42,240 nt of DNA. Source: an uncultured archaeon (GTDB lineage Archaea; Asgardarchaeota; Hermodarchaeia; Hermodarchaeales; Hermodarchaeaceae). The DNA lies in contig CAYFXC010000006.1 of NCBI GenBank assembly GCA_964347045.1, forward strand, positions 100,425 through 142,664, read 5' to 3'. The position numbers and the translations under genes are program-made. This document shows positions 1 through 42,240 of the stretch, piece after piece (positions within the stretch are counted from its first letter, which is position 1; each line of letters opens with the position of its first letter). Under the pieces are notes generated by a model that saw only the letters and a list, made by a program, of their open reading frames with translations, searched no databases and was not told where the DNA came from.

Positions 1-1
1 G

Positions 2-679
2 TTAATAACCGTATATTTCTTTAAGTATCTGCGAGGAAAAGAAGACAAAATTTCAAACCTAGCAAGAATTTGTAATAGACGGGGAGGAATCTTCCTACTT
101 GCGATCCCCTTGATCATTGTGGATGTAGCTACAATTCCGCCCTTTTTTATTTTCCCCTCCGGATACGGAGGCTGGAAATTGCCCACATATCTGATATTTT
201 TCATACTAGCGTATGTCGTAGCATCTGATTCACAATTCATCGAGTCCATAGACAAAAATGGCTTGATAGCGCTTATAGTAGGTATTATTACCAGCTTACT
301 TATTATTGGTGTTTTTGGAGTGTTTGGCCTAGACATCCTTGTCTCACCAACTGGTTATTTTACACTTACACCACTTTGGGCGTTCAATGGCTGGTGTTGG
401 ATTGTTGCCATACTCTTTCTGGGGCGGAAATTCCTCAGCTTCGATCACAAATTCCTAGGTCTCTCAAATGAACTCGTCTTGCCGTTCTATATTCTCCACC
501 AGACCGTGATCGTTGCAGTAGCCTTCTTTGTAGTCGGTATGACCACCATAGTAATTGTGAAATATCTCATCATCGTCTTTGCAGCATTTGCGATTATAAG
601 TCTCCTACTAATTCCCATCAGACAAATCAACGTGTTTCGGTTCTTATTCGGCTTAGGGTTAAAGAAAAAAAGTACATAA
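2..679 (+). CDS. Acyltransferase-3 family membrane protein (OpgC/MdoC-like), 5' truncated by the window edge
   Basis: Frame is open from base 2. Multi-TM protein with family motif 'NELVLPFYILHQTVIV' and C-terminal 'RFLFGL'. Confidence 0.8.
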   Translation, partial: LITVYFFKYLRGKEDKISNLARICNRRGGIFLLAIPLIIVDVATIPPFFIFPSGYGGWKLPTYLIFFILAYVVASDSQFIESIDKNGLIALIVGIITSLLIIGVFGVFGLDILVSPTGYFTLTPLWAFNGWCWIVAILFLGRKFLSFDHKFLGLSNELVLPFYILHQTVIVAVAFFVVGMTTIVIVKYLIIVFAAFAIISLLLIPIRQINVFRFLFGLGLKKKST

Positions 680-698
680 TTACAAAACTTTTCTCAAG

Positions 699-1020
699 CT
701 ATCTTCCTCTCTTTTCTTGATATGTTCCATACTCCATAACCGCTTCCTTGTCAAATGTAACCTGAAGTTTCATGCGTTGGTCATCCCGACTTCGTTTCCC
801 TGTTTCCGACCTGACCTCCACTAAGCCGTGATCGTATAATTCCTTGAAGACACGACCAAACTTTCCTCGTGAACCGTACAAGTCATATGTGTGCACTTGA
901 GGTACACTCTTGAATACTTGGGCTAGCTGGTAAAGGTGATGAGTATGGAAACATCCGTGTTCATCTACTTTATGAAAAAGGAGGCAGAAGGAGGTGGATT
1001 GATTTTTTCATAGGTAAGCC
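699..1020 (-). pseudogene. Decayed winged-helix-like gene fragment
   Basis: 'KFGRVFKELYDHGLVEVRSETGKRSR' looks like a wHTH recognition helix plus wing. The frame extends upstream of 896 to an in-frame TGA near 1008-1010 (AYL*KNQ), with no credible start. Confidence 0.35.
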
Positions 1021-1149
1021 GCGGCATGGTTGTTGGTGGAATAGCTGCTCTAGTCGTTCTATGCGGAATCTTCTGACTATTCTTGCCATCAATCTGGAAG
1101 TTAAGAATGATGGATTAGGTTTTTATGGAAATTAACAAATTCACCGGAG

Positions 1150-1340
1150 TGCTACTGACTATGGCGCAGGAAAGAAATCTTCTGCGACTAAACAGTAGTG
1201 AGAGGAATCCAAGCATGAATCCTCAAGAGCCCTCGTCTTAATCTTGTCAGTCTAGGGCTGTACCGTGATGTGTTTAGTTGTCCTTGGCTCCTTCGTGAGC
1301 CCAAGAACGAGGGAGCCACTACTTCCCCAAACAAACTGTA
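1150..1340 (+). ncRNA. Candidate structured RNA or leader upstream of cdhE
   Basis: TATA-like TTTTTATG at 1120-1127, then four consecutive hairpins (1151-1199, 1202-1224, 1228-1259, 1285-1318). G-U pairs favour the + strand. No long ORF. Confidence 0.45.
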
Positions 1341-1422
1341 TATGTGCACTAACTGAACCATAAAGGCTAATTATCTTAACTCAGTATATCAGAGTCTTAC
1401 TTGGAGCAATTGAGGCGTTCTC

Positions 1423-2835
1423 ATGGCGAAACGTGCAGGACCTATGGACATTTATCCTCTTCTTCCCCAGACAAATTGTGGTGAATGTGGTGAGGCAAAT
1501 TGTATGGCCTTTGCGACAAAGGCAGCTGAATATACACTTGGCATCAAGGCGTGTGCACCGCTATATCGAGAAAGAGAGTATGCTGAGAAATGTGATAGGC
1601 TCGAAGAGCTCATGCGTCCTCCGGTTAGAGAGATTCAAATCGGAACTGGAGAAAATAAAGTTTTGATAGGTGGAGAGCTGGTTCTATATCGTCATGATCT
1701 ACGTTATATGCATCCCACAGCTTTTTTTGTCGACGTGGCTGACACTGCAACTACCGCAAATATGAAGAACCGTGTCAAAGCAATTGAAGACTGGACATAC
1801 GTATACATCGGACTGGATCTAAGGCTGGATGGGATTGCTTTGCGATCGGTATCAGGAGATCCGAAAAAGTTTACAGAAGCTGCAAAGCGTCTTGGAGAAC
1901 TGACCAACTGGCCTATTATGCTATGTTCGCTCAATCCTAAAGTTTTAGCTGCAGGTGCAGAAGCTCTACAGGGTCGTTTTCCGCTACTCTATGCTGCAAC
2001 TATAGAAACGTGGCAGGAATTAGCTGAGATTGCACTAAAGTATCAATGCCCGCTCGTGGCTTATGCACCAGGTGATTTATCTGAACTCAAATCAATTGCT
2101 GCAACCTTGAACCAAATGGGAATTGATGTTGTGCTTGATCCAGGGAACGAGTTTGGCGCAGCTCTTGGAGCAACCGTTGATGATTTCAGCATGCTTCGTC
2201 GAGCAGCCACACGTGAAGGAGATGAAAGTGTTGGATTTCCATTGTTAGCTTCCCCTATCTCGGTATGGGGTGATTATAAGGAAGGAGAAGCCGAAGAGAT
2301 AGCCAAATGGCAAGAAACTCTTGCAGGCGCTTCAATGATTATTCGATATGCAGACATCATAGTACTGCATAGTCTAGATATGTGGGTTCAGCTACCCCTC
2401 ACTTTTCTCCGAACAAACCTCTACACTGACCCCGTGAAACCAGTTGCCGTTGAACCCGGGCTTCGCGAATTTGGAAATCCAAACGAAAATTCACCCGTCA
2501 TGTATACTTCGAATTTCGCGCTCACATATTTCACGGTTGAAAGTGACATCAAGCAAGCCGGAATTGATGCATATCTAGTCGTAGTTGACACAGAAGGGCT
2601 TAGCATCCAATCTGCAGTTGCAGGCAGAAAACTAACGGCTGATGTGATAGCGGAAGCCATCAAAGAGTCGGGTGTAGAGGAGAAGGTCAAGCACCGCATC
2701 CTCATTAGTCCTGGTATGGCTGCACGTCTTAGTGGTGAGACGGAAGAAGCGTCAAAGTGGACCGTCAAAGTAGGACCGAAGGATTCCAGTGGTATCGGCC
2801 CCTATATTGGCGATGAGCTTTGGAAGAAAGAATAA
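1423..2835 (+). CDS. cdhE: Acetyl-CoA decarbonylase/synthase gamma subunit (corrinoid Fe-S protein large subunit)
   Basis: N-terminal 'LPQTNCGECGEANCMAFA..C' [4Fe-4S] motif, TIM-barrel middle, 'YTDPVKPVAVEPG', 'TSNFALTYFTVESD'. Confidence 0.95.
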   Translation: MAKRAGPMDIYPLLPQTNCGECGEANCMAFATKAAEYTLGIKACAPLYREREYAEKCDRLEELMRPPVREIQIGTGENKVLIGGELVLYRHDLRYMHPTAFFVDVADTATTANMKNRVKAIEDWTYVYIGLDLRLDGIALRSVSGDPKKFTEAAKRLGELTNWPIMLCSLNPKVLAAGAEALQGRFPLLYAATIETWQELAEIALKYQCPLVAYAPGDLSELKSIAATLNQMGIDVVLDPGNEFGAALGATVDDFSMLRRAATREGDESVGFPLLASPISVWGDYKEGEAEEIAKWQETLAGASMIIRYADIIVLHSLDMWVQLPLTFLRTNLYTDPVKPVAVEPGLREFGNPNENSPVMYTSNFALTYFTVESDIKQAGIDAYLVVVDTEGLSIQSAVAGRKLTADVIAEAIKESGVEEKVKHRILISPGMAARLSGETEEASKWTVKVGPKDSSGIGPYIGDELWKKE

Positions 2836-2937
2836 CTTTGAAAGAATATCGCTCAATTTTCTCTTGTTTCAAATCAATCTTTGTAGGAGAAAAAACCAAA
2901 AAAATAGCAATAAGAATGCTTGTTTTCGAAGAAAGTG

Positions 2938-3951
2938 ATGCGTGAATCCATGAATCCCAATGATGAAGATCGTCCATCACCTGGTTTTGGACATCATTTT
3001 GAACATAGAGAAGGAGACCCTGCTTCCTATCGGAGAGTTGCAAGACAAAGACTTCTTCTTGGTATTGTATTAACGGGTTCAATGATGATAGTAGAATTAA
3101 TAGGAGGTATTTTCACTGGGAGCCTTGCACTTATTAGTGACGCAGGGCATATGCTAACACACTTTCTGGCCCTCCTAATCGCCCTGATAGCCATCTTCAT
3201 TGCAGCACGTTCTGCACCACGTCAATATACTTTTGGATACTACCGTATCGAAATTCTTGGTGGACTATTTAACGCAATTTTTGTTATCATTATAAGCATT
3301 TTCATTCTTCTTGAGGCTATTCACCGGATTTTCAATCCTGTACCCGTTGCAGCGTTTGAACTCCTTCTAATTAGTATTCTAGGGTTACTTGTGAATCTTG
3401 CAACTATGTTCCTGCTCCATGGAAGTAGTCAAGGAGACCATAATGTAAAAGGAGCGTTTCTACATGTTATCGGTGATACCTTCTCTTCAGTTGGCGTTAT
3501 CATTGCGGCTTTTATCATTATGTTTACTAGATGGGTGTTTATTGATCCTATTATGAGCTTTTTTATTGCAATTATTATTCTCATTTGGGGAGTTCAACTA
3601 ATTCGCACAACCACCGCAATTCTCTTACAGTCCGCTCCGAAGGATTACGATATAAGCGGGCTAGAAAAAGAAATCATGGACCATTTTCCCGAAATCCATC
3701 ACATCCATGATTTACATCTCTGGGAACTCACTTCAAGGATTTACTGTATGTCCGTGCATATTATCGTCACTGAAGATTGTTCGGTTGCTGCAACGCAGAA
3801 ATTAATTGATGATGTAAACCATTTCCTCAATGAAAAGCATGGAATACAGCATACTACTATCCAAGTAGAATGTCACGCTCTGAATTCAGAAGAAGAACGA
3901 AACAATTTCGTTCCATCAACAGACCCAAATCGACATGGTCATCAACACTGA
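2938..3951 (+). CDS. Cation diffusion facilitator (ZitB/CzcD-like Zn/Co/Cd exporter)
   Basis: 'SLALISDAGHMLTH', 'TFGYYRIEILG', 'GAFLHVIGD', 'IHDLHLW', 'HTTIQVE'; His-rich termini. Start uncertain (2920/2938/2950). Confidence 0.93.
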   Translation: MRESMNPNDEDRPSPGFGHHFEHREGDPASYRRVARQRLLLGIVLTGSMMIVELIGGIFTGSLALISDAGHMLTHFLALLIALIAIFIAARSAPRQYTFGYYRIEILGGLFNAIFVIIISIFILLEAIHRIFNPVPVAAFELLLISILGLLVNLATMFLLHGSSQGDHNVKGAFLHVIGDTFSSVGVIIAAFIIMFTRWVFIDPIMSFFIAIIILIWGVQLIRTTTAILLQSAPKDYDISGLEKEIMDHFPEIHHIHDLHLWELTSRIYCMSVHIIVTEDCSVAATQKLIDDVNHFLNEKHGIQHTTIQVECHALNSEEERNNFVPSTDPNRHGHQH

Positions 3952-3975
3952 TTGGCTACTAATCATTCATCTTTG

Positions 3976-4416
3976 TTAAGTCAAGGTTTGCTCAAATGTA
4001 TGTAAGATCTGTTCCTGTTCATATGTTTCAATAGAGTTTGGGCGCTTCTCTCGAACTTCAAGAATGGCTTCATCAGCTGAGGCACCTTCACTGATAAGAT
4101 AGGCTGCAAGCAGTGTACCTGTTCTGCCCCATCCCATGAAGCAATGGATTGCTACGGGTTGGTTCTTAACCCGATTAATATTTACGAGAGCTACGAAATC
4201 ATTGAGTTGTTGGAGAGTAGGAGTTCCGTATGGAGGAACAGGATAATAGTGATATTCAAGACCCACTTGTTTAACGAGAGCTTCGTCTAGAGATTCTTCC
4301 ATAGCCGTAACGAGAACTTTGATTCCAAAGTTGATGAGATGCTCAAGATCTTCTCGTCCTCGGGGCATACTAGAGCCAGCCAGTACATCCGGAATTAGGT
4401 AGCTGAAATTAAGCAT
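3976..4416 (-). CDS. Dual-specificity protein phosphatase (DUSP23/CDC14-like)
   Basis: P-loop HCFMGWGRTGT; N-terminal 'NFSYLIPDVLAGSSMP'; C-terminal 'KRPNSIETYEQE'. Confidence 0.9.
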   Translation of the reverse strand: MLNFSYLIPDVLAGSSMPRGREDLEHLINFGIKVLVTAMEESLDEALVKQVGLEYHYYPVPPYGTPTLQQLNDFVALVNINRVKNQPVAIHCFMGWGRTGTLLAAYLISEGASADEAILEVREKRPNSIETYEQEQILHTFEQTLT

Positions 4417-4685
4417 GAGATGTGATTCCAGTTATGTTGTTTTTTTCGGCCAACGAGGTATTCTGCTATTCCATAGCAGACATTGGGATCTCCTTTTGGG
4501 ATGAATTGAGAGACGATTTCCAAAATGTTGGTTTCTCGTCTTGGTTTGGATTGGAGGGGTGGGTATACCATGGTTTGGAGTTTTGTTGAGTCGAGTTGCC
4601 ATTTCTTTTTCTGTTCATCAGTGAAATGTATTTTATATCCTAGAAGGATGTTGCATTTAAGGATTCTAGTGCAACCAGCTTGGAC

Positions 4686-7600
4686 TTAAAGGCGTTCATC
4701 CAATTCGCGCAGTTGTTCCAGCATTTTCAACCGATCAGTGATATCGCGACAGATTCCACGGAACCCCAAGAGTTCACCATCTTCATTGAAGACTGGGCGA
4801 CCGCGGGCTTCAAGGATTACATCCGTGGCTTCTCTATGAACCATTTGAATGACTATAGTTCGAATAGGTTGTCGTCGCTCCTTGAGTTCAGTCCAAGTGT
4901 TCTGTGCACGACTCACATCTTCGGGGCGTAGGAAATCACAAGGCGTTCGTCCTAAAACTTGACCGGCTGAAAACCCAATTATGTCCTCAACAGCATTGTT
5001 TGTGTACACAAATTTTCCAGATAGGTCCATTTCCCATACCCAATCGGAAAGGTCTTCGACCAAAGCGCGGAACCGTTCTTCTGATTCTTGTAAAGCCGCT
5101 TCGGCTTCCTTTCGTTCAGTAATATCGATATAGGCCGCTTGAACGGCTGGTTCCCCTTGATATTCAATTCGGTGAGCGAAGATTTCAACCCAAAGAATCG
5201 TGCCATCTTTTTTCAGCATTCGGTATTCATACTGTTGTGGTACATCCTTCCCTATTAATCGATCTTCAGCTCGACCAATCACCAGTTCTTGGTCAGATGG
5301 ATGGATGATTTCCTTTATTCTCTTAGGAGACATTGCAAGGAGTTCTTCAACAGAATACCCAATCATGTCTGCAAAAGCCTCGTTAGCAAAGAAGAAACGA
5401 AGAGGAGGACCTCGAGAAATTATAATACCGAACAATTATTGTTCAACGAGAGTACGATATTTTTCCTCAGATTCAGTGATAATCTGTTCAGCTCGTTTTC
5501 GTTCCGTTACATCCCATAGTGTAACTTGAATAGCGGATTTTCCTTGATAATCAATCAGTTTCACCCAGATTTCGAGCCATCGAGTTCTTCCATCAGGGGA
5601 AATAACACGGATTTCATAGCGATCAGGAACTTCTTTTCCTGCAAAACGATCTTGAAATCGCTCTTGAACCCATTCTCTATCTTTGTGATGAACGCGTTCC
5701 CAAAACGCATTCGGGGGCATATCAAGGAGTTCTTCGGAAGTAATATCCACAACCTCTTTCATCTGTGGGTTGGCAAACACAATGCGATTATCTTGCAGAA
5801 TGATAATTCCTTGAAGTGATTGCTCTACCAATGCGCGGTATTTAGCCTCAGATTCGCGTACTGCATCTTCACTACGTTTCCGGTGAGTAATATCCTCTAA
5901 AGCGCCTTCATAGTATTCTACCGTTTCATCCTCCCCACGAATTGCTCGTATTGTCAGTTCAACCCATATTCTCTCTCCGTCTTTTCGCTGAAATTCTGCT
6001 TGAACTCCTGTTACAACATCCTCTCGGGCAATAGTGACTTTCCATTGTTTTCTAGCCTCAGGATTGACATAGAAGCTTGAGGCATTTAGTTGAAGAAGAG
6101 TTTCTTTTTTCTCAAATCCTAATATTGCAACTAAAGCTGGGTTCACATCAAGAATAGTGCCATCGGGTGTTGTTCGATATAAACCGATGGGAACACTATC
6201 AAAAAGTTGGCGATATCTAGCTTCTGCTTCTTTGCGTTCACTTATATCCCGAATTACTCCAATGAATGCGGTGGGATTGCTATCGGCATCTTTCAAGAGG
6301 GCGGCGTTGAGTTCGGCGGAGTATAGTGTGCCATCCCGTCGAAGAAGATTGTATTCCAAGGTTCCTGAAGTGCCTTTTTCTAGAGTCTTTTGCATATTCT
6401 CCATAGCGAATGGAATATTTTCTGGGGAAATCAAATCAAATGCACTGAGACCAATCAACTCGTTTTCTTCATCCACTCCGTATAATTTGAGGGCTTGTTG
6501 ATTAACCATAATGATTTTGCCTTCCAAATCAGTAACGGTTATTGCATCTGGAGATGTTTCAACAAGTGTTCGATATTTTTCTTCACTCTCTCTGAGTGCA
6601 AGTTCAGCTTGTTTTCTCTCAGTAATATCCCTTGCCACACTTTGAATATGGAGAGGTAAGCCTTCCGCATCAGTAACTAGCGCTGCGTTGATTTCTACTG
6701 GAAATTCTTCACCAGTCTTTTTAACAAAAATGCGTTCATAAACCGGTACAGGATCCCCTGCAATTAATGCTCTAAGGACACGTTTACTGTCAGAATACTC
6801 ATCTTTTGCAACCACTTTCTCAACTGGTATGCCAATTAGTTCATCCAAGGTAAAGCCAAGTAATTCAGCGGCGCGTTGATTAGCCTCGAGAAGTTTCATA
6901 TCAAGCGATACTATGAAGACTGCATCATTGGTACGTTCAAAAAGTGCACGATATCGTCGTTCTCGTTCTTTGAGAGCCATTTCAGCTTGTACTCGTTCTG
7001 TAATATCTTCTAAAGATCCTTCGTAATATTGAATAGCACCATCCTCATCACGAATTGCCCGAAAGGTGTCATGCACCCATATGATTTTTCCATCTAGCTG
7101 TTTGAATTCAACGTCATGACCGGTGACGATTCCTTCCCGCCCAAGAATATCTTCAAATTGCCTACGTTCACTTCGGTCGACATAGAAGTCAGAAGCGTTC
7201 ATTTTTAATAGTGCATCTTTATCCTTTGCTCCAAGGAGTTTAATTAGAGCAGGATTTGCATCGATGATGTCACCTTCGACTGATGTTCGATACAAACCTA
7301 TGGGCAGCTCATCAAATAATCCACGGTATCGAGCCTCTGATTCCTGGAGTTTTATATCAGCCTCTTGCCGTTCAGTAATATCAAGAAAGGTTGCTTGAAT
7401 GGCTGGCTCTCCATTAAATTCAATTATCGTGACAAACATCTCAAGCCATCGTTCGACTCCATCTTTTCGAATGCCCTTAAATGAATAATGCGATGGAACT
7501 GGTTTTCCTTCTAGCCGATCTCGCATCCGACCCCAGACCCGACCTTGGTAATCGGGATGAACACTAGCTTGGACCTGTTTTGGTGTGAGTGCCAGTAATT

Positions 7601-8117
7601 CATCGATTGTATATCCACTCATATCCGCAAAGGCTTGATTTGAAAAAACCACACGCATATTTTGAATAATGATGAGCCCCTGAAGAGATTGGTCGACAAG
7701 TTCGCGGTATGCTAGTTCAACACGTTTTTGGTCAGTTGTATCAGCTACCATCGCAAGGATTGCTGGTTTTTTATTGATTGTTATACCACGTGGGAGGACT
7801 TGGAGCCATCTTACCCGCCCTTTTTTGTCTTTAATACGAATATCATAGAATTTAGTTTTGATTTCACCACCTACGGCAGACTTCAATCTTCGACTAGCTT
7901 CAATTTTATCTGCATCAGCAACAAATTGCATGAAATCATCAGCTTTCATCTTATGCAGGTTAGAAAGAGAGAAGCCGATGAGTTTGGCAAGCTCGCTATT
8001 CGCAAAAAGAACCTGATCATCCTGAATCACGATGATCCCAAGTGGTGACTTATTTGCTATTGTTCTGAACATGGCGAGATCCGGATTTGTAGAAGAGGAT
8101 TGTTCGTTAGAGGGCAT
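4686..8117 (-). CDS. Multi-PAS (9 PAS/PAC) sensor protein without output domain, interrupted by one in-frame TAA at 5436-5438 (ORFs 5436-8117 and 4686-5435)
   Basis: Nine 'E.+YR.LV/F...DITER'-type units. The two ORFs abut in frame and 'TLVEQ*LFGIII' matches 'LVEQSLQGIII' in the preceding repeat. SD GAGGTGA at 8124-8130. Confidence 0.88.
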
Positions 8118-8209
8118 GATGTTTCACCTCTAATAGACTCAGCGGGGAAAGTACCTTAGCTGCGCACACCTTTCGTTCCCCAAGCTTCGCAGAAGCTAAA
8201 TGATACTCT

Positions 8210-8237
8210 ATCGAAGATGGCATATATCTTCTTCGAT
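8210..8237 (-). promoter_or_regulatory. Promoter of the PAS gene embedded in an inverted repeat
   Basis: ATCGAAGA (8210-8217) / TCTTCGAT (8230-8237) flank a minus-strand GAAGAAGATATATG BRE/TATA-like element. Confidence 0.5.
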
Positions 8238-8732
8238 GAAAATATGAAGAATAGAAAGGGAATTAAGGTCACCTGAAATAGAGAAAGAACGCTTGTTGGT
8301 GGTCACAAAGTGGTTAAGGGTCGTGTCTGAAGGACCATAAATTTACTTGCGCTATAGGTCCATTCGATGTCTTGGGGGGACCCCATTTTCTGTTCGATTT
8401 GGAGACCGAGCTGTGCAAGCTCGCAAAGTTTGTCATCAGAGAGGGATAACAATTTACGTTTCTTAATTGGGGTCTCTAAAAATACTGTGCAGTCTTGATG
8501 ATTTTTTGGACGAGGGGTACTATGGGGGTTTTTTTGCCGAGTTGTCGGTCAAGGACTTTTAAGGGATTCTTCTGTAGTACAAAGGAATCGGGTATAACTT
8601 TCCTGGTAACACATATTGAGAACCTCAAATGAGAATCATTTAGCATGCTAGGTAACAAAAAGGCTTAACGGTCCTATAGGGTAAATATGGCGAATCCGAA
8701 GAGTGTCAAAATATAGAATTATGAGTCATAAC

Positions 8733-11700
8733 TTAGAAATCGGCTTTCTTTTTTCGTTTTTCTAGCCTTGGTGATGTTTCATCTTCCTCAAGCTGTAAGC
8801 CTTTCATTCTGGCTATTAACTTCTTAATTGTTGCTTCCCTTTCCTCTGGTGTCATAATTATCAATTGCTGAACAAGTGCGTCTTTATCAGCATCACTGAT
8901 TACAGAGAATTGTTCAAGACCCTCACGAAGAACAGCAACGAGTGAAGCTTGTTCTGTTGGACTTAAACTGGTTTCCTTAGCGGCTTCTTTTTTAGTAGCT
9001 ACATCTTCGACTTCAGCGTCTCCAGTTTTTAGATAGTCAAAACGCCCTTCAGCCATTTGACGTTTCATATCTTCCATGAACCAAACTCGATCTTTGGCAG
9101 GAATCTTTTTCATTTGCTCGAATAGTTGAGCTTTTTCTTTTTTGCCTAAGCCTTTGAGTTGTTCCAGTTCGATCAAAATCACCTCATCTTCAGAACTTCT
9201 TTCATCAGGTAGGTCAGTTATGGGGATCACAATTGGCTGAATCGCTAAACTTGATGCCTCATAGGTTGGTGTCATAATTGTAGCTAATTGACTGTCACGG
9301 TCCTGAATTCGGCGTTGGTCACTCTTTGTTAACGATGGAGCATGTCCCCTATCAATCGATTTACTCATTTTTCGCATTTTTCGAACAATCCACGGAATCG
9401 AATACACTCTTACATATGCTAGCCAAACGAGTAAAATAATGATTAAAATAACTCCAATAACAGCGCCGGCTTGAATGGCAATTCGTGTCACAGGGTTTAG
9501 GCTCACGATTAGCGTGGCAGAACTTTGGGTTGAAGCATATTTTGGTGCGGCCGAAGATTCGATAGTTATTGAAAATGTTCCTTCGACCAAAGTGGATAAT
9601 CCAGCAAGAGTATAGGTTCCATCCTCATTATTCACCATTGGTCGGAAATCAAGGCCAAGACTGGGAATTGTTACGTAAAGAGTAGCAGCAGTGATAGCAA
9701 TGTTGTGATAGGTATCTGTGAAAGTCACATGAAGTGTGAAGGATTCACCAGTAAAGATGGTAATTGTCTCTTGAAGCCCAGTTATTTCGGTGGGTACAGG
9801 TATCACATTCAATTGAAGGAAAGGAGCATTGGTGGTTTCAAAATTCTGCCGTGTTAGCGTGATTGTAATTCCGTAAAGTCCGGGGGTTACATCAGTGAGA
9901 TTTATACGAGCTACATATAATCCATTGGCATATTGAAGCACACCGCTCCCTAGTTCCCAAGTATATGAGCCGGTTGCATTAAGAATTACATTACCATCAT
10001 CATCAGTGAAATTTAAAGAAATCCATAAGATATCTCCTCGGGGAACATCCCATGCTGTTCCGTTGAGTGAGATGATTATTCCCGCCTCTTCTAGTTCGGT
10101 TAGAATTTCATCGATAGCCAATGTGGTTCGACGTGGTTGTATGTTTAACCCAATTGATGTCATTGCATATTGATAGCCTTCGTGATCACAGGTAAGAGTT
10201 AGTTGATAGACACCAACAGCGAAGATATCACTTGGGAGAGAGACATTGTACCAGCCAGCAACTCCCGCGGGTTGTAGAAATCCTGTTAGATTACCCCAGA
10301 TGTATTGAATATTCGCTCCATTAATTGGTTGTAAATTATTGTCATAAAATTCCACTAGCACAGTGAAGTTATTTCCCCATTCTACCAAAATGACAGGCGT
10401 GTCGGATTCGAGATATGCTGGCATGACAATTAAGGATACAGAGATAGTTCGCAGTTGTTCTATTACATTTGGATGACTAGCGGTGATATAGATGGTATAT
10501 TGCCCAGCATCCAATCCAGAGGAGTTAATGTTAATCTGGAAGGCATAACCACTGATATAAGCTAGTGTGCCATTACCACCTGCCCAATTGAAGTATACAG
10601 TTGCATTGGGAAGACTTGCCCCATATACAGTACTGAAATTCGCCGAAATTAAGAAAGGATCTCCTGCCACCACAGGTGACAATGGTCCTTCTACTATAAG
10701 GACTGAATCAATTGGCAAGATATTGAGCATGATGATACCAACATTGGTTTGATAATTAGGTAAGTTACTTGCCTCAATTGTAACTAGATAAGTGCCTACG
10801 CTTTGATTGGCAAGAAATGTAGTGTTGTAAATTCCATTTCCAACAAAGGTGAGATTTGTGGGATTCAGTCCGGCCCAATAATATGTTACTTGCGTGTTAT
10901 TCATTAAACGACCATATTCATCTGAAACGCGAACGGAGATATTAACTCCGGTCTGATATTCTGCGATCCATGGAGATTTTGATAACACTTCTACATAGAG
11001 GGGTAGGGGATTTATTGTGAATTGAATTTGTTGTTCGCTTGTGTCATAGTAAGAGGCAGAGAATCGAAGAGTGAAGTTTGCTAGACCAACATCTTCAGTT
11101 GAACTGTTAATCTGAAGTAGGTAGGTTCCATCAGGGTAAAGTTGAACAATAGACCACGAAACCCAGCTTAGCCAAATAGTAACAAATCCTCCTGATAATA
11201 CGATGGCATTGTCAATATCACGGTATGTCGCATTAAGATAAAGGAAATCACCCCAATACAGAAAACTTTCGAAATCCAGCTCTAGAGTTGTTTGGACTGA
11301 CCGGACATAGCAACTAATGGGTATCGAGTGGTTTTGATAATAGGGTCCAACATTAGGCCAAGTGACACTGATCAAAAATCGATACCAAACATTGACCGCA
11401 GGGAAATTATCGGTATAAATGGTAATGAGGTAACCATCGTAGCCATTGTTAAGCATTGTGATAGAGAAATTCAGGCTCAAGGCCGGGTGGGATGTACAAG
11501 ATAGGGCTATGTGAACATTACCAGTTATATTATGAATTGCATTTGTTGTTTCGCTGTCATTGTAAAAGATCGTAAAGATAAGATTCTCAAAATAAGGAAC
11601 AGGTTGTGGAGGTGAATACGAGACTTGTGTACTTCGACCTCGAAGAGTAAACTCAACTGAAACTTGCTGCGATTCATGATGAAGTCGGCTCAAACCAATT

Positions 11701-14700
11701 AGGACTGTGTAGGTACCAACATCGCGACTACTTGTATTCAATTCAACCAAGTAGGTACCATTTAAGAAATCGTAAATTGTGTAAAACCCCAGATCCCAAT
11801 TAGTGGAAATGATGGCGCCTGGAATGGTTCCGCTATGATCAGTATCAATGTAATCAATATGGATAGAGAGGTTAACACCCCACGCATGAGATGAGACATA
11901 TAATGGATCTGCGTTTACATCTGTTTGAACATCTCGTAATGTGATTCTTACTTGTACGGTTTGAGTTGTGTAGTGTGGCCAGTTGAGGACGATAATTGCG
12001 TTATGCTGTCCATTTCCTCGACATGTCGTATTGAACTCAATCAAGTAGGTTCCGTTGCCAAAGGACCATATTGAGTAAAAGCTCGCATTCCAATCGGTTG
12101 TGATTACAGCAGTGGGGATATACCCGTCATGATCAAGATCAAGATAATTGATACGAACGGTTACATTATCACCCCAGGGTTGTGATGGAAAAACTGTGCT
12201 ATCTGCTTCAAAGTCGGTTTGAACGTTGCGAAGAATAAGATCTACTTGGAGATTTTGACTTACATAATGGGCTAAGGAAAGAGAAATGTCAATTAGGTGA
12301 CTACCCACTTCTCGACATGTTGTGTTGACTTCAACGAGATAAGTGCCATTCCCTAAATCGTAGATAGTGTAAAATGTAGCATTCCAACCAATAATGAGAA
12401 TGGCTCCGGAGATGTACAAGTTATGATCTAAATCAATGAAATCAATTTTGATGGTTACATTATCTCCCCATGGATTTGACGGAATATACGCAGGATTCAC
12501 GGTGTAGCTGGTTTGGATGCTTCGGAGTGTAAGATCAATTTCAACAAGCTGGGTTACATAATGAATACGACTCAAGATGATTTGAATGATGTAAGAGCCT
12601 GTATCACGACATGTTGTATTAAGCGCAATAAGATAAGTACCATTACCAAGGTAATAGATGGTGTAATAGCTAACGTTCCAATCAATCGTTATTATTGCAT
12701 TTAGGACATAGTCGTTGTGATCTTGATCTAAATAATCGATACGAATAGTGACATTGTCTCCCCACGGATGCGACCAGATATGTGCGGGATCTACCGTGAT
12801 TTCTGTTATGATGTTTCGTAGGGTCAAATCAATTTCTATGTTTTGTGTTACGTAATGACTTCGACTGAGAGTAATTTGTATGATGTGATTTCCAATATTT
12901 CGACATGAGGTGTTGATTTCTAACAGATAAGTTCCATTTCCAAACCAATAGATTATGTAGAAACTTTCATTCCACGTTATATCAACTTCTGCAAATGGTA
13001 TATATTCTCCATGGTCTAAATCCAAGTAATCAACATAGATTGAAAGATTATCACCCCAGGGCTGGGAAGGGACGAATAAAGGATCTGCTTGGTAATTTGT
13101 TTGGATGCTTCGACTTACGAAACTTTGTAATGTCATAAATGTTTGATAATGATCTTTACCGGCATAGATATGTAGAGTATAACCTCCTTCAAACCGACTC
13201 TCTGTACGGATAGTAAGGATGTATGCACCATTGGATGTATTATAGACATAATTCCAATAGAACGCATCCCAATCACATGAAAATGTAGCACCGATAATAG
13301 AAGTAAACCCATTATCAGTATCATTAAATGTTAATGTAATTATTAGAGAATCTCCCCAAGGAACAGAGGTTCCGGGATCAACTGATGTAATGTAGAGAGC
13401 TGTTAATCTATCTCGAACTTGGAAGGATACAGACACATGAGCTGTATTATAATGATTCTTTGTGAAGGCGAAATTTAGTGTGAAACTTTGAGACCCAATG
13501 GCTACTTTGCTTGTGTTAAGAGTGAGAGTATAAGTTCCGTTGCCATAATCAATAATCCAGTAATCAACACCTTGAATATCATCAAGCCAATTGAAACTAA
13601 TTGAAGCACCATTGATTCCAATATAGCCATGGTCTGTATCACTGAATTGTAGAATTATTGTAACATTTTCTCCCCAAGGAACTGAACCAGACTCTGCGGA
13701 CCCTGAAGCATAGGTTTGAATGGGGCGAACCGTTATTTCGAAATATTGATTCTGGGTTGTATAATTAGCACGGAAAAAGTAGATAGTCACATCAAACGTC
13801 GTTTCCGTTATATTGCCCCAGAAAATGATTGCATAGGTTCCATTGAGGAAGTTTTGGATGGAATATTTGCCTGCTTCGTAGCCTTCGATAACAACAGTTG
13901 CGTCAGAAATCAAGGCGGAAATACCTGTAACAATGTCTGTGAAATTAAACAGAACCATAAAGTCATCGTCATATGGAATTTCCACTGTAGATCGTGGATA
14001 ATCTTTTGTCAGGCTGGTCACTCGCGATTCTATAATAATTCGTATTTTGATGGTTTGAGCGGCATGAGCGGTAAGAGTCGCATTAATGAAAAGATCAGTT
14101 TGCCCTAGGCCCAAAGTCGTCGTATTGAGAATATAGTAGTAGAAACCATCACTTGTTTCATTGAGTGAAGATAAAGTTGAGCCAATTAAAATTTGCACTG
14201 TAGCTCCAATAATTCCATTCGCTGTACTTTCATTGATATATCGAACAGTGATATTGAATAATTCATTCCAATAAACATGTGCTGTGTATACGTCAGTATC
14301 ATTTTCAAATTGTGTCCAACCATCACCGGTACCCGAAGGGGGATAATCAACCTGGGTTCGGACTGCGTCAAGGTTAGTGGCAAAGGATACAATTCTTATA
14401 ATAATTGTGAAGTTTTGCCATTCATATTCCCATTCATAGGACCCAATGACGCGCATAGTCATAACATATTTGACAGCTTCAACAGCGCCATACGATGGAT
14501 CGTACTTATAGAAAATTGTCGAATCAGCTCCATCGGGTATGAAACTGCCTGTTCCAATTAGGGTCCAACTTATACCGCCAATTGGATCTTCATAATACGT
14601 GTAATTTACTCTGACATTATCCTTCCATATTCCCGAATCATTTCGAACATACGCTACTAAATAAGGATCTGTGAAGCGCACTTGACTTGTATAACCTTGA

Positions 14701-16805
14701 TCCCGAGTTGTCTCAGCTGTATATTCATCAGGTCCAGTAAGTTGCGTAGGTTTAATCATCACATATTCTAAATCATTTACAAGGTTAATGGTGAAAGATA
14801 AGTGAGTGCCTTCATCAAAGGTTGCATTGACGAAGCCATAACGGAACAGTTCCACATAGATTTCAGCTGTCTGGCTTGGACTCATTAAATCTGTATCGAA
14901 AACAAGTGAATAGGCACCAAAACCATTTGCAACCATTGTTTCATATTGGACTTGGAGGTTTCGGTCAACATAACGAATGCGCGCTGACGCATCAGGGATG
15001 AAATTTAAGGTGTTATTGTTTTGCCAAGAAACATTAACTAAGACTGTATCACTCCAAATTACTCGTTTTTGAAATATTGGCGCAATTTCGGTTCCCTTAG
15101 TAGGAATAACCACTGAGAAGGTCCTTTGTCGCATACCACATTGAGTTTCGTTGTTATATGCCACTGTCGCAAGCCAAGTACTTCCTGCATCAGTTTCTTG
15201 GATGCTTGGAATTTGCCAAATTGAGCTTGTGAGGGTTTCGTTATTATCATAAAATGTTGGTGAAATGTCAGACTCCCATAAAGTCTGATTTGGATAAAAG
15301 AGGGATACATTTGCATTATTTCCGCTAGAGCCTATTGGTTGCAGAATCGCTTTAACCCGAATATAGTCTCCAGAAACAAAATAATCACCTGTACTAATGT
15401 TGGTCCAACCACTAACACCTGTTATGCTTTTTTGAAGGTATACTTGTTGGACATAATTGATGCTAGTGGCATAGATTGAAAAAGTCTGTCCGGATTGAGC
15501 GATTCCATCGTCTAGTTTTACAAACCGACTAGATGCATTATAACTGTAATCGCTAATTACATCCCCTGTAGCATTTTTTACTTGCGCTAGAGTCCACAAG
15601 GGTTCAAGGTTCAAGCCAAAGGAGTAGCCGACATGACCAGTTGGGGGCTGGTCAATGGGAACCGAATAGTTTACCTCCCATGTGGGATTGGAATCCACTG
15701 GTGCAGAAAAAAATGTTGTTCCTTGTGTTGTCGATTGATGTTTGATGTACATCGAATATGAATAGCTAAAACGGATATTGTGGGATGAACTGAATTGAAA
15801 GTTTTGAGTTTTATTCCAGCAATTTAGGAAAGGAGCTTCGTCACGATTAGCTGGATCTGCATAAATGGTTATGCTGCCAGTTTGACCACCTGTATCTGAA
15901 ATGGCCTCACCATTTAGGGTGAGTGCGACTTCACTAGGTTTACTGGGAGTATCAATAACATATCGAAAGTTATCAAAGAAGATGTGTCCATCAACAGAAC
16001 TTTGTTTACTTCCACCTTGTTTCATTACTGTAATCCGAAGAGTTACTGTACCATTAATTGGAGTTGTACTCATTGAGTGGTGGTCCCAACTTGTGGGGTG
16101 ATAGAGATCTGTTGTTTGCTGCCAACTAGCAATAATAGAGGCTTGATATTCAAGACTCACATTAACATATAACCAGTTTTGTTGAGTAATGTCACCTGAG
16201 AATTTGATATCAAATGAGAATAAGAGGGTCGAAGGAGAGAATGATGATGTGAAGTTGAATTCACTTTCTAGATACGCGATAGCCGTTGTTAACCTAGTCG
16301 CTCCGTAGCGTAGCGTAATGTCCATACAGTCTCCAGGAGTTCCTCCCGTGGCGTTCTCAATACTGGAGATGATTCGGTAAATATCATCATCATCCTTCCC
16401 ATCATTGCGGGTTAATGTCCAATTATGTAATTCAAGATCTAATTCGCTCCCATCAATTTGGAAAACTTCGTTGTACTTATCAAAATTACCGTTTGGAATT
16501 GGATTTTCTGTTCTTTCAAGATTTGAAATACTAGTGATAAGTTGATACCCTCGATATCCCGGGGGAAACCAACTGCCATTATAGGCGAAAGCTTGTTCAT
16601 TCACTCCGTCGTTGAAGGTGCTGCTGTCATTTCGTGCAAACTCGAAAACTGTAAGTGCCCCACCACTGCCTGTAAAAGGAGAATTGGAAGGTGAGCCACC
16701 TCGAACAGGAGCAATTGGATTTTGCGAACCAGGACCCAGAATTATTACGGCAAAAAATAAAACAGCTGTTAGCAAGCGTATTTTCATATTCCCCATATCT
16801 ATCAC
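8733..16805 (-). CDS. Giant (2690 aa) cell-surface glycoprotein: signal peptide, many Ig-like ~100-aa domains, one C-terminal TM helix, ~220-aa charged cytoplasmic tail
   Basis: Hydrophobic N-terminus 'MKIRLLTAVLFFAVIILG'; recurring 'WG..', 'DxD', 'GNGTY' motifs; abundant NxS/T sequons; TM 'AGAVIGVILIIILLVWLAYV'. Confidence 0.9.
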   Translation of the reverse strand: MIDMGNMKIRLLTAVLFFAVIILGPGSQNPIAPVRGGSPSNSPFTGSGGALTVFEFARNDSSTFNDGVNEQAFAYNGSWFPPGYRGYQLITSISNLERTENPIPNGNFDKYNEVFQIDGSELDLELHNWTLTRNDGKDDDDIYRIISSIENATGGTPGDCMDITLRYGATRLTTAIAYLESEFNFTSSFSPSTLLFSFDIKFSGDITQQNWLYVNVSLEYQASIIASWQQTTDLYHPTSWDHHSMSTTPINGTVTLRITVMKQGGSKQSSVDGHIFFDNFRYVIDTPSKPSEVALTLNGEAISDTGGQTGSITIYADPANRDEAPFLNCWNKTQNFQFSSSHNIRFSYSYSMYIKHQSTTQGTTFFSAPVDSNPTWEVNYSVPIDQPPTGHVGYSFGLNLEPLWTLAQVKNATGDVISDYSYNASSRFVKLDDGIAQSGQTFSIYATSINYVQQVYLQKSITGVSGWTNISTGDYFVSGDYIRVKAILQPIGSSGNNANVSLFYPNQTLWESDISPTFYDNNETLTSSIWQIPSIQETDAGSTWLATVAYNNETQCGMRQRTFSVVIPTKGTEIAPIFQKRVIWSDTVLVNVSWQNNNTLNFIPDASARIRYVDRNLQVQYETMVANGFGAYSLVFDTDLMSPSQTAEIYVELFRYGFVNATFDEGTHLSFTINLVNDLEYVMIKPTQLTGPDEYTAETTRDQGYTSQVRFTDPYLVAYVRNDSGIWKDNVRVNYTYYEDPIGGISWTLIGTGSFIPDGADSTIFYKYDPSYGAVEAVKYVMTMRVIGSYEWEYEWQNFTIIIRIVSFATNLDAVRTQVDYPPSGTGDGWTQFENDTDVYTAHVYWNELFNITVRYINESTANGIIGATVQILIGSTLSSLNETSDGFYYYILNTTTLGLGQTDLFINATLTAHAAQTIKIRIIIESRVTSLTKDYPRSTVEIPYDDDFMVLFNFTDIVTGISALISDATVVIEGYEAGKYSIQNFLNGTYAIIFWGNITETTFDVTIYFFRANYTTQNQYFEITVRPIQTYASGSAESGSVPWGENVTIILQFSDTDHGYIGINGASISFNWLDDIQGVDYWIIDYGNGTYTLTLNTSKVAIGSQSFTLNFAFTKNHYNTAHVSVSFQVRDRLTALYITSVDPGTSVPWGDSLIITLTFNDTDNGFTSIIGATFSCDWDAFYWNYVYNTSNGAYILTIRTESRFEGGYTLHIYAGKDHYQTFMTLQSFVSRSIQTNYQADPLFVPSQPWGDNLSIYVDYLDLDHGEYIPFAEVDITWNESFYIIYWFGNGTYLLEINTSCRNIGNHIIQITLSRSHYVTQNIEIDLTLRNIITEITVDPAHIWSHPWGDNVTIRIDYLDQDHNDYVLNAIITIDWNVSYYTIYYLGNGTYLIALNTTCRDTGSYIIQIILSRIHYVTQLVEIDLTLRSIQTSYTVNPAYIPSNPWGDNVTIKIDFIDLDHNLYISGAILIIGWNATFYTIYDLGNGTYLVEVNTTCREVGSHLIDISLSLAHYVSQNLQVDLILRNVQTDFEADSTVFPSQPWGDNVTVRINYLDLDHDGYIPTAVITTDWNASFYSIWSFGNGTYLIEFNTTCRGNGQHNAIIVLNWPHYTTQTVQVRITLRDVQTDVNADPLYVSSHAWGVNLSIHIDYIDTDHSGTIPGAIISTNWDLGFYTIYDFLNGTYLVELNTSSRDVGTYTVLIGLSRLHHESQQVSVEFTLRGRSTQVSYSPPQPVPYFENLIFTIFYNDSETTNAIHNITGNVHIALSCTSHPALSLNFSITMLNNGYDGYLITIYTDNFPAVNVWYRFLISVTWPNVGPYYQNHSIPISCYVRSVQTTLELDFESFLYWGDFLYLNATYRDIDNAIVLSGGFVTIWLSWVSWSIVQLYPDGTYLLQINSSTEDVGLANFTLRFSASYYDTSEQQIQFTINPLPLYVEVLSKSPWIAEYQTGVNISVRVSDEYGRLMNNTQVTYYWAGLNPTNLTFVGNGIYNTTFLANQSVGTYLVTIEASNLPNYQTNVGIIMLNILPIDSVLIVEGPLSPVVAGDPFLISANFSTVYGASLPNATVYFNWAGGNGTLAYISGYAFQININSSGLDAGQYTIYITASHPNVIEQLRTISVSLIVMPAYLESDTPVILVEWGNNFTVLVEFYDNNLQPINGANIQYIWGNLTGFLQPAGVAGWYNVSLPSDIFAVGVYQLTLTCDHEGYQYAMTSIGLNIQPRRTTLAIDEILTELEEAGIIISLNGTAWDVPRGDILWISLNFTDDDGNVILNATGSYTWELGSGVLQYANGLYVARINLTDVTPGLYGITITLTRQNFETTNAPFLQLNVIPVPTEITGLQETITIFTGESFTLHVTFTDTYHNIAITAATLYVTIPSLGLDFRPMVNNEDGTYTLAGLSTLVEGTFSITIESSAAPKYASTQSSATLIVSLNPVTRIAIQAGAVIGVILIIILLVWLAYVRVYSIPWIVRKMRKMSKSIDRGHAPSLTKSDQRRIQDRDSQLATIMTPTYEASSLAIQPIVIPITDLPDERSSEDEVILIELEQLKGLGKKEKAQLFEQMKKIPAKDRVWFMEDMKRQMAEGRFDYLKTGDAEVEDVATKKEAAKETSLSPTEQASLVAVLREGLEQFSVISDADKDALVQQLIIMTPEEREATIKKLIARMKGLQLEEDETSPRLEKRKKKADF
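11640..13109 (-). repeat. Five tandem 294-bp (98-aa) intragenic repeats
   Basis: Unit starts at 13109, 12815, 12521, 12227, 11933; consensus resembles 'xxQT...DP..x.SxPWGDNVTI.IDYLDxDH...W...FY.IY..GNGTYL.E.NTxCR..G...I.I.LS..HY.TQ...DLTLR'. Confidence 0.92.
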
Positions 16806-16972
16806 CGACTAAAGAGGAGCTGCTGTTATCACTCCCGCTGTGCAGCCGCTTCTTCTAGGCTTAGGAATGAAATTTAAATAGATTTTGTGAAATGTGCGCC
16901 TAAGGAAAATTCAACCATTTTTCCGAAACATGAAAGATAATTAAAGGATAGTTCAGGTCCAATGAAAGGATT

Positions 16973-17950
16973 ATGGCCATGATGAACCCTCGATATGACC
17001 TCATTATTGTCGGACATCTTACAATTGATTTAATTAAGTTTGAAAACCAAGAACGGAGTGCAATGGGTGGTCCACCTGCCTATGGTATGGTGGGCCCAGC
17101 AATAGGTCTGAAACAAGTAGGAATCGTATCACGAATTGGAAAAGAATTTCCACCGAAATATTATAACTCCTTGGCGGCTTCTGGGCTGAACCTTGATGGT
17201 TTACTCCTTAGTGAGGAAACAACTCAATTCATTAACATCTACAACAAAGAAGGGGATCGGACCCAATATGTAAGCACTATTTCAGGTCCGATATTGAGCT
17301 CTGATATTCCTAAACCGTATTGGAATACACAGTGGATGCACATCAGCCCAGTTTTGGGTGAAGTTGACTCTTCTCTCATAATAACAGCAAAAAAATATGG
17401 TGCAAAAGTGTCTGTTGACGCCCAAGGATTTGTTCGCAAACGATCAATACATGATCATGCTATTATTGGTTGTGATTGGTCTGATTTCTACAAGATTGTA
17501 TCTCATATTGATGTGCTTAAAGCAGATATCGATGAAATAACTCGTCTTGGAAAGCAGTCAACGTTCCAGGATGCAGCGAAATCAATTAACCAGAAGGGTT
17601 GTCCTCTCATTCTAATAACACAAGGACAGCGAGGTTCATTTCTTTACCAAGATTCTGAGATGGTTGAAATTCCAGCTATTCCTCCGGACAGGGTTGTGGA
17701 TCACACAGGAAGTGGTGATGTTTTCGCCATCAGCTTTCTCAGTGAGTATCAACGAAGCAAACGTCCTTTATGGTCAGCTTTTTTTGCTTCCTCAAGTGCA
17801 TCCTACAATGTTGAAACCCCTGGACCAACAAACTTTCCATCATATGATGCTGTTATTAATCGCCTTCGGGCATTCCTTTCCATCAAAGAGCACCGTCACT
17901 ATACAGAGCAGCTTTTGAATGAACCTGGACCAACCGAGTGCCCGTTATAA
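16973..17950 (+). CDS. PfkB/ribokinase family carbohydrate kinase
   Basis: 'VGHLTID', 'MGGPPAYG', 'ITQGQRGS', 'VVDHTGSGDVF' anion-hole motif. Confidence 0.9.
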   Translation: MAMMNPRYDLIIVGHLTIDLIKFENQERSAMGGPPAYGMVGPAIGLKQVGIVSRIGKEFPPKYYNSLAASGLNLDGLLLSEETTQFINIYNKEGDRTQYVSTISGPILSSDIPKPYWNTQWMHISPVLGEVDSSLIITAKKYGAKVSVDAQGFVRKRSIHDHAIIGCDWSDFYKIVSHIDVLKADIDEITRLGKQSTFQDAAKSINQKGCPLILITQGQRGSFLYQDSEMVEIPAIPPDRVVDHTGSGDVFAISFLSEYQRSKRPLWSAFFASSSASYNVETPGPTNFPSYDAVINRLRAFLSIKEHRHYTEQLLNEPGPTECPL

Positions 17951-17990
17951 TCGATTTTCTATTCTGATGTATGAGATAGTTGCGATGTCC

Positions 17991-18031
17991 GAAAAGTTTA
18001 TATCGAAATCCGATAGTATCGAAATCCGATA
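17991..18031 (+). promoter_or_regulatory. BRE/TATA overlapped by a tandem palindromic operator (probable PadR site)
   Basis: GAAAAGTTTATATC runs into two exact copies of TATCGAAATCCGATA (18001-18015, 18017-18031), each TATCG-N5-CGATA. Confidence 0.8.
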
Positions 18032-18066
18032 TTTCTATTAAAGACATAAATCGGAAGTTCACAATA

Positions 18067-18693
18067 TTGAAGCCAAAGATTAGTGAACAATCATCAGCGC
18101 ATAAAAGCAGCGTCAAATCATTAGGTAAAGGATACATGCGTGGCATAATTCTTGCAATGCTTGCAGAGCGTCCTCGTTACGGGTATGAGATTCTTCACGC
18201 TCTAGCTGAAGCCAGTGACGGTTGGCGACCTTCTCCTGGGACAATCTATCCGATTCTCCATGATTTTCACGCACAGGGATTGATAGCAAAAAAGGAAATA
18301 GAAAAGGAGGGGCGCCGTCGAATTGTCTATAAAATTGGTGCAAAGGGGAAAAAACATCTTGAACATGATGCGATTGAACACGTTCGCTTTGTTGCGATGA
18401 TGCGCAAAATTCTCGGAAAACACGGCGGTCCGCATGTCCTTGGTTCTCCAGCATTCAATGTGGATAAAGCCCTACGACGTTTAGAGCACCTAGATATACT
18501 CTTGAATGAAGCACCATTACTTCGTAGCGAAGTGGCTTCAAATCCTGAGCAAAGTGAGAATTTATTGAAACATCGCTTGCAATTACTTGAAAACCATGCA
18601 AGAAATGTCAAAAAAGCCATTCGACGAGTAAAGCAGAAAATTCAACACCTTATTGTAACAACATCAGACCCTAAATCAAAATCGGAGATGTGA
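18067..18693 (+). CDS. PadR family transcriptional regulator with C-terminal coiled coil
   Basis: 'ILAMLAERPRYGYEI', 'WRPSPGTIYPIL', 'RRIVYKI..KG'. Start TTG 18067 or ATG 18136; 17980 lies upstream of the promoter. Confidence 0.88.
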   Translation: MKPKISEQSSAHKSSVKSLGKGYMRGIILAMLAERPRYGYEILHALAEASDGWRPSPGTIYPILHDFHAQGLIAKKEIEKEGRRRIVYKIGAKGKKHLEHDAIEHVRFVAMMRKILGKHGGPHVLGSPAFNVDKALRRLEHLDILLNEAPLLRSEVASNPEQSENLLKHRLQLLENHARNVKKAIRRVKQKIQHLIVTTSDPKSKSEM

Positions 18694-19928
18694 TCACAAT
18701 TAGTATAATCGAAGTGAAAGAATTAACCAAGATCTTTAATGGAGACGTAACTGCCGTTGATAACATTTCATTTACTGTAGAAGAAGGTGAAATCTTTGGT
18801 TTTCTTGGACCAAATGGGGCTGGGAAAACGACCACACTCAATATGCTAGCCACAATTCTTAGGCCCACAAGTGGGACCGCTATAGTCAATGGATATGATA
18901 TTCGAAACAACTCGGAAGATGTTCGACGCAGCATAGGATTTGTGTTTCAAGACCCAACCTTAGACATCGAATTAACCGGACGCGAGAACCTAGATTTTCA
19001 CGGTCGTCTCTATGGTTTATCCAAAACAGTACGAGAAGAAAGAATCAAGGAAATTCTTGAAGTGGTTCAGCTAACTGAACGTGCCAGTGACTATGTAAAA
19101 ACTTATAGTGGAGGAATGAAGCGGCGTCTAGAAATTGGTCGAGGATTGCTTCATTATCCGAAGGTTTTGTTTCTTGATGAACCCACATTGGGACTTGACC
19201 CGCAAACTCGCCGAGCAATTTGGGAATACATTCAAAAACTCAATCAAGAACAAAACGTCACAATTATTCTAACTACTCACTATACAGATGAAGCCGATCA
19301 TCTTTGTAATCGAATTCAAATTATCGACTTTGGGAAAATCGTTGCCAATGATACTCCTGAGAATCTAAAAGCCCGATTAGAAGGCGATATAATTGGATTA
19401 GAACTAAGAGAACCAGCAGATTCCATGAAATTGATACCACTCTTGCAGAGAATTGACTGGATAAAAAACGTCATTCCTGTTTCGGGTGTTGCTAATCAGG
19501 TGGAAATGAGTCAAATGATGCAAATGATGCGTGGAGTAATTGGCGGTGGTGGAATGGGTAGTTTGGGAAACATGGGAGGGGGAGGACCGCCACCCATGCG
19601 TGGAGTTGGACATTCATCGATGTTAGAAGATCCGGAAAAAAAGAAGAAGATAATGAAAGGACTAGTAAATCATTCAGCAATGATGCAGAATGCGCGTCAA
19701 TTGAATATGCTCGTGGATGATGCCAGTCATCGGGTTCCAGAACTAGTGAAAATAGTTGATAGAGCAGGTATTGAAATAGATTCAGTTCAAATGCATAAAC
19801 CAACGCTTGATGATGTTTTTTTGTCAGTTACTGGGCGAAGCATCCGTGATGAATCAGGAAGTATGATACAGATGTTTCGACGATTTCGTACAATGAGACA
19901 CGCACGTGGAGGCAGAACCCCGCATTAG
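18690..19928 (+). CDS. ABC exporter ATP-binding subunit (DrrA/NodI type) with Met/Gly-rich insertion
   Basis: GPNGAGKTT, YSGGMKRR, LFLDEPT, LTTH; C-terminal 'KPTLDDVFLSVTGR'. Confidence 0.93.
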   Translation: MITISIIEVKELTKIFNGDVTAVDNISFTVEEGEIFGFLGPNGAGKTTTLNMLATILRPTSGTAIVNGYDIRNNSEDVRRSIGFVFQDPTLDIELTGRENLDFHGRLYGLSKTVREERIKEILEVVQLTERASDYVKTYSGGMKRRLEIGRGLLHYPKVLFLDEPTLGLDPQTRRAIWEYIQKLNQEQNVTIILTTHYTDEADHLCNRIQIIDFGKIVANDTPENLKARLEGDIIGLELREPADSMKLIPLLQRIDWIKNVIPVSGVANQVEMSQMMQMMRGVIGGGGMGSLGNMGGGGPPPMRGVGHSSMLEDPEKKKKIMKGLVNHSAMMQNARQLNMLVDDASHRVPELVKIVDRAGIEIDSVQMHKPTLDDVFLSVTGRSIRDESGSMIQMFRRFRTMRHARGGRTPH

Positions 19929-19945
19929 TTGAGGTGAACTGAAAA

Positions 19946-20719
19946 ATGGAACCAATTTCAGGACAAGCAATTTATGTGGTCCTACTTCGTGAACTGAAAC
20001 GTTTTTGGCGAGCAAAGTCTCGTCTCATAGCTTCGATTGCACAAAGCTTTTTCTTCCTACTTATTTTCGGATTCGGGATTGGTGGAGCAATAGGAATTGG
20101 ATATTTGACCTTCATTGCACCAGGTATCTTGGCAATGGCTTTATTATTCGCATCTGTATTTACTGGAGTTTCTGTAATTTTTGACCGGCAGTTCGGTTTC
20201 TTCAAAGAAATGCTGGTTGCTCCCGTTAGCCGAACAAGCATTATTACGGGCAAAATCCTTGGCGGTGCCGTCACCGCTATGATTCAAGGTTTACTAATTT
20301 TGATCATTTCAATTTTTCTTGGCGCATACATCATTGATTTACGATTTGTCCTTGGAGTTGGAGCAGCCATTGCGATTATGCTCTTAATTGCCGCCGGGTT
20401 TGTAGGATTAGGTGTGGCTATCGGATCTGCATTGACAGATTTTCATGCATTTCAGCTCATCACAACATTTGTTGTGTGGCCATTGTTCATGTTATCAGGA
20501 GTCTTCTTTCCTATTGAAACTGCACCCTTCCCATTGCAGATCGCCATGCTTCTTGATCCACTTTTTTATGGAGTGGAGCTACTACGCTTCTGTCTACTTG
20601 GCTATGTCTCACCGATTTTAGGACCACTTGGAGCATTCATTGCCCTCGCAGTCCTTGGAGGTTTCTCACTTGCAATGGTAGGAATAGGAACCTTCCTCTT
20701 CTCCCGAGCCGAAGCCTAA
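19946..20719 (+). CDS. ABC-2 type permease
   Basis: 'DRQFGFFKEMLVAPVSR..I..GK', 'LSGVFFPI', 'DPLFYGVE'; SD GAGGTGA upstream. Confidence 0.93.
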   Translation: MEPISGQAIYVVLLRELKRFWRAKSRLIASIAQSFFFLLIFGFGIGGAIGIGYLTFIAPGILAMALLFASVFTGVSVIFDRQFGFFKEMLVAPVSRTSIITGKILGGAVTAMIQGLLILIISIFLGAYIIDLRFVLGVGAAIAIMLLIAAGFVGLGVAIGSALTDFHAFQLITTFVVWPLFMLSGVFFPIETAPFPLQIAMLLDPLFYGVELLRFCLLGYVSPILGPLGAFIALAVLGGFSLAMVGIGTFLFSRAEA

Positions 20720-21253
20720 TCAGCCTTTAAACTCAGAACTTAACAAATCATAAAGCAGAATATCATGGTACTTACCTTCAAAAAGCGAAGCCTGTCGGCG
20801 TCGTCCGCCAGGCTTAAATCCAATTTTTTCGTACACGTGCTGAGCTTGTTCATTAATCTCATGTGTAAAAAGAAAAATTCGGCGAAGGTTTAATTGGCGA
20901 AATCCAAAACTCAGAAGAAGCTTTAAGGCCTCTGATCCATAGCCCTTTCCTCTAAGATGTTTATCGTATATTGCAATCATAAGTTCAGCTTTTTGGTTGA
21001 TTTTACTAATATGAAAAAGCCCACAAACCCCAAGAAATGTTTTGGGTCTAATGCGTTCAATAACGAAGAAATAGCTGCTATGAGTTTTTCGTGCATCCCA
21101 GGTTTTTCGAATCCATTCTTCGATATCGTCTTGTGAAAGAGGTGAAGGATCATCGAGAAACCGTCTAGCTTCTAGTGTATTATACAACTGGTTAATGGTT
21201 TTAGCATCCTCAAGCTCTAAACCACGGAGCTGAACAACAGTACCTTTGAACAT
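20720..21253 (-). CDS. GNAT acetyltransferase (RimJ/RimL/SpeG-like)
   Basis: 'RGKGYGSEAL', 'F..LNLRRI', 'N..A..VYEKIGF'. Confidence 0.9.
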   Translation of the reverse strand: MFKGTVVQLRGLELEDAKTINQLYNTLEARRFLDDPSPLSQDDIEEWIRKTWDARKTHSSYFFVIERIRPKTFLGVCGLFHISKINQKAELMIAIYDKHLRGKGYGSEALKLLLSFGFRQLNLRRIFLFTHEINEQAQHVYEKIGFKPGGRRRQASLFEGKYHDILLYDLLSSEFKG

Positions 21254-21260
21254 CTATTGT

Positions 21261-21827
21261 TTACTCCGTTAACATTGGATAAGAGGGTGAATGTTGTTTT
21301 CGAAATTCTTCTTCAAGTATATCCATTAAAAGCGTATCTTTGAATTTTCCATCTTGAAAGAGAGCTTGGCGATGACGAGCGGATTGTGTGAAGCCTACTT
21401 TTTCATACGCACGAATTGCCCGTAGATTGTCCTCGTTTACGACGAGATATATGCTGTGAAGATTGAGGAAATTAAAGCCATATCCCATAAGGAGATTGAG
21501 TGCCTCTTGTCCGCATCCTTTACTCCAATATTTTTTATTCCAAATCGCTATTCCAAGTTCGGCCGAGCGATTAATCGGATGAATTGAAAAAAGACTACAT
21601 GTTCCGATGAGCAACTTTTTTTCTTTTAGTTCAATACCAAAGACGTATTCGATGCCTTTTTTTCGGTTTTCCCAAGTGTTGCGGATCCATTGTTCTTCTT
21701 CATCTTTAGACACTGGAATTGGATGCCCGAGAAATTGACGGAGTTCAACATCATTAAAGTGTTTGAGAATCTCGTCAACATCTGAAAGCTCTAGTCCTCG
21801 AAGAAATATTTTGTCACCAGTAATCAC
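21261..21827 (-). CDS. GNAT acetyltransferase (RimJ/RimL/SpeG-like), paralogue of the downstream gene
   Basis: 'AELGIAI', 'WSKGCGQEAL', 'NLRAIRAYEKVGF'. Confidence 0.9.
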   Translation of the reverse strand: MITGDKIFLRGLELSDVDEILKHFNDVELRQFLGHPIPVSKDEEEQWIRNTWENRKKGIEYVFGIELKEKKLLIGTCSLFSIHPINRSAELGIAIWNKKYWSKGCGQEALNLLMGYGFNFLNLHSIYLVVNEDNLRAIRAYEKVGFTQSARHRQALFQDGKFKDTLLMDILEEEFRKQHSPSYPMLTE

Positions 21828-21909
21828 TAACTTTCACCTTAATTTACGTATGGATGAACAGAAGGTTAAGGAGGGTACTATTTTTCTGTTTCTTTCTTTT
21901 CATTTAGGG

Positions 21910-22437
21910 CTAGTAATTCCAACCCATCATCTGTCTAAGCGCATGTCCTGTAAAACTTAATACTAAAATAAAAGGCGTAGCTAGCACTAAAAACAGGATG
22001 AAACTTTGTAGATAGAGAAGAGTAAAACCTACAAAGACTTCTGGGAGAATAGAAGCCCAATCTGGATTGAAGCCCCAAATCCATTGCCACCCGGGTATAA
22101 GCGTTGAACCATAAGCAGGATTGACAAAGAGAAGACCCAAAATAATGAAATAGTTGAAAATGAGAAATAGGAAAGGTCCTAAGAAGCCCGCTACGATAAC
22201 ATCTTTGGTTTCAAAGTTGGCAAGAAAGCCCACGAGAAAAGCCATACCACCGAAGACAAAAAGATAGATGAAGAAGTCCAATGCTGCTGTGGGTGAAAGT
22301 GGATTAATGAGATATGTAAACTTTGTGGCAAAAATGAAGAAATGAAGCCAGTCGATTCCAATGAAAGCGATACACATAATCCCTGCAATAACGAGGGTGT
22401 GTCGCCACCTGACTCGGGGTTTTATATCTTGTGCCAT
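21910..22437 (-). CDS. Hypothetical integral membrane protein (~4 TM)
   Basis: Hydrophobic segments throughout; GAGG upstream of ATG; co-oriented with the GNATs. Confidence 0.7.
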   Translation of the reverse strand: MAQDIKPRVRWRHTLVIAGIMCIAFIGIDWLHFFIFATKFTYLINPLSPTAALDFFIYLFVFGGMAFLVGFLANFETKDVIVAGFLGPFLFLIFNYFIILGLLFVNPAYGSTLIPGWQWIWGFNPDWASILPEVFVGFTLLYLQSFILFLVLATPFILVLSFTGHALRQMMGWNY

Positions 22438-22586
22438 TAGGTCATGCCTCTATTTAGGCGGTTCTCATGTTGGTTTCGGGGGCATAGGGTTTGTGACATG
22501 AGTATTAAAATTCATAGTTTTAAACCACAATTTTGAATTTTATTTCAATGAAATTTTAATATGAAAAACCTTTGTTAGCATTTTTC

Positions 22587-23105
22587 CTATAGAGGAATGA
22601 TGCTTACGCCAAAATAGACAACTGAACGATACAGTTCAAGCCGCCCATTAATAGTTTCAGCAAGGAAGGTAGTTTGAACTAGTGGTTCCAGCAAAAGAAA
22701 CCAATTCCAATTCCCACTCGATTCAGCTGCACTCAAGAGAGAATCATCATCCGCTGTAAGGGAAAAATACCAATTAAAGGGGCGATTTTCACCCGGTGGA
22801 ATTATAGTTCGACTCCCCTTAAACCCAAACCCATAGTAGGGTTGTTGGCCATTCAAGAACAGATGTGTATCAGTATGAATCAGATCGGTTGATAAAGTTA
22901 AGGAGGGGTTATAGATACGACCAGTCACTTGCACTCGATGGTAGGTTCCACTTGTTTCGTTTTTCATAACGCGAATCTCTGTGATTTCGTACGAAAAACT
23001 AAGAGACCGATAAGTATCGGCTTGATAAAACGTAGATAGCCCAAGCAAGACACTCGAGCCAAGGATAATTGATAAAAAGATAAGAACGCGGGTCCTGCGA
23101 AACAT
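22587..23105 (-). CDS. Membrane-anchored beta-sandwich protein, possibly LEA_2/WHy-like
   Basis: N-terminal TM, beta-rich body with 'IYNPS' and 'LFLNG' motifs typical of LEA_2-like folds. Confidence 0.55.
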   Translation of the reverse strand: MFRRTRVLIFLSIILGSSVLLGLSTFYQADTYRSLSFSYEITEIRVMKNETSGTYHRVQVTGRIYNPSLTLSTDLIHTDTHLFLNGQQPYYGFGFKGSRTIIPPGENRPFNWYFSLTADDDSLLSAAESSGNWNWFLLLEPLVQTTFLAETINGRLELYRSVVYFGVSIIPL

Positions 23106-23303
23106 TTCAACTCAACACCGGTGGATTCCATTTTGCTAAGTTTTCTCCCTCTATTAAGTCAATGATGAAGGCAAAAATATTATGAAAAAAATCTTTGATG
23201 AGAAATTTATGGGTCGAGCGGTTTTTTCACAGATGCTGTCAAGATAGAGAATTTTTAAGGTTGAAGTTTGTTGAAGTATCCTATTGGTCACAGGTGATTT
23301 TTA

Positions 23304-24707
23304 GTGGTCCGATTTCGAAAAACCCAACTTTACTCCGTGTGGTTTATCCTCATAATTGCCTTATTCACAATTAATTGGGTGGGATTACGAGAGCGATATG
23401 TAACAGATACCTATTCTACAAATAATGTTAGGCAAATTGCCATAGGTGATTTAGATGTCTTTAAGCCAGGACTGGAAATGGCTTATATCACACCTTCCAG
23501 TCTCAACGTTATCGGTGGACTTACTTCGAGCTCTTGGCAAAATACCACATTTCGAAATTCAAACTGGGAAACTAATCCACTAATAGCTTTGACTGTGGGA
23601 GATTTTGACATCAACCATAAAGGTGACGAAATAGCGGTTTTAACTCTTAACGGAACACTGCTCATGATATACCGAGGAGCAACTGCCTGGCAAAGCGTTT
23701 ACATTGGTTCGCTTCCCGATGGATCACCTGCATGGACATCCAATAGTATGTTTTCAGGTCAACTCATTACAACTTCCGGAGCAAACGAAATAGTGATTTT
23801 GGGACAATATTACAACTGGTCCACAACAACTACGACAGGCCGGATTTTTGTAGCAAACCGATTAGACAACACAACCTGGCAGATTGTGCAAATCCATGTT
23901 GAACCGAACCCACTCTTATGTGGTACTGCAGGTGATGTTGATAGGTTTCATGATGGTGAAGAGCTAATTGGTGGAGGAGTAAACACTGGTGTGTTCATCC
24001 TGAGTTATGATAATGGGAGTTGGATCGAAGAACGGTTAACATTATGGTCAGACCCAATACGTTCAATTGCTGTAGGAGATTTCATGATTCAACCATCGGG
24101 GAACGAAATCTCAGCAGTAAAAGATCAGGATATTTTTGCTTTTTACAAAGAATCCGGAGAGTGGAGACCAAGCACAATCTGGTCGGCAAGATTAATGGGA
24201 ACGGAAATTGATTCAGTCTTTGTTGGTGACTTTGAGCCCTTTAGCCCCGGACTAGAAGTAATGGGTCTTGGATCTGTTTATGAAAGTTATCAACCAATTC
24301 TGGTGGTCCTAAAATATTCATCTAAGTGGTTTCCAGTAGCCCAATGGAATTTAGCAGAATTCCCCATTAGTGTTGCTACTACTAATTTTCATTTCAACCG
24401 CATGGGAACCGAGGTCATACTTGCTCACACACCTCAAACCACGGTACTATCAGTTCCCAACATTATTGATCGAACTATACGAGCGGGTCAAGCCGTTCTA
24501 CTTCCTGCACTCTTACTTCTTCCAGCAACAATAATCTTGTTTGCATTAGCTGATTACATAGGACGCGTATCTGAAACACGTCGCCGAAATCGAACCCTAG
24601 AAATGATAAGAAAAGGTTTTGTGAAATGTCCAGTATGTAAACGCTTCATTCCCAAAGATAAAGCAGAAGCCCATAGAAAATGGCATAGAATCCAGCAGTT
24701 TCGGTAA
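23304..24707 (+). CDS. FG-GAP-like 7-bladed beta-propeller membrane protein with C-terminal TM and C2H2 zinc finger
   Basis: Seven 'hxhGDhD....GxEhh' repeats; N-terminal signal/anchor; TM 'AVLLPALLLLPATIILFALA'; 'CPVC-x11-HRKWH'; SD AGGTGA before GTG. Confidence 0.82.
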   Translation: MVRFRKTQLYSVWFILIIALFTINWVGLRERYVTDTYSTNNVRQIAIGDLDVFKPGLEMAYITPSSLNVIGGLTSSSWQNTTFRNSNWETNPLIALTVGDFDINHKGDEIAVLTLNGTLLMIYRGATAWQSVYIGSLPDGSPAWTSNSMFSGQLITTSGANEIVILGQYYNWSTTTTTGRIFVANRLDNTTWQIVQIHVEPNPLLCGTAGDVDRFHDGEELIGGGVNTGVFILSYDNGSWIEERLTLWSDPIRSIAVGDFMIQPSGNEISAVKDQDIFAFYKESGEWRPSTIWSARLMGTEIDSVFVGDFEPFSPGLEVMGLGSVYESYQPILVVLKYSSKWFPVAQWNLAEFPISVATTNFHFNRMGTEVILAHTPQTTVLSVPNIIDRTIRAGQAVLLPALLLLPATIILFALADYIGRVSETRRRNRTLEMIRKGFVKCPVCKRFIPKDKAEAHRKWHRIQQFR

Positions 24708-24715
24708 CCCAAAGC

Positions 24716-25807
24716 CTATGATTTGAGGATTTTGCGCGGAAGTTCATTCAATATCTTCACTGCGTCATTGATAATGGTTTCAATGAGCTCAGCCACAGTA
24801 GGTAAATCAAAAATTCGTCCAGTCACCTCTCCACCGAACATTAGAGCTGTCTCAGATTTCTGATCTAATAGATCCACAAATCCCTGTTGTTCTAATTTCA
24901 GAATGGCTTCATTTGAGTCAACGGGATTACCAAGGAAAAAGCGAGGAACATCATCCAGTGTTTGTTCAACCAGCATTTCAGCCCGTTGATTCCTTAGAAA
25001 TCGCATTGGACCGAACAATCCACGCCCGACAAGTGTTTGGCGTTCCTCAAAATTAATGATGGCTTCTTTCCAGATGGGTTCAAAATCAGCTTCTTGTGTG
25101 GCTATAAACCGAGTTCCCATTTGGATACCCACAGCACCAAGGCACAATGCGGCAGCCATGGAATCGCCATTACTAAAACCACCCGCTGCAACAACAGGGG
25201 TCTTGACAGTTCGAGCCACAGCAGGAACTAACACCATTGAATGAACCGGATCCCAAGAAACGTGAGCGCCACCTTCATGACCAGAAGCCACAATAATATC
25301 AGCGCCCGCACGTTCAGCCTTCTTGGCATGATATACCGATGGGACTACATGCACCCAAATAATGCCATGCTTTTTAATATCAGTCCATGGCGTGGGATTC
25401 CCTGCAGAAGTGATAAGAACACGCAGTTGTCGTTCAATATCTGAATCTCCATTCCGAGCTTCAATGACTTGTTCCACAAATAGTTTCGAAGCCAATAAAA
25501 ACTCTGCAGATACAGGAACATTAACACCAAAAATACCCCCTGACGATTTAGTGCGCTTGGCTACAGCTTCCATGGATTTTTGGAGCAAAACACTGGGAGG
25601 GTCATCACCGAATATTCGCTTAGCATCGATAGGGGCGGCTTCTGGTATTAGTGTTGCAGCCATTCCAATACTACTAATCACACCTAAGGCCCCAGCGTTG
25701 GCTACCGCAATGGCAAGTTCTTCAGTTTTATACGGACCCATGCCTCCTTGCAGAATGGGAACTTGAATATCCAGAAGCTCACATAATTCGGTATGAAGAT
25801 GCGTCAT
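24716..25807 (-). CDS. Nitronate monooxygenase / FabK-like FMN oxidoreductase
   Basis: 'PILQGGMG', 'AVANAGALG', 'GHEGGAH', 'PVVAAGG', 'GIQMGTRFIATQE'. Confidence 0.9.
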   Translation of the reverse strand: MTHLHTELCELLDIQVPILQGGMGPYKTEELAIAVANAGALGVISSIGMAATLIPEAAPIDAKRIFGDDPPSVLLQKSMEAVAKRTKSSGGIFGVNVPVSAEFLLASKLFVEQVIEARNGDSDIERQLRVLITSAGNPTPWTDIKKHGIIWVHVVPSVYHAKKAERAGADIIVASGHEGGAHVSWDPVHSMVLVPAVARTVKTPVVAAGGFSNGDSMAAALCLGAVGIQMGTRFIATQEADFEPIWKEAIINFEERQTLVGRGLFGPMRFLRNQRAEMLVEQTLDDVPRFFLGNPVDSNEAILKLEQQGFVDLLDQKSETALMFGGEVTGRIFDLPTVAELIETIINDAVKILNELPRKILKS

Positions 25808-25867
25808 TCTATAGCATGCCGTACCATTGCGATTTAAGTCTACACCTTACGAGTTTTCATTGTTATC

Positions 25868-26278
25868 CTATTTCGAAGGCACAAAAGCAATGACATCGAT
25901 TTCAATGGCAACGCCCTTCGGAAGCGCTGCAACCCCAATTGTTGTACGAGCCGGGGGATTGAGATCAAAATAATTGCCATACGCTTCATTAACATCACCG
26001 AAATCCTGTATATTCGTCAAATAGATAGTTGTACGAACAATATCTGAAAGACTAGAACCTGCAGCAGCCAAAATTGCCTTAATATTTTCCATACACTGAC
26101 GCGTCTGAATGGAAATTGAATCTGTCACAAACTCACCGGTTTCAGGATTCACCGGAACCTGACCTGCAACGAACAAGAAATCTCCAGCACGAATAGCCTG
26201 ACTATAGGGTCCAACAGGCTTCGGAGCATCCTTTGTAAATACTCGAGTTTTCTTTGAAGACATCAAATCATCTCCCAT
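25868..26278 (-). CDS. ridA: RidA (YjgF/YER057c/UK114) enamine/imine deaminase
   Basis: 'APKPVGPYSQA', 'FVAGQVP', 'PPARTTIGV..LPKG..IEID' with the catalytic Arg. Confidence 0.93.
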   Translation of the reverse strand: MGDDLMSSKKTRVFTKDAPKPVGPYSQAIRAGDFLFVAGQVPVNPETGEFVTDSISIQTRQCMENIKAILAAAGSSLSDIVRTTIYLTNIQDFGDVNEAYGNYFDLNPPARTTIGVAALPKGVAIEIDVIAFVPSK

Positions 26279-26458
26279 AAATGGATCAAAGGAGTAGAAA
26301 CGATTTCTGGACTATGCTTATTACGGTTGCGATTTAGGTGGAACACTAGAGCAGAAACTTTGACTGTGTGTAAAAGTTAAAATACAAATGCTATCCAGTG
26401 AGCATAATCTCTACCTACACCATGGAGCAGGTAGAATTTTGATGGATTGAAACTAACT

Positions 26459-26635
26459 ATGCCACCAAAAGTAGACGAATCGAAATGCAGCGGATGTGGC
26501 AGTTGTGTTGACGTTTGTCCAAGCGACTGCTTCACACTAGAAAATAACCTATCGAAAGTTACAGATCCTGACGCGTGCGTCGATTGCGAGGCATGCGTTG
26601 AGGATTGCCCTGAAACCGCAATTATCCTTGAATAA
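26459..26635 (+). CDS. 2[4Fe-4S] ferredoxin
   Basis: Two CxxCxxCxxxCP motifs; acidic 58-aa protein. Confidence 0.93.
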   Translation: MPPKVDESKCSGCGSCVDVCPSDCFTLENNLSKVTDPDACVDCEACVEDCPETAIILE

Positions 26636-26967
26636 CCCGAAAGTTGTTGGTTTTTCCTGGGACTCTTTGCGGGTAACTTACTGGACAGTAGGCAACTAGT
26701 TTGCTTGAATTTTTTGACAATATAGGAAATACAGCCAACAATAAATCCTTAAAAAGAACCTAGTTTGATAATCGATTCCTTTTTGAATATCGACCTATCA
26801 CGACCTGTAACTTCACGATACACCCTAATAGGAATCCCAATAACAGCAAGAAATGAAGTGCTAACATAAGGATGTGCCTTTTTAGAAATAAACCCAGTTT
26901 TCGGAAGCGCCAAGCTTGCTGTCGATATAGCTTCGATACACGACATATTTGAATAACCTGTAGTCGA

Positions 26968-27364
26968 GAATACAGGATCTTTGAAGTCACCCCTGCGAAG
27001 ATTATTACTTCAGTCATTAAGTTACATGAAAGCCCACCGGTCATCGTTGCGAGCAAAGAACTCACTCCCGAGTCGATTGTGCAAAAATGGGTGGAACAAG
27101 ATGAGAGCCGAATCCACCCCTTGCTTATGAGGTAGCAAACCTCAAACAAGTAGTGAAAATTCAGAAATCACGTGGCGTTATTTTTACCATTGATGATATC
27201 CTTGGGAGCGAAAAAGAAGAAAAAAACAAATTTTCACCCCACCCACTCCTACAGCTAATCATATTATTGAGTATATTCAACGGTTTGGAGACTTTGATGG
27301 CTTCTTTACTCCCTCAAATATCAACGAACTAATGAAATCAACCATACATCTCAGTGAAAGCTGA
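26968..27364 (+). pseudogene. Frameshifted remnant of a VOC / 4-hydroxyphenylpyruvate-dioxygenase-like gene
   Basis: Three frames join to give '..SIVQKWVEQDESRIH/LAYEVANLKQVV..QKSRGVIF..DILG/KQIFT...HIIEYIQRFGDFDGFF..NINELMKS', the HPPD-like C-terminal pattern. Frameshifts near 27120 and in the A-run near 27220; 5' part decayed. Confidence 0.75.
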
Positions 27365-27404
27365 TTTCCTTCCTGACCGTGGGTTATTGGATAGGAGCTC
27401 AACT

Positions 27405-27435
27405 AAAAAAAGGGGTGACGCAAGGGACGGCACCC
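27405..27435 (-). terminator. Hairpin + U7 terminator
   Basis: Minus strand GGGTG-ccgtcccttgcgt-CACCC followed by cTTTTTTT. Confidence 0.65.
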
Positions 27436-27680
27436 AATAGCGGGATGGGGCGTCCAGAACGAGGACATAAAGGAGGAGAGGGGGAGAGGGGAATGAAAGA
27501 CACAGGGAAGGATACCCCATCCTGTCGCCAAGTTACCGTTTTGATTTTACCTCGTTAGGTATCTTACGAATGGAAACTGAGCTCCAGGACAAGATGGAAA
27601 GGATTGACGGAGAGAGAGCTTCTCTAGATTAAACGTATTGATTTTGTGCTTTATTCCACCTCGGGGAACTCCCGTTATCC
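27405..27680 (-). ncRNA. Candidate UCC-rich structured ncRNA 'A'
   Basis: Consensus promoter on the minus strand at 27703-27718, hairpin + U7 at 27405-27435, long stem 27441-27450/27515-27524, 14 TCC triplets in 27425-27611 (minus strand), no credible ORF. Confidence 0.6.
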
Positions 27681-27702
27681 AATGAAGTATTAGTGGTACG
27701 GA

Positions 27703-27718
27703 ATTTAAAACGCTTTCC
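27703..27718 (-). promoter_or_regulatory. BRE/TATA promoter
   Basis: Minus strand GGAAAGCGTTTTAAAT, same pattern as promoters of clear genes in this window (AGAAGTTTTAAGG before 35351, GAAGCACTTTTAAC before gdhA). Confidence 0.7.
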
Positions 27719-28007
27719 TTTTACTGGTGGAGTTTTTTCCTGAAATCGCAAGGGATTCGGAAAAAATGCACCAATCTTTTCGTATTCACTATGAATTGTT
27801 TAGTCTTTTATGATATTATAGTAGTAGAAAAACAGCAAGCTAAAAAGGGGATACAATAACGCCATAGAAAATTATGACAAGTAAATGGTTCTGCTTCAAT
27901 TTACTCTCACTCGATATGCATTCCGTTCATCTTGTCCATTAACAATTATGTATCTTTGACAAATAATCAGTCTCGAAATATATTCGTCTGAACTAGCAAG
28001 GATTTTT

Positions 28008-28763
28008 ATGGAGCATTCAATAGAAGGTATAGCGGAGGGTTTCTCTGGAATGCTCTATATTTATGAAGCGCCCATCCATTTTGGAGTGGTAATTCTACTG
28101 TGCATCATTTTTCTGTTGTTCGCGTTGATCGGGATTATTGGAGCCCTAAGAGTTGAAAAGCCGTCAACATCGGGATTTGCTGGCTTCTTGACAGTCTTCT
28201 TTGGGTTCCTGACTTTTATGGTCATTGCTGCATCAATCTTCTTGCTTCCATCTTCAGCAACTGCAAGTGACCTGCTTCCCTATTATCTTGGTGCATACTC
28301 TTTTGTTGGGCTCCATGCATTTTGCCTAATATTCTATCTCTTCAATCTACCATGGTTTAAGAAGCGAATTTGGGCAGTATTTCTCCCCATTTTCGGAACA
28401 CTTTCATGGTTGACGGTCTTATGGTTTCTAGCGACACCTGCGACGGTAGGGACCATCTCAGATGGATTTGCCACCTACATCATCATGCCCTTTGCCGTAC
28501 TCTTGTATAGTGGCATTTTAGCAGTATTATATTTGTTGTTAGTTCCACTCTTGGTTCTCTATCGCGTAGCCCAGACACGAGAAGGTGCAGCAAAAATGTG
28601 GACCTGGATAGGAATGCTTGGACTTCTTCTGTGGTTCATCGCTATCTTGCTCATGGCTTTTGTTCAATTCACCGCACCGTTTATGCTCTATGCCTTCATC
28701 CTCGGAGCTCTAGCGTGGATAATCATATTCCTAGCTTGGCTCATGATTGAATTCAGATCCTAA
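28008..28763 (+). CDS. Hypothetical ~7-TM membrane protein with no soluble domain
   Basis: About seven hydrophobic helices with short loops; followed by a terminator. Confidence 0.8.
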   Translation: MEHSIEGIAEGFSGMLYIYEAPIHFGVVILLCIIFLLFALIGIIGALRVEKPSTSGFAGFLTVFFGFLTFMVIAASIFLLPSSATASDLLPYYLGAYSFVGLHAFCLIFYLFNLPWFKKRIWAVFLPIFGTLSWLTVLWFLATPATVGTISDGFATYIIMPFAVLLYSGILAVLYLLLVPLLVLYRVAQTREGAAKMWTWIGMLGLLLWFIAILLMAFVQFTAPFMLYAFILGALAWIIIFLAWLMIEFRS

Positions 28764-28787
28764 CAATTGATTCTTCGATATTACTTC

Positions 28788-28832
28788 AACCCGTCTGCTA
28801 ATCTACCAGCAAACGGGTTTCTCTTCTTTTTT
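28788..28832 (+). terminator. Hairpin + pyrimidine/U tract
   Basis: AACCCGT-c-TGCT...AGCA-a-ACGGGTT followed by TCTCTTCTTTTTT. Confidence 0.7.
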
Positions 28833-28844
28833 CGATTTAGGAAA

Positions 28845-29100
28845 TAATGTGGAGGTGCCCGACAAATGGACGCGGGCACGTCCCTGTGTAGTCATCCCCC
28901 TACACCCCCGCTCGAAGCAGGTAACCCAGACGAGAGATGCTAGTCGGTTCCGGTTGCCTTAAGAAAAATCTTCTGAGGTTCGGACAACGGGAGGAAGGGA
29001 TTTGGGAGGGACAGGACGCGGGAGGGCTCCCCGGGGGGACAAGTTTTTCAAGGCACCGGATTATCCGATTCGCGTCTTGAGAGCTTCCTGGAGTCTGTGT
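28845..29100 (-). ncRNA. Candidate UCC-rich structured ncRNA 'B' (strand less certain)
   Basis: GC-rich intergenic island; hairpins 28855-28879 and 28886-28905, stem 29012-29020/29071-29079; 9 TCC triplets in 28982-29039 (minus strand); upstream region resembles the promoter of unit A. Confidence 0.5.
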
Positions 29101-29130
29101 TACCAAATAATACTGGGTGAGTTTGAAAAC

Positions 29131-29157
29131 GCGTAGTTCCCAACAGGGGAACTACGC
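29131..29157. promoter_or_regulatory. Perfect 11-bp inverted repeat (operator or hairpin)
   Basis: GCGTAGTTCCC-AACAG-GGGAACTACGC, adjoining a TATA-like element at 29121-29130. Confidence 0.6.
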
Positions 29158-29353
29158 AAATGCGCAGTTTCGGAGCGATTATCGTTCTAAACCAGATACA
29201 ATTTGTGGGTTAATTCACGCGATTGCGGGGTTTAGAGTGGTCTTAAAAATCTTGCACTAATTTGAGTTGTGTAATTGGGAGAGTTGTGTTTTTCAAAGAA
29301 AGGACAAAGCATATCAGCATCTGAATCGGGTGAATAATTAGTATTGTACGACA

Positions 29354-30472
29354 GTGGGTGGATATGTGACATTTAAACCGTCGGTACTTGAAGACCGTGG
29401 AGCATGGTTGCTTATCAAACGGTTACTTGATGGTACCATCGATGACCTACATCCTGTGCTGGATTCCACTACACCCTATGGCTTTCGGTATCCGGAGGCA
29501 GAAAAGGTTCTGGAAGCGGACCCGAAGAATACCGTAGATCGTTTGGAAGGATTACACCGTGCGGGTATTCTTGATGGTAAATTATCAGAGTCGATATTCA
29601 CCTGTGCAGAATGTGAATCTCCAGACCTGCATCCCCAATATCAGTGTTTAAATTGTGCAAGTAATCGATTAGTTCGTCATCCCATGATTGAACACTTTTC
29701 ATGTGGCTTCATTGCTCCACGAAGTGAATATGAAAATAAGAAGGGGTTACGATGTCCTTCATGTGGGAAACCCCTTGAAGGAGAAAAACAGGATTACAAG
29801 TCAGAATTAGCCTTCCAATGTTTAAACTGTAACAATGTAGGGGCAACACCTCGATTGGTGTTTCGATGTTTTCAATGTCAAAAATCTGGCGAAGCATCAA
29901 CAATGGAAGAACGCCCAATCTATGTATATCGATTGAATATGAAGCATCGGGGTGAAATCATTCATTATCTAGGATTTCATCCCACGCCAGAGGCTCAAAA
30001 GCCCTCGCGAAAAAAGCACCGAATCGATTTAGATGACATGGACCGGCGAATCCTTAATCTCTTACAACGTGATGCCCGATTATCTTTTCGGAATGTTGCC
30101 AGACGATTAAAGGTGAGCGATGCTACAATCCGTAGTCGAGTAGCCCGACTGGAACAAAATAATGTCATAAAAGCATTCACTGCCCTAATAAACCCAGAAC
30201 AGGTTGGTATGGAAGTGGTTAGTCTTATCCAACTTGAAGTAAATACCCAAGTTATGACAAAAGTCAAAACAGACCTGCAGATAATTGATGAGGTGAAACT
30301 AGTTATGGAAACAGGAGACCGCCCCAATATTATTCTGTTGACAGCATTTCCAACACGAGAAGCATTGAATGCATTTTTAGATAACCATATCCGAGGGAAA
30401 CCAGGAATCCAATTACTCTCAGTGACCTTGGCTTTAGGTCTACCGAAATACAATTGGATGATTCAATTATAA
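29354..30472 (+). CDS. TackOD1-like multi-zinc-ribbon domain fused to an Lrp/AsnC regulator
   Basis: N-terminal 'LEGL..AGIL', CxxC x5 plus 'IEHFSCG' and 'QDY', the pattern of the TackOD1 output domain; C-terminal 'LDDMDRRILNLLQRDARLSF..VARRL.VS..TIRSRV.RLE' HTH + RAM domain. Confidence 0.85.
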   Translation: MGGYVTFKPSVLEDRGAWLLIKRLLDGTIDDLHPVLDSTTPYGFRYPEAEKVLEADPKNTVDRLEGLHRAGILDGKLSESIFTCAECESPDLHPQYQCLNCASNRLVRHPMIEHFSCGFIAPRSEYENKKGLRCPSCGKPLEGEKQDYKSELAFQCLNCNNVGATPRLVFRCFQCQKSGEASTMEERPIYVYRLNMKHRGEIIHYLGFHPTPEAQKPSRKKHRIDLDDMDRRILNLLQRDARLSFRNVARRLKVSDATIRSRVARLEQNNVIKAFTALINPEQVGMEVVSLIQLEVNTQVMTKVKTDLQIIDEVKLVMETGDRPNIILLTAFPTREALNAFLDNHIRGKPGIQLLSVTLALGLPKYNWMIQL

Positions 30473-30582
30473 AATTGGGAACCCCTTATGGAAGTTTGGG
30501 TATTCGAGTGAATGGCGATAACCTTTTTGAACAGAGATGAGCCCTTATTTTATCAAAGGAACAACCTTCCAAGGCGACCTAT

Positions 30583-31368
30583 ATGTCAGACCTCCATAAA
30601 CTACTGGAAGAAGGCGAAATTCAAAAAGCCTTAGCACTAGTCAACGAAGACGAGGATGCTTGGGAAGACCTTATGGGTTTGCTTGAAGATTCTGACGAAT
30701 CCATTCAACGATCGGCTTTTGAGATTGTCTCCCAATCCGGTAATCACCCATTGCTTCTTGAAGCATTACCCATGTTAATCAGTGGATTGAATTGCGATGA
30801 GGATGACATCTGTCGATATGCCGCTGAAGCCCTCTACTATTTAGGTTCAGACGCTGCTGAAGCATCAGAATCTCTCTCTACTCTATTAGGACACGATGAC
30901 GATGATGTACGTCGAGCCACGGCACGCGTTTTCACACAAATGGGAACAGCCGCAATTGTCGTAAAAGAGCCTTTAATTGAAGCCCTTAGAGATAGTGATG
31001 AAGTTGTTCGTGGCGAAGCTGCTCTCGCCATCGGGAATCTAGGCGTAGACGCTGCAGAGGCGGTTCCGGCACTTATCGAACTGTTGTCTGATGAAGAAGA
31101 ATTTACACACAAAGGCAAAGCAATGGAAGTTCGATTGGCTGCACAAACCGCTTTAGAACAAATCGGCCCAGAATCCGTGCCGGGATTGCTTGAAGCTATG
31201 CGAGCAGATCGAGCTGAACAACGAGTAATTGCTCTCACAGCATTAGGATCTATTGGGACATTACCCGAGGAAGCCGTCAAAGACATCGAAGATGCCCAAC
31301 TGGATCCTGATGAATCAGTCCAAAATGCTGCAAAAAATGCGTTGAAACGCATTAAAGCTGAGAAATAA
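30583..31368 (+). CDS. HEAT-repeat (PBS lyase-like) protein
   Basis: Repeated 'L.D.D..VR..AA.ALG.LG..A..AVP.L' units; acidic. Confidence 0.88.
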   Translation: MSDLHKLLEEGEIQKALALVNEDEDAWEDLMGLLEDSDESIQRSAFEIVSQSGNHPLLLEALPMLISGLNCDEDDICRYAAEALYYLGSDAAEASESLSTLLGHDDDDVRRATARVFTQMGTAAIVVKEPLIEALRDSDEVVRGEAALAIGNLGVDAAEAVPALIELLSDEEEFTHKGKAMEVRLAAQTALEQIGPESVPGLLEAMRADRAEQRVIALTALGSIGTLPEEAVKDIEDAQLDPDESVQNAAKNALKRIKAEK

Positions 31369-31374
31369 TTTGGG

Positions 31375-31857
31375 TTAGTTCACTGTCTTATTTTCTCTTT
31401 TCGACTTAATAGCTTCAGGATATGTTCTTCGGTCAATGAAGAAGAACACGCCAAGGAACAGGAGGACTGCGACCATCACAGGAATTTTCACAAGAAAATT
31501 AACTGGGGAAAAAAGATACCAGGATAATGCAAATCCGGCGGGTATCGCTGTCCAAAATCGAATGGCATTACGGCTTTCTCGTAAAGCCAAGCGTTGGGTC
31601 GTCCAATCTAATATTGCTGAAACAGCCATTAATATAGCAACAAGTGTTGTGCCTAAATCCCCTAGGCTATAAAAAAAGGGAAAAAAGATGAGCATTACAA
31701 AGGAAACTGGAAAGCCGATGAAGATTCCCAAATAGAGACCTGAACACCTTGCACACACATAATAGATTTGGTCATCAAGTTTAACTTTGAAAGCATGAAT
31801 TTTCTTATGATAAAAGAAGCGGAGTATTCCACCAAGAATCCGTTTCCCTAGACTCAT
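31375..31857 (-). CDS. DUF2085-like membrane protein
   Basis: 'VCARCSGLYLG', 'LDWTTQ....RES.N.IR..T'. Confidence 0.75.
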   Translation of the reverse strand: MSLGKRILGGILRFFYHKKIHAFKVKLDDQIYYVCARCSGLYLGIFIGFPVSFVMLIFFPFFYSLGDLGTTLVAILMAVSAILDWTTQRLALRESRNAIRFWTAIPAGFALSWYLFSPVNFLVKIPVMVAVLLFLGVFFFIDRRTYPEAIKSKRENKTVN

Positions 31858-31892
31858 ATCGGCATTACATAATTTGGATTATTTATGCTCTT

Positions 31893-32648
31893 TCATTGTG
31901 AGTAAATAGGCGGAAAATTGCGTTTATGGTTATTTGCTGCGATACGTTGCTGGAAGTGTTCAATTTGCTCCTTGGTTAAACCTTTGGGAATTTTACCAGA
32001 GACTAAATCGTCAAGTTGATCATAACTTGCACCCAGTTCTCCTTCATCTGTTTGTCCTGGCCACAACCCGGGACTCGGCGTTTTTACACATATGTGTTCA
32101 GGAATCCCTAGGTGTCTACCGAAATTCTGGACTTCTCGTTTGAGGAGCGCGCCCAAGGGGAGCAAATCGACGCCTCCATCACCATATTTTGTAAAGAATC
32201 CTAGCATCAACTCAGTGCGATTTCCAGTGCCGACAACGAGTAGGTTGTGCTGGTTTGCTACATAATAGAGAGCAACCATTCGCAGTCGAGCTTTGATATT
32301 AGCTAATGGAATTGTTACAGGCGTTTCTGGTACGAGTCCAATTGTAAGGAGCAGAGATTCATAAGCAGGCGTTAGGTCATATGTGCGATATTTGATGTCG
32401 AATTGCTTCGCCACTGTTTGAGCATCTTGAGCCGCGTCTTCAGAAATGTGTCCACACGGTAGGATGAGCCCTAATGTCGCATCGGTGACGCGTCGACATA
32501 AAACGGCTGTGACACTCGAATCAACACCACCTGAGATACCAATAACGAATCCAGTGCACCCACTTTGATCTAAATAATCACCTAACCATTTTATTGTAGT
32601 GTTTTCGATTTTTCGAAAATTCAGAGAGGAATTCATATTTAGGGTCAT
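31893..32648 (-). CDS. nadE: NH3-dependent NAD+ synthetase
   Basis: 'GISGGVDSS', 'NIKARLRM', 'GTGNRTE...GFFTKYGDGG', 'PSPGLWPGQTDE'; no glutaminase domain. Confidence 0.95.
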   Translation of the reverse strand: MTLNMNSSLNFRKIENTTIKWLGDYLDQSGCTGFVIGISGGVDSSVTAVLCRRVTDATLGLILPCGHISEDAAQDAQTVAKQFDIKYRTYDLTPAYESLLLTIGLVPETPVTIPLANIKARLRMVALYYVANQHNLLVVGTGNRTELMLGFFTKYGDGGVDLLPLGALLKREVQNFGRHLGIPEHICVKTPSPGLWPGQTDEGELGASYDQLDDLVSGKIPKGLTKEQIEHFQQRIAANNHKRNFPPIYSQ

Positions 32649-33553
32649 CCTCCAGTTGATTTATGCCTACAAATAGGCGTTACCTCAATGCTTAAATCTA
32701 GAGCAAGAACCGAATGAGTAAGCCAACCAACTGAAATTACGTCGATACCGGTTTCAGCATATTTTTGGATATTCTTGGGGGTAATATTTCCGGAGACTTC
32801 CAAGAGGATGGATGGGTGGGATTGACGAAGTTTTTGAACAACTTTCTGAACTTCGTTGGGTGGCATGTTATCAAGCAAAATAATTTCTGGGTTTGCCTTT
32901 GCAACTGCAAAAGCTTGGGAAGCATCTGTAACTTCAATTTCAATTGGGGAAGTAAAACTTATTTTTCGTCTTGCTTGCTCAACTGCTTTAGTTGGGTTAG
33001 AATAGAAGGCGAGGTGATTATCTTTAATGAGAATAGCGTCGTCCAACCGCCAACGGTGAGGGTCACCACCTCCCATGATAACCGCGAGTTTATCGAAGAG
33101 ACGTAGAAGGGGGGCAGTCTTTCGGGTGGCGGCAATTCGGATTTTAGGATTTATTTCTTGGACAAGTTCCACTAAGTTTGCTGTTGCAGTTGCTATGCCA
33201 CTCATTCGTTGAAGGAGGTTCAAGAGTGTTCGTTCGATGGTCAATAGGTTTGCAGCTCGACCTTGTGCTTCAAGTAGAGTTGTATTTGCTTTGACTTTTT
33301 CACCATCATTGTGCTTTTGAGTAACCGTACACTCAAAGTCTAGGAGGATGGTGGATGCAATGCTGATTCCTGCAACCACACCCGGTCTACGGGTAAACAA
33401 GCGAGCCTGTGCTGAGTGGTCAGGAGAAATGAGCGCTTTCGTGGTGATATCTCCAAAACCGATATCTTCATCGAGCATCGCATAGAATTTATTAAGTATA
33501 AGCTGTGAGGGGACCGCAGTTGGATAGCTGGTTGAATTTGGATTCATGAGCAC
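32645..33553 (-). CDS. nadC: Nicotinate-nucleotide pyrophosphorylase (quinolinate phosphoribosyltransferase)
   Basis: 'EDIGFGDITT', 'ERTLLNLLQRMSGIAT', 'TRKT.P', 'LIKDNH', 'ILLDNM', 'EVSGNI'. Confidence 0.95.
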   Translation of the reverse strand: MLMNPNSTSYPTAVPSQLILNKFYAMLDEDIGFGDITTKALISPDHSAQARLFTRRPGVVAGISIASTILLDFECTVTQKHNDGEKVKANTTLLEAQGRAANLLTIERTLLNLLQRMSGIATATANLVELVQEINPKIRIAATRKTAPLLRLFDKLAVIMGGGDPHRWRLDDAILIKDNHLAFYSNPTKAVEQARRKISFTSPIEIEVTDASQAFAVAKANPEIILLDNMPPNEVQKVVQKLRQSHPSILLEVSGNITPKNIQKYAETGIDVISVGWLTHSVLALDLSIEVTPICRHKSTGG

Positions 33554-33609
33554 TCACTCTGATTATGCTAGTAAGATGACGGCTTCTAAAAGCCTTCTCT
33601 CTAATTGTA

Positions 33610-34545
33610 TTATTGGGTTTTTGGGCTTGAGAGCTCGAGCATGCGTTGAATAGCCTTTCTCGCCTTATCTGCAATAATTTTGGGAACTGTAACATGATAT
33701 TGATTATTAACAAGGCTTGCTTTGACCTTTTGGAGTGTGATTTTTTTCATGGCTTTACAGATCGCATAGTCTAAGGCTGGAATGAATGTCTTTCCTGGAA
33801 GTTCTTTACGCATACGTGTGACTAAATCAACTTCTGTACATATGATGAAAGTTGAGGTAGAACTCTCTCTGGCATATTGGAGCATTTGTCCTGTGGAACC
33901 AATGAAATCAGCCTGTTCTTGGATATTCCTTCCGCATTCAGGGTGAACAAGAAGTTTTGCATGAGGATGTTCCTGTTTCAAGAAGAGGGCTTTTGGATCG
34001 AAGCTGAATGTGACATGGACATGACAAAAGCCATGATCAGGGATTGGGATGATTTCATATCCACATACGTGGTTTGCATATTCAGCCAGGTTTCCATCAG
34101 GACCAAATAATATAGGATTTGTATCAAGGGCTTTGAGAATAGTGCAAAGATTCGAAGATGTGCAAACAGCGTCAGCTTCGGCCTTAGCTTCTGCAGTTGT
34201 ATTAACATATAAGACTACAGGAACGCCAGGATGTTTCTGTTTTGCTTCACGAATAACTTTCGCTGGTAATTGTGCGGCCATTGGGCATCGAGCAGCGGGA
34301 TCAGGAATCAGAACCCGTTTGTCGGGGTTGAGAATTGCAGCGGTTTCAGCCATGAACCGGACACCACAAAAGAGAATGGTATTAGCTTCTACATTTTGGG
34401 CTTTTTGACACAATCCAAAACTATCCCCAATATAGTTCGCTATATCTTGAATTTCTTGAGGTTGATAGTTATGTGCAAGAATAACGGTGTTTTGCTTTTT
34501 AGCTAAGTTTCGAATTTCTCTTTGAAGGATTTTTATCGAGTCCAT
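33610..34545 (-). CDS. nadA: Quinolinate synthase
   Basis: 'LAHNYQ', 'GDS', 'FCGVRFMAETA', 'CPMA', 'YVNT', 'CTSSN', 'CHVH', 'HPEC', 'C.AMK'. Confidence 0.96.
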   Translation of the reverse strand: MDSIKILQREIRNLAKKQNTVILAHNYQPQEIQDIANYIGDSFGLCQKAQNVEANTILFCGVRFMAETAAILNPDKRVLIPDPAARCPMAAQLPAKVIREAKQKHPGVPVVLYVNTTAEAKAEADAVCTSSNLCTILKALDTNPILFGPDGNLAEYANHVCGYEIIPIPDHGFCHVHVTFSFDPKALFLKQEHPHAKLLVHPECGRNIQEQADFIGSTGQMLQYARESSTSTFIICTEVDLVTRMRKELPGKTFIPALDYAICKAMKKITLQKVKASLVNNQYHVTVPKIIADKARKAIQRMLELSSPKTQ

Positions 34546-34699
34546 TGAGTGTACGCCACGCTTTCCTTGACCGTAATAGTGAAGCTAGAAATCCCGTTAC
34601 ATACCATCCTATAAGCCTTTGTCTCGAAATACGGACGGAAGCTTTTTGTAGCAACACTTCTGAGATGGTACATAATATGCATCTGGGGGTATCAATACT

Positions 34700-35272
34700 A
34701 TGACAAAAGATTCACCAGCTGATTCAAAAAGAGGATGGAATCTCGACCGTCTTTTTTCTGGAGCCACAACTGGCACATTCATTATCCAACTCCTATCGAC
34801 ACTTTTTCTCATCGGAGCTCTTGTTGGCTACTTGTTAGTCTTGACTGGTATCTGGGATCTGATTAGAAATTATCAGGATATCGTGGTGTTTCTAATCCTG
34901 ATCGGTGGAGCCATAGCGTTTGCAGTGTTTATGTTTTTTTTCGGATTCTTCATCCGATTTCATGGACGTGTGAAACGATTCGTTCTTGGTGATGGCATTG
35001 GACGAGTTGCCGCAGGAAGCCGAGATGGACAAATCATTCTCATGCTCTTTGCTTTCTCGGTGGTTTTCTTTGCACTTGCGGGGATCTATGCAATCTACCT
35101 GATGTGGAAATACATCCTTCCTTTGTTGTATTCAATCACAAATTCAATTTACCCAAATATCATCATTCTCTGTTTGACAGTCCTAGTCGTTACCGGTTTG
35201 ATACAACTCGCTTCCCGAATGGTTAGCCTTTATGCACAAAACACCATTGAGCGAATAACGGAAGTCGAGTAG
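34700..35272 (+). CDS. Hypothetical 4-TM membrane protein
   Basis: Four hydrophobic helices in two pairs; promoter-like GGAAGCTTTTTGTA upstream. Confidence 0.75.
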   Translation: MTKDSPADSKRGWNLDRLFSGATTGTFIIQLLSTLFLIGALVGYLLVLTGIWDLIRNYQDIVVFLILIGGAIAFAVFMFFFGFFIRFHGRVKRFVLGDGIGRVAAGSRDGQIILMLFAFSVVFFALAGIYAIYLMWKYILPLLYSITNSIYPNIIILCLTVLVVTGLIQLASRMVSLYAQNTIERITEVE

Positions 35273-35350
35273 AGTAGCAACAGGAGTCAAAGAAGTTTTA
35301 AGGCGTCTCCCAATAGAGAGTACAGACCACCTGGTAGCGGAAGGATCAAT

Positions 35351-35950
35351 ATGGTATTGAGAATATTCTTCAAAGCTTGGCGTATTAGTATGCGTACCAG
35401 ACGACGGTTTATTGTATTTCTCGTTGCCTATGCGATTTTATTAACCTGGATCGCATTTATCATCCGGCAATACTACCTCACATTATTCATTCCGCCGATA
35501 AATCCTGGCATTTTAGGCTATTATACAGTGATTATTGGTTGGACTTTGGTAGCAGGCACAATTATGGGTATCATTTTTTCCTGGTTGCTTGCCCATGGAA
35601 GGAAAGATGATATTGCCACCTTGAAATGCGTTGGATGGTCGAATCATGATATCCGCCAACTCGTTTTAGGCGAAGTCGTCTACATAACAATAGCTGCTGT
35701 AGTGGCTATAGGCATCCTGGGAATTCTTGCCACAGGTATTTACGCGTCTGTTGCAATCATGTTAAGCTTCGATCCACTAGGAAACCCAGTGATATTCATT
35801 CCCGATGCTCTTCGCCTCATCTTAATTAACCCATTTTTCATGTTGATTGCCTTTGGTGCAATCATGTTGGTTCAACTTCCTGGAATTCTCATTCTTCTTT
35901 GGCGAACACTGCGTATCAGCCCAATGCGGGCACTGACTCGACCCGAATAA
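35351..35950 (+). CDS. Minimal FtsX/MacB-type ABC permease
   Basis: 'R..DIATLKCVGWS..DI..LVL.E' and terminal 'ISPMRAL' are FtsX C-terminal motifs; no large extracytoplasmic loop. Confidence 0.8.
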   Translation: MVLRIFFKAWRISMRTRRRFIVFLVAYAILLTWIAFIIRQYYLTLFIPPINPGILGYYTVIIGWTLVAGTIMGIIFSWLLAHGRKDDIATLKCVGWSNHDIRQLVLGEVVYITIAAVVAIGILGILATGIYASVAIMLSFDPLGNPVIFIPDALRLILINPFFMLIAFGAIMLVQLPGILILLWRTLRISPMRALTRPE

Positions 35951-35966
35951 AGGAGTAAGAAAAATC

Positions 35967-36653
35967 ATGCCTGACGATATTATAGTTGCACAAAAAGTTC
36001 AGAAAGAATATCGACGCGGTCGTGAAATTATCCACGCGCTTCGAGATATTAACCTGACCATACAGTCTGGCGAATTCATCGTCATCGAAGGAAAGAGTGG
36101 TTGTGGTAAAACCACTCTCCTGAACGTTTTATCGGGACTTGATCGACCGACGGACGGACGGATTATCTTTGATCAAATGGACATTACTGTTATTGATGAA
36201 CGCGTTCTTCCTAAAATCCGACAAGAAAAGATTGGATTCATCTTCCAGCTTTTCAATCTCATCTCGACTATGAACGTGTATGAGAATGTAGCTGCACCGT
36301 TATGGCCCACGGATCTACCTGGGAAAGAAATAGAAGACAAAGCCATGGAGCTCATCCGTGCAGTCGATATGGTGGAACGCAAAGACCACATTCCCCGCCA
36401 GCTCTCCGGTGGTGAACAGCAACGCACTGCAATCGCTAGAGCGCTCGTTAACAGACCCAAAGTAGTCTTTGCTGACGAACCGACTGGCGATCTTGATACA
36501 AAAACAGGTGCCTCCATTATGCAACTTCTCCGCAAACTTAATCAACAAGAAAAAATCACATTTGTTGTAGTTACACATGACCAAGAACTCATCAAATATG
36601 CGGATCGTCACTTCACCATGTCTGATGGTCGAATTGGTGGTGGACGCGGCTAA
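35967..36653 (+). CDS. ABC ATP-binding protein, LolD/MacB family
   Basis: GKSGCGKTT, '[10 protein letters not shown]', LSGGEQQR, 'ADEPTGDLD', VTHD. Confidence 0.94.
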
Positions 36654-36654
36654 A

Positions 36655-36687
36655 AAAGAGAATCGGAGGGACGGTCTCCCATCCCTC
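36655..36687 (-). terminator. Hairpin + U tract between convergent genes
   Basis: GAGGGATGG-gaga-CCGTCCCTC (minus strand) followed by CGATTCTCTTTT. Confidence 0.6.
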
Positions 36688-36698
36688 AACAGTCTAGA

Positions 36699-36911
36699 TT
36701 ATTCTCGGACGCCTTCAATCATGAACGCAATCTTTACCGTAGCACGGTATTCGACGATTTTTCCATCTTTTACGACAGCAGTCATTCCGACAACATCTGC
36801 CCCGGTTAGCCCGCGAAGTGTTTCCGCAGCAGTCATGACGGCTTGATTGGCGGCATCTTCCCAGCTTTTCTTCGAGTTTCCAACTAGTTCAATGACTTTG
36901 ATAACACCCAT
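36699..36911 (-). CDS. Dodecin family protein
   Basis: 'KVIELVG.S.KSWEDAA..AV..A..TLR', 'DGKIVEYR..VKIAF'; SD AGGTGAGAGG. Confidence 0.88.
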   Translation of the reverse strand: MGVIKVIELVGNSKKSWEDAANQAVMTAAETLRGLTGADVVGMTAVVKDGKIVEYRATVKIAFMIEGVRE

Positions 36912-37094
36912 TAACAAAACCTCTCACCTTATTTGATTATAAGGGAGCTTAAGGTTTTCTATCGCAAAATTTCCTTCAAGCTTTGTGATCAGACACCATA
37001 CAACCAAAGTCTTTTTATCCAAACTCAATAAACGGCAATTCCTCTTTATAATTGTAAAGACCCCATGACATAATAAAACCTGAGGTTTATTTTG

Positions 37095-38678
37095 ATGGAT
37101 GATAGTCGATTAAACGCACGAACAACCGATGGCACCACTCTCCGCACACGGGATCCCAACCCCGTCAGTGGAATGTGTGGCCTCTGTATCCGGGACTGTA
37201 AATTCTTGTGTATGATCAGCAAATCTGCTTTTCGTGGCCACGAAGTGTTATATCCTACCAACGAATGGTTTGGACAAAGCACCGCTTCGGCAAACAAGGA
37301 CTTTGGATTAGACTGGTCAAATTTACATCTTTTAGCAGCGCTTCAAGGTGCAGAAGGCATTGAAGCTAATTCTGATATCGCTTTATTCCCCAACGCTGAT
37401 GCATCCACCTCAGTTGGTGGCATCCCACTAAAGCTACCCATGCTTATCGCGGGATTGGGCTCTACTGCGGTGGCAAAGAACCACTGGGAAGGTATTTCCA
37501 TGGGATCAGCCATGGCGGGCACAATTCAAACAGTGGGCGAGAATGTAGTGGCGATGGATAGTAATAGCGTAATCACGAATGGCGAGATAACGAAGGCACC
37601 GGATCTGAAATTCCGTGTTGATTCCTATAGGAAATTCTGGGATGGAAAGCATGGTGACATCGTGGTTCAGACGAATGTTGAAGACCAACGGCTTGGAGTT
37701 GACCTATATGCGATCTCCAAGCTTGAGGTGAATGTGATTGAACGGAAGTGGGGACAGGGCGCAAAGTCAATTGGCGGTGAGGTACGTCTGAAGACACTTG
37801 ACCGTGCAAAGTTACTCAAGAGTCGTGGTTACATAGTTCTCCCTGACCCTGAAGATCCCACTGTCCAGGAAGCCTTTAAGAGCGGAACGTTCAAGACCTT
37901 TGAACGTCACAGCCGTGTTGGTATGCCTGATATGAGCTGTGTTGAAGACATTGAATGGCTCCGTGAACAGGGTGCGAAGAAAGTCTTCTTAAAGACTGGT
38001 GCCTATCGCCCTGCCGCAACCGCTTTTGCTCTCAAGGTAGCCAGCGATGCCAAAATTGACATGCTCACTCTTGATGGTGCCGGTGGCGGAACGGGAATGA
38101 GCCCAATGGCTCATATGAATGAACTTAGCACGCCTACATTATATCTAGCAGCCCAAGTGCTGAAAGGTTGTCAGATCTTGAAGAAGAAAGGAAAGCACGT
38201 TCCAGACATTTCGATTGCAGGTGGCTTCATTCATGAAGCCCAAATTGTGAAGGCGATTGCCATGAGCAATTTCGGTGATGGTCCTTTCTTCAAAGCAGTA
38301 GCCGTTGCTCGATCTCCGTTAACTGCAGCTATGAAATCAGATTACTTCGTACAGTTAGCAAATGAGGGCAATCTACCGAAGAGCTTTATTGAAAATTATG
38401 GCGATGATCCTGAGACGTTTTTCGTTGCCTCTACATACCTGAAACATGAGTACGGCAACCGATACAAAGAGATTCCGAAGCCAGCGATTGGTGTATACAC
38501 CTACTATGAACGAATCCGTGTCGGTATCCAGCAGTTAATTGCAGTTATGCGGAAGTTTAAGTTGAATCTGGTGGACCGTAATGATCTCATGGCGTTGACG
38601 CCTCTTGCGGCTGGAGTCACGGGTATTCAGATGCCCCATCAGGTCGAGGTTGACGTCTTCGATGAGATTCTTGGCTGA
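37095..38678 (+). CDS. FMN-binding glutamate synthase family protein (stand-alone GltB-type FMN barrel)
   Basis: N-terminal CxxCxxxCxxxC, 'IERKWGQGAKSIGGE', 'FERHSRVG', 'LKTGAY', 'DGAGGGTGMSP', 'IAGG'. Confidence 0.88.
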   Translation: MDDSRLNARTTDGTTLRTRDPNPVSGMCGLCIRDCKFLCMISKSAFRGHEVLYPTNEWFGQSTASANKDFGLDWSNLHLLAALQGAEGIEANSDIALFPNADASTSVGGIPLKLPMLIAGLGSTAVAKNHWEGISMGSAMAGTIQTVGENVVAMDSNSVITNGEITKAPDLKFRVDSYRKFWDGKHGDIVVQTNVEDQRLGVDLYAISKLEVNVIERKWGQGAKSIGGEVRLKTLDRAKLLKSRGYIVLPDPEDPTVQEAFKSGTFKTFERHSRVGMPDMSCVEDIEWLREQGAKKVFLKTGAYRPAATAFALKVASDAKIDMLTLDGAGGGTGMSPMAHMNELSTPTLYLAAQVLKGCQILKKKGKHVPDISIAGGFIHEAQIVKAIAMSNFGDGPFFKAVAVARSPLTAAMKSDYFVQLANEGNLPKSFIENYGDDPETFFVASTYLKHEYGNRYKEIPKPAIGVYTYYERIRVGIQQLIAVMRKFKLNLVDRNDLMALTPLAAGVTGIQMPHQVEVDVFDEILG

Positions 38679-38707
38679 GAAATTTCTCAGCCATTCCCCT
38701 CTTTTTT
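38672..38707 (+). terminator. 22-bp perfect palindrome + U tract
   Basis: TGGCTGAGAAATTTCTCAGCCA overlaps the stop codon, then TTCCCCTCTTTTTT. Confidence 0.7.
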
Positions 38708-38732
38708 ATAATAAATTTTTGACGATAAGTGC

Positions 38733-39407
38733 CTATTCGAATTCAACTAGATCATGTGAGTCAAGTTGAACTCGGCAGATTGGACAGACACCTTTAACTT
38801 TTATATATTCTAGGAAGTGGATTCGATGAGCTAAGCCTTCACATTGGGGACATTGTAAAACTGAGTCGGTAGAGGTTATTGTTCTATCGCAAACCAAGCA
38901 GATGTGTTTTGGACCAGATCTTAGTGTTGGAGTTAATTCTATTTTAGAGCCGTCGACGAGTTCATGAGGATCTAAATCTGTTTTACAACGTGGGCAGACA
39001 CCTTTGACTTTCAGATATTCTAGAAAATGAATTCGATGGGCTCGCCCTCGACAATGAGGACAGCTGAGTGTAGAATCGAGGGGGACAATAGAACAATTAC
39101 AAACCATGCAGACAGGTTGGGGGCTGTCACAATGTGGACAAACCGTAGTTTCAGCGAGAATCGTAGCTTCACATTCAGGACACATAGTCAATTGAACGTC
39201 GAGGTATTGAGGTTGAGACTGAGAGCGTTGCGCTTGACGTTTCATCTTGGATTGTTGTCGGGGTGACCAAGTTGTGCGTGAGCGGGCTCTTTCGGGGCGC
39301 GTTTCACGTCTGGTTTTTTCACAATCTCGTGCAATTCCAACACAGACTCCTATCACTATGATAAATGTTATTAGCCAAAAGATGGCTTCAGTGACCCCAA
39401 ATTGCAA
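38733..39407 (-). CDS. Membrane-anchored zinc-ribbon + tandem RING-variant protein
   Basis: N-terminal TM; CPEC..CPHC; two copies of C-x2-C-x12-C-x2-C-x4-H-x2-H-x10-CPxC. Confidence 0.82.
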   Translation of the reverse strand: MQFGVTEAIFWLITFIIVIGVCVGIARDCEKTRRETRPERARSRTTWSPRQQSKMKRQAQRSQSQPQYLDVQLTMCPECEATILAETTVCPHCDSPQPVCMVCNCSIVPLDSTLSCPHCRGRAHRIHFLEYLKVKGVCPRCKTDLDPHELVDGSKIELTPTLRSGPKHICLVCDRTITSTDSVLQCPQCEGLAHRIHFLEYIKVKGVCPICRVQLDSHDLVEFE

Positions 39408-39532
39408 TCAAATACCCACCAACATTCCATGTACTTCTTAGAAGTTCAGGTTTATCAGTTTAGACTTTTTCCGCAAGCACAATGATATCGCTTCTATTTT
39501 ATATTATGGAAAAAATGCTTGGTAATCGATGG

Positions 39533-40795
39533 CTAGGGGAAGATACCACGCGCTTCGACGGCTTCAGTGATTCTCCTGAGGGCAACAACATAAGCAGCTG
39601 TCCGCATATGGATTTTTTCTTTTTGATGAATTTTGTAAACTTCGTCGAACGCTTGAACCATACGTTCTTCGAGCTTCCTGTTAACTTCTTCTTCGGTCCA
39701 TGATTCACGAGTCAGATTTTGGACCCATTCCATGTAGCTTACTATTACTCCACCAGCATTAGCGAGAATATCTGGAACCACAAAAACGCCATTCTTATAG
39801 AGAATGTCATCGGCCTCGGGCGTTGTGGGACCATTAGCTCCCTCACCAATAATCTTTGCTTTTATGCGAGGTGCGTTTTTAGCAAGAATCTGATTTTCAA
39901 GGGCAGCTGGAATGAGAATATCGACATCTAGTTCAAGAAGTTCTTCGTTAGATACTTTCTTTGTCCCAGTAAACCCAACTACAGACCCTGTCTTTTTTTT
40001 GTGCTCCATAACCTTTTTTGGATCAAAACCTTTGGGATTGTAAATCCCTCCTTGAGAATCACTAACCGCAACGATTTTTGAACCATATTCTGCTATGAGG
40101 ACTGCAGCATAATAGCCAACGTTACCAAAGCCTTGAATCGCAACAGTGGCTCCTTTAAGATCAAATTTTAAGTGTTTGGCAGCTTCTCGAACAGTAATAA
40201 CTGTTCCACGACTGGCAGCTTCCCGTCGACCAAGGCTTCCACCTACTGCGATAGGTTTCCCTGTTACAATTTCTGGAACAGCATACCCTTGAGCTTCAGA
40301 GTAGGTATCATATATCCACGCCATTTCGCGAGCACCAGTATAAACATCTGGGGCTGGTACATCACGATATGGACCTATAATATCTATAATTTCGTGTGTA
40401 AATCGCCGCGTTAGACGCTCCAACTCGTTATCACTCATCTCTTTGGGATTACACACAATTCCGCCTTTTGCTCCCCCATATGGAATGCCAACAACAGCAG
40501 TTTTTATTGACATCCAGATCGCCAAAGCCTTTACTTCATCAAGACAAACTAACGGATGGTAACGAATGCCACCCTTAAAAGGACCGAAGGCGTCCCAGTG
40601 CTGGACACGCATCCCGGTGAAGACTTTGACACGCCCATTATCCATACGAACAGGTAGAGAAACAATCAAGGCACGTTTAGGGTGTTTGAGAAGTTCAAGA
40701 ATATCAGGATTGAGGTTCATCCTTTTTGCTACAATATCTAGTTGCTTTTTTGCCACTTCATAGAGATTTGGGTAATCACATTCTATAGTTTCCAA
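39533..40795 (-). CDS. gdhA: Glutamate dehydrogenase (NAD(P)-dependent)
   Basis: 'GPFKGGIRYHP', 'PYGGAKGG', 'DVPAPDVYT', 'QGFGNVG', 'EGANGPTT', 'PDILANAGGV.VSY.EWVQN'. Confidence 0.97.
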   Translation of the reverse strand: METIECDYPNLYEVAKKQLDIVAKRMNLNPDILELLKHPKRALIVSLPVRMDNGRVKVFTGMRVQHWDAFGPFKGGIRYHPLVCLDEVKALAIWMSIKTAVVGIPYGGAKGGIVCNPKEMSDNELERLTRRFTHEIIDIIGPYRDVPAPDVYTGAREMAWIYDTYSEAQGYAVPEIVTGKPIAVGGSLGRREAASRGTVITVREAAKHLKFDLKGATVAIQGFGNVGYYAAVLIAEYGSKIVAVSDSQGGIYNPKGFDPKKVMEHKKKTGSVVGFTGTKKVSNEELLELDVDILIPAALENQILAKNAPRIKAKIIGEGANGPTTPEADDILYKNGVFVVPDILANAGGVIVSYMEWVQNLTRESWTEEEVNRKLEERMVQAFDEVYKIHQKEKIHMRTAAYVVALRRITEAVEARGIFP

Positions 40796-40875
40796 GATGT
40801 ATCATCTCGGGTAATTCATGTTGGGCAATCATCAATTGATGAGTTAAAAGTGCTTCCCAGTTCGTAGGGGAATAT

Positions 40876-41490
40876 CTAATGGAATCTAGGTGAAGAAACG
40901 GATCTAAGATCAGGGCGACGTTTTCTTCGGGGGCGACCTTCCTTACGTCGAAGTCTTAGCAAGGTAGCCATAGTGGAGGCGATATCTTCTCTGCGGTAAT
41001 GGTAGAGATGGTATCGAATTATGAGAAATCGGCTACGGGGATCATTGGGATTGCCGACGTGTCGGGCGAGGTGTAAGAGTTCATCATCAGACATGGATTG
41101 GAGTTTATTGGCGATTTCAGCGGAATATCGTGAAGGGAGTGGGATATTATGATTACTAATCATGCTCAAATTAGTTTTTGTCAATGAACGATCATGTGTG
41201 GTATATCCAAGTTGGACAGTTCCAGGAGCTGAAAAGGGATCCGGCTGAGGAGCTCCAGTGGTACCACTGAGCATAGCGAAAGCGACGCGGAGTTCTTGGA
41301 TAGTGTATTTGGCTATTATGGGTTTTGCTAAAATTTGTTGAATTCCTGGTTCTTTCGGGTCTCTACTGAACTTGCGAAGTAATCGGAGTTCATCCGCGGA
41401 AAGCGATGATAATTGATCAGAAAGTGTTTTAGCCCGATTAACTTTAACTCGTTTAGAAATAACAAATGGCGGACGGTTTCTATCAAACAA
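40876..41490 (-). CDS. Hypothetical protein with two copies of a ~56-aa helical repeat and an Arg-rich tail
   Basis: SD GAGGAGG before TTG; internal repeat; paralogous to 41578-42150. Confidence 0.75.
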   Translation of the reverse strand: MFDRNRPPFVISKRVKVNRAKTLSDQLSSLSADELRLLRKFSRDPKEPGIQQILAKPIIAKYTIQELRVAFAMLSGTTGAPQPDPFSAPGTVQLGYTTHDRSLTKTNLSMISNHNIPLPSRYSAEIANKLQSMSDDELLHLARHVGNPNDPRSRFLIIRYHLYHYRREDIASTMATLLRLRRKEGRPRRKRRPDLRSVSSPRFH

Positions 41491-41577
41491 GGGGTTTGTC
41501 CCTCCTCACTCGATTTGGATAATAGATTTGGCTAAATAAAGCTGTTATCGTTTCGAGGAATAATAAGAAGCGAATGG

Positions 41578-42150
41578 TTATTCGGACACATTTTCAGGAA
41601 GAGTTCGCTTAATAGCTGCGATGGTTGCCGTAACGTCTTCCCATTGATATCTATAAAGACGGTTTTTAATGATGATTAATCGTGATCTTAAATCTTGTAT
41701 CTCGTTGTAGTGGCTAAGAAGCCATTGAAAATCGTCAAATGGAATATTGATTAGAATATCACTGATTTCTTTGGTAGCTTTTGCAGAGGGGAGTGGAGGA
41801 GATTCATCAGAAGGGGAGAGAAAGCGTTGAGGAGGAAGGGCTTGAGCGTCTTTAATAGGTTGCCATGGTTTAGCATTTTCGTACCCAAGTGGTTTTTCAC
41901 TCAATGGAAGCTTATGGACTCCATCAAGAGCTGCGAGGGCGAGTCTAAGTTCGTAAATGGAATATTCATCAAGTAGTGCCGAAGAGATAATTTTTTTGGC
42001 TTCTCCATCATTTGGAGTTTTATAAATTCGACGTAAAAGAACAAGATCATTTTTGGGGAGAAGGGCAAGTTTATTGGAAAGCTCTCGTGTTCGTTTTACT
42101 GGCACCTGAATAATAGTATCAATATCCTCAGTTTGTTTACTAGGGCACAT
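41578..42150 (-). CDS. Hypothetical protein, paralogue of 40876-41490
   Basis: SD GGTGAG before ATG; same two-repeat architecture with 'PLPS' linker and 'D.RSR..II...LY.Y..ED...T.A'. Confidence 0.78.
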   Translation of the reverse strand: MCPSKQTEDIDTIIQVPVKRTRELSNKLALLPKNDLVLLRRIYKTPNDGEAKKIISSALLDEYSIYELRLALAALDGVHKLPLSEKPLGYENAKPWQPIKDAQALPPQRFLSPSDESPPLPSAKATKEISDILINIPFDDFQWLLSHYNEIQDLRSRLIIIKNRLYRYQWEDVTATIAAIKRTLPENVSE

Positions 42151-42240
42151 ACGAACTCACCACACTCCCCCGTTTTGAGGAATAAAGCGATATTTAGGTC
42201 TTCGCTTTTTTGACGTGAAACTATTCATTTAGCATCATTT

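Follow-up and report, generated by a model that had tools for sequence, protein, structure and literature searches.

A single gene in the 42,240-nucleotide stretch of Asgard archaeal DNA analysed here (the window) raises the question of whether its product is, as an initial annotation proposed, a transmembrane receptor that joins an integrin-alpha-like propeller outside the cell to a zinc finger of ubiquitin-binding shape inside it, and what such a finger would bind.

The gene, its distribution and its context

The gene occupies positions 23304..24707 (+) and consists of 467 codons plus a stop codon, with a GTG start. Reading of the sequence placed a putative promoter and ribosome-binding region at 23250..23298 (+), with a TATA-like A/T box at about 23250-23260 (+) and a GGTGA Shine-Dalgarno-like site at 23293-23298, six bases upstream of the GTG. 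The gene is present in one copy in the source genome, a search of which found no second copy of a propeller/finger gene. Twenty-five homologues of the 467-aa protein share 39-74% identity with it and are all about 467 aa long. The ORF is a genuine gene under constraint, single-copy and lineage-restricted in Asgard archaea. Among the public sequencing runs listed, no RNA run matches the gene's DNA; the probable source metagenome alone does.

Of 19 genomes sampled from a single Asgard family, 15 (source genome counted) carry the gene; it was found in none of the 381 Asgard genomes outside this family. Distant relatives keep the full architecture, the finger included, at identities as low as 19-23%. 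The only proteins returned by a profile search of a genome collection were two unrelated propellers, one in a Thermoplasmata MAG and the other in a Phycisphaerae MAG; that of a metagenome collection returned two short contigs, on which the gene is flanked by purS/purL and purM. The neighbouring genes in the window are housekeeping genes and the entire region is collinear in close relatives; gene context therefore offers no functional link. The gene mem175 (21910-22437) is nearly restricted to the same Asgard family and adjoins the propeller gene in most loci. It was considered as a partner and rejected, as a tblastn scan detected no copy of it next to the gene in genome G091, and the region is collinear anyway.

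The ectodomain is a divergent seven-bladed propeller

An extracellular seven-bladed beta-propeller was assigned to residues 32-384 (23397..24455, +) from the AlphaFold2 model, superpositions and motifs. The model (pLDDT 87.3, pTM 0.77) has 28 strands over these residues, that is, seven blades of four strands each (32-71, 78-124, 129-186, 192-236, 239-283, 286-338 and 342-384; block pLDDT 79-97). Every blade has a loop of the GD-x-D-x4-G-x-E type and one invariant Glu (E58, E109, E162, E220, E268, E318 and E370). All seven blade motifs quoted in the initial annotation were located, and its count of seven blades agrees with the model. Strand order and full-length superpositions suggest that the blades close into a ring; how the two membrane helices pack and which surface faces outwards are predicted on the same basis. 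The loops of the presumed outer face are moderately conserved (0.58-0.60).

Superposition by VIA on seven-bladed propellers, integrin alpha heads included, gave Z-scores of 26.6-29.9 with 294-342 residues aligned. The best match was aldos-2-ulose dehydratase (AUDH, 4a7k; Z 29.9, 342 residues aligned), while BBS2 scored Z 28.5, ITFG2 27.7 and the BP39L lectin 26.4. The integrins alphaIIb, alphaV and alpha5 reached Z 26.6-26.9 over 330-334 residues (rmsd 3.3 Å), and WD40 propellers came nearly as high (Z 24-26). The top Foldseek match of the whole model was CRTAC1, and integrin chains were not among the matches listed by Foldseek against the PDB. As the propeller fold is common to enzymes such as AUDH and to scaffolds, the fold alone does not show a binding function.

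A PDB sequence search with the whole-protein profile gave no significant match, and the 467-aa protein matched no FG-GAP family of Pfam, even at E values up to 10, nor FG-GAP_3 (PF13517) itself. Its relatives do carry the latter: phmmer matched the protein to P0032 (E 2.2e-27) and P0038 (E 1.3e-17), which pass FG-GAP_3 with 59.9 and 40.4 bits (cut-off 26.9), and FG-GAP_3 is carried by 12 of the 48 nearest outgroup proteins. Three of the nearest 48 relatives matched AUDH_beta_propeller and two RGL11_C, and the protein language-model neighbours were bacterial BamB-like FG-GAP_3 proteins, weakly so (score 0.79). Judged by sequence similarity, membership in the VCBS / FG-GAP_3 supercluster (PF13517) is transitive only, by way of these similar proteins.

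The DxDxDG calcium loop was found in none of 29 family members, a set made up of 22 close homologues and distant proteins of the same architecture at 19-41% identity. Without this loop and without a Pfam match of its own, the domain is a divergent VCBS/FG-GAP_3 propeller and not an integrin. The term "FG-GAP-like" used previously thus applies through the relatives but not through a Pfam match of the protein itself, and "integrin-alpha-like" holds at the level of fold and superfamily but not for the DxDxDG loop, the leg domains or an FG-GAP match.

Membrane helices and topology

The 5′ end of the gene (23304..23387, +) encodes an N-terminal cytoplasmic stub (residues 1-8, net charge +3) and membrane helix 1, as indicated by hydropathy, charges and the model: the hydropathy peak covers residues 9-28, and AlphaFold2 placed a helix at residues 6-25. 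N24, W25, G27, R31 and Y32 around this helix are conserved in the homologue alignment, and its mean pairwise identity is 71%, compared with 50% for the propeller. Such conservation, above that of the ectodomain, speaks against a signal peptide that is cleaved off; the helix is probably a retained signal-anchor.

Conservation revealed an outer juxtamembrane motif, P-N-x-x-D-R-T-x-R-A-G-Q (residues 385-396; 24456..24491, +), in which P385, D389 and R390 are invariant, and R393 and A394 nearly so. It is followed by membrane helix 2 (residues 397-419; 24492..24560, +), supported by hydropathy, the model and conservation and containing two invariant prolines, P401 and P407. In the AlphaFold2 model, one helix (387-436) spans membrane helix 2 and continues into the basic helix of the tail. 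With membrane helices near both ends, the protein is anchored in the membrane at its N- and C-terminal sides. The initial annotation gave a single membrane helix followed by a basic helix; both are present (397-419 and 420-437), but the second, N-terminal membrane helix (9-28) had been overlooked.

The net charge is +3 ahead of helix 1 and again +3 over the 15 residues that follow helix 2, compared with +1 on each propeller side. Five N-x-S/T sequons (N80, N116, N171, N189 and N237) lie in the propeller and are conserved in 14-21 of the 22 homologues. The charge distribution and these sequons place the propeller outside the cell and the finger inside, on opposite sides of the membrane as had been proposed. 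We consider this architecture (propeller, two membrane helices and finger) and topology highly probable.

The cytoplasmic tail ends in a UBZ3-shaped zinc finger

The tail of 48 aa has 16 K/R against 4 D/E, a net charge of +12. Its first part is a basic helix (residues 420-437; 24561..24614, +), identified by conservation and the model, with an R-R-R run and an invariant L-E-M motif; its second part is a C-terminal beta-beta-alpha zinc finger (residues 438-467; 24615..24704, +), identified by ligand conservation, models and fold match. The finger, C442-x2-C445-x11-H457-x3-H461, is encoded at 24627-24686, exactly where it had been annotated. All 22 close homologues have the same ligands and spacing, as do all 29 members when the distant proteins of the same architecture are added; evidently the finger is not due to chance. 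It is the most conserved part of the protein, with 75% mean pairwise identity compared with 50% for the propeller, and was modelled as beta-beta-alpha with a block pLDDT of 87-92 in both models.

The likeness to UBZ3 was borne out by structural comparison, in which the Pol eta UBZ was the top match with two aligners. Structure 3wup of this domain is the closest solved one (Z 4.4, rmsd 0.8 Å, 31 of 31 residues), ranking first of 48,161 chains in VIA-align 2, and the finger scored Z 4.2 against Pol eta UBZ 2i5o and Z 3.2 against RAD18 UBZ 5vf0. Foldseek also listed UBZ entries at the top, with non-significant E values, and WRNIP1, TAX1BP1 and NDP52 were among the top rows. The absolute scores are low because the finger has only about 31 residues. 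Structural searching with the AlphaFold model, suggested with the initial annotation, thus matched the propeller to integrin heads (by VIA) and the finger to UBZ folds.

With Pfam zf_UBZ (PF18439), the whole protein scored 11 bits and the tail alone 15.9 (cut-off 25.6); 9 of 12 tails touched this family below threshold, the best member with E 0.0017. Six of the 12 touched zf-C2H2_4 (best E 4e-4), none over the cut-off. The x11 spacing of the tail is one residue shorter than the x12 of classical C2H2 fingers (PF00096 / PF13894; C-x2-4-C-x12-H-x3-5-H with an F/L hydrophobic core); designed and Zif268-type C2H2 fingers aligned to the tail profile with one gap, at an i-E per finger of at least 0.14. 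The 60 matches listed in the tail-profile search included no solved UBZ chain. Tk-TIP26 (2czr) appeared weakly in the sequence and fold lists for the finger alike, but the literature yielded nothing of use on it and the lead was abandoned.

A D-A-L helix motif is common to Pol eta and FAAP20, and its mutation in FAAP20 abolishes binding (PMC4267625). When the family was aligned by its ligands, this ubiquitin-contact motif, D(-4)-A(0)-L(+3), was absent in 29 of 29 members. The D position is K459 here and K, R, E, L, N or A across the members, never D; the A position is I463 here and mostly T in the family; and the L position is F466, a hydrophobic residue. The missing ubiquitin-contacting Asp had already been pointed out, and it is the whole motif that is missing.

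A search for the finger beyond the family gave 45 matches, 44 of which were the propeller/finger family or its fragments; the remaining one was an unrelated multi-finger protein. The search for the finger on other ectodomains reached only sequences sharing exact words, and within that limit none was found in another architecture. In the genome, genes for a RING protein, for a ubiquitin with GG at its end and for an E2 follow one another, and this ubiquitin (locus L021, 1447-1692) is conserved across the Asgard family. The predicted complex of the tail with the genome's ubiquitin scored 0.00, a value obtained without controls that counts neither for nor against binding.

Comparison with known systems

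LINKIN is encoded by a single-copy gene and has seven atypical FG-GAP repeats, N-glycosylation and a conserved short intracellular domain (PMC4275582). The Asgard protein resembles this metazoan adhesion protein (LINKIN/ITFG1) in being single-copy and membrane-spanning, with an extracellular seven-repeat propeller bearing sequons or N-glycosylation and a short cytoplasmic domain more conserved than the ectodomain, which in LINKIN docks intracellular partners. LINKIN differs in having Dx(D/N)xDxxxD calcium motifs, a cleaved signal peptide, an extra membrane-proximal domain, and a tail of 22-24 aa without a zinc finger. The two were compared by architecture alone, and the likeness is architectural.

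Integrin alpha heads (PF01839) share with the Asgard protein the seven-bladed propeller, membrane attachment and a short cytoplasmic tail. DxDxDG, the Ca2+-binding motif of integrin alpha AB loops (PMC8023676), is found in integrins but not in the Asgard protein, as are the Pfam FG-GAP family and the thigh/calf legs, whereas the N-terminal membrane helix and the tail zinc finger are additional features of the Asgard protein. Thigh/calf legs would find no space between the last strand, which reaches to residue 384, and the membrane helix, which begins at 387. Integrin FG-GAP and VCBS/FG-GAP_3 propellers form one supercluster at the superfamily level (PMC8023676), and it is the VCBS/FG-GAP_3 group (AUDH 4a7k, PVL and BP39L lectins, ITFG2, BBS2) that gave the best fold matches (Z 26-30), an acidic AB loop and Trp-bearing strand in common, and significant sequence similarity to members. 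The Asgard loop, D-x-D-x4-G-x-E with one invariant Glu per blade, differs from DxDxDG, and known members of the group are enzymes, lectins, toxin parts and cytoplasmic scaffolds, none with this topology and finger.

The UBZ3 of Pol eta (3wup, 2i5o) and UBZ4 of RAD18 (5vf0) have in common with the Asgard finger the CCHH ligands, the x2/x11/x3 spacing and the beta-beta-alpha fold; in the Asgard finger, however, D-A-L is replaced by K/R, T/I and F, the tail is basic and tethered to the membrane, and zf_UBZ stays below cut-off. ToxR/CadC-type regulators and zinc-binding anti-sigma factors are bacterial and use N-terminal winged-helix or HxxxCxxC modules. They likewise combine, in one polypeptide, a sensor domain on the far side of the membrane with a small binding module in the cytoplasm, which is an analogy and not homology.

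Proposed function and alternatives

The protein may be a LINKIN/integrin-like surface receptor whose tail docks a cytoplasmic partner, a reading by analogy to which we give an even chance. It is very probably a glycosylated surface protein with two membrane helices and both termini inside the cell. The VCBS/FG-GAP_3-type propeller very probably sits directly on the outer face of the membrane, without a stalk, its DA and BC loop face directed, to judge from connectivity, away from the cell, and the basic 48-residue tail with its UBZ3-shaped CCHH finger lies in the cytoplasm. If it acts as LINKIN/ITFG1 or integrin alpha do, the propeller would bind an external ligand, for example a glycan or a protein on another cell or in the envelope, and the near-invariant tail would dock one conserved cytoplasmic partner. 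Because the contact residues are replaced and the tail has a net charge of +12, this partner is more likely to be an acidic protein, a nucleic acid or an anionic membrane surface, and less likely to be canonically bound ubiquitin.

Ubiquitin or a ubiquitin-like protein might instead be bound through a non-canonical surface, coupling the protein to the RING-ubiquitin-E2 system, perhaps in its sorting or turnover. In ligand type and spacing the finger matches UBZ3 exactly, but shared spacing alone would give a similar predicted shape; three structural rankings (Foldseek, VIA-align 2) place ubiquitin-binding fingers at or near the top, but with scores that are low in absolute terms for such a small domain. 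The sub-threshold zf_UBZ matches of 9 of 12 tails and the RING, ubiquitin and E2 genes in a row, with a family-conserved ubiquitin, fit this explanation, whereas no Pfam UBZ model is matched at cut-off, the D-A-L motif is not kept (Asp absent in 29 of 29, Ala mostly Thr and here Ile, the last position the hydrophobic F466), and a tail of net charge +12 resembles a nucleic-acid- or lipid-binding peptide more. We regard the explanation as quite unlikely, and it is very unlikely that a finger of this UBZ3 shape works as a receptor for archaeal ubiquitin or a ubiquitinated partner through such a surface. The basic helix and finger could also bind DNA or RNA, either in place at the membrane, in the manner of ToxR and CadC, or once released by intramembrane proteolysis, which would make the protein a membrane-tethered regulator. 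Substrates of intramembrane proteases typically carry helix-breaking residues, and membrane helix 2 has two invariant prolines. The excess of K/R over D/E (16 against 4) is in keeping with nucleic-acid binding, although a basic juxtamembrane stretch is predicted by the positive-inside rule anyway. The tail profile can be aligned to classical DNA-binding C2H2 fingers if one gap is allowed, 6 of 12 members touch zf-C2H2_4 (best E 4e-4), and the zinc knuckle of the RNA-binding ribosomal protein eS26 is locally similar; but the matches to single C2H2 fingers are insignificant (i-E at least 0.14), the base-reading helix positions hold Pro (-1) and an Ala (+6) that is invariant, there is one finger only, and neither a target nor a conserved adjacent regulated gene is evident beyond general collinearity. 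A regulator of this kind is unlikely.

Instead of a receptor, the protein could be an envelope scaffold (such as a BamB-like assembly scaffold) or an enzyme (such as an AUDH/lyase-like one), with the finger only steadying the tail or keeping it on anionic lipids. The top structural match is an enzyme propeller (AUDH, Z 29.9), AUDH_beta_propeller (3) and RGL11_C (2) are found among the 48 nearest relatives, the language-model neighbours are BamB-like FG-GAP_3 proteins (score 0.79, a lead only), and the propeller is stalkless and seated on the membrane. No catalytic domain or motif was identified, however, and conservation is higher in the finger and the L-E-M motif than in the ectodomain, a difference that a simple membrane tether would not call for. 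P0033 is a related propeller that also has the two hydrophobic ends but lacks the tail, and the existence of this tailless relative indicates that the tail is a specific addition. To a scaffold or enzyme, too, we assign a low probability.

Significance

Literature searches for a propeller combined with membrane helices and a cytoplasmic UBZ-shaped finger found no description of this architecture, which the initial annotation had likewise not recognised as described. The weight of the finding is bounded by the distribution of the family, which comprises one Asgard family and a few metagenomic relatives, and by the missing ubiquitin-contact residues of the finger. Precursors of the cell-surface and signalling machinery of eukaryotes are being sought in Asgard archaea, and this protein unites two modules best known from eukaryotes, a propeller of the integrin/LINKIN type and a UBZ-shaped finger of the Pol eta type, in an outside-to-inside layout; its organism has a RING-ubiquitin-E2 gene set as well. 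If the finger did bind ubiquitin, this would be the first cell-surface receptor of a prokaryote to be connected directly to a ubiquitin system, and an Asgard forerunner of the way in which eukaryotes handle membrane receptors by means of ubiquitin. Should the tail have a defined partner (ubiquitin, nucleic acid, a cytoskeletal protein or an ESCRT protein), the protein would represent a simple, testable case of coupling across the membrane in archaea related to eukaryotes.

Gene structure and neighbourhood

The source assembly comprises 2.58 Mb in 83 contigs and is 89% complete, with the window lying at C6:100425-142664. The propeller-finger gene (23304..24707, + strand) is an ORF of 467 codons open from a GTG, and inspection of the sequence found a GGTGA site six bases before this start and a TATA-like A/T box about 45 bases before it. 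Upstream on the opposite strand lie two divergent small membrane ORFs, two tandem paralogous GNAT acetyltransferase genes (Acetyltransf_3; 20720-21827, - strand) and an ABC-2 transporter pair; downstream, convergent and 8 bases away, are a nitronate-monooxygenase-family (NMO) gene and a RidA gene. Because of this arrangement on either side, the propeller-finger gene appears to be transcribed alone.

The small membrane ORF at 21910-22437 (- strand) encodes a polytopic protein of 175 aa almost confined to f1, the Asgard family that contains the window's genome (12 of 18 genomes), with two copies in one relative (L014). The other (22587-23105, - strand) encodes 172 aa, an N-terminal hydrophobic segment followed by a soluble part, and tblastn found no match to it in the relatives' loci L013, L017, L018, L019 and L020; Pfam has no family for either ORF. 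The GNAT pair is retained in most relatives, where each product cross-matches the other gene's locus with 43-50% identity. The neighbourhood is collinear throughout the family, and the propeller-finger protein diverges faster among relatives than its neighbours (32-66% identity versus, for instance, 75-87% for the NMO product), which is typical for exposed surface proteins. The window also encodes, at 38733-39407 (- strand), a membrane-anchored protein with repeated Cys/His fingers, whose Pfam matches were all sub-threshold (Prok-RING_1, 22.1 bits versus a cut-off of 29.1; Zn_ribbon_6, 22.4 versus 25).

Domain architecture and membrane topology

The architecture was read from an alignment of 22 close homologues and from an AlphaFold2 model of the whole protein built on it (pLDDT 87.3, pTM 0.77), and both agree: a short basic N-terminus is followed by helix 1 (residues 6-25), 28 beta-strands (32-384), a single long helix (387-436), two short strands (439-441 and 448-450) and a C-terminal helix (451-466). 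The strands form seven blades of four, as the initial annotation had proposed from seven blade motifs, all of which were found in the protein sequence. In each blade, one strand bears a Trp and another ends in G-D; a D-x-D-x4-G type loop and a strand beginning with Glu complete the pattern, and one Glu per blade is invariant (E58, E109, E162, E220, E268, E318 and E370).

Two hydrophobic segments (Kyte-Doolittle mean > 1.6 over 19 residues) were found, centred on residues 17-21 and 401-413; the single transmembrane helix originally described was therefore wrong, the N-terminal one having been overlooked. Net charge is +3 both ahead of the N-terminal segment and over the 15 residues immediately following the other, with +1 on the propeller side of each; the 48-residue tail holds 16 K/R and 4 D/E. 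Five N-x-S/T sequons within the propeller are retained in 14-21 of the 22 homologues. The charge distribution and the conserved sequons strongly support a predicted topology with the propeller extracellular and both termini cytoplasmic, which would place finger and propeller on opposite sides of the membrane, as first suggested. Helix 1 is better conserved than the propeller (mean pairwise identity 71% versus 50%), which argues for a retained anchor cooperating with helix 2 and not a cleaved signal peptide. In the model the first strand begins about 4-7 residues past helix 1 and the last ends two residues ahead of helix 2, linkers so short that the predicted propeller must be seated directly on the membrane. 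Judged from the order of the strands, the membrane-facing side would carry the conserved acidic AB loops and the outward side the DA and BC loops, an orientation shared with integrins; conservation of these putative outer loops is only moderate.

Phyletic distribution

The gene is real, its architecture is conserved and its phyletic range is narrow. Searching 5.8 billion proteins by word index yielded 25 relatives with 39-74% identity, nearly all of 466-472 aa. Of 1.84 billion cluster representatives scanned exhaustively with HMMER, 108 matched, with the full architecture only in nine clusters (P0020, P0026-P0030, P0040, P0069 and P0104), the remainder being larger or simpler propeller proteins. 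Where a source name is attached to a homologue, it is Promethearchaeota (= Asgard), or in isolated cases Hodarchaeota or Thorarchaeota. The family profile was run on 201 Asgard species genomes: in f1 it matched 15 of 19 (the window's genome counted), always with one copy per genome, and outside f1 none of 182. Two metagenome contigs (L040:22-1446 and L041:1152-2576) encode a 474-aa protein, 19% identical to the window's, that keeps the whole architecture of two membrane helices, propeller and CPIC-x11-H-x3-H finger; its gene sits between purS/purL and purM. When a profile was made solely from the three remotest members (19-23% identical), it retrieved the f1 proteins across positions 5-453, a span that takes in the finger, and in 381 other Asgard genomes it detected no similar protein.

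Class of the propeller

On its own, the protein gives no Pfam match to an FG-GAP family. Phmmer linked it (E 2e-27 and 1e-17) to proteins above the FG-GAP_3 (VCBS) cut-off, and homology to FG-GAP_3 proteins is demonstrable at the sequence level; the 48 nearest outgroup proteins carry FG-GAP_3 in 12 cases, the AUDH propeller model in 3 and RGL11_C in 2. In an all-against-representatives structure search, residues 26-390 aligned with aldos-2-ulose dehydratase (Z 29.9), BBS2 (28.5), ITFG2 in KICSTOR (27.7), integrins alphaIIb, alphaV and alpha5 (26.6-26.9; 330-334 residues, rmsd 3.3 A) and BP39L lectin (26.4), with WD40 propellers close behind (24-26). CRTAC1 was the top Foldseek match of the whole-protein model.

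A DxDxDG calcium loop joining strands A and B is the hallmark of integrin-type blades (PMC8023676). This loop is present in 0 of the 29 family members, and the model leaves no room for the leg domains of integrin alpha. Therefore, the propeller is not an integrin alpha head but a divergent representative of the VCBS/FG-GAP_3 supercluster, which includes integrin heads as well. The initial label of integrin-alpha-like stands as to supercluster and superposition, but not as to calcium loop, legs or a Pfam FG-GAP match of its own.

The C-terminal finger

The finger motif lies exactly at 24627-24686, as annotated. The four ligands C442, C445, H457 and H461 are kept, with identical spacing, in 29 of 29 members, bearing out the expected conservation, and the finger is the best-conserved region of the protein (75% mean pairwise identity). 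Modelled alone, the tail forms a helix, a hairpin and a helix (pLDDT 86.7). Against 48,161 PDB representatives, the first match to the finger was the Pol eta UBZ (3wup; Z 4.4, rmsd 0.8 A, all 31 residues) and the third the RAD18 UBZ (Z 3.2); the Pol eta NMR structure gave Z 4.2. The Foldseek list was headed by the ubiquitin-binding fingers of TAX1BP1, WRNIP1, Pol eta and NDP52, with non-significant E-values. Given these structure matches, "UBZ3-shaped" is a fair description of the predicted finger, in keeping with the likeness first noted, with scores that are small since the domain is small and a spacing whose equality alone favours an equal predicted shape. Structure comparison of the kind originally proposed matched both integrin heads and UBZ folds; the fold classes of propeller and finger are established, that of the finger with low absolute scores. 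The tail profile can also be aligned, with one gap, to fingers of the classical C2H2 type (per-finger i-E at least 0.14); among 12 tails, 9 give a Pfam match to zf_UBZ and 6 to zf-C2H2_4, all below the cut-off.

The finger was not found elsewhere in the window's genome. A word-limited search of proteins > 83 residues found it only in the family, its short-contig fragments and one unrelated protein, P0156 (569 aa), which is soluble with many tandem fingers of C-x2-C-x11-H-x3-H spacing (K-C-P-K-C-K-K-x-I-x-K-G-N-M-K-x-H-M-E-I-H) and is the sole non-family match of the tail profile (E 1.9e-8). P0033, a related propeller with a hydrophobic segment at each end, has no tail. On the evidence of this word-limited search and of the tail-less P0033, the tail was specifically added to a membrane-anchored propeller and is not a shuffled module.

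Possible function

The window's genome has a eukaryote-like ubiquitin gene set in a row (L021:1084-2358; contig C8, ~43663-44937). Its products are a RING-finger protein of 120 aa (zf-RING_2), a ubiquitin-family protein of 82 aa with a terminal GG and an E2 of 153 aa (UQ_con); the ubiquitin shows 94-98% identity within the genus. The fingers of Pol eta and FAAP20 share a D(-4)-A(0)-L(+3) helix motif, and altering its D or A in FAAP20 abolishes ubiquitin binding (PMC4267625). On alignment by zinc ligands, the Asp position is never D in the 29 members (K, R, E, L, N or A instead), the Ala position is mostly T (I in the window's protein) and the Leu position is F. With this contact motif replaced, canonical ubiquitin recognition by the finger is unlikely. 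A non-canonical ubiquitin receptor is an alternative that we consider quite improbable. Both the calcium motif (DxDxDG) and the ubiquitin-contact motif (D-A-L) are missing.

A tail stretch, G-F-V-K-C-P-V-C-K-R-F-I-P-K-D-K-A (24615-24665), is similar to the zinc knuckle of the ribosomal protein eS26. Hhalign aligned the tail with the genome's own eS26 (L052:1462-1770; probability 67%, P 5e-5, 20 columns); genome-wide, Pfam S26e matched nothing but the eS26 gene and this tail, and the tail profile reached PDB eS26 chains with E 0.003-0.03. The likeness may reflect convergence, a shared knuckle origin or RNA binding, and is a lead rather than evidence; that the protein is a membrane-tethered nucleic-acid binder seems unlikely, and we hold it equally doubtful that it is a scaffold or an enzyme.

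Propeller and finger are each of a known kind; their combination in a two-helix topology did not turn up in the literature within reach of our search. We infer every function ascribed to the protein, and by analogy its closest working model would be LINKIN/ITFG1. LINKIN, a glycosylated membrane protein encoded by a single-copy gene, exposes seven atypical FG-GAP repeats on the outside, and its short intracellular domain, better conserved than the rest, docks cytoplasmic partners (PMC4275582). The archaeal protein is alike in its single copy, its seven-unit FG-GAP-type ectodomain and a short inner part that is its best-conserved region. On this model, we give about an even chance to a binding or sensing role at the surface, with a single conserved partner held by the tail: the extracellular propeller would bind or sense at the cell surface, and the cytoplasmic tail would serve as the dock for that partner.

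Follow-up and report, generated by a model that had tools for sequence, protein, structure and literature searches.

Two stretches of DNA rich in UCC on the minus strand, one on each side of a 7TM membrane protein gene in an uncultured archaeon of the Hermodarchaeia, raise the question of whether they are genes for small RNAs, whether they are related to each other, and what such RNAs would do. The window, the whole stretch of DNA that was analysed, is 42,240 nt long. Asgard archaea are the closest known prokaryotic relatives of eukaryotes, and to our knowledge almost nothing is known of regulatory RNAs in them. A first-pass annotation had proposed two related non-coding units on the minus strand, each running from a promoter to a terminator, organised around the 7TM gene. 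The genes concerned are the following.

27405-27680, minus strand: unit A, a structured small RNA of ~275 nt, from 5' GGAUAACGGG to a U7 run
28008-28763, plus strand: 7TM membrane protein gene between A and B, with no Pfam match
28842-29104, minus strand: unit B, a structured small RNA of ~260 nt, with its 5' end at 29104 or about 29085
29354-30472, plus strand: gene for a TackOD1 plus Lrp/AsnC regulator, divergent from B (Pfam TackOD1, 1e-32; AsnC-type HTH)

The G+C content of the A and B islands is 0.55-0.61, against 0.42 for the genome. The composition described by the first-pass annotation was confirmed: on the minus strand C and U make up 61% of A and 54% of B, TCC occurs 15 times in A and 13 times in B, and each unit has a GC hairpin at its 3' terminus. 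Relatives keep A and B far better than the flanking gap, which is itself unconserved. Full-length identity of A is 75-81% in eight genomes of the same genus, and B is 75-84% identical in seven of these eight. Thirteen of the 18 other Hermodarchaeia genomes have a homologue of A, as do five metagenome contigs, while B is single-copy in 13 of 19 Hermodarchaeia genomes and was found in none of 132 other Asgard genomes. The proposal had been made to depend on homologues with covariation, and these exist for A and for B. The ORFs of 60-68 aa that had been named as possible real products are not kept in relatives, where their frame and length change and 1-2-nt indels fall within them.

Since the covarying helices contain many G-U cells and no A-C cells when read on the minus strand, this strand is fixed for A, for B and for the family of A-related RNAs described below, and the earlier caveat that G-U pairs favour the plus strand falls away. 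Single-sequence folding z-scores are unremarkable (-2.4 to +0.9), and the comparative data alone are informative. By these data A and B are real folded non-coding RNA genes of the minus strand, and not proteins, leaders or GGA-repeat RNAs. Rfam searches of the units, at gathering and at relaxed thresholds, gave no match, and a tRNA scan of the units gave nothing. Identification of the units as SRP RNA or RNase P RNA was rejected, as the Rfam models place both of those genes elsewhere, on contig C1.

Unit A and its upstream region contain these elements.

27732-27766, unstranded: inverted repeat (TTTTTTCC..N..GGAAAAAA) upstream of the A promoter, also in L040-L043
27703-27718, minus strand: BRE/TATA of A (GGAAAGCG TTTTAAAT)
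27644-27680, minus strand: purine-rich 5' arm, able to pair with and mask the core
27515-27529, minus strand: 5' strand of the closing helix, 3-nt bulge and P3 (GGCG-ACA-GGAUGGGG), with covariation
27458-27512, minus strand: pyrimidine-rich 55-nt core, invariant (100% identity, 17 homologues)
27452-27466, minus strand: P4 hairpin (GUCC..GGAC), paired in 16 of 17 sequences
27440-27450, minus strand: 3' strand of the closing helix and P3 (CCCCAUCC-CGC), partner of 27515-27529
27412-27435, minus strand: terminator hairpin, detected by terminator scan, followed by U7 at 27411-27405

Both the position and the sequence of the BRE/TATA element are conserved in the two genera and in the metagenome homologues. 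The conserved sequence of A begins 23 nt past the TATA box and closes with the hairpin and U7; this hairpin has a covarying stem and a freely varying loop. The inverted repeat upstream is a candidate regulator site. The view of A and B as two non-coding promoter-to-terminator units stands, with conserved BRE/TATA and hairpin-U7 signals in A and a weak promoter in B; separate transcription, the transcript ends and expression of the two RNAs are inferred.

In the closing helix and P3 of A, 100% of the cells are paired, with four compensatory pairs and eight G-U cells. The core is identical in 17 of 17 homologues, including that on a contig of 56% G+C (L046); a 55-nt RNA stretch unchanged across genera is unusual and marks strong constraint. 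The arm and the core can form a duplex of -28 kcal/mol that is matched by 0-4 of 200 shuffles in genus 1. This complementarity persists in genus 2 and in L046 despite a different arm, although it is weaker there (4-16 of 200 shuffles). As full helices the 5' arm and P3 are mutually exclusive, which leaves A with two candidate folds, one with an open loop (P3) and one that is self-masked.

Besides A, the genome contains four loci of a multi-copy family, named units C, D, E and G. They lie on contigs C5 (two loci), C8 and C12, with predicted RNAs of about 140 nt at C5:39455-39598, C5:64866-65004, C8:104616-104754 and C12:15786-15924. A covariance model, R2, finds one to five copies per genome in 18 of 18 Hermodarchaeia and no convincing match in 132 other Asgard genomes (GTDB sample). 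The family RNAs form a rod, consisting of paired ends, a GGCG/CGCC helix, a 3-nt A-rich bulge and P3, which holds a C/U-rich loop of 45-70 nt. Thirteen of the 20 pairs of this fold have changed on both sides, and 90% of the cells are paired, against 35-47% with slid partners. Every stem varies, and a loop stretch of 20 nt is invariant across the paralogues; the loop words fixed across family members are CCAUUCCCUCUCC, and a U-run follows the UGUCC motif. Each paralogue has a conserved orthologous place across genomes and its own TATA box. Because the loci are dispersed among unrelated gene neighbourhoods, with no common neighbour gene, the family is likely to be trans-acting. Judged by these searches, it is previously uncatalogued and, in the genomes searched, specific to Hermodarchaeia.

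A has the family scaffold (the GGCG/CGCC closing helix, the 3-nt A-rich bulge and P3 around the loop), of which the GGCG, 3-nt bulge and helix recur in units C, D, E and G, and its loop has the family motif CAUUCCC(C)UCUCC ... UGUCC. Model R1, which was built from A, has orthologues of unit C in six genomes as its sole other match (30 bits against unit C, E 3e-3 genome-wide) and aligns A to unit C column for column; A shares an optional GUCC..GGAC hairpin with five unit C orthologues. In the reverse direction R2 gives A a weak score of 11 bits (E 0.03 in a 2.1-kb search). A loop-only HMM scores A and B no better than shuffled sequence. We regard A as a probable member of the family, long and divergent, on a grouping that is weak but seen in both directions.

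No such kinship was found between A and B, which had been presented as a related pair. BLAST, nhmmer and the two covariance models detect no relationship, and MAFFT of A against B gives no significant likeness. B has no R1, R2 or nhmmer match to the family, and its stem layout is different. The upstream word gcgtttt(a/c)aa supposedly common to both units is in A the conserved BRE/TATA and in B a copy specific to this genome, its GCG forming part of a conserved CTACGC half-site, and the loop of the terminal hairpins, said to be similar in A and B, varies freely among orthologues. This archaeon does have a family of C/U-rich small RNAs, as proposed, but not one made up of A plus B; by all of these comparisons B is a single-copy RNA separate from the family of A. 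Its elements are given below.

29131-29168, unstranded: three conserved GCGTAG/CTACGC half-sites, a candidate operator, upstream of the weak TATA region of B
29049-29076, minus strand: 5' strand of the central stem (helices 3-6), pairs with 28936-28963
28975-29017, minus strand: pyrimidine tract with CCUCC motifs and invariant CCGUUGUCCGAACCUC
28936-28963, minus strand: 3' strand of the central stem, pairs with 29049-29076
28880-28911, minus strand: conserved purine-rich 3' segment (..GUAGGGGGAUGA..ACACAGGGAC)
28849-28879, minus strand: terminal hairpin, the stem of which covaries, and CACCUCC(AC) tail

Thirteen of 39 pairs in the B fold are compensatory, and 92% of the cells are paired, against 39-58% with slid partners; the central stem has both compensatory changes and G-U cells. 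In the pyrimidine tract the copy number of a repeat unit varies, and the 16-nt word CCGUUGUCCGAACCUC is invariant in 13 of 13 sequences. CCUCC is ~20-fold more frequent in B than the genome average, with four to seven copies per RNA in 12 of 13 orthologues and one in L011. The CACCUCC tail, carried by nine genus-1 orthologues, is the 7-nt core of the Hermodarchaeia 16S 3' end GAUCACCUCCU, that is, the anti-Shine-Dalgarno core. The only resemblance of B to the family of A is a short word, UCCUCCC-GUUGUCC.

Two B-positive genomes (G017 and G018) have full-length orthologues of TackOD1-Lrp; searches of three B-negative ones (G012, G011 and G002) found none. The half-sites at B are conserved while their spacer varies. 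This co-occurrence and these half-sites tie B to the regulator, which may bind at 29131-29168.

We thus have a lineage-wide multi-copy RNA family with covariation-backed folds, and an RNA B tied to an unusual TackOD1-Lrp regulator; the genes, models and candidate operator sites make Asgard anti-RBS riboregulation testable against a new RNP. As to function, as yet unproven, the idea we put first is pairing with ribosome-binding sites, strongly rivalled by a role as a protein-binding scaffold. Tentatively, and short of calling it probable, we favour a reading in which A and B are independent trans-acting sRNAs, the loop of the A family likely masks start regions, and B is probably Lrp-controlled. 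The rod would hold open the C/U-rich loop, CAUUCCC(C)UCUCC...UGUCC, as the working part of the family RNAs. Because CAU plus UCCCUCUCC complements GGAGAGGGA plus AUG, this loop would most likely base-pair with purine-rich translation-initiation regions, its predicted targets, and mask ribosome binding. The purine-rich 5' arm of A may cover its own loop, making A a self-inhibited or switchable version, and B would probably be switched on by TackOD1-Lrp through the CTACGC half-sites beside its weak TATA box.

The genome does use the Shine-Dalgarno sequence GGAGGUGA, found in 31.5% of start regions against 9.5% of controls, and an anti-SD mechanism fits B best. For the family it is weakened, because members D and G lack CCUCC entirely and the fixed 20-55 nt far exceed the need of a seed. 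The loops pair with start regions ~1 kcal/mol better than with coding controls, a test made uninformative by reversed loops, which do equally well. Against Hermodarchaeia 16S and 23S rRNA the loops show no more complementarity than their shuffled versions, and a search of this 89%-complete genome for long complementary targets returned only the genes' own antisense strands.

Known RNAs offer partial parallels to pairing with ribosome-binding sites. According to a review (PMC5867862, citing Buddeweg et al. 2017), sRNA41 and sRNA154 of Methanosarcina mazei are archaeal intergenic sRNAs that mask ribosome-binding sites. They are like the Hermodarchaeia RNAs in being archaeal intergenic RNAs with their own transcription, and their exposed anti-RBS is proposed to block initiation, including that on polycistronic mRNAs; the Hermodarchaeia RNAs differ in being multi-copy and in having a rod scaffold and an invariant loop of 20-55 nt, and the likeness is one of functional analogy only, no kinship in sequence or structure being expected. 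The Cuckoo RNAs of Alphaproteobacteria (CcsR1-4 / RSs0680, alpha-r14, NfeR1) have two to four tandem hairpins with CCUCCUCCC in each loop (PMC4615179, PMC8034643). They too are multi-copy, and in them a C/U-rich anti-SD-like motif is fixed amid stems that undergo compensatory change. In place of a 9-nt motif in each hairpin loop, the RNAs described here have one large end-closed loop, a longer fixed sequence and an archaeal host. The Cuckoo word occurs once, exactly, in 6 of 13 B orthologues; it lies in one large loop, there are no tandem hairpins and no Rfam match, and membership in the Cuckoo / CcsR / alpha-r14 group was rejected. The exposed UCCC/CCUCC is reminiscent of staphylococcal RsaE/RNAIII and the repeated short motifs of sponge RNAs, but RsaE/RNAIII and the CsrB-type RNAs are bacterial families and unrelated.

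Sequence that stays unchanged well beyond seed length, for 20 nt among the paralogues and for 55 nt in A, suggests that a specific partner, protein or RNA, is recognised. If the partner is a protein, the family including A would be the RNA part of a dedicated RNP, or a protein sponge, and the loop would dock a protein that binds C-rich RNA (KH-type, Sm-like or other), in the way that Y, vault or CsrB-type RNAs do but with no place in any of those families. We take this alternative seriously while judging it somewhat unlikely. It would account for the 20-55 nt of loop that stay invariant across paralogues, two genera and the relative of 56% G+C next to variable stems, for a GGCG / 3-nt A-rich bulge / helix scaffold conserved in the manner of a recognition element, and for the U-run 3' of the UGUCC motif; the missing CCUCC of D and G is in keeping with a protein platform, as is the lack of a specific RNA target in the searches of start regions, rRNA and long complementarity. 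Against this, no candidate partner protein was found and no neighbour gene is common to the family loci, and the scaffold does not suit a kink-turn, which was rejected for the 3-nt bulge because both flanking helices are Watson-Crick paired, as read from the sequences.

Y RNAs are Ro60-associated rods with a pyrimidine-rich loop. The Hermodarchaeia RNAs are like them in that the 5' and 3' ends pair, the internal loop is large and pyrimidine-rich, the 3' end is U-rich and there are several paralogues per genome, and unlike them in that the Ro-binding helix is not recognised. PF05731 (TROVE/Ro60) was not found in searches of this 89%-complete genome, which also counts against the RNP reading, and there is no Y_RNA Rfam match; membership among the Y RNAs was rejected. 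In a further version, which we think rather improbable, the family is the RNA subunit of a Hermodarchaeia-specific RNP, and the arm of A and Lrp-controlled B set the available loop. If true, this version would mean a novel kind of archaeal RNP, one that resembles Y or vault RNAs in architecture and is unrelated to them.

A and B might instead act on each other, as sRNA and anti-sRNA, the purine-rich 3' segment of B pairing with the A core and Lrp-controlled B setting the free A loop. This we doubt strongly, even though the predicted duplexes of the A core with B reach -39 to -51 kcal/mol in nine genomes, where shuffled B gives -23 to -28, G-to-A variants of the B segment in two genomes (G003 and G005) preserve pairing with U, and A and B are linked in every genome where both are assembled. 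When 3060 seeded windows from across the genome are ranked as partners for the A core, the B segment comes only about 10th, other purine-rich DNA scoring equally; in the B consensus fold the segment pairs with the 5' end of B itself, the 5' arm of A covers the core region that the segment would target, and one genome (G012) has A without B.

Our preferred reading, with A and B as independent trans-acting RNAs, also has to be set against a cis-acting role, in which they would serve the 7TM or TackOD1-Lrp genes as leaders, 3' UTRs or antisense regulators. In this genus the units do adjoin these genes, B and the Lrp gene being divergently oriented. Yet A and B are opposite in strand to both genes and carry promoter and terminator signals of their own, and the other family loci occupy unrelated contexts, which makes a cis role very unlikely. 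The arrangement around the 7TM gene that the first-pass annotation described does not extend to genus 2: the 7TM gene has one to three copies in genus 1, whereas in genus 2 no 7TM gene separates B and A, which stand in tandem, and the Lrp gene is on another contig. The 7TM gene is probably a neighbour, outside the RNA system.

Scarcely credible, finally, is the idea that the functional products are plus-strand GGA-repeat RNAs like CsrB or 60-68-aa proteins, or that each unit is a copy of a miniature mobile element: GGA-rich runs on the plus strand, ORFs of 42-68 aa and a multi-copy family with inverted ends do exist, but the G-U cells and absent A-C cells of the covarying helices set the minus strand, and the ORFs are unconserved and interrupted by the 1-2-nt indels. 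CsrB acts through GGA motifs on RNA, and a CsrB/RsmZ-type sponge was rejected, the transcribed strand being by its G-U cells the C/U-rich one. Viral contigs searched with the cores of A and of B gave no match. A miniature mobile element was likewise rejected: unlike fixed terminal repeats, which would be constant between copies, the outer helices of the paralogues differ and covary, and the loci, each with its own TATA box, keep their orthologous positions across genomes.

Units A and B lie on the minus strand of the window (C6:100425-142664) in an Asgard archaeal host of the class Hermodarchaeia (2.58 Mb, 42.9% G+C, 89%-complete MAG). The local gene order is:

RidA gene, minus strand
Ferredoxin gene, plus strand
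Gap of ~770 bp with little conservation
~27680-27405, minus strand: unit A
28008-28763, plus strand: 7TM gene, without Pfam match
~29104-28842, minus strand: unit B
TackOD1 + Lrp/AsnC regulator gene, plus strand
HEAT-repeat protein gene, plus strand

Both units are G+C-rich islands (0.55-0.61) with abundant C and U on the minus strand, and neither gave a match in Rfam or a tRNA scan; the SRP RNA and RNase P RNA of the host are encoded on another contig. Depending on the genome (L004, L006, L012, L014, L016, L017), there are 1-3 tandem copies of the 7TM gene, diverged to 36-73% identity. In the weakly conserved gap downstream of A, a 129-aa ORF (26760-27149, minus strand) has a weak tblastx match in genome G007 (41% identity over 76 aa) and may be a small, fast-evolving gene.

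BLAST searches covered 40 relatives. Among the 18 that belong to the same family, A turned up in 13 and B in 12, spanning two genera; the 22 from other families gave no match to either unit. When 185,579 species genomes were scanned for exact words of the A core, the only matches were records of Hermodarchaeota, Ca. Hermodarchaeum yapensis and Promethearchaeota archaeon. R1, a covariance model of the A 3′ domain, matched A in Hermodarchaeia only, with none in 133 other Asgard genomes; R3, the model for B, found one copy each in 13/19 Hermodarchaeia genomes and nothing in the 132 other Asgard genomes searched. The first-pass annotation had proposed two non-coding transcription units, seen on the minus strand, and this is supported by the orthologues in two genera, by compensatory pairs in both RNAs and by the conserved promoter and terminal hairpin/U-run of A. 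Its alternative, that ORFs are the real products, fails, the ORFs shifting in frame, start and length among orthologues and containing 1-2 nt indels. In the second Hermodarchaeia genus the A promoter directly follows the terminal hairpin of B with no 7TM gene in between, so A and B are separate tandem genes there.

The A alignment contains a conserved BRE/TATA (GGAAAGCG-TTTTAAAT), with conserved RNA sequence starting 23 nt beyond, and ends in a hairpin, its stem covarying and its loop variable, followed by a U-run. Upstream of this strong BRE/TATA is a conserved inverted repeat, unlike the half-sites of B. Alignment of 17 sequences of the 3′ domain, five from metagenome contigs, backs a closing helix (GCG/CGC) and helix P3 (GGAUGGGG/CCCCAUCC), with 100% of cells paired, four compensatory pairs, eight G-U cells and no A-C cells. 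The absence of A-C cells fixes the minus strand, against an earlier caveat that G-U pairing favours the plus strand.

The 55-nt core enclosed by P3 (27458-27512) is identical in every homologue of A. One of these, on metagenome contig Ga0153916_10315681 (L046, 300-470; 56% G+C), is compact (~165 nt), with different flanks and stems and a compact 5′ part; as in the window, it and a neighbouring ferredoxin gene converge. A begins with 37 purine-rich nt that could pair with almost all of the core (-28 kcal/mol), an energy matched by 0-4 of 200 shuffles in the host's genus; in the second genus and L046 the 5′ sequence differs while pairing with the unchanged core is kept, more weakly (4-16/200). 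Since this duplex and P3 would cross, we read them as alternative states, and A may switch between an open and a masked loop. A stand-alone 3′ third of A (CUCCUCCUUUUUGUCC, P4 hairpin, P3 3′ strand, terminator hairpin) begins right behind an ORF stop codon at L025:1246-1330 (G018 contig C88), ~7 kb from the TackOD1-Lrp orthologue of that genome. This piece could be a remnant; alternatively, a terminator module may have been co-opted as a 3′ UTR.

In the host genome R1 gave a single extra match, unit C (C5:39456-39577, 30 bits), and matched its orthologues in other genomes, while BLAST with this locus gave 1-4 matches per genome. R2, the model of the resulting C/U-loop family, finds these host members:

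C5:39455-39598, unit C
C5:64866-65004
C8:104616-104754, unit E
C12:15786-15924

R2 also finds 1-5 copies in 18/18 other Hermodarchaeia genomes, and two borderline matches only in 132 other Asgard genomes. The family alignment holds thirty-five distinct members, built of paired 5′/3′ ends, UGGCG/CGCCA, a 3-nt A-rich bulge, helix P3 and a loop with invariant UAGAAA(A)CCAUUCCCUCUCC, usually running on into CCUCCAAUUGUGUCC. Both sides change in 13 of 20 pairs (86 cells), and 90% of cells pair, versus 35-47% with partners slid. A separate TATA box precedes every member by 25-30 nt, and each is followed by a T-run. The loci are dispersed among unrelated metabolic genes and thus presumably trans-acting. 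A miniature mobile element is ruled out, as the outer helices vary from one paralogue to another and the site of every paralogue is constant from genome to genome. A shares scaffold and loop words with the family, the models matching one another weakly, and is probably a divergent member. Five unit C orthologues (L068, L074, L076, L078, L080) carry a ~17-nt insertion, a GUCC..GGAC hairpin plus a second GUCC; the same hairpin is constant in A. In our view the evidence is good for the genes, for their strand and folds, and for a family confined to Hermodarchaeia.

B folds as a long interrupted stem around a pyrimidine tract plus two hairpins, with 13 of 39 pairs compensatory, 92% of cells paired and many G-U cells. 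The first-pass grouping of A and B as one family is not supported: A probably belongs to a multi-copy family, to which no model or HMM links B. CCUCC words number 4-7 in 12 of 13 B orthologues and one in L011; the word CCUCCUCCC is present in 6/13, the repeat unit CCCUCCCAAAU varies in copy number, and 9/10 orthologues of the host's genus have a CACCUCC tail. The Hermodarchaeia 16S rRNA 3′ end is GAUCACCUCCU. In Ca. Hermodarchaeum yapensis (G006; L018, 2259-2558) the 3′ third of B is rearranged, unrelated sequence replacing the purine-rich segment and usual terminal hairpin. The 16S rRNA gene of the same genome (L088, contig C71, 619-4212) is ~3.6 kb, an extra stretch breaking its 3′ end region, as would be expected if Hermodarchaeia rRNA genes contain large insertions or introns.

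Upstream of B, three conserved GCGTAG/CTACGC half-sites with variable spacer adjoin a weak, non-canonical TATA region. The TackOD1-Lrp gene adjoins B in the host's genus, and full-length orthologues are on other contigs in B-positive G017 and G018; B-negative G012, G011 and G002 have partial domain matches only, and a contiguous G012 locus has A and 7TM genes without B or the regulator. This co-occurrence, in few and related genomes, suggests that TackOD1-Lrp controls B.

The host uses Shine-Dalgarno (SD) sequences, with GGAGG and GGUGA most frequent at positions -14 to -8; a core occurs in 31.5% of start regions versus 9.5% of controls. The family word CAU-UCCCUCUCC is complementary to GGAGAGGGA-AUG, that is, SD plus start codon, which supports an anti-initiation-region mechanism like that of M. 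mazei sRNA41 and sRNA154, and of cuckoo RNAs. Reversed loops do equally well as family loops in start-region binding, CCUCC is missing from members D and G, the host genome holds no long complementary target, and loop matches to rRNA are nothing special; we regard antisense masking of initiation regions as a serious possibility, short of probable. The length of the invariant stretch goes far beyond that of a seed, favouring a specific macromolecular partner. We judge an RNP scaffold or sponge somewhat less likely than masking; Ro60 was not found in the 89%-complete host genome. Other readings rank below these two. Among them, the B 3′ purine segment may pair with the A core: the complementarity is present in nine genomes, yet the segment ranks only ~10th genome-wide. 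A distance of 56 nt separates the end of member E (G000 C8:104616-104754, L114:1617-1755) from a downstream B12-binding radical SAM gene in the same orientation, and E could also act as a leader there.
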